In this document: piece after piece, positions 1-64,000 of the stretch
Layout of the letters: the number at the start of each line of letters is the position of its first letter
How positions within the stretch are numbered: the stretch's first letter is position 1
Assembly (NCBI GenBank): GCA_011109175.1
Contig: RDEW01000003.1
Coordinates: 1 to 64,000 of the forward strand
Direction of reading: 5' to 3'
DNA length: 64,000 bases
DNA from: Dicyema japonicum
Taxonomy: Eukaryota; Animalia; Dicyemida
Program-made: the position numbers and the translations under genes
Notes under the pieces: generated by a model
Database searches by the model: none
The model's input: only the letters and a program-made list of their open reading frames with translations
What the model was told of the DNA's origin: nothing

Positions 1-460
1 GCAACGAAATTATTCAGTTTTTCAGAGAATTTTGAAATTCTTGATCAAAATCTATTATTTTTTAAATTCAGTATTCGGCATGCTTTATTTAGGAATTTGA
101 CAATTTAGAAAATCGCAAAATTGAGGAAGAAGAGTTAAGTTACGAATTAATTTCAATGACTTCTCTAATAACCTCTTTAGGAGTCAACGATTCTGAGCAG
201 GAAGAAATATATAAGAAATTATACTCCGTCCCACATCAAGAGGAATTTGAAGAAGAAAAAGAGTAGCTTTCGTTTAATGAGGGAGATTCAAATTTTCAGC
301 TCCAGAAGAAAAGTATTTCCACTACCGAATTGGAGATGCTGGAATAGTTCCAATGGAAAGCGATGTTTTTTTAGCAAATATAAAGAAGAAAAGATCTAGG
401 GTGATAGGAAACAAAACATACATGAAATATCTTATTAAAAAAATATCTGATAAAGTTTAG
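1..460 (+). CDS. CFAP157: CFAP157-like gene, 3' exons (copy A; 5' part outside the window)
   Basis: Matches 15,057-15,521. Encodes ...FHYRIGDAGIVP..., resembling the CFAP157 C-terminal GDLGLVP motif. Stop TAG ends at 460. Confidence 0.7.
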
Positions 461-717
461 TGATGTACTAATTTTAGATTAAGAAATTCTTTAGTGAAGA
501 AATATCTTCTAATATTGTTGAAGACTAATTTTTAATGACTTTTAATAAAATAATATTTATTTCGTCCAGTAACATATGTTCGAAAGTTCACAGGGACACT
601 TTGATGTACTCAGTAAAGATCGATCGGATAATCTCTGAAATTGAGTCCTTTGCTAATTTAATCAATTGAAATGTCTCCGAAATCACTCGAATTACAACGT
701 AAGATGTTCCCTTAGAC

Positions 718-742
718 CAGTGGTTCCTAACCTGGGTTCCGC
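718..742 (+). mobile_element. hAT/Charlie-like terminal sequence (left end only); also at 15,776 and 28,763
   Basis: CAGTGGTTCCTAACCTGGGTTCCGC resembles Charlie-type hAT TIRs. No matching right TIR found in the window. Confidence 0.4.
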
Positions 743-3229
743 AATTTAATAAAAATAAAAATTTTAGTTAAAAAATTAGCACGTTATATATTTAGGCTCA
801 GTTCAAAATACGGAATAAATATTCCGGAAACTGTAGATTGCGTAATATGCAAGCCATTAATGTCAGACACCCCTATTGCTCCTGTGAGACATTTACCAAT
901 GAAGCGTTCTCATATTAAAAACAAGGATTTGGCTAACATCTGTTTATCAAAAGGAAATCGTTTGCTTTTCGTTTTTAAGGAAAATCTCCATCAATCAAGG
1001 ACTATATTGTATTCAGTTGTACTTGAAAACATCAAAGTTCATCTAAAAGCATACATGAAAACATTATTAAATATTTTCCTGAAAATTTTGATAAAGACTG
1101 GATCAAAAATCTATTCTTAGGTAGGGAGCATTTATTGAAAAATGTTCGTTGTATTTGGATATTCTAAAAAGCAAAAATTTTATTTAGGAAAGAAAGGAGA
1201 GCAAATGATCACATAGCGGCTGACTGCGTGGCTATTCTCTCTCAGGAAGACAAGTGAGATTCGCTCTAATAACCAACAGCGCTCACGAGGGTCTTCTGAT
1301 CGTGTAGAAATCCGATTCCCCGAACGTATTCTAAATTATAGACGTTAACCCAAACGGTCATTATTAACAATTTGTTTCGTTCGTTATTCTTCTCTTTTAA
1401 AAGCGTTCATAAGGAAGACTTACTGCTAGTTTCTGTTTTCAAGATAATGCTAATTATTTTTCAATTATTTTTACGTAATTTTTAATTTAGATAAAATTTA
1501 CTGATTTTATAATTTATGACAAAATCAATATATTTTTTATATAATTAATGCTTTTTGATCTAACCTTGATGACCACGGGCAGATCACGTTCTCTCGTGTC
1601 CTAGCCCGCTATATGTGTCTTCCCCGCACGTAATTAACCCTTTGGATCTCTGGGAACGTCCGTTATTGACAGTTACTGGGCAAAAGGCCTGATAGCCTCA
1701 GGTTAGTTTTTAATTATCAATTATATAAAAAGATTTAAATTGTTTGATCTTACTGGAAAAACTAATTGGTTGTTTTACAGAAAATATAAGAAAAAATATT
1801 TTAAGTCAAATAAAATTAATCAAATTAAAATTGGTCTTCAACGTGGAAGTATTCTCCTTTCCAGTTTTTTCTGAACAATTGACCATTTCCGTATACTCTG
1901 TAAACGTATGTCCCGTCAAGATTTACATATACGACATGTTCTCTAACATGATTATTTCTTCTTTTTTAAATAAAATAAGCTAAGAATTTTTCATGTAACA
2001 ATCTCATTAGCTCAAAAAAACATCAAGGAAAACTTCTGATAGTGTCATCATAAACATTCTAAAAACTTCTGGAAACAGTTGATAAAACATTAACATTATT
2101 TCTACGCAAACAATTGGGTTTATTGTCGTATGATACACCATGAATGCTATAAATATGTCAACGTCGGTCACCTCGGGATGGTTATTTAAAAAGTATAGAA
2201 AAACTTCTATATCCAACATGTTTGGGTATTCTAAATTATAGACGTTAATCCAACAGGTCATTTTTAACAATTTGTTCGTTCGTATTCTTCTCTTTTATAG
2301 GCGTTCATAAGGAAGACTTAACTGCTACTTCCTGTTTGTCGGTATATTTAAAATTCAATTTCAATTTATAGTTTCTAATTTACTGAGCCACTATGGAAAT
2401 TCCCTCAACTTATCAATGAAATCACCCTACATCAACTACTACGGGCCGATCTAAAACAAACCTAAAGAAGATCGCCTTCCATGCAACAGTTACACAAATC
2501 CTCCAACGTTTTTCGACTATCCTGTTACGACCAACACTATCCGAAACTCTTATGAAGAGAACGGAAGATCAAATAATAACCCCGAAAAACCGGTGTGTTC
2601 CCCAAGTTTATAGAATGTCTGTTTGGTCGCGGGAGGAATATTGAGAAAAGTTGATAAGGCATCTAAGCAAAGCAGGAATCACCTAGTGGACTGTATAATA
2701 AAGACCCTTGGAAAATCTAGTATAGTGGTGAGATCAAAAAGCTTTTATGTTTATTCTCAACTCAATGAGCTTAATTATAAGCTGAACACACTAATTAACT
2801 GGCTGATATTTCATGTCTTTTTCATGGCACCACCTTCTCCGACTATTCAGAGGATACCACATGTTGTGTTGCGAATGAGGAATCAGGGTTAACAAATTCC
2901 ACTCCATTGAGTTTTATTTGTAGCCTATTAGGTAATGTACCAGTGATGTCCAACATTACTACGGACACCAAATCGAAGAATTTCGTCAACATACCTCCGA
3001 ATTCTTTGGTAGTTTACGGGACTGATTATTTCGCTACTAGGTGACGCCGTGTGGGCTTTAGTTCGGAAGATCTGTAAAACTTTAAAACACTGAAGTAGAT
3101 TTTGGAGAGATTCGAGGAAGATTCTTGTACTGTAAGCCAAATTATTATTTATTATAAGCAACATGCGTAAAATCATAATAGTTATAATTTCACTCGTGCA
3201 GCATTCAAAATAATCCTCTGACCAACTTC

Positions 3230-4410
3230 GTCTAACCTCCTCGATCGTAAGAAAATTTCCTTAGCTCGTCCAGGTCGTCTCCAATTTTTAGACTGTTGTT
3301 CACGAGCTTTAGATCTCCGTCAAGTGTTTCGTAGTACGTCCACGAAAACACGGTCCCTGTCTCATGAAGAAATCCTCCATTGATATTCTGGAGCACCCAA
3401 GTCCATACTTAAGATATGTCCAAATAGCCTCTAACGCATATCAACAATTTCGAGACTCAGTGGACTCGTATAACACCTCTTATATAGTGATTCCTTGTTT
3501 AATCTTGCTGGCCAGTTCAGTCCTAGTAAGGATCTAAGTTGTCTTTGATGGAAAGAGTCAATTCCAAGTTGTTCAGTTTTGGACGTCCCTAAGGTCGATG
3601 AATTGTATATTAGGATCGGCTTGACAAAGGCTTCACACAATCTCAAACTAAGTGATGTGCAGGATCGTCGTTTGTCAATCCACTCTTTCTTCAACTTGTT
3701 CATCTTTACCCAAGCGATGGCCTTCCTTCTGGCAATATTTTGACTGTCTCCAGGTAAAGAGCCAAGTTTTTTTCGTTTTTCGCCATGTTTCACTTGATCT
3801 GCTTTCCATTCTCCTGATTTCCACAATGTCGGATTTTGCGGTGTTCATTCCAAGGAATCACCAATTTGTTTTTTGACACAAAGAAGACGTCGTCCGCGTA
3901 AGCAATTTCGACGATGTTGTAATGAGTACCAACATTGCACGTAAATTCACAGAAAAACGTCTTACCGACCCGCACTCTGAGCTTCGTGCTAGCTAGCAAC
4001 ACTCTGATCATAATGACAGAACCAGGGTCCAAGAATTGTTCCAGTATCCTGATAAGTAGACCACAGCGGACCGTGTCAAAGGCCCTAGAGAAGTCTATTC
4101 CCAGGACTGTTGTTGCACTTTCAAATCTCTGGTTGATAGCGCAGCGCCACTTGTTGCTCATACTACATCAGCAGTGGATCTTCCTGTCCTGAATCCACTG
4201 TGACTAGGGGATAGATAGTTGTCAACTTGTTCTCTGATTCGGTTTAACGTAACTAATGCCAGAAGTTTCTGTAAGGTGTTTAGCAGGATTATTGGACGTA
4301 GGTTTTCAACAGGACCAGCATGCTTGTTAGAGTTTCCATTTTCTTTGATCCCAAATAGCTGAAATTTCGGATAGACAAATTGCCAAGATCAGTAATCAAA
4401 TGTGGGAATA
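3230..4410 (-). mobile_element. RTE/RTE-X non-LTR retrotransposon fragment with an internally deleted RT (copy A)
   Basis: Minus-strand motifs GPVENLRPIILLN, SGFRTGRSTADVV, GIDFSRAFDTV, YADD, KPILIYNSST and a C-terminal LDELRKFSYDR. The PQG motif between NVGT and YADD is missing. Confidence 0.88.
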
Positions 4411-4414
4411 CCAC

Positions 4415-4900
4415 GTTTAAACATTTTTTAATTAGTCGCAGAGGACAAGGTCTCCATTATGGCCTGCATGCATTAAACACGCAAAGCGAGTCACTCCTCA
4501 TGATTGCCAAGCCGTCCAATTAACCTGATTAACTCAGACGTGCTCGGACCAAGAACGCCAGACGCCTCAACGGAGATCGGCTGGAATACGAACAGATCAG
4601 TAATTCCGCAGTACTTTCCCCTTTTCGAATCTTTAGTATTACTCGCTGCAGAAGCCGTGCGCAACGACGACTTGATCAGATTTACGGCTGAGAAAGTGTC
4701 CTTGCACGTTGAATCCCAAACAAATCACCTCCCTTGGCTACACAGCGAAATCGTTAGCCATCCATCCTCTTGCCGTCACCTCTGTGAATTCCGACGAGTT
4801 CCAGAATACAAGTAAACCTGGTGTCTTCGATAGCCCTCCTGACAGTCGAATTCAACGGCGTGACGAGAGATCTCCCTTGCGAATCTTTGGCAAAAAGTAA
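4415..4900 (-). mobile_element. CRE-clade retrotransposon 3' fragment (restriction-like endonuclease domain), copy A
   Basis: GIHRGDGKRMDG...FVWDSTCKDTFS...FQPISVEASGVLGP parallels the RLE of the 40.7-43.7 kb element. Short A tail at about 4,415-4,420. Confidence 0.85.
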
Positions 4901-5034
4901 AATATCGTGAATTATTAATAAGAATATACTCGTTATTCTGTTTGAATTATGAATAATTGTGAAATTTTTATTATTCAGTTTATTATGAAGAATTATTAGA
5001 TTAGGAGCGTTTTCAATTATTATTATTAATAGCA

Positions 5035-5500
5035 TCCCTTTCAACAGATGTCAAAGGATCTTGGGTGTGACAATTGATATGCATCTCTGTTTAACACCAC
5101 ACGTAGAAAATATTCTATTGAAATGCGAGAAGAAACTGAACGTATTGAAAAGTTTATCGGGAATATGGAAGAGTGGTACTCACCCAGTCTTGATGAACGT
5201 GTACAACAGTACATCGAGCCATGTTTCTCAAATGCATGCGCCTCATGGGGACCGTCCATATCTTGGACAAATATTAGGAAAATTGAGGAAATGAAAAAAA
5301 GAGCTTACAGAGTAACGAAGCGTTGGATTTGTGAAGATCACAGAACCGGAGGCCCTAATGAGACTAGACTCCAGATCACGGGAAGGTGGCCCTGAAAATT
5401 CAGGCAGTCGTCCTATACGTTCATGCGCGGGCACGAAGGAAGAACACCAGGCAAAGATGAGGTCTCTATTAGAATGCATCGTAATCACGTGATAATTAGT
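5035..5500 (+). mobile_element. I/Jockey-like LINE RT C-terminal fragment (copy A only)
   Basis: ILGVTIDMHLCLTPHVENILLKCEKKLNVLKSL...QYIEPCFSNACASWGP, related to the fragment at 44,048-44,539. Confidence 0.8.
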
Positions 5501-6129
5501 TTGGTTTTACCGTGGTCTTGGGTTAAATAAATAAAAAAATAAGTAAACATAGAGTCATATTGACAATGATCCAATACATGCTGTTTGACAGATGATCTTC
5601 AAGTTTTTTCAATTTTCGACTGAAAAATGTCAATTGGTCGGTAATATAGTGATGACACATGGGTGGTGACAGACTCAGAATACTTCGGAAACCCGAAGTT
5701 TTGAAGAAATTGTATATACTTGATCTAAAGAAAAAGTAAAAATAGTTTTCTACCGTTTATGATAGCAGTTTTATTATAGTAAAAAATCCTTCATAATGAG
5801 GTTACATGATGTCACCACATCCATACGAAGAATATGCTCAAAAAGTCGCCAAAAGATTTTAACACTTCTTGGCTCACGTTTGTATATCTCATAAAAAATC
5901 TCGTTTTTAATTTCTCCGGTCAGTAGATGTCTAATATTTCTTTCTGCTATGCTATCTTTTAAGATCCGCTTTCAGCGTTCCCCACGTGTCTGAGTCTTAC
6001 AGTTTACGAATGCATTTAACTCCAGAATGTACATCATTTTTCTGTGCCTTTGGCGTAGCAGTAAGTCATCGATGGCTCCAAACGATATTAACGGTTAATC
6101 TTCCCCGTCTAAATCTGTTTTAATTTGAC

Positions 6130-6370
6130 TTAATTTAATTTATTAATCCAATTCAGTAGTTTCTTAGCGTGGCGCGGTGATCCAACATCGAGTCCACACA
6201 AGCATATATTAGAGATGTTGGAGTTCCAAAAATCCATTGGTCTGTCACTCTGTATGTTCTTTTCTGTGCGATCGTATCTTAAGGGAATTGGTCCAAGAGA
6301 TGAATGGATCCCAGGAAGCACATACATAGGCGATGCATTGTTCAATGAACTGTTTGTAGACAGAATTCAG
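6130..6370 (-). mobile_element. Second, inverted fragment of the same LINE family (copy A only)
   Basis: Minus strand reads CASWDPFISWTNSLKI, matching ACASWGPSISWTNIRKI at about 5,230-5,290. Confidence 0.65.
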
Positions 6371-7502
6371 GACTGACAATAGTTAGGCCACATCAAGCTT
6401 ATCTCCCCCCTCCCCATGAATAAAGAAGTCTTCCGACATGAAGACCCTTAGTTAAAATTTTCCGTTAGTTTCTTCAATTTCTACCGCCTTTGTTGCTTGT
6501 ATTGCACCCAAACGCCGTATTTTCATGCTTGGGTCGCCGCATACGATCAGGTTTTTGCAGAACTCCGTCATCTTTTTTCATTTCTCGAAACATTTGCTGC
6601 AGAGCCTTCAATTATGACTCATCCATTTTGTTTGAACGTCTATTACCACAAATTAACATTAGGGAGATCCAATGACTTAGATTTCACGTTTTTAGATCAT
6701 ATCTGTGAAACAAAGGTGTTTCCGTCCCAACAACCGGCTTTCCGCTTATCTTATCTTCAAAGCTTAGGGGGAGGGGGTTTCAAAGTTTGACCTTTTTCTC
6801 GTTTATAATGAAGATATCGACTACTTTGACCGCCATCAGAAAAGGTTGTTCTCTGTTTTTATTCTTAGCACAAGATTTTCAGACCATGGATTATTTTTAC
6901 ATAGTTCTCTGGGCCCTCCAGAACCAGAGCCATTATTTTTTAGTAAATTCACCTCCGACTGAAAACCATTGTCTTCCTTCTTACCGTGAACCTGGAAGAG
7001 ATGATTGACTCGGAGACATCGGAAACTCCAATTTCTGAAAAAAGGAATTTTCGGGTGAACGTAAGATCCGGATTCTATTCCGTCCAACCAAAAATTAGAA
7101 GAACTTGAAGGATCAAAAAATCAAAATCAGATTTTAATTTAGCCAATTTGATGGCTTCAAATTTTTTAAACAAATAAGAAGAATAACTTAAAATATGACT
7201 AATATCCAAATCCATGAATTCAAATCGTTAATATTAGAATATTTCCTTAGAAATTACTCTTGCTCTTTGTCCGTTGAAAAAGTTTCCAAACCAAATTTTC
7301 AATTTTTTGGAACGTTAGAGCCAAAATATTCCTAGTGAGTAATTTCCTCTGAATCGAGTCAAAAGTTTTCCGTGGTTTCAAAAAACGTAGAACCACATGT
7401 TAGAACAATTCATGAATGATTGAAATTTATTAATGAATTTACTCTTTATTAAAATAAAATAAATATTTAAAAATAAATCTTTTTGTGTTCATTGATTCGT
7501 TT

Positions 7503-10500
7503 ATGAGTACGGAAATACTGGAAGAGGATAATGACAATAACAATCGAGACATACAAATACCCGGTGATTTAACAGACTTTCAAGCTTCTGTCCACTTATT
7601 TCAGTTAATTTACGACCGCAGGGGTGCGAGAAAACGAAGATTATCTGAAGCATTCTTAATTTTGCCTTCAAAAGAGGTTCTTTATTCTAATAAATAATAG
7701 GAAAATCCTGAATATTACCAAATTATCACAAATCCAATGGATATGAAGTCGGTCGCCTGCAGTATTAAGAAACGTGATAAATCCTTCCCAGAAGTTGTGA
7801 GTGGTCTAAAGCTTATATTTGACAACGCCATGTATTACAACGAGGCTGACTCTCAAATTCATAAAGTACTATATTTATAAATGAAGGATGCCAATACACT
7901 AAAAAACACAATTTCCTCTTTTATTGAGGACCCACATGCTTATAATCTGAACAGAGATCCCTCTTCGTTTTACAAATTGGTAGCTGATCTTCAAAGCAGT
8001 GACGAAGACGGAAAAACAGATGACGAAGAATGCAATAGTTCTGATTCCCAAGGTCCCTTAGATTCCGTCCCCTCACAGAGTTTGCTTCAGCAAATTATTT
8101 TTCTCATTCAAAGTCGGATCGATGAGTTGTATAAACTTTAAACATTGTAGTCCCAGCTACGTGTTAGACGAGGGAAAAGTCACTAAGGAAATGGATGAAT
8201 TTAGTAAACAAAAATTTCGAAATTTGGGAGAAATGCGTGCAAAATTTTCATTATTTTTGGAAAATAACCCAAGTCTTGACTTTAATTTCTCCCTTTCTTC
8301 TGAAGCTCAGAGATTATTTGCCGAGTACGATCGCCTCTATACAAAATTGAATGACGCATTTCATCACCTTTTATTAGTACAGGGAATTTTTAGTTTTAGG
8401 ACATTGAAGAGTCTACTATTTTGCATATTCAGAAAATCCCCGAAAAATCGAAGAATTCTGATTATTATAAAGTTGTAGACAAGCCAATTGACCTGAAAAT
8501 GATTTTTTCTAAGATTAACCGGGTAGAGGTACTGATTGGCTATATTTGCAGTATAACCACGTGAGTGAGATGATCAACGATTTCAAATTACTGATAAGAA
8601 ATGTCAGAGTCTATAACCGGGCCAAAGTCTCAAATCGTTCAGGACCTTACTGTTCTTTCTAATAGACTGGAGAAGTTCAAATCTTCCAAAAGTTCAAAAA
8701 TGAGGTTATTTAAACAAAACATCCAGAATTGATAATCATAGCTCAGTGCAGTCTGCCCTCTCTATGCTTTATAAAAATCTCACATCTTTGACTGATGACG
8801 ATAACCGACGATTGTCTACTCCCTTCAAGACCCTTCCTTCAAAAATTGTAATATTGATTGATAATTTGTAGAAATTTAGGGAATACTACGAAATAATATC
8901 CCAACCTATCGATTTAAAAACAATTAAAGATAACATTTCTAAGAATTATTATGCAAAAATTGAGGATGGGTTCAGCGATTTTAAGAAAATGTTGGACAAT
9001 GCGCTCTTTTTTAATGATCCACGCTCTCAAATATACAGGGTTAGGACTGACTACTTAATCTAGGATACTTTACAATTATATCATTTACTAGTGGAAAATA
9101 TTTCACATTATTATAGGCAAACAAGGTTATTGCCTGATCATCAAGTCGAAACTTTTCTAGTCTTTGTGGCAATTTTCGTAAATACTTATAACCTAAAGGT
9201 GAAATTATCAGATAAATATTAGGATGAGGAATCTGTGTGTTCAGATAGTCTGTCATCAAAGGAAGTTGAGTTTTACACTGATTTGTACGATGACGAATTC
9301 GACGCCTTCTCCAAGTCTCAGATATTAGAGCACAAGTAAGTAATATTCTCTACTTAGAAATTACTTAAGTTGGGATAAAATTGCCAAACGTTTATTTGAG
9401 GTATTAAGATGTATTATTTTAGGGATTTTACCGAAGATTGGATGCATTTCAGAATGATATACTCACAACCATAGAATACGGCATTCAATTCTCACAGTCA
9501 GAATCGATGGTTGCTTGTTTTGTAAAGTTAGATGTATAACTATTCAATCAAACTAAGAAAATTCTACTATGATTGTAGAGACAAAATGACTGAGAAAGGG
9601 AAGGTGCTATGGTCTCCAGCATTGAAGAATACCGCCTCGAATGATTCGCTTTTTCTTCCAAAGGCAGATTCTGGAATAGAATTAGTATTATTGCTTATAT
9701 ACTCCAGGACACATTCCTGTCTATAAGCCTTAATGGGGACTCATATTCTGTAGGGGATTACGTATATATCAGATTAAAGTTAGTCTTGTAGTTATCCCAG
9801 TACAGGGCATAAACGAATTATGCTGATTTTAAATTTATTTAATTATTCTAACACGACTTTTGCCAGAGGACCCACATTTTATTACCCACATGAAGTTTTG
9901 AAGATGTGTGAGGAAATTGGGAGTTTAAAAGCTATGAATCAGGTTTTTGCTTTGTTTTACTCCAAGGAAGTTTTCAAAGCAGTTGAGAATTCTGAAATAT
10001 CTGTTCAGTTTTTTGAGGGAAAGTGTTTTATTTTATGCATAAATGATTACTATAATTTGTACCCACAAGTTTCAACCGTGTATTTACTGTAGAATTTTGA
10101 TAGTGGGGATGTGTTTGTGTGTGAGTTCTCATTCTGTTTAAAGAATAAAAAATTTATAAAAATTGATGTTTTCAGTTTGTTTTATATTTAGAATTGGGAT
10201 ACTATTTCTAGTTCTGTGAAACTCATTCAGAGGAATACTAGTGTGGACAATTTTCGTCATGATTTCAATTCCGAGTCTTTTTCTTACATGTCTAATGTAT
10301 TACTAACCTTGCATGTTTAGTTTAATATATATTCGAAATTAATTGAAAGAAAGCAGCACTACATTCAAATCAACGGTCCATCTTTGATGGGACTTTTAAG
10401 AATTGGTAGGTTTTATGTTCATTTCAGGCTTTTCTTACTTGATCAGAGTGGGGGATGTGGATAAATGTATTTTGTGCGAGCAAATTTGGATGTTTAAAAC

Positions 10501-11699
10501 AGTTTGTAATATTTAGTGAAGAAAATGGTGAAACCTATATTGAAGGAGTAATATATGATTTTATGCAAAATTATGTGTCTTCTAATTTGTCTCCCAGTGG
10601 ATTTTTTCAAGTAATACTAACGCCTTTTCGACATCGGTGTTCACTCAACCATGTTAAGTGCCGAGTTGATATTGTTGGGTTTAACAAATTCTGTTCATGT
10701 ATGTGTTTTGACTTTATATTAGCTCGATCAACCGAGATCCCTAATTACAGAGTTTTATTGTGTCGTGACGCTGTTCACAATGATTTGATTGTCCCTCTTC
10801 CTAATGATTACATTTTGCCCAAAATTTTGGTTTTGAATCTAATGCTTTTTCAAACAAGATGAGATTTTTCACTTCTCGGGACCTTTCCCTTTTCTGTACG
10901 ATTAATATTCATTTTCTCAGCAATTCGTTTCATGCGGTGAAATGAATAGCGTTTATGCTGCAGATGCAGTGATGCCGATGACTATATTGACAAATTCTTT
11001 TAGTCATCAACTTTATGGGCATAATTTGGATGCTATTATGAGTAATTGTGGATTATATTGTTAGATACCCCCACATCTTTTATGCCAAAGAAACGAAGAG
11101 GAAGGAAAGTTCATAATTTAATGTTAAGTGGTAGAGTAAATCTTTTCTGAGGGATCTTCAAGCTGAACAAGGTAGACCACCGCTCAAACTAGAAATGCAT
11201 CGGTGTGTGACAGATATTCAGGAGTTACATAGTTGCTTACTATTTTATTTGAAGATCAACCACCTCCCTCGCAAATTAAAAAAATATCTGATTCAGGTTC
11301 CACTGGTTTTTCTATCCAACGACAAACTCATTCTGATTTCCAATCACGGATACCTAATCTTTCTGTTTGTGCGAACACTTTGATGTCGAATTATCCATGT
11401 AAAATGAACGTCCCTGACGAATCCCCTAAGTCTCAAGTGCGACCTGAATTGTTGGATGTTTATGGAAAATTCATAGAAATAATGAAAAATAAGAGAAAAT
11501 TATTAAGCGATTGGGATTCTATTTGAATTTTGGTATTAGAGACCTTAAGCGTCCAATTGATGCTCGTGTTGCTGAAATTTTGTTACAACAAGATTTGGGG
11601 GGATTGAGTCAAGAACAAATTGCTGTTAAATTGGTGCAATATAGGGACCAGTTAATTGCTGATTTAATTAGTATCTCTTCTTGTATTAATAAAATGTAA
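7503..11699 (+). CDS. PBRM1: Polybromo-1/BAF180 (several bromodomains, two BAH domains, conserved C-terminus), copy A; many short introns
   Basis: Bromodomain segments (NPEYYQIITNPMDM...FDNAMYYN; EYYEIISQPIDL...DNALFFN), BAH (KEVFKA...GKCFILCINDYYNLYPQNFDSGDVFVCE) and C-terminus VYGKFIE...WDSYL...YRDQLIAD. First intron 7,677-7,700 (24 nt). Apparent 1-nt indels near 8,617 and 11,520. Confidence 0.9.
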
Positions 11700-11798
11700 T
11701 CTTTATTTTCAAAATATGAATTAGTAAGCAGTTCTCGTGATTGAGCGAATTATCACTTGCAATTTGTAAGGAAATGGTTTCGATTAACTATATAATTA

Positions 11799-13384
11799 CA
11801 GTCGAAAAAACATTTCTTCTTTCATTAATACCGGATCAGTCATTTCAAGATTAATTCAAATAGATGAAGTTAAACAAGTTTCTAATGAAGTCAATCAATT
11901 TGAAAAACTTGACGAATTAACTTTTAATGCTTTTCGTCGTTTGAGGGATGATTCCTTTTCTATTTCTGGTACTTTAATCAAAGCCATCGCGAAAAAAATA
12001 TCGACAAAATTGAATTATTCAACATCTTTTAAAGCCTCAAACGGTTGGTTAGACAGATTTAAGAAGAGACATGATCTGGTTTTTAAAGCCATTTGTGGTG
12101 AAAAAAATTCAGCAGATAAAAGTAATTTGGCAAATTTTTTCTTTCAATTCGATAATTTGTTGAAAACTTATGGTCATGAAAATATTTTTAACTGTGATGA
12201 AACATCTTTGTATGTTAAAAAATTTCCTTCAAGATCTTATGTCGAATCTATAGAAACATGTCATGGTACAAAATTCAGTAAAAAAAGAGTAACAGTTCTC
12301 CTTTGCTGTAATGCATCAGGAAATAAATTAAGACCCCTTGTTATTGGAAAATACAAATCACCTCGTTGTATGAAAAGTTTGCTTAATTATATTTTAACAT
12401 AGATTTTGATTGTGAAAAATTCGGTATTTTATATGCAGCGTCAAAAAATTCCTGGATGAATAGAGAAATTTTCAAAATGTGGCTTTCAAAGATTAACGAC
12501 GACTTTCTCTCACAAGATAGAAAAATACTTTTAATAATGGATATTACTACATGACATTATTTATTGGAATACTCAAATGTTAAATTGTTTTTTCTTCCGA
12601 AAAAGACAACATCTTTGATTCAACCTTTAGACATGGGTATAATAAAGTGTTTTAAAGTACATTACATAAACTTCCTAATGGATTTTATGCTCAATTTGGA
12701 AGAAGATACAACAATTAATCTTAAATTTTTAAAAAAAATATAGATATGCGACAGATTATGGTACTTGCTAAAAAGGCGTGGATGGAAGTTAAAGAAACAA
12801 CAGTAATTAATTGTTGGAAGAAAATTGAGGAAAATAAAGAAGAATCAGTTGAAGATAAAAATTGTGGGGAAGAACTCCTGGAAGAAATAGTAACTGAAGT
12901 AATATCTGAAGAAAACGAAGATCTAGTCAAGAGTTGCGAGTTTTATAATGGAGTTAACACAGGGGACAAAACAACGATGTCAGAAACTTATGAAATGATG
13001 GATAAGTTAGAAAATGTAGCGCAAAATACATCTTTTGAGACACTCCAAAAATATTATGAGTTTAGATTTCAGCTTGGAAAAGATTTAAGAAATAAGAAAA
13101 ATTTGAAATTGACTGATTATTTCAAAAAATGTTTTAAAAATAATGATTTATTAATTAATCAAAGTCAAATAAAAAACATAGAATAGAAATCTATCAAACT
13201 ATGAAGCAAAAAAGCACAACTTATTATATAAACACTTTGGAAGATGTGAGAAGTTCTTTGTTTGCAAAGTAAACAAAAATGGAAGTTAAATGAACTATAA
13301 TTCAATAGTTTGAACCAAACCCCGGTTTGGAAGGGCACCTCCGCTTTTTGGGGCACTTTGATGACCCACCCCGGGGTTCGACTG
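11799..13384 (+). mobile_element. Tigger/pogo transposon with CENP-B HTH + DDE transposase containing a 26-nt intron (copy A); left end uncertain
   Basis: FKASNGWLDRFKKRH, IFNCDET, SWMNREIF and IQPLDMGII motifs. Right TIR ...CCCCGGGGTTCGACTG|TA. Only an 8-bp TA|CAGTCGAA match on the left. In-frame stop near the second catalytic D (MDITT*H). Confidence 0.9.
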
Positions 13385-13395
13385 TAATTAACACA

Positions 13396-13503
13396 GCCAT
13401 CCAAATTGGACCCTTCCGACATTATCGACGTTGCGTTGCTTCTCAAGACTGCAACAGAGATCAACTGGAGAAGTCTCCGGGTCTCACGTGTCGTGGTTTT
13501 TTA
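13396..13503. repeat. Unclassified ~110-bp dispersed repeat; also at about 26,380-26,488, 39,377-39,485, 50,875-50,985 and a diverged partial copy at 53,716-53,760
   Basis: Shared core CATCCAAA(G/T)TGGACC..CCGACATTATCGACGTTGCGTTGC.TCTCA.GA.TGCAACAGAGATCAA.TGGAG...GGTCTCAC...GTCGTGG followed by a T run. Confidence 0.85.
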
Positions 13504-13922
13504 CATTAACTATATCGGTTGCCCTTCATCCTTTTTACTATCAACGGTCCGATGACGCGTGAAAGGAATCCCAAAATTTCCTATTCGACGGACTGGAAAT
13601 ATCAAGGTTATCGTTTTTCCATAATTATTTCCTTCGTGGTCGTGAAAATACAAGTGAAACCACCTTCTTATAGTTTTAAGACTGAACTACAGTTCAAGTC
13701 ATCCTTTCCAACACATTTTTGAGTCTCCTGTAGATTTAACGAAACAAGAAGTGAAATTTATTTATTAACCCCAAGCTTACAATCTTTGGTAAGCTCAGCA
13801 CAAACAGTCAATTATTAATCCAAGGAAGGAACCCAGCGGAGAACTTCTTGTCCATTTTCCAATAGTCCATTACATGCTTCCGCTTTTGATGGGAGGTGGA
13901 GAAGTAGGTTCACCCTTTACCA

Positions 13923-15521
13923 GAAAGCTGCTGGAAAAAAGCCTGAAAGTCCCCAACCATTGCCTGAGGTCCTTAATCCAGACGAAAAGAAAGTTTTCAT
14001 CAAAATAATTCAAGAACTTGAAAACCGGATAAACAAGTAACTTTAAAAATTTCAAAGATAAATATCAAGGTCTCTGTGACTACCTGAGCGTTACTAACAC
14101 AAAGTATGAATACGAGCTGAATCAGCAAATATCCGAGAAAAAGGACATAACAAACTACCTCAAGAAAAACCTTCAATCGAAAGGTTTCAATGAAATGTGT
14201 AAATTGTCAGGATTCGAAATATGTCAGCTAAATAACAAATTGACAGACTTGAATGAAGAAAAGGACAAAGAGCGGCAATCTTTTGAAAGCCAGCTGAGGT
14301 TACTAAAACAAGAATTTCAGGAAACCAAGGACGCCTTGAGTGTAGAAAATATTACATTAGGTTTTGTCTTTTGGTTAAACTCAAAGCCGGAAAGATTGCC
14401 TCTTTAGAGGAATTCAAGGTACAAAAGGAGGACATTTTGTCAAAAATAAGCAGATTAGAAAATGAAATAAAGGAAAATGAGGTCAAAAGAAAGGAAGAGC
14501 TATATCAGCTAGAAAAACAAAACATCCTCGATCGTCACACGTAAATTCTAATAACACTAAAGACTCCAAAAAGTGACTCTGCACAAACTAATCGACATCT
14601 CGACAAAATTCCGCGAGGAAACTAATCGACAGATGGCAGAAACAACGATACGGTCAATTCAAGAGAATACGGCCTTATCTAATGACTACAAGAAACTCAA
14701 AAACAAATGTGCGGGAATTCTCGAGGAAAATAAAAAATTAAAAGAAAGGGCAGCGATTCAAAAAGTAAACGAAGAAATATCTCAGGCTGTGAAAAAAAAC
14801 CTATCAACCAAGAACATTAGCCTAATAGGGGTATGATTAGGCTAACAATCCGAAAGATCATCAAAATACTGATGGAGACAAACAAATGTCTTAAATCCAA
14901 GCTTAAAAGCCAACAGTTCAAACAACCGATGGATGAAACTCCAAACATACAAGAAAGTGAGGATAATGAGCTGAATAATTCAAAACTAAATAATGACACA
15001 AACGACTCCCAGTTACTTGAATTGACTATCTCGGAGTCACAAAATAATGAGTTGTTGCAACGAAATTATTCAGTTTTTCAGAGAATTTTGAAATTCTTGA
15101 TCAAAATCTATTATTTTTTAAATTCAGTATTCGGCATGCTTTATTTAGGAATTTGACAATTTAGAAAATCGCAAAATTGAGGAAGAAGAGTTAAGTTACG
15201 AATTAATTTCAATGACTTCTCTAATAACCTCTTTAGGAGTCCACGATTCTGAGCAGGAAGAAATATATAAGAAATTACAGTCCGTCCCACATCAAGAGGA
15301 ATTTGAAGAAGAACAAGAGTAGCTTTCGTTTAATGAGGGAGATTCAAATTTTCAGCTCCAGAAGAAAAGTATTTCCACTACCGAATTGGAGATGCTGGAA
15401 TAGTTCCAATGGAAAGCGATGTTTTTTTAGCAAATATAAGAAGAAAAGATCTAGGCTGATAGGGGACAACAAAACATACATGAAATATCTTATTAAAAAA
15501 ATATCCGATAAAGTTCAGTGA
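13923..15521 (+). pseudogene. CFAP157: 5'-truncated CFAP157 copy (start codon replaced by the array junction; splice acceptor AG>AA at 14,061)
   Basis: Peptides [30 protein letters not shown] and LEKQNILDRH...KFREETNRQMAETTIRSIQEN match CFAP157 ([25 protein letters not shown]). No in-frame ATG upstream of KAAGKK before a stop. Confidence 0.8.
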
Positions 15522-16592
15522 TGTACTAATTTTAGATTGAGACATCCGTTAATGAAGAAATATCTTCTAATATTGTTGAAGACTAATTTTTAATGACTTT
15601 TAATAAAATAATATTTATTTCGTCCAGTAACATATGTTCGAAAGTTCACAGGGACACTTTGATGTACTCAGTAAAGATCGATCGGATAATCTCTGAAATT
15701 GAGTCCTTTGCTAATTTAATCAATTGAAATGTCTCCGAAATCACTCGAATTACAACGTAAGATGTTCCCTTAGACCAGTGGTTCCTAACCTGGGTTCCGC
15801 AATTTAATAAAAATAAAAATTTTAATTAAAAAATTAGCACGTTATATATTTAGGCTCAGTTCAAAATACGGAATAAATATACCGGAAACTGCAGATTGCG
15901 TAATATGCAAGCCATTAATGTCAGACACCCCTATTGCTCCTGTGAGATATTTACCAATGAAGCGTTCTCATATTAAAAACAAGGATTTGGCTAACATCTG
16001 TTTATCAAAAGGAAATCGTTTGCTTTTTTGTTTTAAGGAAAATCTTCATCAATCAAGGACTATATTGTATTCAGTTGTACTTGAAAACATGAAAGGTCAT
16101 CCAAAAGCATACATGAAAACATTGTCGTTAATCTTCTCTTTTATAGGCTTTCATAAGGAAGACTTACTGTTAGTTCCTGTTTTCAAGATAATGCTAATCA
16201 TTTTTCAATTATTTTTACGTAATTTTTAATTTAGATGAAATTTACTGTATTTTATAAGTTATGACGAAATCAATATATTTTTTATATAATTAATTGGTCC
16301 AAGAAAAGTCTGCACTCTTTTTTTTATGTCACCTTGATGACCACCGGCAGATCACGTTCTCTCGTGTCCTAGCCCGCTATATATGTCTTCCCCACACGTA
16401 ATTAACCCTTTGGATCTCTGGGAATGTCAGTTATTGACAGTTGCCAGGCAAAAGGCCTGATGGTCTCAGGTTAGTTTTTAATTATAAATTATATAAAAAG
16501 ATTTAAATTATTTGATCCTACAGGAACAACTTATTGGTTGTTTTACAGAAAATATAAGAAAGAATATTTTAAGTCAAATAAAATTAATCAAA

Positions 16593-17078
16593 TTAAAATT
16601 GGTCTTCAACGTGGAAGTATTCTCCTTTCCAGTTTTTTCTGAACAATTGACCTTTCCCGTTTACTCTGTAAACGTATGTCCCGTCAAGATTTACATATAC
16701 GACATGTTCTCTAACATGATTATTTCTTCTTTTTTTAATAAAATAAGCTAAGAATTTTTCATATAACAATCTCATTAGCTCAACAAAAACATCAAGGAAA
16801 ACTTCAGATAGTGTCATCATAAACATTCTAAAAACATCTGGAAACAGTTGATAACACATTAACATTATTTCTACGCAAACACTTGGATTTATTGTCGTAT
16901 GATACACCATGAATGCTATAAATATGTTAACGTCGATCTCCTCGGGATAGTTATTTAAAAAGTATAGAAAAACTTCTATATCCAACATGTTTGGGTATTC
17001 TAAATTATAGACGTTAACCAACCGGTCATTTTTAACAATTTGTTTCGTTCGTAATTCTTCTCTTTTATAGGCGTTCAT
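16593..17078 (-). CDS. Intronless 161-aa ORF of unknown function (disrupted in copy A at about 1,835-2,310)
   Basis: ORF track. Identical ORF at 29,580-30,065. No motif recognised. Confidence 0.4.
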   Translation of the reverse strand: MNAYKREELRTKQIVKNDRLVNVYNLEYPNMLDIEVFLYFLNNYPEEIDVNIFIAFMVYHTTINPSVCVEIMLMCYQLFPDVFRMFMMTLSEVFLDVFVELMRLLYEKFLAYFIKKRRNNHVREHVVYVNLDGTYVYRVNGKGQLFRKNWKGEYFHVEDQF

Positions 17079-17994
17079 AAGGAAGACTTAACTGCTACTT
17101 CCTGTTTGTCGGTATATTTAAAATTCAATTTCAATTTATAGTTTCTAATTTACTGAGCCACTATGGTAGTTGCCTCAACTTATCAATGAACTCACCCTAC
17201 ATCAACTACTACGAACCGATCTAAAACAAACCTAAAGAAGATCGCCTTCCATGCAACAGTTACACAAATCCTCCAACGTTTCTCGACTATCCTGTTACGA
17301 CCGACACTATCCGAAACTCTTATGAAGAGAACGGAGGATCAAATAATAACCCCAAATACCGGTGTGTTCTCCAAGTTTATAGAAAGTCTGTTGGGTCGCG
17401 GGAGGAATATTAAGAAAAGTTGAGAAGGCTGCTAAGCGAAGCAGGAATCACCTAGTGGACTGTATAATAAAGACCCTTGGAAAATCTGGTATTGTGGTGA
17501 GATCAAAAAGCTTTTATATTTATCTTCAACTCAATGAGTTTAATTATAAGCTGAACACACTAATTAACTGGCTGCGATTTCATGTCTTTTTTATGGCATC
17601 AGCTGGTCCAACTATTTAGAGGAAACCACATGTTGTGTTGCAGATGAGGAATCAGGGTTAACAAATTCCACTCCATTGAGTTTTATTGGTAACCTCTTAG
17701 GTAGTGTACCAGTGATGTCTAACATTACTACGGAGACCAAATCAAAGAATTTCGTCAACATACCTCCGAATTCTTTGCTAGTTTACGGGACTGACTATTT
17801 CGCAATTAGGTGACGCCATATGGGCTTTAGTTCGAAAGATCTGTAAAACTTTCAAACACTGGAGTAGATTTTGGAGAGATTCGAAGAAGATTTTTGTACT
17901 GTAAGCCCAATTATTATTTATTATAAGCAACATGCGTAAAATCATAATAGTTATAATTTCACTCGTGCAGCATTCAAAATAATCCTCCACTTCC

Positions 17995-19177
17995 AACCTC
18001 CTCGATCGTAAGAAAATTTCCTTAGCTCGTCCAGGTCGTCTCCAATTTTTAGACTGTTGTTCACGAGCTTTAGATCTCCGTCAAGTGTTTCGTAGTACGC
18101 CGGCGTCCACGAAAACACGGTCCCTGTCTCATGAAGAAATCCTCCATTGATATTCTGGATCACCCAAGTCCATACTTATGATATGTCCAAATAGCTTCCA
18201 ACGCATATCAACAATTTCGAGACTCAGTGGACCCGTACAACATCTCTTATATAATGATTCCTTGTTTATTCTTGCTGCCCATTTCAGTCATAGTAAGGAT
18301 CTAAGTTGTCTACGATAGAAAGAATCTATTCCAAGTTGTTCGGTTTTTGACGTCCCTCAGGTCGATGAATTGTATATTAGGATCGGTTTGACGAAAACTT
18401 CATACAATCTCAAACGAAGTGAAGTGCAGAATCGTCGTTTTCCAATCAACTCTTTCTTCAACTTGTTCATCTTTACCCAAGCGAGGGCCTTCCTTTTGGC
18501 AATATTTTGACTGTCTCCAGATATAGAGCCAAGTTTTTTTCGTTCTTCGCCATGTTTCACTTGATCTGCTTTCCATTCTCATGATTACCACAATGTCGGA
18601 TTTTGCGGTGTTCATTCCAAGGAATCACCAATTTGTTTTTTGACACAAAGAAGACGTCGTCCGCGTAAGCAATTTCGACGATGTTGTAATGAGTACCAAC
18701 ATTGCACGTAAATTCACAGAAAAACGTCTTACCGACCCGCACTCTGAGCTTCGTGCTAGCTAGCAACACTCTGATCATAATGACAGAACCAGGGTCCAAG
18801 AATTGTTCCAGTATCCTGATAAGTAGACCACAGCGGACCGTGTCAAAGGCCCTAGAGAAGTCTATTCCCAGGACTGTTGTTGCACTTTCAAATCTCTGGT
18901 TGATAGCGCAGCGCCACTTGTTGCTCATACTACATCAGCAGTGGATCTTCCTGTCCTGAATCCACTGTGACTAGGGGATAGATAGTTGTCAACTTGTTCT
19001 CTGATTCGGTTTAACGTAACTAATGCCAGAAGTTTCTGTAAGGTGTTTAGCAGGATTATTGGACGTAGGTTTTCAACAGGACCAGCATGCTTGTTAGAGT
19101 TTCCATTTTCTTTGATCCCAAATAGCTGAAATTTCGGATAGACAAATTGCCAAGATCAGTAATCAAATGTGGGAATA
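17995..19177 (-). mobile_element. RTE fragment, copy B
   Basis: Same RT motifs as 3,230-4,410; the 3' half is more diverged. Confidence 0.88.
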
Positions 19178-19181
19178 CCAC

Positions 19182-19467
19182 GTTTAAACATTTTTTAATT
19201 AGTCGCAGAGGACAAGGTCTCCATTATGGCCTGCATGCATTAAACACGCAAAGCGAGTCACTCCTCGTGATTGCCAAGCCGTCCAATTAACCTGATTAAC
19301 TCAGACGTGCTCAGACCAAGAACGCCAGACGCCTCAACGGAGATCGGCTGGAATACGAACAGATCAGTAATTCCGCAGTACTTTCCCCTTTTCGAATCTT
19401 TAGTATTACTCGCTGCAGAAGCCGTGCGCAACGACGACTTGATCAGATTTACGGCTGAGAAAGTGTT
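19182..19467 (-). mobile_element. CRE 3' fragment, copy B (cut by the shared deletion)
   Basis: Matches 4,415-4,699. Confidence 0.8.
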
Positions 19468-20488
19468 AGTTTCTTCAATTTATACCTCCTTTGTTGCTTC
19501 TATTGCACCAAAACACCATATTTTCATGCTTGAGTCGCCGCATAGGATCAGGTTTTTGCAGAACTTAGTCATCTTTTTTCATTTCTCGAAAAATTTTCTG
19601 CAGAACTTCCAACTGCGACTCATCCATATTGTTTGAACGTCTATTACCACAAATTCACATTAGGGAGATCCAATGACTTAGATTTCACGTCTCTAGATCA
19701 TATCTGTAGAACAAAGGTGTTTCCGTCCCAGCAACCGGCCTTCCGCTTATCTTATCTTCAAAGCTTAGGGGAGGGGGTTTCAAAGTTTGATCTTTTTCTC
19801 GTTTATAATGAAGATATCGACTACTTTGACCGCCATCAGAAAAGGTTGTTCTCTGTTTTTATTCTTAGCACAAGATTTTCAGACCATGGATTATTTTTAC
19901 ATAGTTCTCTGGGCCCTCCAGAACCAGAGCCATTATTTTTTAGTAAATTCACCTCCGACTGAAAACCATTGTCTTCCTTCTTACCGTGAACCTGGAAGAG
20001 ATGATTGAAACTCAAATTTCTGAAAAAAGGAATTTTCGGGTGAACGTAAGATCCGGATTCTATTCCGTCCAACCAAAAATTAGAAGAACTTGAAGGATCA
20101 AAAAAATCAAAATCAGATTTTAATTTAGCCAATTTGATGGCTTCAAATTTTTTAAACAAATAAGAAGAATAACTTAAAATATGACTAATATCCAAATCCA
20201 TGAATTCAAATCGTTAATATTAGAATATTTCCTTAGAAATTACTCTTGCTCTTTGTCCGTTGAAAAAGTTTCCAAACCAAATTTTCAATTTTTTGGAACG
20301 TTAGAGCCAAAATATTCCTAGTGAGTAATTTCCTCTGAATCGAGTCAAAAGTTTTCCGTGGTTTCAAAAAACGTAGAACCACATGTTAGAACAATTTATG
20401 AATGATTGAAATTTATTAATGAATTTACTCTTTATTAAAATAAAATAAATATTTAAAAATAAATCTTTTTGTGTTCATTGATTCGTTT

Positions 20489-23400
20489 ATGAGTACGGAA
20501 ATACTGGAAGAGGATAATGACAATAACAATCGAGACATACAAATACCCGGTGATTTAACAGACTTTCAAGCTTCTGTCCACTTATTTCAGTTAATTTACG
20601 ACCGCAGGGGTGCGAGAAAACGAAGATTATCTGAAGCATTCTTAATTTTGCCTTCAAAAGAGGTTCTTTATTCTAATAAATAATAGGAAAATCCTGAATA
20701 TTACCAAATTATCACAAATCCAATGGATATGAAGTCGGTCGCCTGCAGTATTAAGAAACGTGATAAATCCTTCCCAGAAGTTGTGAGTGGTCTAAAGCTT
20801 ATATTTGACAACGCCATGTATTACAACGAGGCTGACTCTCAAATTCATAAAGTACTATATTTATAAATGAAGGATGCCAATACACTAAAAAACACAATTT
20901 CCTCTTTTATTGAGGACCCACATGCTTATAATCTGAACAGAGATCCCTCTTCGTTTTACAAATTGGTAGCTGATCTTCAAAGCAGTGACGAAGACGGAAA
21001 AACAGATGACGAAGAATGCAATAGTTCTGATTCCCAAGGTCCCTTAGATTCCGTCCCCTCACAGAGTTTGCTTCAGCAAATTATTTTTCATTCAAAGTCG
21101 GATCGATGAGTTGTATAAACTTTAAACATTGTAGTCCCAGCTACGTGTTAGACGAGGGAAAAGTCACTAAGGAAATGGATGAATTTAGTAAACAAAAATT
21201 TCGAAATTTGGGAGAAATGCGTGCAAAATTTTCATTATTTTTGGAAAATAACCCAAGTCTTGACTTTAATTTCTCCCTTTCTTCTGAAGCTCAGAGATTA
21301 TTTGCCGAGTACGATCGCCTCTATACAAAATTGAATGACGCATTTCATCACTTTTATTAGTACAGGGAATTTTAGTTTTAGGACATTGAAGAGTCTACTA
21401 TTTTGCATATTCAGAAAATCCCCGAAAAATCGAAGAATTCTGATTATTATAAAAGTTGTAGACAAGCCAATTGACCTGAAAATGATTTTTTCTAAGATTA
21501 ACCGGGTAGAGGTACTGTTTGGCTATATTTGCAGTATAACCACGTGAGTGAGATGATCAACGATTTCAAATTACTGATAAGAAATGTCAGAGTCTATAAC
21601 GGGCCAAAGTCTCAAATCGTTCAGGACCTTACTGTTCTTTCTAATAGACTGGAGAAGTTCAAATCTTCCAAAAGTTCAAAAATGAGGTTATTTAAACAAA
21701 ACATCCAGAATTGATAATCATAGCTCCGTGCAGTCTGCCCTCTCTATGCTTTATAAAAATCTCACATCTTTGACTGATGACGATAACCGACGATTGTCTA
21801 CTCCCTTCAAGACCCTTCCTTCAAAAATTGTAATATTGATTGATAATTTGTAGAAATTTAGGGAATACTACGAAATAATATCCCAACCTATCGATTTAAA
21901 AACAATTAAAGATAACATTTCTAAGAATTATTATGCAAAAATTGAGGATGGGTTCAGCGATTTTAAGAAAATGTTGGACAATGCGCTCTTTTTTAATGAT
22001 CCACGCTCTCAAATATACAGGGTTAGGACTGACTACTTAATCTAGGATACTTTACAATTATATCATTTACTAGTGGAAAATATTTCACATTATTATAGGC
22101 AAACAAGGTTATTGCCTGATCATCAAGTCGAAACTTTTCTAGTCTTTGTGGCAATTTTCGTAAATACTTATAACCTAAAGGTGAAATTATCAGATAAATA
22201 TTAGGATGAGGAATCTGTGTGTTCAGATAGTCTGTCATCAAAGGAAGTTGAGTTTTACACTGATTTGTACGATGACGAATTCGACGCCTTCTCCAAGTCT
22301 CAGATATTAGAGCACAAGTAAGTAATATTCTCTACTTAGAAATTACTTAAGTTGGGATAAAATTGCCAAACGTTTATTTGAGGTATTAAGATGTATTATT
22401 TTAGGGATTTTACCGAAGATTGGATGCATTTCAGAATGATATACTCACAACCATAGAATACGGCATTCAATTCTCACAGTCAGAATCGATGGTTGCTTGT
22501 TTTGTAAAGTTAGATGTATAACTATTCAATCAAACTAAGAAAATTCTACTATGATTGTAGAGACAAAATGACTGAGAAAGGGAAGGTGCTATGGTCTCCA
22601 GCATTGAAGAATACCGCCTCGAATGATTCGCTTTTTCTTCCAAAGGCAGATTCTGGAATAGAATTAGTATTATTGCTTATATACTCCAGGACACATTCCT
22701 GTCTATAAGCCTTAATGGGGACTCATATTCTGTAGGGGATTACGTATATATCAGATTAAAGTTAGTCTTGTAGTTATCCCAGTACAGGGCATAAACGAAT
22801 TATGCTGATTTTAAATTTATTTAATTATTCTAACACGACTTTTGCCAGAGGACCCACATTTTATTACCCACATGAAGTTTTGAAGATGTGTGAGGAAATT
22901 GGGAGTTTAAAAGCTATGAATCAGGTTTTTGCTTTGTTTTACTCCAAGGAAGTTTTCAAAGCAGTTGAGAATTCTGAAATATCTGTTCAGTTTTTTGAGG
23001 GAAAGTGTTTTATTTTATGCATAAATGATTACTATAATTTGTACCCACAAGTTTCAACCGTGTATTTACTGTAGAATTTTGATAGTGGGGATGTGTTTGT
23101 GTGTGAGTTCTCATTCTGTTTAAAGAATAAAAAATTTATAAAAATTGATGTTTTCAGTTTGTTTTATATTTAGAATTGGGATACTATTTCTAGTTCTGTG
23201 AAACTCATTCAGAGGAATACTAGTGTGGACAATTTTCGTCATGATTTCAATTCCGAGTCTTTTTCTTACATGTCTAATGTATTACTAACCTTGTATGTTT
23301 AGTTTAATATATATTCGAAATTAATTGAAAGAAAGCAGCACTACATTCAAATCAACGGTCCATCTTTGATGGGACTTTTAAGAATTGGTAGGTTTTATGT

Positions 23401-24682
23401 TCATTTCAGGCTTTTCTTACTTGATCAGAGTGGGGGATGTGGATAAATGTATTTTGTGCGAGCAAATTTGGATGTTTAAAACAGTTTGTAATATTTAGTG
23501 AAGAAAATGGTGAAACCTATATTGAAGGAGTAATATATGATTTTATGCAAAATTATGTGTCTTCTAGTTTGTCTCCTAGTGGATTTTTTCAAGTAATACT
23601 AACGCCTTTTCGACATCGGTGTTCACTCAACCATGTTAAGTGCCGAGTTGATATTGTTGGGTTTAACAAATTCTGTTCATGTATGTGTTTTGACTTTATA
23701 TTAGCTCGATCAACCGAGATCCCTAATTACAGAGTTTTATTGTGTCGTGACGCTGTTCACAATGATTTGATTGTCCCTCTTCCTAATGATTACAATTTGC
23801 CCAAAATTTTGGATTTGAATCTAATGCTTTTTCAAACAAGATGAGATTTTTCACTTCTCGGGACCTTTCCCTTTTCTGTACGATTAATATTCATTTTCTC
23901 AGCAATTCGTTTCATGCGGTGAAATGAATAGCGTTTATGCTGCAGATGCAGTGATGCCGATGACTATATTGACAAATTCTTTTAGTCATCAACTTTATGG
24001 GCATAATTTGGATGCTATTATGAGTAATTGTGGATTATATTGTTAGATACCCCCACATCTTTTATGCCAAAGAAACGAAGAGGAAGGAAAGTTCATAATT
24101 TAATGTTAAGTGGTAGAGTAAATCTTTTCTGAGGGATCTTCAAGCTGAACAAGGTAGACCACCGCTCAAACTAGAAATGCATCGGTGTGTGACAGATATT
24201 CAGGAGTTACATAGTTGCTTACTATTTTATTTGAAGATCAACCACCTCCCTCGCAAATTAAAAAAATATCTGATTCAGGTTCCACTGGTTTTTCTATCCA
24301 ACGACAAACTCATTCTGATTTCCAATCACGGATACCTAATCTTTCTGTTTGTGCGAACACTTTGATGTCGAATTATCCATGTAAAATGAACGTCCCTGAC
24401 GAATCCCCTAAGTCTCAAGTGCGACCTGAATTGTTGGATGTTTATGGAAAATTCATAGAAATAATGAAAAATAAGAGAAAATTATTAAGCGATTGGGATT
24501 CTTATTTGAATTTTGGTATTAGAGACCTTAAGCGTCCAATTGATGCTCGTGTTGCTGAAATTTTGTTACAACAAGATTTGGGGGGATTGAGTCAAGAACA
24601 AATTGCTGTTAAATTGGTGCAATATAGGGACCAGTTAATTGCTGATTTAATTAGTATCTCTTCTTGTATTAATAAAATGTAA
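20489..24682 (+). CDS. PBRM1: Polybromo-1, copy B (apparent indels near 21,090 and 21,355-21,375)
   Basis: Near-identical to copy A; the C-terminal ORF 24215-24682 is uninterrupted. Confidence 0.88.
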
Positions 24683-24781
24683 TCTTTATTTTCAAAATAT
24701 GAATTAGTAAGCAGTTCTCGTGATTGAGCGAATTATCACTTGCAATTTGTAAGGAAATGGTTTCGATTAACTATATAATTA

Positions 24782-26368
24782 CAGTCGAAAAAACATTTCT
24801 TCTTTCATTAATACCGGATCAGTCATTTCAAGATTAATTCAAATAGATGAAGTTAAACAAGTTTCTAATGAAGTCAATCAATTTGAAAAACTTGACGAAT
24901 TAACTTTTAATGCTTTTCGTCGTTTGAGGGATGATTCCTTTTCTATTTCTGGTACTTTAATCAAAGCCATCGCGAAAAAAATATCGACAAAATTGAATTA
25001 TTCAACATCTTTTAAAGCCTCAAACGGTTGGTTAGACAGATTTAAGAAGAGACATGATCTGGTTTTTAAAGCCATTTGTGGTGAAAAAAATTCAGCAGAT
25101 AAAAGTAATTTGGCAAATTTTTTCTTTCAATTCGATAATTTGTTGAAAACTTATGGTCATGAAAATATTTTTAACTGTGATGAAACATCTTTGTATGTTA
25201 AAAAATTTCCTTCAAGATCTTATGTCGAATCTATAGAAACATGTCATGGTACAAAATTCAGTAAAAAAAGAGTAACAGTTCTCCTTTGCTGTAATGCATC
25301 AGGAAATAAATTAAGACCCCTTGTTATTGGAAAATACAAATCACCTCGTTGTATGAAAAGTTTGCTTAATTATATTTTAACATAGATTTTGATTGTGAAA
25401 AATTCGGTATTTTATATGCAGCGTCAAAAAATTCCTGGATGAATAGAGAAATTTTCAAAATGTGGCTTTCAAAGATTAACGACGACTTTCTCTCACAAGA
25501 TAGAAAAATACTTTTAATAATGGATATTACTACATGACATTATTTATTGGAATACTCAAATGTTAAATTGTTTTTTCTTCCGAAAAAGACAACATCTTTG
25601 ATTCAACCTTTAGACATGGGTATAATAAAGTGTTTTAAAGTACATTACATAAACTTCCTAATGGATTTTATGCTCAATTTGGAAGAAGATACAACAATTA
25701 ATCTTAAATTTTTAAAAAAAATATAGATATGCGACAGATTATGGTACTTGCTAAAAAGGCGTGGATGGAAGTTAAAGAAACAACAGTAATTAATTGTTGG
25801 AAGAAAATTGAGGAAAATAAAGAAGAATCAGTTGAAGATAAAAATTGTGGGGAAGAACTCCTGGAAGAAATAGTAACTGAAGTAATATCTGAAGAAAACG
25901 AAGATCTAGTCAAGAGTTGCGAGTTTTATAATGGAGTTAACACAGGGGACAAAACAACGATGTCAGAAACTTATGAAATGATGGATAAGTTAGAAAATGT
26001 AGCTCAAAATACATCTTTTGAGACATTACAAAAATATTATAAGTTTAGATTTCAACTTGGAAAAGATTTAAGAAATAAGAAAAATTTGAAATTGACTGAT
26101 TATTTCAAAAAATGTTTTAAAAATAATGATTTGTTAATTAATAAAAATCGAATAAAAAACATAGAATAGAAATCTATCAAATTATAGAGCAAAAAATCAC
26201 AACTTATTTTATAAACACTTTGGAAGAGGTGAAGAAGTTCCTTTTTCGCAAAGTAAACAAAAATTTAAGTTAAATCAACCATAAATCAATAGTTTGAACC
26301 AAACCCCGGTTTTGGAGGGCACCCCCGCTTTTTAAGGCACTTTGATGCCCCACCCCGGGGTTCGACTG
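24782..26368 (+). mobile_element. Tigger/pogo transposon, copy B
   Basis: Same transposase ORFs (24924, 25729) and right TIR GGTTCGACTG|TA. Confidence 0.9.
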
Positions 26369-26908
26369 TAATTAACACAGCCATCCAAAGTGGACCCTTC
26401 CGACATTATCGACGTTGCGTTGCTTCTCACGACTGCAACAGAGATCAATTGGAGAAGTCTCCGGGTCTCAGGCGTGTCGTGGTTTTTTACATTAAATATA
26501 TCGGCTACCCCTCATCCTTTTTACTATCAACGGTCCGATGGCGCGTAGAAGGAATCCCAAATTTTCCGATGCGACGGACTGGAAATATCAAGGTTATCGT
26601 TTTTCCATAATTATTTCCTTCGTGGTCGTGAAAATACAAGTGAAACCACCTTCTTATAGTTTTAAGACTGAACTACAGTTCAAGTCATCCTTTCCAAAAC
26701 ATTTTTGAGTCTCCTGTAGATTTAACGAAACAAGAAGTGAAATTTATTTATTAACCCCAAGCTTACAATTTTTGGTAAGCTCAGCACAAACAGTTAATTA
26801 TTAATCCAAGGAAGGAACCCAGCGGAGAACTTCTTGTCCATTTTCCAATAGTCCATTACATGCTTCCGCTTTTGATGGGAGGTGGAGAAGTAGGTTCACC
26901 CTTTACCA

Positions 26909-28505
26909 GAAAGCTGCTGGAAAAAAGCCTGAAAGTCCCCAACCATTGCCTGAGGTCCTTAATCCAGACGAAAAGAAAGTTTTCATCAAAATAATTCAAG
27001 AACTTGAAAACCGGATAAACAAGTAACTTTAAAAATTTCAAAGATAGATATCAAGGTCTCTGTGACTACCTGAGCGTTACTAACACAAAGTATGAATACG
27101 AGCTGAATCAGCAAATATCCGAGAAAAAGGACATAACAAACTACCTCAAGAAAAACCTTCAATCGAAAGGTTTCAATGAAATGTGTAAATTGTCAGGATT
27201 CGAAATATGTCAGCTAAATAACAAATTGACAGACTTGAATGAAGAAAAGGACAAAGAGCGGCAATCTTTTGAAAGCCAGCTGAGGTTACTAAAACAAGAA
27301 TTTCAGGAAACCAAGGACGCCTTGAGTGTAGAAAATATTACATTAGGTTTTGTCTTTTGGTTAAACTCAAAGCCGGAAAGATTGCCTCTTTAGAGGAATT
27401 CAAGGTACAAAAGGAGGACATTTTGTCAAAAATAAGCAGATTAGAAAATGAAATAAAGGAAAATGAGGTCAAAAGAAAGGAAGAGCTATATCAGCTAGAA
27501 AAACAAAACATCCTCGATCGTCACACGTAAATTCTAATAACACTAAAGACTCCAAAAAGTGACTCTGCACAAACTAATCGACATCTCGACAAAATTCCGC
27601 GAGGAAACTAATCGACAGATGGCAGAAACAACGATACGGTCAATTCAAGAGAATACGGCCTTATCTAATGACTACAAGAAACTCAAAAACAAATGTGCGG
27701 GAATTCTCGAGGAAAATAAAAAATTAAAAGAAAGGGCAGCGATTCAAAAAGTAAACGAAGAAATATCTCAGGCTGTGAAAAAAAACCTATCAACCAAGAA
27801 CATTAGCCTAATAGGGGTATGATTAGGCTAACAATCCGAAAGATCATCAAAATACTGATGGAGACAAACAAATGTCTTAAATCCAAGCTTAAAAGCCAAC
27901 AGTTCAAACAACCGATGGATGAAACTCCAAACATACAAGAAAGTGAGGATAATGAGCTGAATAATTCAAAACTAAATAATGACACAAACGACTCCCAGTT
28001 ACTTGAATTGACTATCTCGGAGTCACAAAATAATGAGTTGTTGCAACGAAATTATTCAGTTTTTCAGAGAATTTTGAAATTCTTGATCAAAATCTATTAT
28101 TTTTTAAATTCAGTATTCGGCATGCTTTATTTAGGAATTTGACAATTTAGAAAATCGCAAAATTGAGGAAGAAGAGTTAAGTTACGAATTAATTTCAATG
28201 ACTTCTCTAATAACCTCTTTAGGAGTCCACGATTCTGAGCAGGAAGAAATATATAAGAAATTACAGTCCGTCCCACATCAAGAGGAATTTGAAGAAGAAC
28301 AAGAGTAGCTTTCGTTTAATGAGGGAGATTCAAATTTTCAGCTCCAGAAGAAAAGTATTTCCACTACCGAATTGGAGATGCTGGAATAGTTCCAATGGAA
28401 AGCGATGTCTTTTTAGCAAATATAAAGAAGAAAAGATCTAGGCTGATAGGGGACAACAAAACATACATGAAATATCTTATTAAAAAAATATCCGATAAAG
28501 TTTAG
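26909..28505 (+). pseudogene. CFAP157: 5'-truncated CFAP157 copy (first splice acceptor intact)
   Basis: Same exons as 13,923-15,521; begins at the array junction and lacks an ATG. Confidence 0.8.
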
Positions 28506-29579
28506 TGATGTAATAATTTTAGATTGAGACATCCGTTAATGAAGAAATATCTTCTAATATTGTTGAAGACTAATTTTTAATGACTTTTAATAAAATAATA
28601 TTTATTTCGTCCAGTAACATATGTTCGAAAGTTCACAGGGACACTTTGATGTACTCAGTAAAGATCGATCGGATAATCTCTGAAATTGAGTCCTTTGCTA
28701 ATTTAATCAATTGAAATGTCTCCGAAATCACTCGAATTACAACGTAAGATGTTCCCTTAGACCAGTGGTTCCTAACCTGGGTTCCGCAATTTAATAAAAA
28801 TAAAAATTTTAATTAAAAAATTAGCACGTTATATATTTAGGCTCAGTTCAAAATACGGAATAAATATACCGGAAACTGCAGATTGCGTAATATGCAAGCC
28901 ATTAATGTCAGACACCCCTATTGCTCCTGTGAGATATTTACCAATGAAGCGTTCTCATATTAAAAACAAGGATTTGGCTAACATCTGTTTATCAAAAGGA
29001 AATCGTTTGCTTTTTTGTTTTAAGGAAAATCTTCATCAATCAAGGACTATATTGTATTCAGTTGTACTTGAAAACATGAAAGGTCATCCAAAAGCATACA
29101 TGAAAACATTGTCGTTAATCTTCTCTTTTATAGGCTTTCATAAGGAAGACTTACTGTTAGTTCCTGTTTTCAAGATAATGCTAATCATTTTTCAATTATT
29201 TTTACGTAATTTTTAATTTAGATGAAATTTACTGTATTTTATAAGTTATGACGAAATCAATATATTTTTTATATAATTAATTGGTCCAAGAAAAGTCTGC
29301 ACTCTTTTTTTTATGTCACCTTGATGACCACCGGCAGATCACGTTCTCTCGTGTCCTAGCCCGCTATATATGTCTTCCCCACACGTAATTAACCCTTTGG
29401 ATCTCTGGGAATGTCAGTTATTGACAGTTGCCAGGCAAAAGGCCTGATGGTCTCAGGTTAGTTTTTAATTATAAATTATATAAAAAGATTTAAATTATTT
29501 GATCCTACAGGAACAACTTATTGGTTGTTTTACAGAAAATATAAGAAAGAATATTTTAAGTCAAATAAAATTAATCAAA

Positions 29580-30065
29580 TTAAAATTGGTCTTCAACGTG
29601 GAAGTATTCTCCTTTCCAGTTTTTTCTGAACAATTGACCTTTCCCGTTTACTCTGTAAACGTATGTCCCGTCAAGATTTACATATACGACATGTTCTCTA
29701 ACATGATTATTTCTTCTTTTTTTAATAAAATAAGCTAAGAATTTTTCATATAACAATCTCATTAGCTCAACAAAAACATCAAGGAAAACTTCAGATAGTG
29801 TCATCATAAACATTCTAAAAACATCTGGAAACAGTTGATAACACATTAACATTATTTCTACGCAAACACTTGGATTTATTGTCGTATGATACACCATGAA
29901 TGCTATAAATATGTTAACGTCGATCTCCTCGGGATAGTTATTTAAAAAGTATAGAAAAACTTCTATATCCAACATGTTTGGGTATTCTAAATTATAGACG
30001 TTAACCAACCGGTCATTTTTAACAATTTGTTTCGTTCGTAATTCTTCTCTTTTATAGGCGTTCAT
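29580..30065 (-). CDS. Intronless 161-aa ORF of unknown function, copy C
   Basis: Identical translation to 16,593-17,078. Confidence 0.4.
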   Translation of the reverse strand: MNAYKREELRTKQIVKNDRLVNVYNLEYPNMLDIEVFLYFLNNYPEEIDVNIFIAFMVYHTTINPSVCVEIMLMCYQLFPDVFRMFMMTLSEVFLDVFVELMRLLYEKFLAYFIKKRRNNHVREHVVYVNLDGTYVYRVNGKGQLFRKNWKGEYFHVEDQF

Positions 30066-30974
30066 AAGGAAGACTTAACTGCTACTTCCTGTTTGTCGGT
30101 ATATTTAAAATTCAATTTCAATTTATAGTTTCTAATTTACTGAGCCACTATGGTAGTTGCCTCAACTTATCAATGAACTCACCCTACATCAACTACTACG
30201 AACCGATCTAAAACAAACCTAAAGAAGATCGCCTTCCATGCAACAGTTACACAAATCCTCCAACGTTTCTCGACTATCCTGTTACGACCGACACTATCCG
30301 AAACTCTTATGAAGAGAACGGAGGATCAAATAATAACCCCGAAATACCGGTGTGTTCTCCAAGTTTATAGAAAGTCTGTTGGGTCGCGGGAGGAATATTA
30401 AGAAAAGTTGAGAAGGCTGCTAAGCGAAGCAGGAATCACCTAGTGGACTGTATAATAAAGACCCTTGGAAAATCTAGTATTGTGGTGAGATCAAAAAGCT
30501 TTTATATTTATCTTTAACTCAATGAGCTTAATTATAAGCTGAACACACTAATTAACTGGCTGCGATTTCATGTCTTTTTTTATGGCATCAGCTGGTCCAA
30601 CTATTCAGAGGAAACCACATGTTGTGTTGCAGATGAGGAATCAAAGTTAACAAATTCCACTCCATTGAGTTTTATTGGTAACCTCTTAGGTGGTGTACCA
30701 GTGATGTCTAACATTACTACGGAAACCAAATCAAAGAATTTCGTCAACATACCTCCGAATTCTTTGCTAGTTTACGGGACTGACTATTTCGCAATTAAAT
30801 GACGCCATATGGGCTTTAGTTCGAAAGATCTGTAAAACTTTCAAACACTGAAGTAGATTTTGGAGAGATTCGAAGAAGATTTTTGTACTGTAAGCCCAAT
30901 TATTATTTATTATAAGCAGCATGCGTAAAATCATAATAGTTATAATTTCACTCGTGCAGCATTTAATCCACTTC

Positions 30975-32170
30975 CTCGATCGTAAGATAGATCCTCGATC
31001 GTAAGATAGTTTCCTTAGATCGTCCAGGTAGTCTCCACCTTTTAGACTTTTGTTTACGAACTTTAGATTTCCGTCAAGTGTTTTGTAATACGCCGGCGTC
31101 CACGAAAACACGGTCGCTGTCTCATGAAGTAATCCTCCATTGCTATGCTGGATCACTTAAGTCCATACTTATGATATGTCCAAATAGCCTCCAACGCATA
31201 TCAACAATTTCGAGACTTAGTGGACCCGTACAACATCTCTTATATAGTGATTCCTTGTTTATTCTTGCTGGCCAGTTCAGATCTAGTAAGGATCTAAGTT
31301 GTCTTCGATGGAAAGAGTCAATTCCAAGTTGTTCAGTTTTGGACGTCCCTAAGGTCGATGAATTGTATATTAGGATCGGCTTGACAAAGGCTTCACACAA
31401 TCTCAAACTAAGTGATGTGCAGGATCGTCGTTTGTCAATCCACTCTTTCTTCAACTTGTTCATCTTTACCCAAGCGATGGCCTTCCTTCTGGCAATATTT
31501 TGACTGTCTCCAGGTAAAGAGCCAAGTTTTTTTCGTTTTTCGCCATGTTTCACTTGATCTGCTTTCCATTCTCCTGATTTCCACAATGTCGGATTTTGCG
31601 GTGTTCATTCCAAGGAATCACCAATTTGTTTTTTGACACAAAGAAGACGTCGTCCGCGTAAGCAATTTCGACGATGTTGTAATGAGTACCAACATTGCAC
31701 GTAAATTCACAGAAAAACGTCTTACCGACCCGCACTCTGAGCTTCGTGCTAGCTAGCAACACTCTGATCATAATGACAGAACCAGGGTCCAAGAATTGTT
31801 CCAGTATCCTGATAAGTAGACCACAGCGGACCGTGTCAAAGGCCCTAGAGAAGTCTATTCCCAGGACTGTTGTTGCACTTTCAAATCTCTGGTTGATAGC
31901 GCAGCGCCACTTGTTGCTCATACTACATCAGCAGTGGATCTTCCTGTCCTGAATCCACTGTGACTAGGGGATAGATAGTTGTCAACTTGTTCTCTGATTC
32001 GGTTTAACGTAACTAATGCCAGAAGTTTCTGTAAGGTGTTTAGCAGGATTATTGGACGTAGGTTTTCAACAGGACCAGCATGCTTGTTAGAGTTTCCATT
32101 TTCTTTGATCCCAAATAGCTGAAATTTCGGATAGACAAATTGCCAAGATCAGTAATCAAATGTGGGAATA
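30975..32170 (-). mobile_element. RTE fragment, copy C
   Basis: ORF 31143-31586 ends RWRLFGHIISMDLSDPA, typical of RTE; ORF 31550-31921 has the RT motifs. Confidence 0.88.
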
Positions 32171-32174
32171 CCAC

Positions 32175-32460
32175 GTTTAAACATTTTTTAATTAGTCGCA
32201 GAGGACAAGGTCTCCATTATGGCCTGCATGCATTAAACACGCAAAGCGAGTCACTCCTCGTGATTGCCAAGCCGTCCAATTAACCTGATTAACTCAGACG
32301 TGCTCAGACCAAGAACGCCAGACGCCTCAACGGAGATCGGCTGGAATACGAACAGATCAGTAATTCCGCAGTACTTTCCCCTTTTCGAATCTTTAGTATT
32401 ACTCGCTGCAGAAGCCGTGCGCAACGACGACTTGATCAGATTTACGGCTGAGAAAGTGTT
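32175..32460 (-). mobile_element. CRE 3' fragment, copy C
   Basis: Matches 19,182-19,467. Confidence 0.8.
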
Positions 32461-33482
32461 AGTTTCTTCAATTTATACCTCCTTTGTTGCTTCTATTGCA
32501 CCAAAACACCATATTTTCATGCTTGAGTCGCCGCATAGGATCAGGTTTTTGCAGAACTTAGTCATCTTTTTTCATTTCTCGAAAAATTTTCTGCAGAACT
32601 TCCAACTGCGACTCATCCATATTGTTTGAACGTCTATTACCACAAATTCACATTAGGGAGATCCAATGACTTAGATTTCACGTCTCTAGATCATATCTGT
32701 AGAACAAAGGTGTTTCCGTCCCAGCAACCGGCCTTCCGCTTATCTTATCTTCAAAGCTTAGGGGGAGGGGGTTTCAAAGTTTGATCTTTTTCTCGTTTAT
32801 AATGAAGATATCGACTACTTTGACCGCCATCAGAAAAGGTTGTTCTCTGTTTTTATTCTTAGCACAAGATTTTCAGACCATGGATTATTTTTACATAGTT
32901 CTCTGGGCCCTCCAGAACCAGAGCCATTATTTTTTAGTAAATTCACCTCCGACTGAAAACCATTGTCTTCCTTCTTACCGTGAACCTGGAAGAGATGATT
33001 GAAACTCAAATTTCTGAAAAAAGGAATTTTCGGGTGAACGTAAGATCCGGATTCTATTCCGTCCAACCAAAAATTAGAAGAACTTGAAGGATCAAAAAAA
33101 TCAAAATCAGATTTTAATTTAGCCAATTTGATGGCTTCAAATTTTTTAAACAAATAAGAAGAATAACTTAAAATATGACTAATATCCAAATCCATGAATT
33201 CAAATCGTTAATATTAGAATATTTCCTTAGAAATTACTCTTGCTCTTTGTCCGTTGAAAAAGTTTCCAAACCAAATTTTCAATTTTTTGGAACGTTAGAG
33301 CCAAAATATTCCTAGTGAGTAATTTCCTCTGAATCGAGTCAAAAGTTTTCCGTGGTTTCAAAAAACGTAGAACCACATGTTAGAACAATTTATGAATGAT
33401 TGAAATTTATTAATGAATTTACTCTTTATTAAAATAAAATAAATATTTAAAAATAAATCTTTTTGTGTTCATTGATTCGTTT

Positions 33483-36400
33483 ATGAGTACGGAAATACTG
33501 GAAGAGGATAATGACAATAACAATCGAGACATACAAATACCCGGTGATTTAACAGACTTTCAAGCTTCTGTCCACTTATTTCAGTTAATTTACGACCGCA
33601 GGGGTGCGAGAAAACGAAGATTATCTGAAGCATTCTTAATTTTGCCTTCAAAAGAGGTTCTTTATTCTAATAAATAATAGGAAAATCCTGAATATTACCA
33701 AATTATCACAAATCCAATGGATATGAAGTCGGTCGCCTGCAGTATTAAGAAACGTGATAAATCCTTCCCAGAAGTTGTGAGTGGTCTAAAGCTTATATTT
33801 GACAACGCCATGTATTACAACGAGGCTGACTCTCAAATTCATAAAGTACTATATTTATAAATGAAGGATGCCAATACACTAAAAAACACAATTTCCTCTT
33901 TTATTGAGGACCCACATGCTTATAATCTGAACAGAGATCCCTCTTCGTTTTACAAATTGGTAGCTGATCTTCAAAGCAGTGACGAAGACGGAAAAACAGA
34001 TGACGAAGAATGCAATAGTTCTGATTCCCAAGGTCCCTTAGATTCCGTCCCCTCACAGAGTTTGCTTCAGCAAATTATTTTTCTCATTCAAAGTCGGATC
34101 GATGAGTTGTATAAACTTTAAACATTGTAGTCCCAGCTACGTGTTAGACGAGGGAAAAGTCACTAAGGAAATGGATGAATTTAGTAAACAAAAATTTCGA
34201 AATTTGGGAGAAATGCGTGCAAAATTTTCATTATTTTTGGAAAATAACCCAAGTCTTGACTTTAATTTTTCCCTTTCTTCTGAAGCTCAGAGATTATTTG
34301 CCGAGTACGATCGCCTCTATACAAAATTGAATGACGCATTTCATCACCTTTTATTAGTACAGGGAATTTTTAGTTTTAGGACATTGAAGAGTCTACTATT
34401 TTGCATATTCAGAAAATCCCCGAAAAATCGAAGAATTCTGATTATTATAAAGTTGTAGACAAGCCAATTGACCTGAAAATGATTTTTTCTAAGATTAACC
34501 GGGTAGAGGTACTGATTGGCTATATTTGCAGTATAACCACGTGAGTGAGATGATCAACGATTTCAAATTACTGATAAGAAATGTCAGAGTCTATAACGGG
34601 CCAAAGTCTCAAAACGTCCAGGACCTTACTGTTCTTTCTAATAGACTGGAGAAGTTCAAATCTTCCAAAAGTTCAAAAATGAGGTTATTTAAACAAAACA
34701 TCCAGAATTGATAATCATAGCTCAGTGCAGTCTGCCCTTTCTATGCTTTATAAAAATCTCACATCTTTGACTGATGACGATAACCGACGATTGTCTACTC
34801 CCTTCAAGACCCTTCCTTCAAAAATTGTAATATTGATTGATAATTTGTAGAAATTTAGGGAATACTACGAAATAATATCCCAACCTATCGATTTAAAAAC
34901 AATTAAAGATAACATTTCTAAGAATTATTATGCAAAAATTGAGGATGGGTTCAGCGATTTTAAGAAAATGTTGGACAATGCGCTCTTTTTTAATGATCCA
35001 CGCTCTCAAATATACAGGGTTAGGACTGACTACTTAATCTAGGATACTTTACAATTATATCATTTACTAGTGGAAAATATTTCACATTATTATAGGCAAA
35101 CAAGGTTATTGCCTGATCATCAAGTCGAAACTTTTCTAGTCTTTGTGGCAATTTTCGTAAATACTTATAACCTAAAGGTGAAATTATCAGATAAATATTA
35201 GGATGAGGAATCTGTGTGTTCAGATAGTCTGTCATCAAAGGAAGTTGAGTTTTACACTGATTTGTACGATGACGAATTCGACGCCTTCTCCAAGTCTCAG
35301 ATATTAGAGCACAAGTAAGTAATATTCTCTACTTAGAAATTACTTAAGTTGGGATAAAATTGCCAAACGTTTATTTGAGGTATTAAGATGTATTATTTTA
35401 GGGATTTTACCGAAGATTGGATGCATTTCAGAATGATATACTCACAACCATAGAATACGGCATTCAATTCTCACAGTCAGAATCGATGGTTGCTTGTTTT
35501 GTAAAGTTAGATGTATAACTATTCAATCAAACTAAGAAAATTCTACTATGATTGTAGAGACAAAATGACTGAGAAAGGGAAGGTGCTATGGTCTCCAGCA
35601 TTGAAGAATACCGCCTCGAATGATTCGCTTTTTCTTCCAAAGGCAGATTCTGGAATAGAATTAGTATTATTGCTTATATACTCCAGGACACATTCCTGTC
35701 TATAAGCCTTAATGGGGACTCATATTCTGTAGGGGATTACGTATATATCAGATTAAAGTTAGTCTTGTAGTTATCCCAGTACAGGGCATAAACGAATTAT
35801 GCTGATTTTAAATTTATTTAATTATTCTAACACGACTTTTGCCAGAGGACCCACATTTTATTACCCACATGAAGTTTTGAAGATGTGTGAGGAAATTGGG
35901 AGTTTAAAAGCTATGAATCAGGTTTTTGCTTTGTTTTACTCCAAGGAAGTTTTCAAAGCAGTTGAGAATTCTGAAATATCTGTTCAGTTTTTTGAGGGAA
36001 AGTGTTTTATTTTATGCATAAATGATTACTATAATTTGTACCCACAAGTTTCAACCGTGTATTTACTGTAGAATTTTGATAGTGGGGATGTGTTTGTGTG
36101 TGAGTTCTCATTCTGTTTAAAGAATAAAAAATTTATAAAAATTGATGTTTTCAGTTTGTTTTATATTTAGAATTGGGATACTATTTCTAGTTCTGTGAAA
36201 CTCATTCAGAGGAATACTAGTGTGGACAATTTTCGTCATGATTTCAATTCCGAGTCTTTTTCTTACATGTCTAATGTATTACTAACCTTGTATGTTTAGT
36301 TTAATATATATTCGAAATTAATTGAAAGAAAGCAGCACTACATTCAAATCAACGGTCCATCTTTGATGGGACTTTTAAGAATTGGTAGGTTTTATGTTCA

Positions 36401-37680
36401 TTTCAGGCTTTTCTTACTTGATCAGAGTGGGGGATGTGGATAAATGTATTTTGTGCGAGCAAATTTGGATGTTTAAAACAGTTTGTAATATTTAGTGAAG
36501 AAAATGGTGAAACCTATATTGAAGGAGTAATATATGATTTTATGCAAAATTATGTGTCTTCTAGTTTGTCTCCTAGTGGATTTTTTCAAGTAATACTAAC
36601 GCCTTTTCGACATCGGTGTTCACTCAACCATGTTAAGTGCCGAGTTGATATTGTTGGGTTTAACAAATTCTGTTCATGTATGTGTTTTGACTTTATATTA
36701 GCTCGATCAACCGAGATCCCTAATTACAGAGTTTTATTGTGTCGTGACGCTGTTCACAATGATTTGATTGTCCCTCTTCCTAATGATTACATTTGCCCAA
36801 AAATTTTGGTTTGAATCTAATGCCTTTTTCAAACAAGATGAGATTTTTCACTTCTCGGGACCTTTCCCTTTCTCTGTACGATTAATGTTTATTTTTTCAG
36901 CAATTTGTTTCCTGTGGTGAAATGAATAACGTTTATGCTGCAGATGCAGTGATGCCGATGACTATATTGACAAATTCTTTTAGTCATCAACTTTATGGGC
37001 ATAATTTGGATGCTATTATGAGTAATTGTGGATTATATTGTTAGATACCCCCACATCTTTTATGCCAAAGAAACGAAGAGGAAGGAAAGTTCATAATTTA
37101 ATGTTAAGTGGCAGAGTAAATCTTTTCTGAGGGATCTTCAAGCTGAACAAGGTAGACCACCGCTCAAACTAGAAATGCATCGGTGTGTGACAGATATTCA
37201 GGAGTTACATAGTTGCTTACTATTTTATTTGAAGATCAACCACCTCCCTCGCAAATTAAAAAAATATCTGATTCAGGTTCCACTGGTTTTTCTATCCAAC
37301 GACAAACTCATTCTGATTTCCAATCACGGATACCTAATCTTTCTGTTTGTGCGAACACTTTGATGTCGAATTATCCATGTAAAATGAACGTCCCTGACGA
37401 ATCCCCTAAGTCTCAAGTGCGACCTGAATTGTTGGATGTTTATGGAAAATTCATAGAAATAATGAAAAATAAGAGAAAATTATTAAGCGATTGGGATTCT
37501 TATTTGAATTTTGGTATTAGAGACCTTAAGCGTCCAATTGATGCTCGTGTTGCTGAAATTTTGTTACAACAAGATTTGGGGGGATTGAGTCAAGAACAAA
37601 TTGCTGTTAAATTGGTGCAATATAGGGACCAGTTAATTGCTGATTTAATTAGTATCTCTTCTTGTATTAATAAAATGTAA
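33483..37680 (+). CDS. PBRM1: Polybromo-1, copy C
   Basis: Near-identical to copies A and B; local differences near 36,790-36,930. Confidence 0.88.
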
Positions 37681-37779
37681 TCTTTATTTTCAAAATATGA
37701 ATTAGTAAGCAGTTCTCGTGATTGAGCGAATTATCACTTGCAATTTGTAAGGAAATGGTTTCGATTAACTATATAATTA

Positions 37780-39365
37780 CAGTCGAAAAAACATTTCTTC
37801 TTTCATTAATACCGGATCAGTCATTTCAAGATTAATTCAAATAGATGAAGTTAAACAAGTTTCTAATGAAGTCAATCAATTTGAAAAACTTGACGAATTA
37901 ACTTTTAATGCTTTTCGTCGTTTGAGGGATGATTCCTTTTCTATTTCTGGTACTTTAATCAAAGCCATCGCGAAAAAAATATCGACAAAATTGAATTATT
38001 CAACATCTTTTAAAGCCTCAAACGGTTGGTTAGACAGATTTAAGAAGAGACATGATCTGGTTTTTAAAGCCATTTGTGGTGAAAAAAATTCAGCAGATAA
38101 AAGTAATTTGGCAAATTTTTTCTTTCAATTCGATAATTTGTTGAAAACTTATGGTCATGAAAATATTTTTAACTGTGATGAAACATCTTTGTATGTTAAA
38201 AAATTTCCTTCAAGATCTTATGTCGAATCTATAGAAACATGTCATGGTACAAAATTCAGTAAAAAAAGAGTAACAGTTCTCCTTTGCTGTAATGCATCAG
38301 GAAATAAATTAAGACCCCTTGTTATTGGAAAATACAAATCACCTCGTTGTATGAAAAGTTTGCTTAATTATATTTTAACATAGATTTTGATTGTGAAAAA
38401 TTCGGTATTTTATATGCAGCGTCAAAAAATTCCTGGATGAATAGAGAAATTTTCAAAATGTGGCTTTCAAAGATTAACGACGACTTTCTCTCACAAGATA
38501 GAAAAATACTTTTAATAATGGATATTACTACATGACATTATTTATTGGAATACTCAAATGTTAAATTGTTTTTTCTTCCGAAAAAGACAACATCTTTGAT
38601 TCAACCTTTAGACATGGGTATAATAAAGTGTTTTAAAGTACATTACATAAACTTCCTAATGGATTTTATGCTCAATTTGGAAGAAGATACAACAATTAAT
38701 CTTAAATTTTTAAAAAAAATATAGATATGCGACAGATTATGGTACTTGCTAAAAAGGCGTGGATGGAAGTTAAAGAAACAACAGTAATTAATTGTTGGAA
38801 GAAAATTGAGGAAAATAAAGAAGAATCAGTTGAAGATAAAAATTGTGGGGAAGAACTCCTGGAAGAAATAGTAACTGAAGTAATATCTGAAGAAAACGAA
38901 GATCTAGTCAAGAGTTGCGAGTTTTATAATGGAGTTAACACAGGGGACATAACAACGATGTCAGAAACTTATGAAATGATGGATAAGTTAGAGAATGTAG
39001 CTCAAAATACATTTTTTGAGACATTACAAAAATATTATAAGTTTAAATTTCAACTTGGAAAAGATTTAAGAAATAAGAAAAATTTGAAATTGACTGATTA
39101 TTTCAAAAAATGCTTTAAAAATAATGATTTGTTAATTAATAAAAATCGAATAAAAAACATAGAATAGAAATCTATCAAACTATAGAGCAAAAAATCACAA
39201 CTTATTTTATAAACACTTTGGAAGAGATGAAGAAGTTCCTTTTTCGCAAAGTAAACAAAAATTTAAGTTAAATCAACCATAAATCAATAGTTTGAACCAA
39301 ACCCCGGTTTTGGAGGGCACCCCGCTTTTTAAGGCACTTTTATGCCCCACCCCGGGGTTCGACTG
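37780..39365 (+). mobile_element. Tigger/pogo transposon, copy C
   Basis: ORFs 37922 and 38727; right TIR ends at 39,365 followed by TA. Confidence 0.9.
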
Positions 39366-40677
39366 TAATTAACACACCCATCCAAAGTGGACCCTTCCGA
39401 CATTATCGACGTTGCGTTGCTTCTCACGACTGCAACAGAGATCAATTGGAGAAGTCTCCGGGTCTCACGCGTGTCGTGGTTTTTTACATTAACTATATCG
39501 GCTGCCCCTCATCCTTTTTACTATCAACGGCGCGTGAAGAGTAGAAGAAGGAATCCCAAAATTTCCTATTCGACGGACTGGAAATATCAAGGTTATCGTT
39601 TTTCCATAATTATTTCCTTCAGTATAGTTTTAAGACTGAACTACAGTTCAAGTCATCCTTTCCAAAACATTTTTGAGTCTCCTGTAGATTTAGCAAAACA
39701 AGAAGTTAAATTTATTTATTAACCCCAAGCTTACAATTTTTGGTAAGCTCAGCACAAACAGTCAATTATTAATCCAAGGAAGGAACCCAGCGGAGAACTT
39801 CTTGTCCATTTTCCAATAGTCCATTACATGCTTCCGCTTTTGATGGGAGGTGGAGAAGTAGGTTCACCCTTTACCATTTTATCGCACGTCTTACCGGCGC
39901 GGACATCACTTTATTCTTTAACAAAAGAGTTTTCATAATGTAATCTTCATCAGTGATTTAATCAGCGACAAAATTAAAATAGTCAAAAGTGTACTCTTAA
40001 TAATTATCCAGGTGGTAAAGCTTGGTGAAAAAAAATATTTGAAAAAATTTTAAGATTTTCCGTGCGTTGTTCTGAGATATCAAGGTCACTTTGCCAAGCG
40101 TATTCAATGCTTATAGAACAAATTATTTGTATAGTAGCTTAAACGAATGAATAGAAGATACTGGAGAATGTAAAAAATTCTTAAAATTACTCGGGGCTAC
40201 CAGGTTCACACGAGACTTTTCGGCGGTTCTTCAAAAATCAAAGATGTTTAATGTCTCTTGCACGGACCATGTCAACTCGACTCTTCGATATTTTGCTTTA
40301 ATCACGAGATCAGCACCGTACGATTGAGTTTCTTGTTATAGTCAGAAATTCCGAAATTAATATTATTAATAGCACGTTTGTTATCTCAGCTACGTCACCA
40401 ACCATTTAACCAATGAACACTGAACTTGGCAAATCTACATATTGGAGATTTTCGATATTGGGGGTCATTTTATAGCTCAACTGATTCTTATAAACTGGTA
40501 AATCCACATTGTTATCAGTGCATAAGACTATTAATTTTAACAATTATCACATTGAAACTGACAATTCTCTTTTGTAAGTGAAAAACCAAAGTCGATGTTT
40601 CTAAATTGTTTCTTTGACAATGGAAAACATATTGTACTTAATATTATTCTGATTTTTTTATTCAAGACAATTATTTA

Positions 40678-43600
40678 GCACGTTTATTAAGTGGTGTGGT
40701 GTGACCAACAAAAATCTCATGGAAATTAAAGAACGAAAAGAAGGCAAAGTACGAGGAACAAATCCAGTACGGACAAATCAGGTATGTTTTTTATGTGGAC
40801 AATCGAACATCAGGAAATATGGGATTAACTGCACACAATGTGAATCATTCGCCCATCTGGGCTGCATAAAAATGAGTAAAGCTTGCGCCGAGACGCTGTC
40901 GAGTTGGCTGTGCCCCTCTTGTATTGGAATGGAGGCCCCCAGGCGGGAAAAAATAACTCAGTCAAACTTTACACTGCCACATACAGACCATACTCTCTTG
41001 AAGATCTCGAACCTCAGGAAAGCCATGAAGATCCCAGTAAAAATCCCTAAAGGAGTACGAATTGCCGCAGCAACGTGTCTTTCAGATGCCATTGATCACG
41101 CACTATCCTCTGACAGTTGGGAATCCTGGCTAAAACTTATATGCTTTGCACCTGTCGCACTCGGAATACCTACAAAGGAATCTGAGGACAATAATAAAGA
41201 AACAAACTCCCGACTCAACTTATCCGGGAAACTGAAACGAAACATAATGAATTTTAGCTGTCATAACATACACGCAATACTTGAACATCCACTTAATGTC
41301 AATGAGGTCGAAACCAGAGGAGCATTCATCAAAGATGCCCCCAACAAACTAAAGGAGAGAGTAAACCGGAAACTTCTGGAAGGCGACGTGCGGGCAGCCT
41401 TACGAGTTATCACATCCGATGACACAGTATTGTCTTGTACCCCCGAGGTCCTAAATACCTTAATACTAAAGCATCCAGATGCACCGACTGACTATGAAAA
41501 GTTTTTGAATCCTGAAGGAACCCAGGAGATAATCATTACTGAATCCGAAGTGCGCCACGGAATAACTTCCTTCGCGGCTAGCAGCGGTGGAGGCTTGGAA
41601 GGGTTACGTCCTGGCCATATTAAGGACCTTACGTCCACTTACACCTCGGAAGCTGGACGGTGTCTTGTCAAATCAATTACGGACCTAATCAGAAAAATGG
41701 TTAACGGCGACATCCCAAAATATGCCAGAGAATTGCTCTTCTCTGCAAGGCTACTTGCTTTCAAAAAACCCAACGGAGGAATCCGCCCCATTGCGGTCGG
41801 GAACTATTTTAGAAGACTTGCAGCAAAAGTAGCATCGACCATGGTGAGCAGACAACTCGGAGAGGAGTTCTTTCCTAAACAAATGGGTGTTAGTATCCAG
41901 AACGGATGTGAGGTTGCGGTTCATGCAGCAAGGCGTTTCTTCACACAGAAAAATATTTCAAATGAATGCATTGGAATCAAGTTGGACATAACGAATGCCT
42001 TTAATTCTCTCAGAAGAGACGAAATTATGAAAACGTGTTGGAAGAGGGCTCCAAAGCTTTTCCCTCTTGTCAATCTGTCCTATGGTGAAGATACGTCTTT
42101 GGTTTTTGAAAATGAAATTATTAAATCAAAAACGGGTGTACAACAAGGAGATCCGCTCGGACCTCTATTATTTGCCTTGACCATTGATGAGGTTGTGAGC
42201 TCAATTGATGCTCAGCTAAATCTCTGGTACCTCGATGATGCCACAATTGGAGGATCGTTCAAAGAAACATACAATTCATTACGTAAAGCGTTACCCGCTT
42301 TAAAACATTTGGGCTTGGACATCAATGTTAACAAATCAGAGCTAATAAATGTCTCATATCCATACACCGACTTCCTCTCTATCAAGGAGTCTTTTGAAGA
42401 ACTGCTTCCTGGGATCCCGACTGTGCCAGTTGATAAATTATATTTCCTCGGATGCCCACTCAGCGAAGAAGAACTCAAGAACCATCTACTTTCCAAAAAT
42501 GAAGAATTAACACGCCTTGCGAAAAGATTGTCATGTCTCGACTCTCACACATCTTTCTTTCTATGAGAAACAACATCGGACTACCCAAGCTTTTATATCT
42601 ACTCCGATGTTCACCCTGCTACGAACAATATGACATTCTACTTTCAATGACAAGTCTCTCAAGCAAACAGTCGAGTCAATAATTAACGTCCGCTTCGACG
42701 AACTTGGTTGGAAACAATGCAAGCTTCCCTCTGGATTTGGGGGTGTCGGAATGAGATCGGCGCTGGAGGTTGCGTACCCGGCATACCTATCATCTCTCTC
42801 AAGCTGCAGTCATTTGACACGGCAAGTCCTTCATAACACAATTGGACTTTGCTGGAATGAGTCATTTGACGAAGCTTGTCGGAAATGGAACGGGTCCGGA
42901 CTCAAAATCCCAGAAGACACAACAAGCAAAAAATTGGGATGACATTGTCTGCTCCAAAATTTTGAAGACCTTAAGAAAGAAGCAAATCAACATCGTCTGG
43001 CTTGTTTGGTGTCAGCTTCAAGTCGAGGGAGTGGAGCATGGCTTGGTGCAATACCTTGCCCAAACCTCGGGACCTTTTTGGACGACGATTCTTTGAGGAT
43101 TGGAATCGGACAAAGGCTGGGACTAGACGTTTGCCAGGAGCACCGATGCCGATGCGGGAAAACAGTCGATGCGAAAGGATTGCACCCGCTGTCCTGCAGA
43201 AGAAGCGCCGGAAGGGGACCACGTCATGCTGCTCTGAATGATGTGATCGTCAGAGCTCTGAAGGCTTCAGGCTTCCCAGCACAGCTTGAACCAGTGGGTC
43301 TTGATCGAGGAGATGGGAAGAGACCTGACGGGATGACCCTTTTCCCCTTCACGTCTGGAAGATCTTTGGTCTGGGACGCAACTTGCATAGACACGTTCTC
43401 AAGCACGAACATTTTTAAATCTGTTCAGACACCTGGAGCAGCTGCTTCGACCGGAAAACCTAAAAATCAAGAAATATTCTTGCCTCGGGGATCGCTACCA
43501 TTTACTCCTGTTGCGACCGAATCATCGGGAGCCGTTGGTCCAATGACGGCTGAATTCTTGCAAGAACTCGGAGGATTGCTTGCCAAAAAGAAAAGGGATC

Positions 43601-43744
43601 AACGAGAAGGGCTATGGCTAAGACAAAAGATTGGAATAGCCATACTCCGAGGGAACTCGTTCGCAATCCACGCAGCAGGCTTCCTCAACTGATATTTGTT
43701 TAATTGTTAAAAAAAATTTTTATTAATAAAAAAAAAGAAAAAAA
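40678..43744 (+). mobile_element. Full-length CRE/SLACS-clade non-LTR retrotransposon (PHD finger - RT - CCHC - RLE), single ORF with several 1-nt frameshifts
   Basis: ORF 40701-42566 has a C4HC3 PHD, GGIRPIAVG, KLDITNAFNS, GVQQGDPLGP and YLDD. ORF 43006-43692 has CRCG...HPLSC...RH...KRPDG...VWDAT. Poly(A) tail. TSD AAGACAATTATTTA at 40,664-40,677 and 43,745-43,758. Confidence 0.95.
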
Positions 43745-43769
43745 AAGACAATTATTTAACACAGAAACA

Positions 43770-44680
43770 AATGTTAATTGATGAAGCCTGCTGCGTGGAT
43801 CGCGAACGAATTCCCTCGGAGTATGGTCATTCAAATCTTTTGTCTCAGCCAAAACCATTCTTGTTATCCCTTTTTTCTGGCAACATTCCTCCGAGTTCGC
43901 GCGAGATTCTGAATTCCACAGATAAGTTTACTGCTTTCGACATACTCATCATTGTATTTGTTTCTGCTGGGACACAACTGGGAAAAGCTTCTTTAAATTA
44001 AATTTATTGAACCAAAAGACCACCGTCATATCCAAAATAAACAAAATTCAGGTGATCCCTGCCTCCCTCAACAGTCTTTGCATCGTTTTCTCGAGTTCCG
44101 ACTGCGTTCTTGCGCACTTCCGACATGGACGGGGTCCGCATACTCGAGTCCTTCGCTGGGGCACTGCTCCAGTCGCCTCTATCATATTTTCAAGGTTACT
44201 GAGAAGAATTTCCACACGGAAAAAGTTCCTTAGTAGGTTTGCTGCCTTCACTTGAATGTTGCAGATCTTGCCCAAATTCGTCGCAGCAAGGATAGATCCC
44301 CAGAAATTACATGCGTATCCTATTGGAGACTCGATGAACTGCTTGTATATGACATCCAGTCCACTTAAATCTTTTTTGTCTCTTAGGTTTCCCAAGAACC
44401 CCCTCAGGAAGTTGATTTTCTTCGTACAAGTCAATAGCATATTTTCGAAATGTTTTGTAAAGGTTAAGAAGGTGTCAAAGGTAACTCCTAGGATTTTCTG
44501 GAATTTGTTTTGCGGGATATTTTTCCCATCCAACGTCAATTGATACTTTCCCTAGTCTTCTGTTTGTCGTGAATAGACTTAACACCAACTTCTCAGGGCT
44601 AACAATCGATTGATTTTCCCAAAGCCATAAACTTAGTTTATTCAGATTGTCCTGTACTCTTCTCGTTGCATCTTAGAAAA
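43770..44680 (-). mobile_element. I/Jockey-like LINE 3' fragment
   Basis: KILGVTFDTFLTFTKHF...IYKQFIESPIGYACNFWG (ORF 44048-44539); 3' boundary approximate. Confidence 0.8.
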
Positions 44681-44788
44681 AACGTACAAGAACAGAACCA
44701 AAAGAAATAAAAAAATATTATTAAATAGAAATATTTAATTATTATTGATAATAAAAATACTATTTAAATAAAAGCACGTTAACTATAA

Positions 44789-47494
44789 ATGAATGTGATG
44801 AAGACAAAGTATTTTTTAATTTAAATTAGTTATTCTGTGATTGATGAAATTAAGTCAATATATTCAGGCGGGAAAATACAAGTATCTATGGCCATTTATA
44901 TATTAGCCATCCAAAGAAGGTGATTCATTCCTTTGTCATCTCAAAGTCATGTCAGAATTCACGAGAAATCCGCTCATTTTTCGAGGTTTTCTCAAATTGA
45001 CTATTAAAGGAGGATGACCCGATCACTCACTTTAGTCTGTCTCCCGATAACAAAATCTTAATAACAGCTCATAACAGTCTGGCTATTCGCCACTGGGATT
45101 GGGTTTCAGCAAGACTTAACAAAATCTGGAGATCTGGTCACAAAAGTGCTATTAGATGTGTTGAATTTGATCCTTCATCAACCCTCGTCTGCTCTGCTGG
45201 TGACGACAAATTGATAAAGGTGTGGAACTCCCAACAGTTTTACTGCACTCATACCTTCAAAGGTCACTCTTCTCCAATTACGTAATATTCCACTTATTCT
45301 CCAGAATTTGTCGCTTTTTTCTTCAAAGACTCTTTTCTGTGTCTCTTGATGGTGTAATATTCGTTTGGGATCTTACTGAGAGTAAGAAGGTGACAGAAAT
45401 AAGCCTGCATACAGCCCACATCACTGACTGTGTGTTTTACCGTTCGTATTTTTGCAGGTTTTTGCTGTTTAGTTATTTTAGTGTGTCAAATGATTGTACT
45501 ATGGCAGTGTTTGACCTTACCAGTCTTACATTGGTTAAATCGTTGGCTACTGATGAGGAAATGCAGGCTGTTGTGAGTATAGATAAAGGATTACTCACTG
45601 TAAGCTCCAAAGGTATGCTTATATTGTAACTTATAGGAACTGTAATTCTGTGGGATGTTGAAAAATCTACAATTCTTTCAAAATATCAGATATCCGTTGA
45701 GGATTTTTTTCTCACTTCTTTCAATTGTTCGTAAATAACGGATTCCTGGCAACTACCAGCCAAAACAATATCATTATGTTGGATTACAAGTTCAATGTCT
45801 TCAAACAGGTTTTACGACTGCTTTATATTCAGATTCCTGGAGATTATGAAGGTGTAGTGTCCGCAGTTTTTGTCGGGGTGGACTGCTCTCACTTGGTTGT
45901 TGCCAGTTCTACTGCCTCGTCTCTTCGTCTGTGTGGCTTATATAATGGAAAATCTCACTTTTTTACCCGCCATAACTCACCATTAATTTGTGCAACAGTT
46001 TCTCGCGACAGAAAACGAGTAGCTTCTGCTTCCCAGGATGGAATGGTTGTCGTGTGGATGTTTGAGGATGAATCTCTCAAAGTAGAGAGTGTGGCAACTG
46101 GGCATACATCAGCAGTTAATGTACTCGCCTTTGCATAGTAATTTGTTTTGTAATAAATCAGTGATGGGAGCTTTGTTATGAGTGGCAGTGCGAGTGACTG
46201 TCACGTGAAGATCTGGCCTTTGGGGAAACAAGTTTTAAGTTGTAAGAGAACTGTGGAGACTCATAAAAAGACTTTGACTGACTTGGTTGTATCTCCCAAT
46301 GATTCGTTTTTCGCTACAAGTTCGAGAGATAAGGTGATTAAGGTATTTTGATATTAAATTGTTTAGTTGTGGTCTGTCAAAACTTTTGATTTGGTGTCAG
46401 TTCTGAAGGGACACCGTAAAGCTGTACTCTGTCTGTCGTTTTCCCCCGTTGACAAAGTTTTGGCAAGTTCCTCTACCGATGGGGTTATTTTTATTTGGTC
46501 TCTGACAACATACAGTGTCATAAAGACACTTGAAGGATCGCAAGAGTCTGTTTATAATGTTAAATTCATAAGTAAAGGAACTCAGTTGATCTCGAGGTTA
46601 CAGTTTGTCATATTTTTGCAGCTGTGCTGACGGACTTTTACGACTGTGGTCAGTGAAGACTAGTGAATGCATTAAAACTCTAGAGGATCACAAAGACAGA
46701 GTTTATTCGCTAGATTTCAACTTGGATGAGTCACGACTTGTCTCTGCTGGAGAAAATTCGGTGATTTACTTATGGCGAGATACTTCTGAGGATGACAGAG
46801 TCCAAGAATTGACGGAAAATCGGGAACTGATGACAAAGTATTATTTATTTGTTAAATTAGAAAACAAATGCTCGACAACTTTCTCAATTTTGGTAACCTG
46901 GCTGAAGCTCTCCCTTTAACCTTGGAATTAGACAGACCACAGACGTTGTTAACTATAATTCAAAGTATTAGTTGATTAATTGTAATTCAAGAACTTTATA
47001 AGTTATCAAATATTGCTGGTTCTGTTAAAACGTTGAAAAAATCCTTTTCTGAACTTCCACCTTCAGGAATTGGTAATCCTTCATTTTATTTTAAAGAAAA
47101 ACTGTTGGAATTCTGTGTCGTATGGAATGGAAACAGTCGAACATGTTTTGAAGCTCAACTTGCTTTGTCCGCACTTTTGAGAGCATATGAGCCCGAGAAG
47201 TTGATGAAACAAGTCGTTAATATTAATCCGATTCTTGAGGGATTGATTGGTTTTCAGGAAAGGCATTTTGCAAGGATTTCTTCGTTGGCTAATCAAACCG
47301 GTTTCCTCGATTTTATTGGTGCCAACTTCATTGGTCTCAGAGTTGATAGTTCTGTCACTGCTGAGAATAATTTAATTGAGGATGATTGTGCTTATCTGGT
47401 TAATACTTCGCAACCCAAGAAGTTTAAAGCGGAAAATACTGAGGGTTCGCCAGATCTTTCTGTTCTTATAAGAAATAGTATTGGAAATAAATAG
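44789..47494 (+). CDS. TBL3: Transducin beta-like 3 / UTP13, WD40 U3-snoRNP protein; many short introns
   Basis: N-terminus MNVMKTNYSVIDEIKSIYSGGKIQ after removing a 21-nt intron (44,809-44,829); EDDPITHFSLSPDNKILITA; WD repeats LKGHRKAVLCLSFSPVDKVLASSSTD; Utp13 domain LLEFCVVWNGNSRTCFEAQ. Confidence 0.92.
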
Positions 47495-47583
47495 TTTATT
47501 TCTTTAACATTTATTTTTAATGTGAATAATTAATTTTGCTCACTTTTTATTACTAATTATGTTATTTTAATATCGTTTAAATA

Positions 47584-48766
47584 CAGTAAACCCTCATTAA
47601 TCCGAACTTAAAAATTTTGGATGCCTTTCGGATTGTGAAGGAAACAAATATATTAATTTCATTGTAGTGACGATTTTGTTCTCGTCGAGCACTTCTGTTT
47701 GAGTTATTTCTTTTTCATAAGCAAGTTCAGTTCGTTCGATGCCCATTCAAAACAGAATCTTGCATTCTCTCCATTAGTAAATTAATCAAGACATTCAATT
47801 GCTTCAGTCTTTTTAAAACAATTTTATGGTCTTTTTATACTTCGTGTGTGAGATACCATAATAATGGCTTTCCGTAAATTCACAAAAAAATTCTTTTTGT
47901 AAATCAAGGGTCCGTTGGTCCAATGACGGCTGAATTCTTGCAAGAACTCGGAGGATTGCTTGCCAGAAAGAAAAGGGATCAACGAGAAGGGCTATGGCTA
48001 AGACAAAAGATTGGAATAGCCATACTCCGAGGGAACTCGTTCGCAATCCACGCAGCAGGCTTCCTCAACTGATATTTGTTTAATTGTTAAAAAAAAATTT
48101 TAATTAAAAAAAAAAAATCAAGGGTATATAATCCAAAATAAGTTTTTTATATAATAATGCTTAAAGTTCTTGACTATGCCTGCATCTATGGTTAAAGATG
48201 TGCAGTTGTGTTTTTTGGAAGGAATAAAATTTCAATTTTTAAAAATATTTCGTTAAAACGTGGAGTATTATCAATCAGTAAAAAGAACTTTTTGTCTGTA
48301 ACATATTAATTCACCACTATGATGACTGATGAAAACATTAAAAAGTTTTGTTGTCATTCAAACCCTTTTATTTACATAGAACAATAATTTTCAAAGTCAA
48401 AATTTTTTTTTTAAATCTTGGTCTTTACTTATGGCTAATAAAAAGGATTAATTTTTATTGTTCCAGTTTTATTAGCACAGAGAGCTATAGTAATCCTCAC
48501 TTTTGATTGCTTTATGCCATTTCTATCTTTAGATGAAATTGTTTTAAAAGGGTAAGATTAAAAAAACAGTCTAGTTTCATCCATTCTTAGCATTACGTCA
48601 GGGTCAACTTCTTTATGATTATATTTGTCTATCAATTAATTTCATTTTGTGTTAAGCTGTCAGCTCCTCCGTGAAGAACGTTTAGTTTAAGAAACTTTGT
48701 AAAATTTTGCTAACTCATCAAAAAAATTTGGATTATTGAAGTTTTCGGATTAATGAGGGTTTACTG
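47584..48766. mobile_element. Non-autonomous Tigger/pogo-type DNA transposon
   Basis: TIR CAGTAAACCCTCATTAATCCGAA at both ends in inverted orientation, flanked by TA (47,582-83 and 48,767-68). Confidence 0.9.
47912..48114 (+). mobile_element. 5'-truncated recent copy of the CRE element, nested in the Tigger-type element
   Basis: Almost identical to 43,533-43,730; poly(A); TSD AAATCAAGGGT at 47,901-47,911 and 48,115-48,125. Confidence 0.93.
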
Positions 48767-48829
48767 TATATTGTAAAATAAGTATTCGGTCGTTTGACTA
48801 AGTTGTTTTGTCTGTTATTTTTATTTTTT

Positions 48830-49050
48830 TATTAGAGTGGCGGCTAGTACCAGGTTTCTTTGAAAAGGGATCATATCTCTCACTCCATTGGAGGGGTTTC
48901 CACAAATGCAAGGAATGGACGTCTTTTACCCTTTATGCTAGTTCCGGATGGACTTGTGCGTCGTTGAAGCGCTATGATGATGGAAACTGGATACACTTAA
49001 TTAGTTTTTTACTGTTAACTTATTTCTCGCTGTATCCGGGGTTCAAAAGT
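48830..49050. repeat. Unclassified ~220-bp diverged repeat, homologous to about 56,370-56,580
   Basis: Shared blocks AAAAGGGA, GGGTTTCCACAA.TGCAAGGA, GGAAAC.GGAT.CA.TTAATTAG and TTAACTTATTTCT...GTATCCGG; both read LEGFPQ(M/L)QG on the + strand. Confidence 0.65.
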
Positions 49051-49173
49051 TAAATTAATTGTTAATAAATCAATTGCTACTAATTCAGAGTTTATGTCTC
49101 TTGAAGAACTTGAAAATCGTGTAATCATGTTTTGAACAATATTAAGTGATAATTAGGGTTATATTTATGATTA

Positions 49174-50026
49174 CCGTATTTGCCGGTGTATAAGTCGACC
49201 TTTTTCGATCAAAAATCGACCTCGACTTATACACCGAGTCATGAAATTCAACTTTGTATTCATCGCTTCAAATGTGATGGTAATTACTACACTCTTCACA
49301 CAAAAAATTCTTGCAAATATCAATCTAATTATATAAGTGAATGGTATTAAATGATAACTACGTAAACATTCAATTATTATAATTACCCATGTCTAAACAA
49401 ATGAAATCTCTGCCAAGTTCAAACTGCAAGTTGTAAACTTTGCCGAAGAAACTAACAACTGTGCTGCCTCAAGAAGGTTGGCGTAAATGAGAAACTAGTA
49501 AGAGATTAGAAACGCTATGTAACACAGCTAGCAGTGATTCCAAGAAACAAATGTGCTAATAGAGGGAAAAGCTACCAGTGCCCAGCACTTGAACAAGAAC
49601 TTGCATACTGGGTCGAGGAGCAACGAAAGTGTGAGTTCGTCGTCACAAGAAATATGATACGTCTGCGAGCTTTGGCTTGTCCCAAACAAAACAAGATTAC
49701 CGATTTCAGAGGAACTATAAGTTGGTGTTCACGATTTTTAAAGAGAAATGACCTTTTGCTACGACAAAGAACTACACTTGCTCATAAACTGCCTGAAGAT
49801 TTAGAGGAAAAGATAACTCTTTCAATGGAACGAGCTTTTTGGAAATAGTGACGATGAAGACGGATTTTGAACTCTATGTAAGCACTTTATAATTTTAATT
49901 TATTGTTTCTTAACTAAAAATGAATCACTTTCTAAGATTTTTTATTATTGTTAGTCTCTCGGCACGTAACATCACAGGGTTACAAAGTAAATAGTAGGGG
50001 GTCGACTTATACAGCGGCAAATACGG
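49174..50026 (+). mobile_element. Internally deleted pogo-family (POGK-like) DNA transposon
   Basis: TIR CCGTATTTGCCG(G/C)TGTATAAGTCGACC at both ends with TA TSD; ORF 49534-49848 encodes a CENP-B/Tc5-type HTH (LEQELAYWV...SWCSRFLKRN...RQRTT). Confidence 0.92.
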
Positions 50027-50621
50027 TATGTTATATTTTAGGTTCCATGATTATGTCTTGGTTGTGGTTAGAGATAGAAGGTTAAAAGCGAATTTATGTT
50101 AGCACGTACTGGCGTATTATGTCACGCACACAACGCGCAACAAATCATGTGTAAATTAATGTCATGAAATACTTCCAAGCACAAACAGGCATAATAAATT
50201 TCGTCTTCTACAAAAAGCAAGAAATTTCATGATGATCAACGACAAAATGTATCTGAAAGATCAGAATGGAAATCACAAGCTTGTCATTTGTATGGACAAT
50301 CAGATGGATGTTTTAACCTCAGCAATAAACACTACTTCTACATTAAAAGAAGTGTTATCCGCAGAGTAATTAATTTCCTGTGAAATCTGTAAGTTTTCTA
50401 CTTTTTTAAAAGTTTGTTTTTTGGTAATATTTTAATAGATAAGTGATGAAGAACATCAAATCAAAGTTAAAACAAAATGAAAGGTTTAAACTAGATCTTA
50501 TTGATCTGAAAATAATTTATTCTGTCAACGATGAATACAAATAGATGCTCACTGTAATTGATGCATATTCAAAATGTAGGAAATGTTATTAAACATTAAA
50601 ATGAAAAAACTAAGCGAAAAT

Positions 50622-50765
50622 TAAATTAAGGCATCTGAATGGCCATGCTATTTCCCCTAACAATAGCCAACGAGATACGTTCTCGGAACCAACCAGTCTC
50701 TCGCGGATCCTTGGTCACAGCTTGAATCATGGAACCGATCTTACGAACCAACTCATCTGCTTCAA
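50622..50765 (-). mobile_element. 3' fragment of a second CRE family
   Basis: Reverse complement of about 51,935-52,070 (IGSMIQAVTKDPRETGWFRERISLAIVR.NSMAI). Confidence 0.8.
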
Positions 50766-51156
50766 AGTTGACCATAACAAGAAAATTTAAAAACAAATCT
50801 GGTTTTAAAGTAAGATGCTTAAAATAATAATTAAAATTTGTTAATTTATCCCCAGTAAAGCATATTTAAAACTGCCATCCATCCAAAGTGGACCCCGCCG
50901 ACATTATCGACGTTGCGTTGCCTCTCACGATTGCAACAGAGATCAACTGGAGTAGCCACTGGTCTCACGTGCGTCGTGGCTTTTTAGTGTAGCTAAGCGT
51001 CCAAGTTTCTTTAGGAATGGTACAGAAGTAAAAAATTCATAGAACGAATCAATCAAACCATTACACGGATTCTGTCAAAAACGATGGCAAAAAACACTAA
51101 AAAATCTTGGATTCAAATGTTACCTAGTGCCACTTATATGTATAACATAACTGTAG

Positions 51157-51322
51157 GTTTGACGAGTGACGCCGTCATCAGTGGATAATCACTGTGGAAC
51201 TGGATTGTCTAGAAAGGACACTCACACAAGAAAAAGAAAAAAAGAAGTGAAGATCATTCCTTGGTTCTACGATTAGTAAAAATTAACTGTTCTTTACTTA
51301 AATAAAGTGTGTGTCCTGCCTA
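51157..51322 (+). mobile_element. 5'-truncated copy of a tRNA-headed SINE-like repeat
   Basis: TGACGAGTGACG...CACACAAG...AATAAAGTGTG..TGCCTA, shared with 53,185-53,460 and 58,497-58,719. Confidence 0.75.
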
Positions 51323-51908
51323 TGCGGAGCTATAAATACTATGGCCTCGTGAAAAGGCTTTTAAACAAACTGTACATTCGTCGAGCGGAAAAACACCTTT
51401 TGAGATGTATAGAGGCATTCCTAGTGTTAACATTTTTACACTAAATGATGGTTGGTTTTTATTTTTTTTATAATTTGACATATGTTTAGAGAATGATATT
51501 TGCGAGAAGACAGTAAACACTGATGTTGTTTTGTATGATGAGTCGTTAGACGAAACAAATAATGAAGCTACAAAGTCTGTTTGTGAACTGGTTTACAAAA
51601 AAATGATTTTAAAATTAGAAAACTTTCAACTTAAGCTCATAAAACCGAATTTGAATTCACCTTATTTTAAGAGGATGAACAAAAAGATGAATGTTCATCA
51701 TGGTAAATACACTTGTCTATGGGAGATCAAGTTTTTATTAATTAATTAAATGTAGGTTAGAGTTTTACAAGATTATGGAACTAATCCTTCTTTAAGGATG
51801 AATAAATTTGAGAGTCCAAACAGTGAGAATGTAGAAGTTCTAAGTTTATAATCAAACAATCGTGTAGAGGTTAGAATGTGAAAAAAAATTTTTAGGTTCG
51901 TTTATCAA

Positions 51909-52588
51909 ACGTCAGGAATCCTTGGCCCCCAAGCAGATGAGTTGGTTCGTAAGATCGGCTCCATGATTCAAGCTGTGACCAAGGATCCGCGAGAGACTGG
52001 TTGGTTCCGAGAACGTATCTCGTTGGCTATTGTTAGGAAAAATAGCATGGCCATTCAGATGCCTTAATTTAATTTTTAATCATTTAATAAAATTTCTTTC
52101 TATTGTTAAAAAAAAGTCTGGCCAAGTCCTTATCATAAAGGGTTGGCATTACGTCTCAAGATCGTTTGCAGACTGTGGAGGTGGAGAAAAAGAGGAAGTA
52201 TGACTTGCTCGCAAACGAGATGGGGAAGATGCTTGGTTGCAAGGTCCTCGTTATTCCAATAGTAATGACGTGGGAAGGAATTGCAAAAAAATACTACAAA
52301 GGTTATCTGAGGCAGTTGGGGGTAGATAGGAAGCTCCAGGCCTATCTACAGTCCACTGTGTTAAAGCGGACCCTAGAGAGCTTGACACTGGAGTATAGGA
52401 GGCAGAGCCCTGAGATGCCATATGGGCAGAGGGTTCAATTTGACAATGCGCTCTCGGAGTTGTTTCAGCAACCAGAATCGAACCTGCCTGAGGAGGCTGG
52501 CGAACAGGCAGGCGAGGAAGGTTGTTGATTAATAAATATATTAACTTTTTTATTGTTTGTTAAATAAAGGGGTATTGTTAAAAAAAAA
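51909..52588 (+). mobile_element. Second-family CRE 3' fragment with a nested insertion in its A tail
   Basis: TSGILGP...RERISLAIVRKNSMAI; TSD GTTTATCAA at 51,900-51,908 and 52,589-52,597. Confidence 0.8.
52118..52572 (+). mobile_element. 3' fragment of an RLE-type (R4/NeSL-like) non-LTR retrotransposon
   Basis: ORF 52166-52528 VEVEKKRKYDLLANEMG...IPIVMTWEG has the RLE E-K..KY motif; TSD TATTGTTAAAAAAAAGT at 52,101-52,117 and 52,573-52,590. Confidence 0.8.
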
Positions 52589-53184
52589 GTTTATCAACTA
52601 TGAAAAAAATTATTCAAATGTACATGGTCAAGAAAATATAACTAATTTTAATTAAATAACTTTTTTTTGACCAAAATAAAAGTTTAGATTTAAAAAATTA
52701 AATTAACTCAAGATTATCTTATTTCAGTAATTAATCGTGATTCGATTGATATGATTTTGACATATGACATTGATTGACACATGATTTGTTGCGCGTTCTG
52801 CATGGTTGCTCACAGTGTGCGTTCTTCATGTCAGATAGAAAAACAGATTCAAATTACAAAGCTTAATCTTTCAATAGTTTTTAAGTGGAGATATAATATT
52901 GTTTGTCGATCCACTTGTTCTTCATACAAGACCTGAGTTAAAAGCTCGCGGAAATTATCCAAGGATCTCAGACTGTAACTCGCAAGACTGGAGTGCTAGC
53001 TGTTTTGATTGTCACAGCACAATTATATCCAAGAAAAAAAAAGAAAATTGTTGAGGTTTTTGATCTCAAATAACAAGGACTTGAAATAATGATTCCAAAA
53101 TTAGAAAAAGTGGAAAGGCTTTTCCAGAAATGGGATGAAAGTAACAGCTCTTTTCACGAGAGCCATAATATTTCTAGAACCGGA

Positions 53185-53460
53185 TAGGCAGTACACACAC
53201 TTTTTTGAGCTAAGAACAGTTATATTGACTAATCGTAGTAAGGAGGAAAAAACCAAGGAATGTCTTTTAACTTCTTTTTCTTGTGTGCGAGTTCTATTCC
53301 GACGATCCGATTTCACAGTGAAGCATTCACAGATGATGGCGTCACTCGTCATACCCAAAGCATCATAGATGCGTGGAATCTTCAGTCGGAATTTACAGCA
53401 GCGAGATTCGAACCCGGGGTCATCAGTACTTTGCCCTGTGCTTATGACACTCGCCAAGCT
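53185..53460 (-). mobile_element. Full-length tRNA-derived SINE-like element
   Basis: Minus strand begins AGCTTGGCGAGTG (A-box-like), then CCCCGGGTTCGAATCTCG (B box / T arm), the shared body, and a 3' end GTGTG..TGCCTA. Confidence 0.78.
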
Positions 53461-54174
53461 TATTGAAGTTATCTGAAATAAGTTTCGATATTCACTTTGC
53501 CTAGAATGAGCAATATATTTTCTATTATATTACTGGGCGATATTAGATCCCGGAAATATATTTCTAGAAATTTTCCATCTTCTAATGGACTTTCTGAGAT
53601 CACTTGATGAGTTGGGTTTGACATCTTTTGTAGTGATCTTGGGTTTTTTTAAATAAATAAAAACATTTACTAAATTCTAACCATTTATTAACGCGGTATT
53701 CGTCTCAGGATAGCAAGATCAACTGTGGGAGCCACTGAGTTTCACGAACGTCATAGCTTGTGTGTGTTGCTGAATAAAAAATTTAAGCAAAAAAAGATTT
53801 CCGGTTCAAGCTGTAAAGAGCTTTAGTTAAACAGTCACAATCAGGTTAGTAATTAAGTTAATCTGAAAATCCCCTATGTATTATTATTAAAGAAAATAGT
53901 CAAAAATATGGTGCTCTATTGAAAGTCGACTAGAATTTCGATAACTATAAGGATCGTTAACCTTTTTATAAAATGATTGAGATTTCCATATTACGCATAG
54001 TGCTTGTTTTTATTTTAGGTTTTTTGAATGTTAATTTAAATTCATTAAAAATATTAATATAATGATAAAATGAAAAATAATTTATTTCTATTAAATTAAA
54101 ACATTTTTAAAAATAATTCATTTAAATAATAATCGAAATAAAATATCGGTTGATAAAATAATAAGCCATTATTA

Positions 54175-55964
54175 ATGATTTCGAAAATAAGTTGGTTTTA
54201 TAAGAATTTATAGCAATTTCGCTATATTGCATCAATATAATAATAAGCATGTTAGGAGAACGTGATTTTTATCAAAGCGAAAATACAGGTACATATTAGA
54301 AAATTATCATTTAACCGCATTTTCATAATTATGCTATTTTAGAAAGTGAATCAGCTAACAATTTTGATATTTCGAATAAAAGCAATGAAGGTATACGTTA
54401 ACAAATTTTTATTTCACCATTTTTTTCATAATTGTTATTTTAGATGAATCAATTAACACGGATGATACTTCCAATCTAGGTATATGCTGACAAATCATCA
54501 TTTAATCACTTTTTATGATTATACTATTTTAGGCAAGAGTGTCTATGGAAATGTTGTCATTAAAAAAAGTAAAGATTAATAAAATATCATTAACCACTAT
54601 TTCATTACTTTAGAAACCGAAACACCTATGGGAGAAGACGCTGTTGATTTTTCCAACAAAAGTATATATTAGCAAATTATCATTAACCACTATTTCATTA
54701 CTTTAGAAACCGAAACACCTAAGCGAAAAGACGCTATTGATTCTTCCACCGCAAGTATATATTTGCAATTATCATTTGACTCATTTTTCATAATTATGCT
54801 ATTTTAGAAGCTAAAACAGTTAACACTGATGATATTTCGGGTAAAAACTCAGGTACACGTTAACAGATTTTTATTTCACCACTTTTTCATAATTGTTATT
54901 TTAGATGAATCAATTAACACTGATGATACTTCCAATCTAGGTATACAATGACAAATCATCATTTAATCACTTTTTATGATTATACTATTTTAGGCAAGAG
55001 TGTCTATGGAAATGTTGTCATTAATAAAAGTAAAGATTAATAAAATATCATTAACCACTATTTTACTTTAGAAACCAAAACACCTATGGGAGAAGACGCT
55101 GTTGATTTTTCCAACAAAAGTAAATATTAGCAAATTATCATTTAACCACTATTTCACTACTATAGAAAATAAAAAACCTACTGGGGATGACCAAGTTTCC
55201 ACCGAAAGTATATATTAACAATTACCATTTAACCACTTTTTCTTTACCTTAGAAAATAAAGAACCTGATGGGAAGGAAGATATCTCTGTTAAAAGTAAGT
55301 ATTTTACCAATTTTCGTTACTTTAGATAATGCAAAACCTGATGGCAAAGATGCAATTCCCACTGGAAGTAAATATTAACAAATTATTTTACAATCTCTTA
55401 TATATTACTTTAGAAAATGGTTTAAACCGAGGAATCTCCACCACCCAAGCACAAACTGGTACATACTATCAGATTATCATTTAATCACTTTTTTATAATA
55501 TAACTTTAGATTATACATTTTTTCACACCACACGTACAACTACACGTAGTACTCCCACAAGTACCTACTAACAGATTATTATTCCATTACTGTGATAATT
55601 ATTCTAGAAAGTACAACTACTCAAAATATCTTAATTCGTTTTAATGGTACATATTAAAGGATTATTATTTAATCACTTTATAATAATTATATTAGAAAAT
55701 GAACCTGATTTTCCTAGGAAAGGTAAAAAAATCATTATTTTATCATTTTCATATAATTTATTACTTTAGATGATGACGCAGAATCTATTCCAAAGAAAGG
55801 TATTGACAATTCATTATTTAATCACTGTTGTGCAGTTTATTACCCTTTAAGATAAATCATCGGCTGGTGGAAGCTATAATATTCCAATGAAAGGTATTTT
55901 ATTAATATTTTTATTTTCAGGAACCTTAACCCTTTTCCTTTGGGTAGTACTAGTTACCTTCTAA
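54175..55964 (+). CDS. Micro-exon gene: 21 exons, ~291-aa predicted secreted/GPI-anchored low-complexity (S/T/D/E/K/N-rich) surface protein
   Basis: Manual splicing of 20 GT-AG introns gives one open frame from ATG 54,175 to TAA 55,962-64. Internal exon lengths are 75,48,36,36,48,48,45,36,36,48,42,42,42,45,51,39,27,30,42 nt, all phase 1-1. N-terminus MISKITISLYCINIIISMLG; C-terminus DKSSAGGSYNIPMKGTLTLFLWVVLVTF*. Confidence 0.9.
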
Positions 55965-56039
55965 CTTACTCTATCATGGACATGTGTTTTTACTAAATAG
56001 AATTTTCTCAGTCATTTTTTATGCTAGCCAAATCACTAG

Positions 56040-58470
56040 CTTAGTCATTAAGTTTCAATTTAACATCAAACGGTATTTATTCGTACGTTCCTTGAGTAGA
56101 TACTAACAGGACAATCGATAATAAACAGGAGGTTCAACTTTATAGTTAGATACTAGATCTGATTTATTGTGTGAATGGTTACGTATACGTTACTAGATGT
56201 AATGGGGGTATTGTAAAGGAACTAGCTGACAAATTTTATGCTGTCATTATTCTCGCATGGACTGCGGTTATCACTAATAAAGTGTGCTATTTATGTGAGA
56301 ATTCGGTAAATTCAGTAAGATTTTTGGAACAAGAGTAAGTTAGGAACTGTTTAATATTTACAAAATTACGCAGTTTTGTGTCAAAATGATACAAAAGGGA
56401 CTATTTATCTCCCCCACTTTACTAGAAGGGTTTCCACAACTGCAAGGACAGAACGTTTTCTTCTCTTTTCATTGGTTTTGGATGGCCCTGTGATATAGGG
56501 AGGTCTCTGCTTCTGTGACCGTGGAAACAGGATGCATTTAATTAGTTATTAACTTATTTCTGTGCGTATCCGGCTTATTAAAACATCACTAACATGCTTT
56601 CATAATAAAATAAGAGTCATTATTAAAAATCTCTGAGCTAATATTTCCTAAGAGCCATTTGCTGGACTTTGTAAAATTTTCATTGTACAAATTTTCCCAT
56701 AAGTTGGTTCGAATAGACACACCAAGTCATCATCTTCAATTGTTTTTTTAACAAACTCACTTAAATTGTATGAAAAAATATACCGAGCACTTAATAGAGG
56801 ACAAAAACCTTTCATAGTCAAATAAGGCTCTAGTCTTAGAATCATTCGGATTCTAGTGCTTTTAATGGGAAGCTAGCTCTGAGTGAACATATTGAGAAAA
56901 CAGCTATCCACGATTAAGAATATTTGTCCGATAAAAATCTAAGTCTCTCCAGAATTGAAAGAACCCGGAAGATCATCCGTCTGAAAGTTACATGCATAGG
57001 ATAATAGTTAATGTCGCTAATAAAGCATAACTCTCAAGCAAGGTAGTTGTATTTGTGCGATTTTTTCAACTTTAATGATCTTAATCTCATTCTTCATTTT
57101 TAATATAATAAATATCAGACAAAACCTTTGATCCAAAGTGAGGTGAAGTAGGCATTACGCACATTTATATGCCTCTACCTAAATAACTACCGAGAAAGAT
57201 GGTAATAGTAACCAATTTAGTTAGGTAATCCCAGTTCTCCTTATCACCCTTGGCATATTTATCAGCAAGGGACCCCATTTTCTGATTAATTAACCCCACG
57301 GTTAACTGGTCGTTCAAATATCTTGATTTAATAATTTTCGAAAAAAAATTCATAAATTGAGAGGACTAAGCCATTATTAATGAAATTAAACACAAGTTGA
57401 TTATATCCCCCTCACACCAAATCATTTTATTGGATCCGTGCGAGCGTCTGTGCTTCGCTTTTACGTTCTTAACTGCCAGCTTAACTTGAGGGGCTGAGAA
57501 AGTAAATAATGTTGAGTATGGCTGTGATTGGCTAATGTGGGGTTAATTATTGAACAGCCTGTAGTCAATATCCAAAGGTCACCTTGATGTACTCAAAGTT
57601 GAATTAACAATATTCTTCATTAAATCTAACGAATAATATTTTATTTAAAATAAATAATGATAACAATCTTTGCCTTCTTAACTTCCTGTAATCTACCTGA
57701 CTCAGGAGACGTTCAGTGCCTGGCCGGCATTATAAAGGGACCCTCTTTCCCACTCAAGTTGGAGGGTTCTCACATTGACTATTATTGATAAACATGATTA
57801 TTGGAAAGGTTGCTTCCAAATCCTCCTGGAGTAACTGGATAAAGGCTTTTAAATAAACTCAAATCCTTGACTCATATATTCAAGTACCGGAAATCAAGAA
57901 GAAAAGAAAGCTAATAGTAAAGAGTCCAAGGGATAAGGTAGGACATAAGATGCGCAAGCCCCAGCTTAACATTACTCCTTTTTTTAATGAAGTTTGGTAT
58001 TCGTAGTATTCACTTTTGTGATTATGTACGCTCCTTTTGCAAACGAATTGAAGATATTCCATCGATGCAAAGTTAATGTTATTCTTCATGCAAGTTCCAC
58101 GAGACTGTTTGGGCATATCCTGAGAATGGACACTACCCCTCCCCTTTATTTCTAATGACATTATGTATAAATTGGTCTTGTTCATTTGATGGATTTCTTT
58201 TAAGCATCATCATAAAATCAAACCTTCGTAAAAACTCTCAATTATTTTTTACTCCGATTAAATTCCATTTAAAAAATTTTAAAATAATATTCAACAGCTT
58301 CAAGCCAACTTTCCCGTCTGGTCAGAAATACTTCAGGTGGATATTCAATTTCAATAAATCTTTATCTTCTTGTGTTGATTTTTATTCGCATGGCACCACA
58401 TGGGTAAATAATTTAATTTCGATCACTTTGCGAGTTGATATAAAATTCGCCAGTAATTTTAAATAATGAA
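56040..58470. other. Unresolved region: possible intron-rich minus-strand gene remnant mixed with repeat fragments
   Basis: Short minus-strand ORFs (56648, 57165, 57880) with plausible short introns; one RALFDYE (SH3-like start). An RTE-like RLFGHILRMD fragment lies at about 58,100-58,140 (+). No coherent model obtained. Confidence 0.25.
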
Positions 58471-58496
58471 TTTTATTAAGTTCCAAACCAAAAAAC

Positions 58497-58719
58497 CATG
58501 AGGTCCCGGGTCCGAATCTCGCTATTTTTTATTCGCTTCCACGCATCTACGATGCTTCTGGGTTGACGAGTGACGTCTTCCTCAGTGTGTCATCACTGCA
58601 GAACTGATCTTATAGGACTCGCACACAAGTAAAAAGAAAAGAACGGGAAGTCAAGAACATTTTCAATGGCTTGGATTAGTTAGCACGATTGTTCTTAAAT
58701 AAAGTGTGAGTTCTGCCTA
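58497..58719 (+). mobile_element. Third copy of the tRNA-headed SINE-like repeat (head partly truncated)
   Basis: GAGGTCCCGGGTCCGAATCTCG head, same body, ends AATAAAGTGTGAGTTCTGCCTA. Confidence 0.78.
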
Positions 58720-58742
58720 AACTGAGGTTTAACTAATGGAAA

Positions 58743-59542
58743 TGTCGCACACCATTATGGTTACGCATTCCATAACGGTTACAGTGATAAATAAGGTCAG
58801 TCAAGACCACTGTATTAACTATTGATTTTATTTTATATCAATAATAAAGATCACTGACCTTGTTAAACAGAATCGATCGCTCACCACGAAGAGGAAAAAT
58901 GATAGAATTAAATTAAATTACATTAAAATACACATACATACATAAAGCTGGGAGAATAAAGATTAAAAAGCTGGGAGAAAAGTTCCGAAAAAGATTAATA
59001 ATAAAAAAAGGAGGAAGGGTCTAGGTGTGGAGTCCAAGCCTTATGGTAGGACTCAGATGTAATACCCTCCAGAAATCTCCTTAACTCTTTTGTCAATAAA
59101 TCGTTGTTGTTGTTACATTAAAATATTTCCAAAGACCAATGGTAACCAAACTAACTAACTCCTTGATCACTCGTTCCAGCATTCCAGAACTTGTCACCAG
59201 GTAACGACGTTGTCCCCGGGGAAAGAATTTTTGGATCCTCTTGATGCCGGACAGGCATTGGGCGCCTCCTCAGTAAGGTGGATCCAGTGACGCCATCAGA
59301 AGGAAGGAAAATAATTTTGACAAACAATCCACGTAGCACCACATGGCGCCTAACGTTTTTTTGATAAAAAAAGAAAAAGAAACTGGCTGAGTGAGCGCAT
59401 TTCTTTGAAAATCGTCAGGGGAAATTCGTTCTCCAGTAATTGCTAACTGTTAATTTTTGTCTTTAATTGGCTCAATTAATTCTTAAAAAAAATGTCAAGT
59501 ACTGTAACGTTTATCTTAATGTAACCGTAATGGCATGTGACA
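58743..59542. mobile_element. 800-bp non-autonomous TGT...ACA element with ~42-bp imperfect TIRs and a 5-bp TSD
   Basis: Left end TGTCGCACACCATTATGGTTACGCATTCCATAACGGTTACAGT; right end reverse complement TGTCACATGCCATTACGGTTACATTAAGATAAACGTTACAGT; GGAAA on both flanks (58,738-42 and 59,543-47). Confidence 0.8.
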
Positions 59543-59764
59543 GGAAACATTACTACTCCTTGGCGGCAGGGCTGTTATTATTAAACAATGATTATGACTT
59601 TATTGACAAAAATCGCCCCACTAATAATAATCAATTAAAACAATAAATTTGTGTCAATCGTAAGCAAGCTATTTTGAGTCACAATCGATATAATACTAAT
59701 TTATTTTTTTAATGACACCGAATATAAATAAAAAGTCTTGGATAAGGGAATCTGGAGCATCGTT

Positions 59765-59990
59765 GAAATATACTGAGAATGGAGTTGGTATCTCCACCAA
59801 ACAGAGCAATGGAAAGCTGTTATATCTGTCAAGATGACAGTTTTCGTGGAAGGCCAAGGATAACTTTGCCTGTCGTCCTACAAAAGGATTTCAAAATTTA
59901 AAGAAAGAATTGAAATCCACGACGACTTGGATTCATTAGTGCCCTGGCTAACAATAGAGATGTTTGGAATAGGTTGACATCCCAAATTGT
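59765..59990 (+). mobile_element. RTE-X 3' fragment
   Basis: ILRMELVSPPNRAM...FRGRPRITLPVVLQKDF...ALANNRDVWNRL. Confidence 0.75.
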
Positions 59991-60249
59991 TTATTTTGCT
60001 GCACATACGGGGATAAGTTCTTAATCATAAAATTCATGAAAGAGGCTTTATCCAGTTCCAACAATGGGAGTAGGACAGATCTTTTCCAAACATCACGTCA
60101 ATCCATATCAGCCATTGTAGAAACCACTCCATTGGAGTATAAAAACGAGGAGTTTTTTGATGTCGACCAGTTATTGGGTGTTACCTAAATTAGGTGTATT
60201 CTTTTAGGAATTTAAGAAGGCGAAAAAGAATTCTTTTACCAAGTGACCA

Positions 60250-60345
60250 GTGGGTGATCGGATTGGCCCAATGATCCAAAGGATCACCAAGGATCTGCTT
60301 GAGACTAGATGGCTTCTAGAGCGTATCTCGATAGCTAAAAAGTAA
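60250..60345 (+). mobile_element. Short CRE 3' fragment (second family)
   Basis: IGPMIQRITKDLLETRWLLERISIA resembles IGSMIQAVTKDPRETGWFRERISLA. Confidence 0.6.
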
Positions 60346-60439
60346 TTGAATTTTGTAATTTATTAATGTGTCAAGAAATCACAAAAAAGTAAAATATTAA
60401 TTTACATAATCTCAACTTAACCATTAAGTGTATAAAGTA

Positions 60440-61739
60440 TTATTTTTTTCTGAAAATTTTTTTAACACGATCCTTAAATTTACTGAAAAGCACACAGCAT
60501 CTAAGAATAATGGGCAAAAAAACCTATTCCCTCTATCCGCATGTGATATCAATCCACTATCCCCTAATTTCTAAAAATTAATTAAATATATACATCTTTC
60601 GAAGGGAAGTGTGGAGAAGACACATTAACACGTACACGCGGCTTATTGATTATATAACTATACCACAGCAGCATGTCTTCCGATCCAGTCAAAGCCCCAA
60701 TCACAGGTGGAATTCTTTCTATTTAGTAGTTTATGGAACATTCCTCGCAAATTGCTGTAATCAGGTTTCTCGACAAACCCAAGTCCTCGACAGTATGTTA
60801 TATACGAATTGAATTCGCCTAATAATCACTATTCACTATGTACTAGGGAATCCGTGACATAAATCAGAAACAGAGACAGTCTGTTTCGTTTCTCCAATCT
60901 TTCTATATCGTTCAGTCGTGGTTTCTGCTTTGAGTCCCTGCCAAGGAAGAGTCCCTCTCAGAAAGTACATAAGCATATGTCCAAGTGACTCCAAATCATC
61001 CCTCCTACTTTGCTCTATTTATCACAATATGTAGTGACCTATCCCAAGATGTGTATTCACGCTCATATATCTTGCTGTCCCAGTGAGGGCTTTGTGTTCT
61101 CTATATGGCACGTGGTGGCCAGACACGGGGTTTATGTACTCTTTCGCCAAACCAAAGTCGACAGCATGAACAATATGTGTTTTGTTGGATGATTGATGAC
61201 CCACTAGAAAGTTCTCTGGTTTGATATCTCTGTAGATTATTGCTTGTTCGTGAATAAATTCAAGTCGATGTAGCTGTTAAGTGTATCATAATCATACTAA
61301 TTGTATTGCAATCATACAAACTGTTTTCACTGAAAAACGACGATTGCAGCTGTCAAATAAATTCTCAAGAGTGGGGCCCAACAATTCCATTACAAGAGCA
61401 TTATAGTTATTTGTAGAACCATAGTAGAACACGTGGGGGATGCCCTCTGGTGTAAATCACCAATAAACCTCCACCACGAAGTCTTCCGTAAAATTGATAT
61501 TCCTTGTGAAGCTGGACAGACTTTGAATTTATTAATTCCTTTAATAAATTTAATAATAAATACAAGTTTAATGGCCACATATTCGTTAGTATACAAATTC
61601 CTCCCTTAAGATTAAGACTAAAAACACGACCTAATCTGATCTCTCCAAAGTTGCCAGAACCAATCTTTCTTCCCACTCTGTAGTTCGATCCGATCATAAG
61701 TATTCCTTTATCATAATTTGCCTGTTTCCTGTCCTCCAT
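60440..61739 (-). CDS. CSNK1G: Casein kinase I gamma (gilgamesh-like)
   Basis: [25 protein letters not shown]; [39 protein letters not shown]; EKPDYSNLR; predicted C-terminus [20 protein letters not shown] (Cys/basic, gamma-type). The C-terminal exons are a manual model. Confidence 0.9.
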
Positions 61740-61881
61740 TATGTTAAGTAGGAATGTCTCACTACATAAAACATTAAGTTATTAAAAAATAATTTACAAT
61801 TTGTTTATAATTAAATATTTAATAATTTCGTTTTGTCTTTTGTTGTACTATTTGCCAATAATAAATTAAAAATCATAGTTC
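61740..61881. promoter_or_regulatory. 142-bp divergent intergenic region, putative bidirectional promoter
   Basis: Separates the ATG of CSNK1G (-) from the ATG of the STE20 kinase (+); AT-rich with a CCAAT at about 61,856. Confidence 0.5.
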
Positions 61882-63128
61882 ATGGATCCCAAAAAGTTAT
61901 TTGAAAACCTCGAACTAATTGGAAAAGGGTCATTTGGGACAGTTTATAAGGCCTTGGATACTTCCAATGGGAAAACAGTTGCCCTTAAACTGATGGATTT
62001 GAATATTATTGAAATGGAAGTCGAGGACATTCAAAGAGAATTGGCCGGTTTATCCCAAAGTCACTGTCCTTTTATAACGCAATATTACGCCTCATATATT
62101 CAAGTATAAGATCTCTCATAGTTAAAGGATACTACATTATGGATTTCTATGGAATATATGAGTGGGGGGTCTGTTGCTGATTTATTACTTGAGGTAACTC
62201 TTAATGAGGCTCAAGTGGCCATTATTGCAAGCAACGTCTCCCAGGCTCTTATTTATCTACATTCAAAGAGTGGACGAATTCACAGAGACGTTAAATGTAT
62301 AAAATTAACTTAAAATGAAGCTGCGAATATATTACTTTCTGAGACGGGGACGTCAAATTGGCTGACTTTGGCTCCTGTGGAGTAATTAGTGGAACTGATA
62401 AACGGAGTACATTTGTTGGGACTCCTCTTTGGATGGCACCTGAAGTCATTCTTCAGCAGGATTATGATTATAAAGTAAATCAGCTTTTTATTCTCAGATT
62501 GATATTTGGGGGTTGGGAATTACTTGTATTGAAATGGCTATGGGAAAGCCCCCACATTCTGACAAGCATCCAATGAAAGCTCTATTCCTTATCCCCCATT
62601 CAGACTCACCTCAGCTTCCTCCAACTTTTTCGAAGCAATTTCGACAATTCGTGGATCTCTGTTTAAACAAGGACCCTCGTGATGTAAGAATAACTTAGCT
62701 CATGCTAGCGACCACATGCAGAAGTATTAGTGAAGCATCCATTTCTACGAAAGTGTAAGAAGAAACATCATTTGGTTGAAATTATTAAACGATCACGTTC
62801 TAACATTTCCCCAACCATTCCATCCGATTCCTCTCCTAGTGACGATGGGGATTGTGGTAGTCTCCTCTCTCCTATCACTCACTTCAGTTTTTAATAACAC
62901 TGTCCTCTCATCTCCCCCCGCTCGTAACAATTTCCTTACTGATTTCATAAATAATGTAGTTTTATGGTAATCGTTTAGTTCATGAATAATTACAGTTCTG
63001 TACAGTTTAGCGTGTTTGACGGATTGATTAGCTCCCTTCAGTCAATATCGTCAACGAATCCATATTTTAATGACAATTTGGCAAATATTATTGTTACGAA
63101 TTTTGCATCCACCAAGACATCACTATAA
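61882..63128 (+). CDS. STE20-family GCKIII kinase (STK24/STK25/STK26-like); short introns
   Basis: [23 protein letters not shown]...VEDIQRE; IHRDVK; LADFG...[17 protein letters not shown]; [13 protein letters not shown]. The manual exon chain ends at TAA 63,126-28. Confidence 0.9.
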
Positions 63129-64000
63129 CTTGTCTTTTTAATAATTGTATTTGCTATTTAAATTTGTTCAGTTTTATCAATTTTAGTAGATTTCCGTTTT
63201 AGATTTTTCTATTATTGGTGTTTATTCGGTCGCTATGTCCATGACCATATAAAAATGTCGCTTGGCTCACCAATGACGTGGTGGCATTGTACACTGGACG
63301 TGAAAAAGAGCCGCAAACCCACTATCCCCTTCTCCTGGAGACGTGGATGATGTCGTGTATAATGTGGACCTCAAAGTTAGATTTTTCGCTTGGCAAAAAG
63401 AAGAGAGTTGTGGGTTACTAAATGACAGATGTAAAACTATGGAAACGATAAGATGTTAAAACTCAGTTGGTGATCGCAATTACCATGGTTTTAATAATAT
63501 GAGGTAAGAAATCTGATTTTGGCTGAAACTTGCGAATCAGTTAAAACTGCAAAAATCGCTTAGGGGTTTCTTGATAAAAAATTATTTTTTAAAATTTAAC
63601 TGATAAAGCATGAGAGAGAACAACGTAATTCCTTTTTGAAATAGTTTCTTAAGGGTTGATATACGGGGGAGAGCAGTCAAGCATTGGATTGTGACCATAC
63701 GAACAAATTGAACAACGAGCGATATGATCGTGGATAGGATCAAAACTCTAATGAAGGATTTATTAGTCTAAAAAAGACAAAATTCAGATGATATATCAGA
63801 AAATCAATTCTTATATAATCGACCACTTTTCTGAAAATTCAGGTTCTTCTATAATCCACCAATTTTCCTGAACTTTTTCGAAGCTTCCAAATGGCTGATT
63901 CAAGAGGTTTTTATCATTTATTGTGGCCATGATTTATCAATTACCCAAAAATTTACCTTTACTGATAAAATAGATTACGATTTTGTATCTTACATAGTAA

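Follow-up and report, generated by a model that had tools for sequence, protein, structure and literature searches.

Little is understood of the function of micro-exon genes (MEGs), which have been encountered in parasitic flatworms and in one myxozoan. They have been reported in Schistosoma, Echinococcus and Hymenolepis (PMC7653826), and a MEG of the myxozoan Tetracapsuloides, which a preliminary description of the locus presented here had mentioned, is indeed found in the literature (PMC8481699). Olson et al. 2020 (PMC7653826) define a MEG by the presence of at least seven exons, at least half of which are micro-exons, that is, exons shorter than 70 nt and a multiple of three (3n) in length, with a run of at least four of these; 52 such genes are counted in the tapeworm Hymenolepis microstoma and 35 in Echinococcus multilocularis. 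The description given for schistosomes is stricter. According to Berriman 2009 / DeMarco 2010, as quoted in PMC8293314, the coding region of a schistosome MEG is composed mainly of symmetric exons of at most 36 bp, while PMC10526429 gives exons of 6-81 nt, mostly 15 nt, and introns of 100-5000 nt. The mature region of schistosome MEGs is described in PMC4350168 as evolving fast, and the neighbourhoods of these genes as TE-rich. A literature search returned no paper coupling ‘micro-exon gene’ with ‘dicyemid’, and the searched passages of the Dicyema japonicum genome paper (PMC6736024) make no mention of MEGs.

The locus described here belongs to D. japonicum, which parasitises octopus kidneys and whose introns typically measure about 20-26 nt, and lies in a window of 64,000 nt, which is the whole stretch of DNA analysed (contig RDEW01000003.1, positions 1 to 64,000 of the forward strand). 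Between positions 54175 and 55964, short and less AT-rich blocks alternate with AT-rich blocks that begin with GTA and end mostly with TTTAG. The longest plain, unspliced ORF in this interval is 51 aa, and the preliminary description was right that no ORF is called here. When the sequence is spliced by script on the + strand, 21 exons joined over 20 introns yield a single frame of 876 nt, from ATG to TAA, with 291 codons. The 20 GT-AG introns, the 876-nt frame and the 19 symmetric phase-1 internal exons of 27-75 nt that had been proposed previously were thereby reproduced to the base. That a real gene with 21 tiny exons occupies this interval is almost certain; the gene is predicted to encode a secreted and probably membrane-anchored coat protein, and its parts are as follows.

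54175-55964, + strand: whole coding region from ATG to TAA, 21 exons, 291 aa (splice-model script)
54175-54190, + strand: exon 1, 16 nt, ATG and start of the signal-like segment, ends in phase 1
54191-54213, + strand: intron 1, 23 nt, ordinary tiny-intron size for the genome
54214-54288, + strand: exon 2, 75 nt, hydrophobic core of the signal-like N-terminus
54343-54390, + strand: exon 3, 48 nt, phase 1-1
54391-54706, + strand: young duplicated tract, copy 1 (intron 3 to intron 6), 91-98% identical, segment by segment, to 54853-55165
54444-54479, + strand: exon 4, 36 nt, phase 1-1, 97% identical to exon 9
54533-54568, + strand: exon 5, 36 nt, phase 1-1, 97% identical to exon 10
54614-54661, + strand: exon 6, 48 nt, phase 1-1, 98% identical to exon 11 and 83% to exon 7
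54707-54754, + strand: exon 7, 48 nt, phase 1-1
54808-54852, + strand: exon 8, 45 nt, phase 1-1, 67% identical to exon 3, with a 3-nt indel
54853-55165, + strand: young duplicated tract, copy 2 (intron 8 to intron 11)
54905-54940, + strand: exon 9, 36 nt, phase 1-1
54994-55029, + strand: exon 10, 36 nt, phase 1-1
55072-55119, + strand: exon 11, 48 nt, phase 1-1
55166-55207, + strand: exon 12, 42 nt, phase 1-1
55253-55294, + strand: exon 13, 42 nt, phase 1-1
55326-55367, + strand: exon 14, 42 nt, phase 1-1
55414-55458, + strand: exon 15, 45 nt, phase 1-1, beginning of the Thr-rich stretch
55510-55560, + strand: exon 16, 51 nt, phase 1-1, Thr-rich
55608-55646, + strand: exon 17, 39 nt, phase 1-1, Thr-rich
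55696-55722, + strand: exon 18, 27 nt, phase 1-1
55770-55799, + strand: exon 19, 30 nt, phase 1-1
55852-55893, + strand: exon 20, 42 nt, phase 1-1, small residues (SSAGGS) before the tail
55894-55920, + strand: intron 20, 27 nt, 3n, stop-free, possibly coding
55921-55964, + strand: exon 21, 44 nt, hydrophobic C-terminal tail and TAA stop
56120-56125, + strand: candidate polyadenylation signal, the first AATAAA past the stop, 155 nt downstream

All 20 introns start with GT and end with AG, the acceptor reading TAG in 17 cases, AAG in two and CAG in one. The 19 internal exons (75, 48, 36, 36, 48, 48, 45, 36, 36, 48, 42, 42, 42, 45, 51, 39, 27, 30 and 42 nt) show nine distinct lengths with a median of 42 nt, and every one of them combines a 3n length with phase 1-1. 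All 210 possible forward exon joins remain in frame and are free of stops, the codon created at the junction encoding K, E, N, D, G, R, S or T. This bears out the earlier proposal that any subset of exons can be skipped without a frameshift. Exon skipping at the RNA level would be frame-safe under such a design, this being a property of the gene and not a demonstration of skipping. If intron 1 is retained, the frame stops after 12 codons. Intron 20 has a 3n length and contains no stop, and read-through preserves the frame; it resembles an ordinary tiny intron of the D. japonicum genome, and it may also be coding, in which case the gene would have 18 internal exons and a last exon of 113 nt. 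The count of 19 internal exons therefore stands for the gene as modelled, with 18 as the possible alternative.

The coding signal of the micro-exon gene is established. In the spliced sequence, the coding frame is free of internal stops, versus 14 and 43 stops in the other two frames; offset 2 is open in every exon, and none of 20,000 within-exon shuffles stayed open. Read-through in the frame of the preceding exon meets a stop in 17 of the 20 introns. GC content is 34% in the exons and 21% in the introns (26% over the stretch as a whole), and the intron lengths, from 23 to 54 nt, are distributed 7/6/7 over the mod-3 classes, with no bias towards 3n. The exon borders were not set by the reading frame; they are fixed by the mutually alignable introns. 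A splice-chain scan applying fixed splice rules to both strands of the whole window recovered a long chain only at 54175-55964, where 16 exons were linked under the stricter rules of the scan; no chain of at least four exons was detected elsewhere in the window on either strand, and the longest chain in ten shuffles had a length of 4. A gene on the reverse strand was considered and rejected: no chain of at least four exons is present there, and on that strand the introns begin with CT and end with AC.

A UTP13/TBL3-like WD40 gene at about 45001-47491 (+), with a Utp13 domain (E=2.8e-17) and GT-AG introns whose best-fitting candidates measure 21-29 nt, provided an in-window control for normal intron size. 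Judged by this control, introns 1, 13 and 20 (23, 31 and 27 nt) are of normal size, and the remaining 17 introns, at 42-54 nt, are about twice as long as is usual in the genome. The 18 internal introns fit one consensus with a mean column identity of 68%, and the consensus of the 17 longer introns contains an invariant A within a TTAAC-like motif; this shared motif may be a branch site. Two branch-site-like motifs can be distinguished in the longer-intron consensus (54289-55851), one TTAACA/CTGACA/CTAACA-like at intron positions 7-13 and the other, TCATTTAAYCAC, in mid-intron, and a search of the window outside the micro-exon locus revealed no copies of the mid-intron motif beyond chance. That the double-length introns might each consist of two tiny introns flanking a hidden exon was also considered and discarded, as intron 2, inspected by eye, has no internal AG/GT pair at usable spacing.

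Since the 18 internal introns share one consensus, the exon+intron units descend from one another, and the gene grew via tandem duplication of these units. A young event is still visible in the tract extending from intron 3 to intron 6, which recurs as intron 8 to intron 11 with 91-98% identity. Just beyond this young tract, the exon pairs 3/8 and 7/12 are 67% and 60% identical, with length differences of 3 and 6 nt. Among paralogous units in general, exon lengths differ by 3 or 6 nt and intron lengths mostly by amounts that are not 3n. The introns are also more alike than the exons (0.67 versus 0.50, and in 129 of 136 unit pairs), and pooled pN/pS among paralogous exons amounts to 1.13 for older pairs and 0.54 for young pairs, values that derive from very few sites and from paralogues only. 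The protein modules seem to have been free to change while the short introns were held, presumably by splicing needs or gene conversion. In the mechanism that we propose, the gene was built by repeated tandem duplication of exon+intron units with breakpoints in mutually similar introns, and every gain or loss of a unit is in frame because the duplication edges sit in introns and the units are all 3n and phase 1-1. Tandem unit duplication suffices alone to explain the symmetric micro-exon design.

The same similarity among introns leaves room for variation at the DNA level, in which the introns would act as recombination substrates and unequal crossing-over or gene conversion would gain, lose or homogenise exon units and thereby generate in-frame alleles that differ between individuals in length and sequence, each of them constitutively spliced. 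Such unit turnover would be as good a route to diversity as exon skipping. The common intron consensus speaks for it, as does the copying of the young tract at 91-98% identity with edges in or beside introns, the flanking exon pairs 3/8 and 7/12 being only 60-67% identical, but the one other DNA sample has the same structure with no difference in unit number seen, which is a weak test given that its short contigs break at the duplicates; overall, we regard current variation of this kind as unlikely.

This sample is represented by four public runs that cover the micro-exon locus, all of them genomic DNA; the run searches returned no others for the locus and none labelled as RNA. Their contigs are colinear through the introns and contain no joints (for example, one 886-nt contig spans 55093-55977), and the Nextera adapter is present. 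In all four runs, the contig depth at the micro-exon gene equals that of its flanks, while a very high-copy repeat starting at 56407 (56407-56500 and beyond) reaches about 40-70 times the depth of the gene and has many divergent loose ends. The micro-exon locus is on these grounds single-copy, and the possibility that it is itself a high-copy repeat or transposon is ruled out by DNA depth. Depth is raised over 54391-54706, where letters of the second copy (54853-55165) are read on the first, and this fits two real copies of the tract with contigs collapsing onto one. Four differences separate the runs from the window (55907, 56014, 56019 and 56102): 1-nt insertions in intron 20 and in the 3′ flank and, also in that flank, a T>G substitution and a deletion of 9 nt. 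None of these affects an exon, and the exon differences listed at 54460 and 54564 are the letters of the second copy.

From the observed exon/intron anatomy, coding signal, duplication history and hydropathy layout, we consider it fairly probable that the locus is a single-copy, real protein-coding gene of a tiny-intron genome, encoding a GPI- or tail-anchored surface coat protein of 291 aa and built by tandem exon+intron duplication. We infer from sequence features that the gene is transcribed and spliced, and that its product is secreted, anchored and active at the surface.

Hydropathy analysis places the only hydrophobic windows at residues 2-21 and 278-291. The N-terminus, composed of Met, Lys, about 15 hydrophobic residues and then small residues before the hydrophilic part, appears signal-peptide-like by hydropathy and inspection. 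It is followed by a hydrophilic middle of about 185 residues, made of short modules of three recurring types, which is Cys-free and acidic (pI 5.1) and in which Thr, Lys, Ser, Asp and Asn are abundant. Within the mature part (residues 21-263), whose GRAVY is -1.31, 54 of 243 residues are Ser or Thr and none is Cys. A Thr-rich stalk is present, and over residues 206-245 Ser and Thr account for 17 of 40 positions. At the C-terminus, a 7-residue spacer separates SSAGGS from the hydrophobic tail, which ends the protein; its 13 residues in the spliced model are few for a GPI signal, and it would be 22 residues long if intron 20 were coding. The Ser/Thr-rich, Cys-free, disordered ectodomain of GPI-anchored mucin-like proteins is found here, and the succession of signal peptide, small residues with a spacer and terminal hydrophobic tail fits the GPI pattern by hydropathy and inspection. 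The layout of the product looks like that of a coat protein held by a GPI or tail anchor and probably O-glycosylated, and the surface location suggested in the preliminary description agrees with these predictions, as the N-terminus resembles a signal peptide and the C-terminus a membrane or GPI tail. Under the proposed mechanism, a protein consisting of a signal-like N-terminus, the modular hydrophilic middle, the Thr-rich stalk and a hydrophobic tail after small residues would coat the surface of the parasite in an O-glycosylated, GPI- or tail-anchored form.

The only in-frame stretch of at least 30 aa, a 36-aa C-terminal piece read through intron 20, was compared with 1.84 billion representative proteins, among which the share of RNA-derived proteins of this organism is uncalibrated, and no credible match was obtained, a result that is weakly negative at most. 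The sole match, a repetitive, GC-rich protein of 1,443 aa for which no aligned stretch was reported, was judged spurious. As this query gave nothing else, the product is not visibly present among public predicted proteins.

The result of this search, together with the AT-richness of the locus (26% GC) and its position among transposons, is what could be expected of a non-functioning locus, either a degenerate tandem repeat that appears spliceable or a gene silenced too recently to have decayed. We nevertheless judge this reading very improbable. Exon length changed independently at least eight times, always by a 3n amount, while the introns are unconstrained, and for eight such changes, at one third each, the probability that all are 3n is about 1.5e-4; the 291 codons include no stop despite a GC content of 34%, in contrast with the 14 and 43 stops of the alternative frames; and the layout from signal to tail is coherent, whereas in a dead repeat such features would not survive across units sharing only about 50% identity.

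Evaluated by the definition of Olson et al. 2020, the dicyemid gene has 21 exons, of which 18 are micro-exons that make up 85% of the CDS, and exons 3-20 form a run of 18. By the stricter schistosome description, only six of the 19 internal exons, or 201 of 876 nt, are 36 nt or shorter, though all are symmetric, and the introns, at 23-54 nt, fall below the range given for schistosomes; their shortness is due to the genome-wide tiny-intron regime. The signal peptide and exposed product of schistosome MEGs have a counterpart, by hydropathy and inspection, in the hydrophobic residues 2-21 that follow the Lys. The MEG-type architecture claimed in the preliminary description consequently holds in the sense of Olson et al. 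2020 and fails in the narrower sense of exons of at most 36 nt and long introns.

Several likenesses to Schistosoma MEGs can be listed. The CDS consists mostly of short symmetric 3n exons, with a signal-peptide exon at one end and a terminal exon at the other, and secretion or exposure is predicted for the product. The mature region may be fast-evolving, the neighbourhood is TE-rich and the design is frame-safe for skipping. Unlike Schistosoma MEGs, the dicyemid gene has exons of 27-75 nt and introns of 23-54 nt, with the whole gene contained in 1.8 kb, its exon units are visibly tandem duplicates, its bearer probably lives in an invertebrate host, and its alternative splicing is hypothetical. 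Tapeworm MEGs are comparable in that the full operational definition applies to both and that they too are repetitive and hard for gene finders, but they belong to another phylum and the introns of the dicyemid gene are far shorter. The MEG antigen of Tetracapsuloides bryosalmonae (PMC8481699) is likewise a MEG-type gene of a non-flatworm parasite, with a product located on the parasite surface; it differs in coming from a cnidarian parasite of fish and in that expression and antibody recognition have been demonstrated for it.

The resemblance to schistosome genes raises the possibility of splice diversification, in which regulated or stochastic skipping of the 19 symmetric exons would produce in-frame surface isoforms and alter what the host sees of the parasite. 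The 210 stop-free joins and the uniform phase 1-1 of the internal exons would permit it, and the near-uniform splice sites and introns would make the exons interchangeable to the spliceosome. The mature part, which may be evolving fast (pN/pS about 1, exons less alike than introns), and the TE-rich neighbourhood also recall schistosome MEGs as described in PMC4350168. The symmetry, however, is fully explained by the duplication history, and with a median of 42 nt the exons exceed schistosome micro-exons, which mostly measure 15 nt.

The nature of the host must also be taken into account. Cephalopods, the probable host of dicyemids, lack antibody-based immunity, and this removes the classical selective reason for antigenic variation. 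In all, we hold skipping as a source of surface isoforms to be quite unlikely. The variable-antigen reading put forward previously keeps the support of a frame-safe symmetric design, but its rationale is weakened by the antibody-less host, and duplication explains the design equally well.

A broader proposal would be that dicyemids independently evolved MEG-type genes whose symmetric exons are shuffled, by RNA skipping or DNA recombination, in order to vary the surface coat, which in our estimation is rather improbable. If true, the MEG design would be convergent at host-parasite interfaces in at least three animal phyla and would not be tied to adaptive immunity, and the special double-length, motif-bearing introns would serve shuffling in a genome where normal introns are about 23 nt long. 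For the single-copy surface coat gene that we favour, other consequences can be considered. Standard gene finding would miss a class of probable surface proteins in the 5,012-gene D. japonicum genome. A compact MEG-type gene of 1.8 kb is moreover unusually tractable, as all junctions fall within a few short reads or one amplicon, and at this size it is a simple matter to examine whether symmetric micro-exons serve variation or represent only the footprint of tandem duplication.

The window as a whole has a GC content of about 35% and is repeat-rich, and the corresponding values published for the D. japonicum genome (PMC6736024) are 36.7% GC and 49% repeats. Positions 1-40000 of the window are occupied by a tandem segmental repeat of about 12,985-13,000 nt, present in at least three copies that are 91-100% identical, which carries fragments of pogo/Tc5 transposase (e.g. 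the ORF at 11941-12402) and of RT. An ORF of 621 aa at 40701-42566 (+), with a reverse-transcriptase domain and a weak N-terminal match to a PHD finger under Pfam's cut-off, is probably a retrotransposon.
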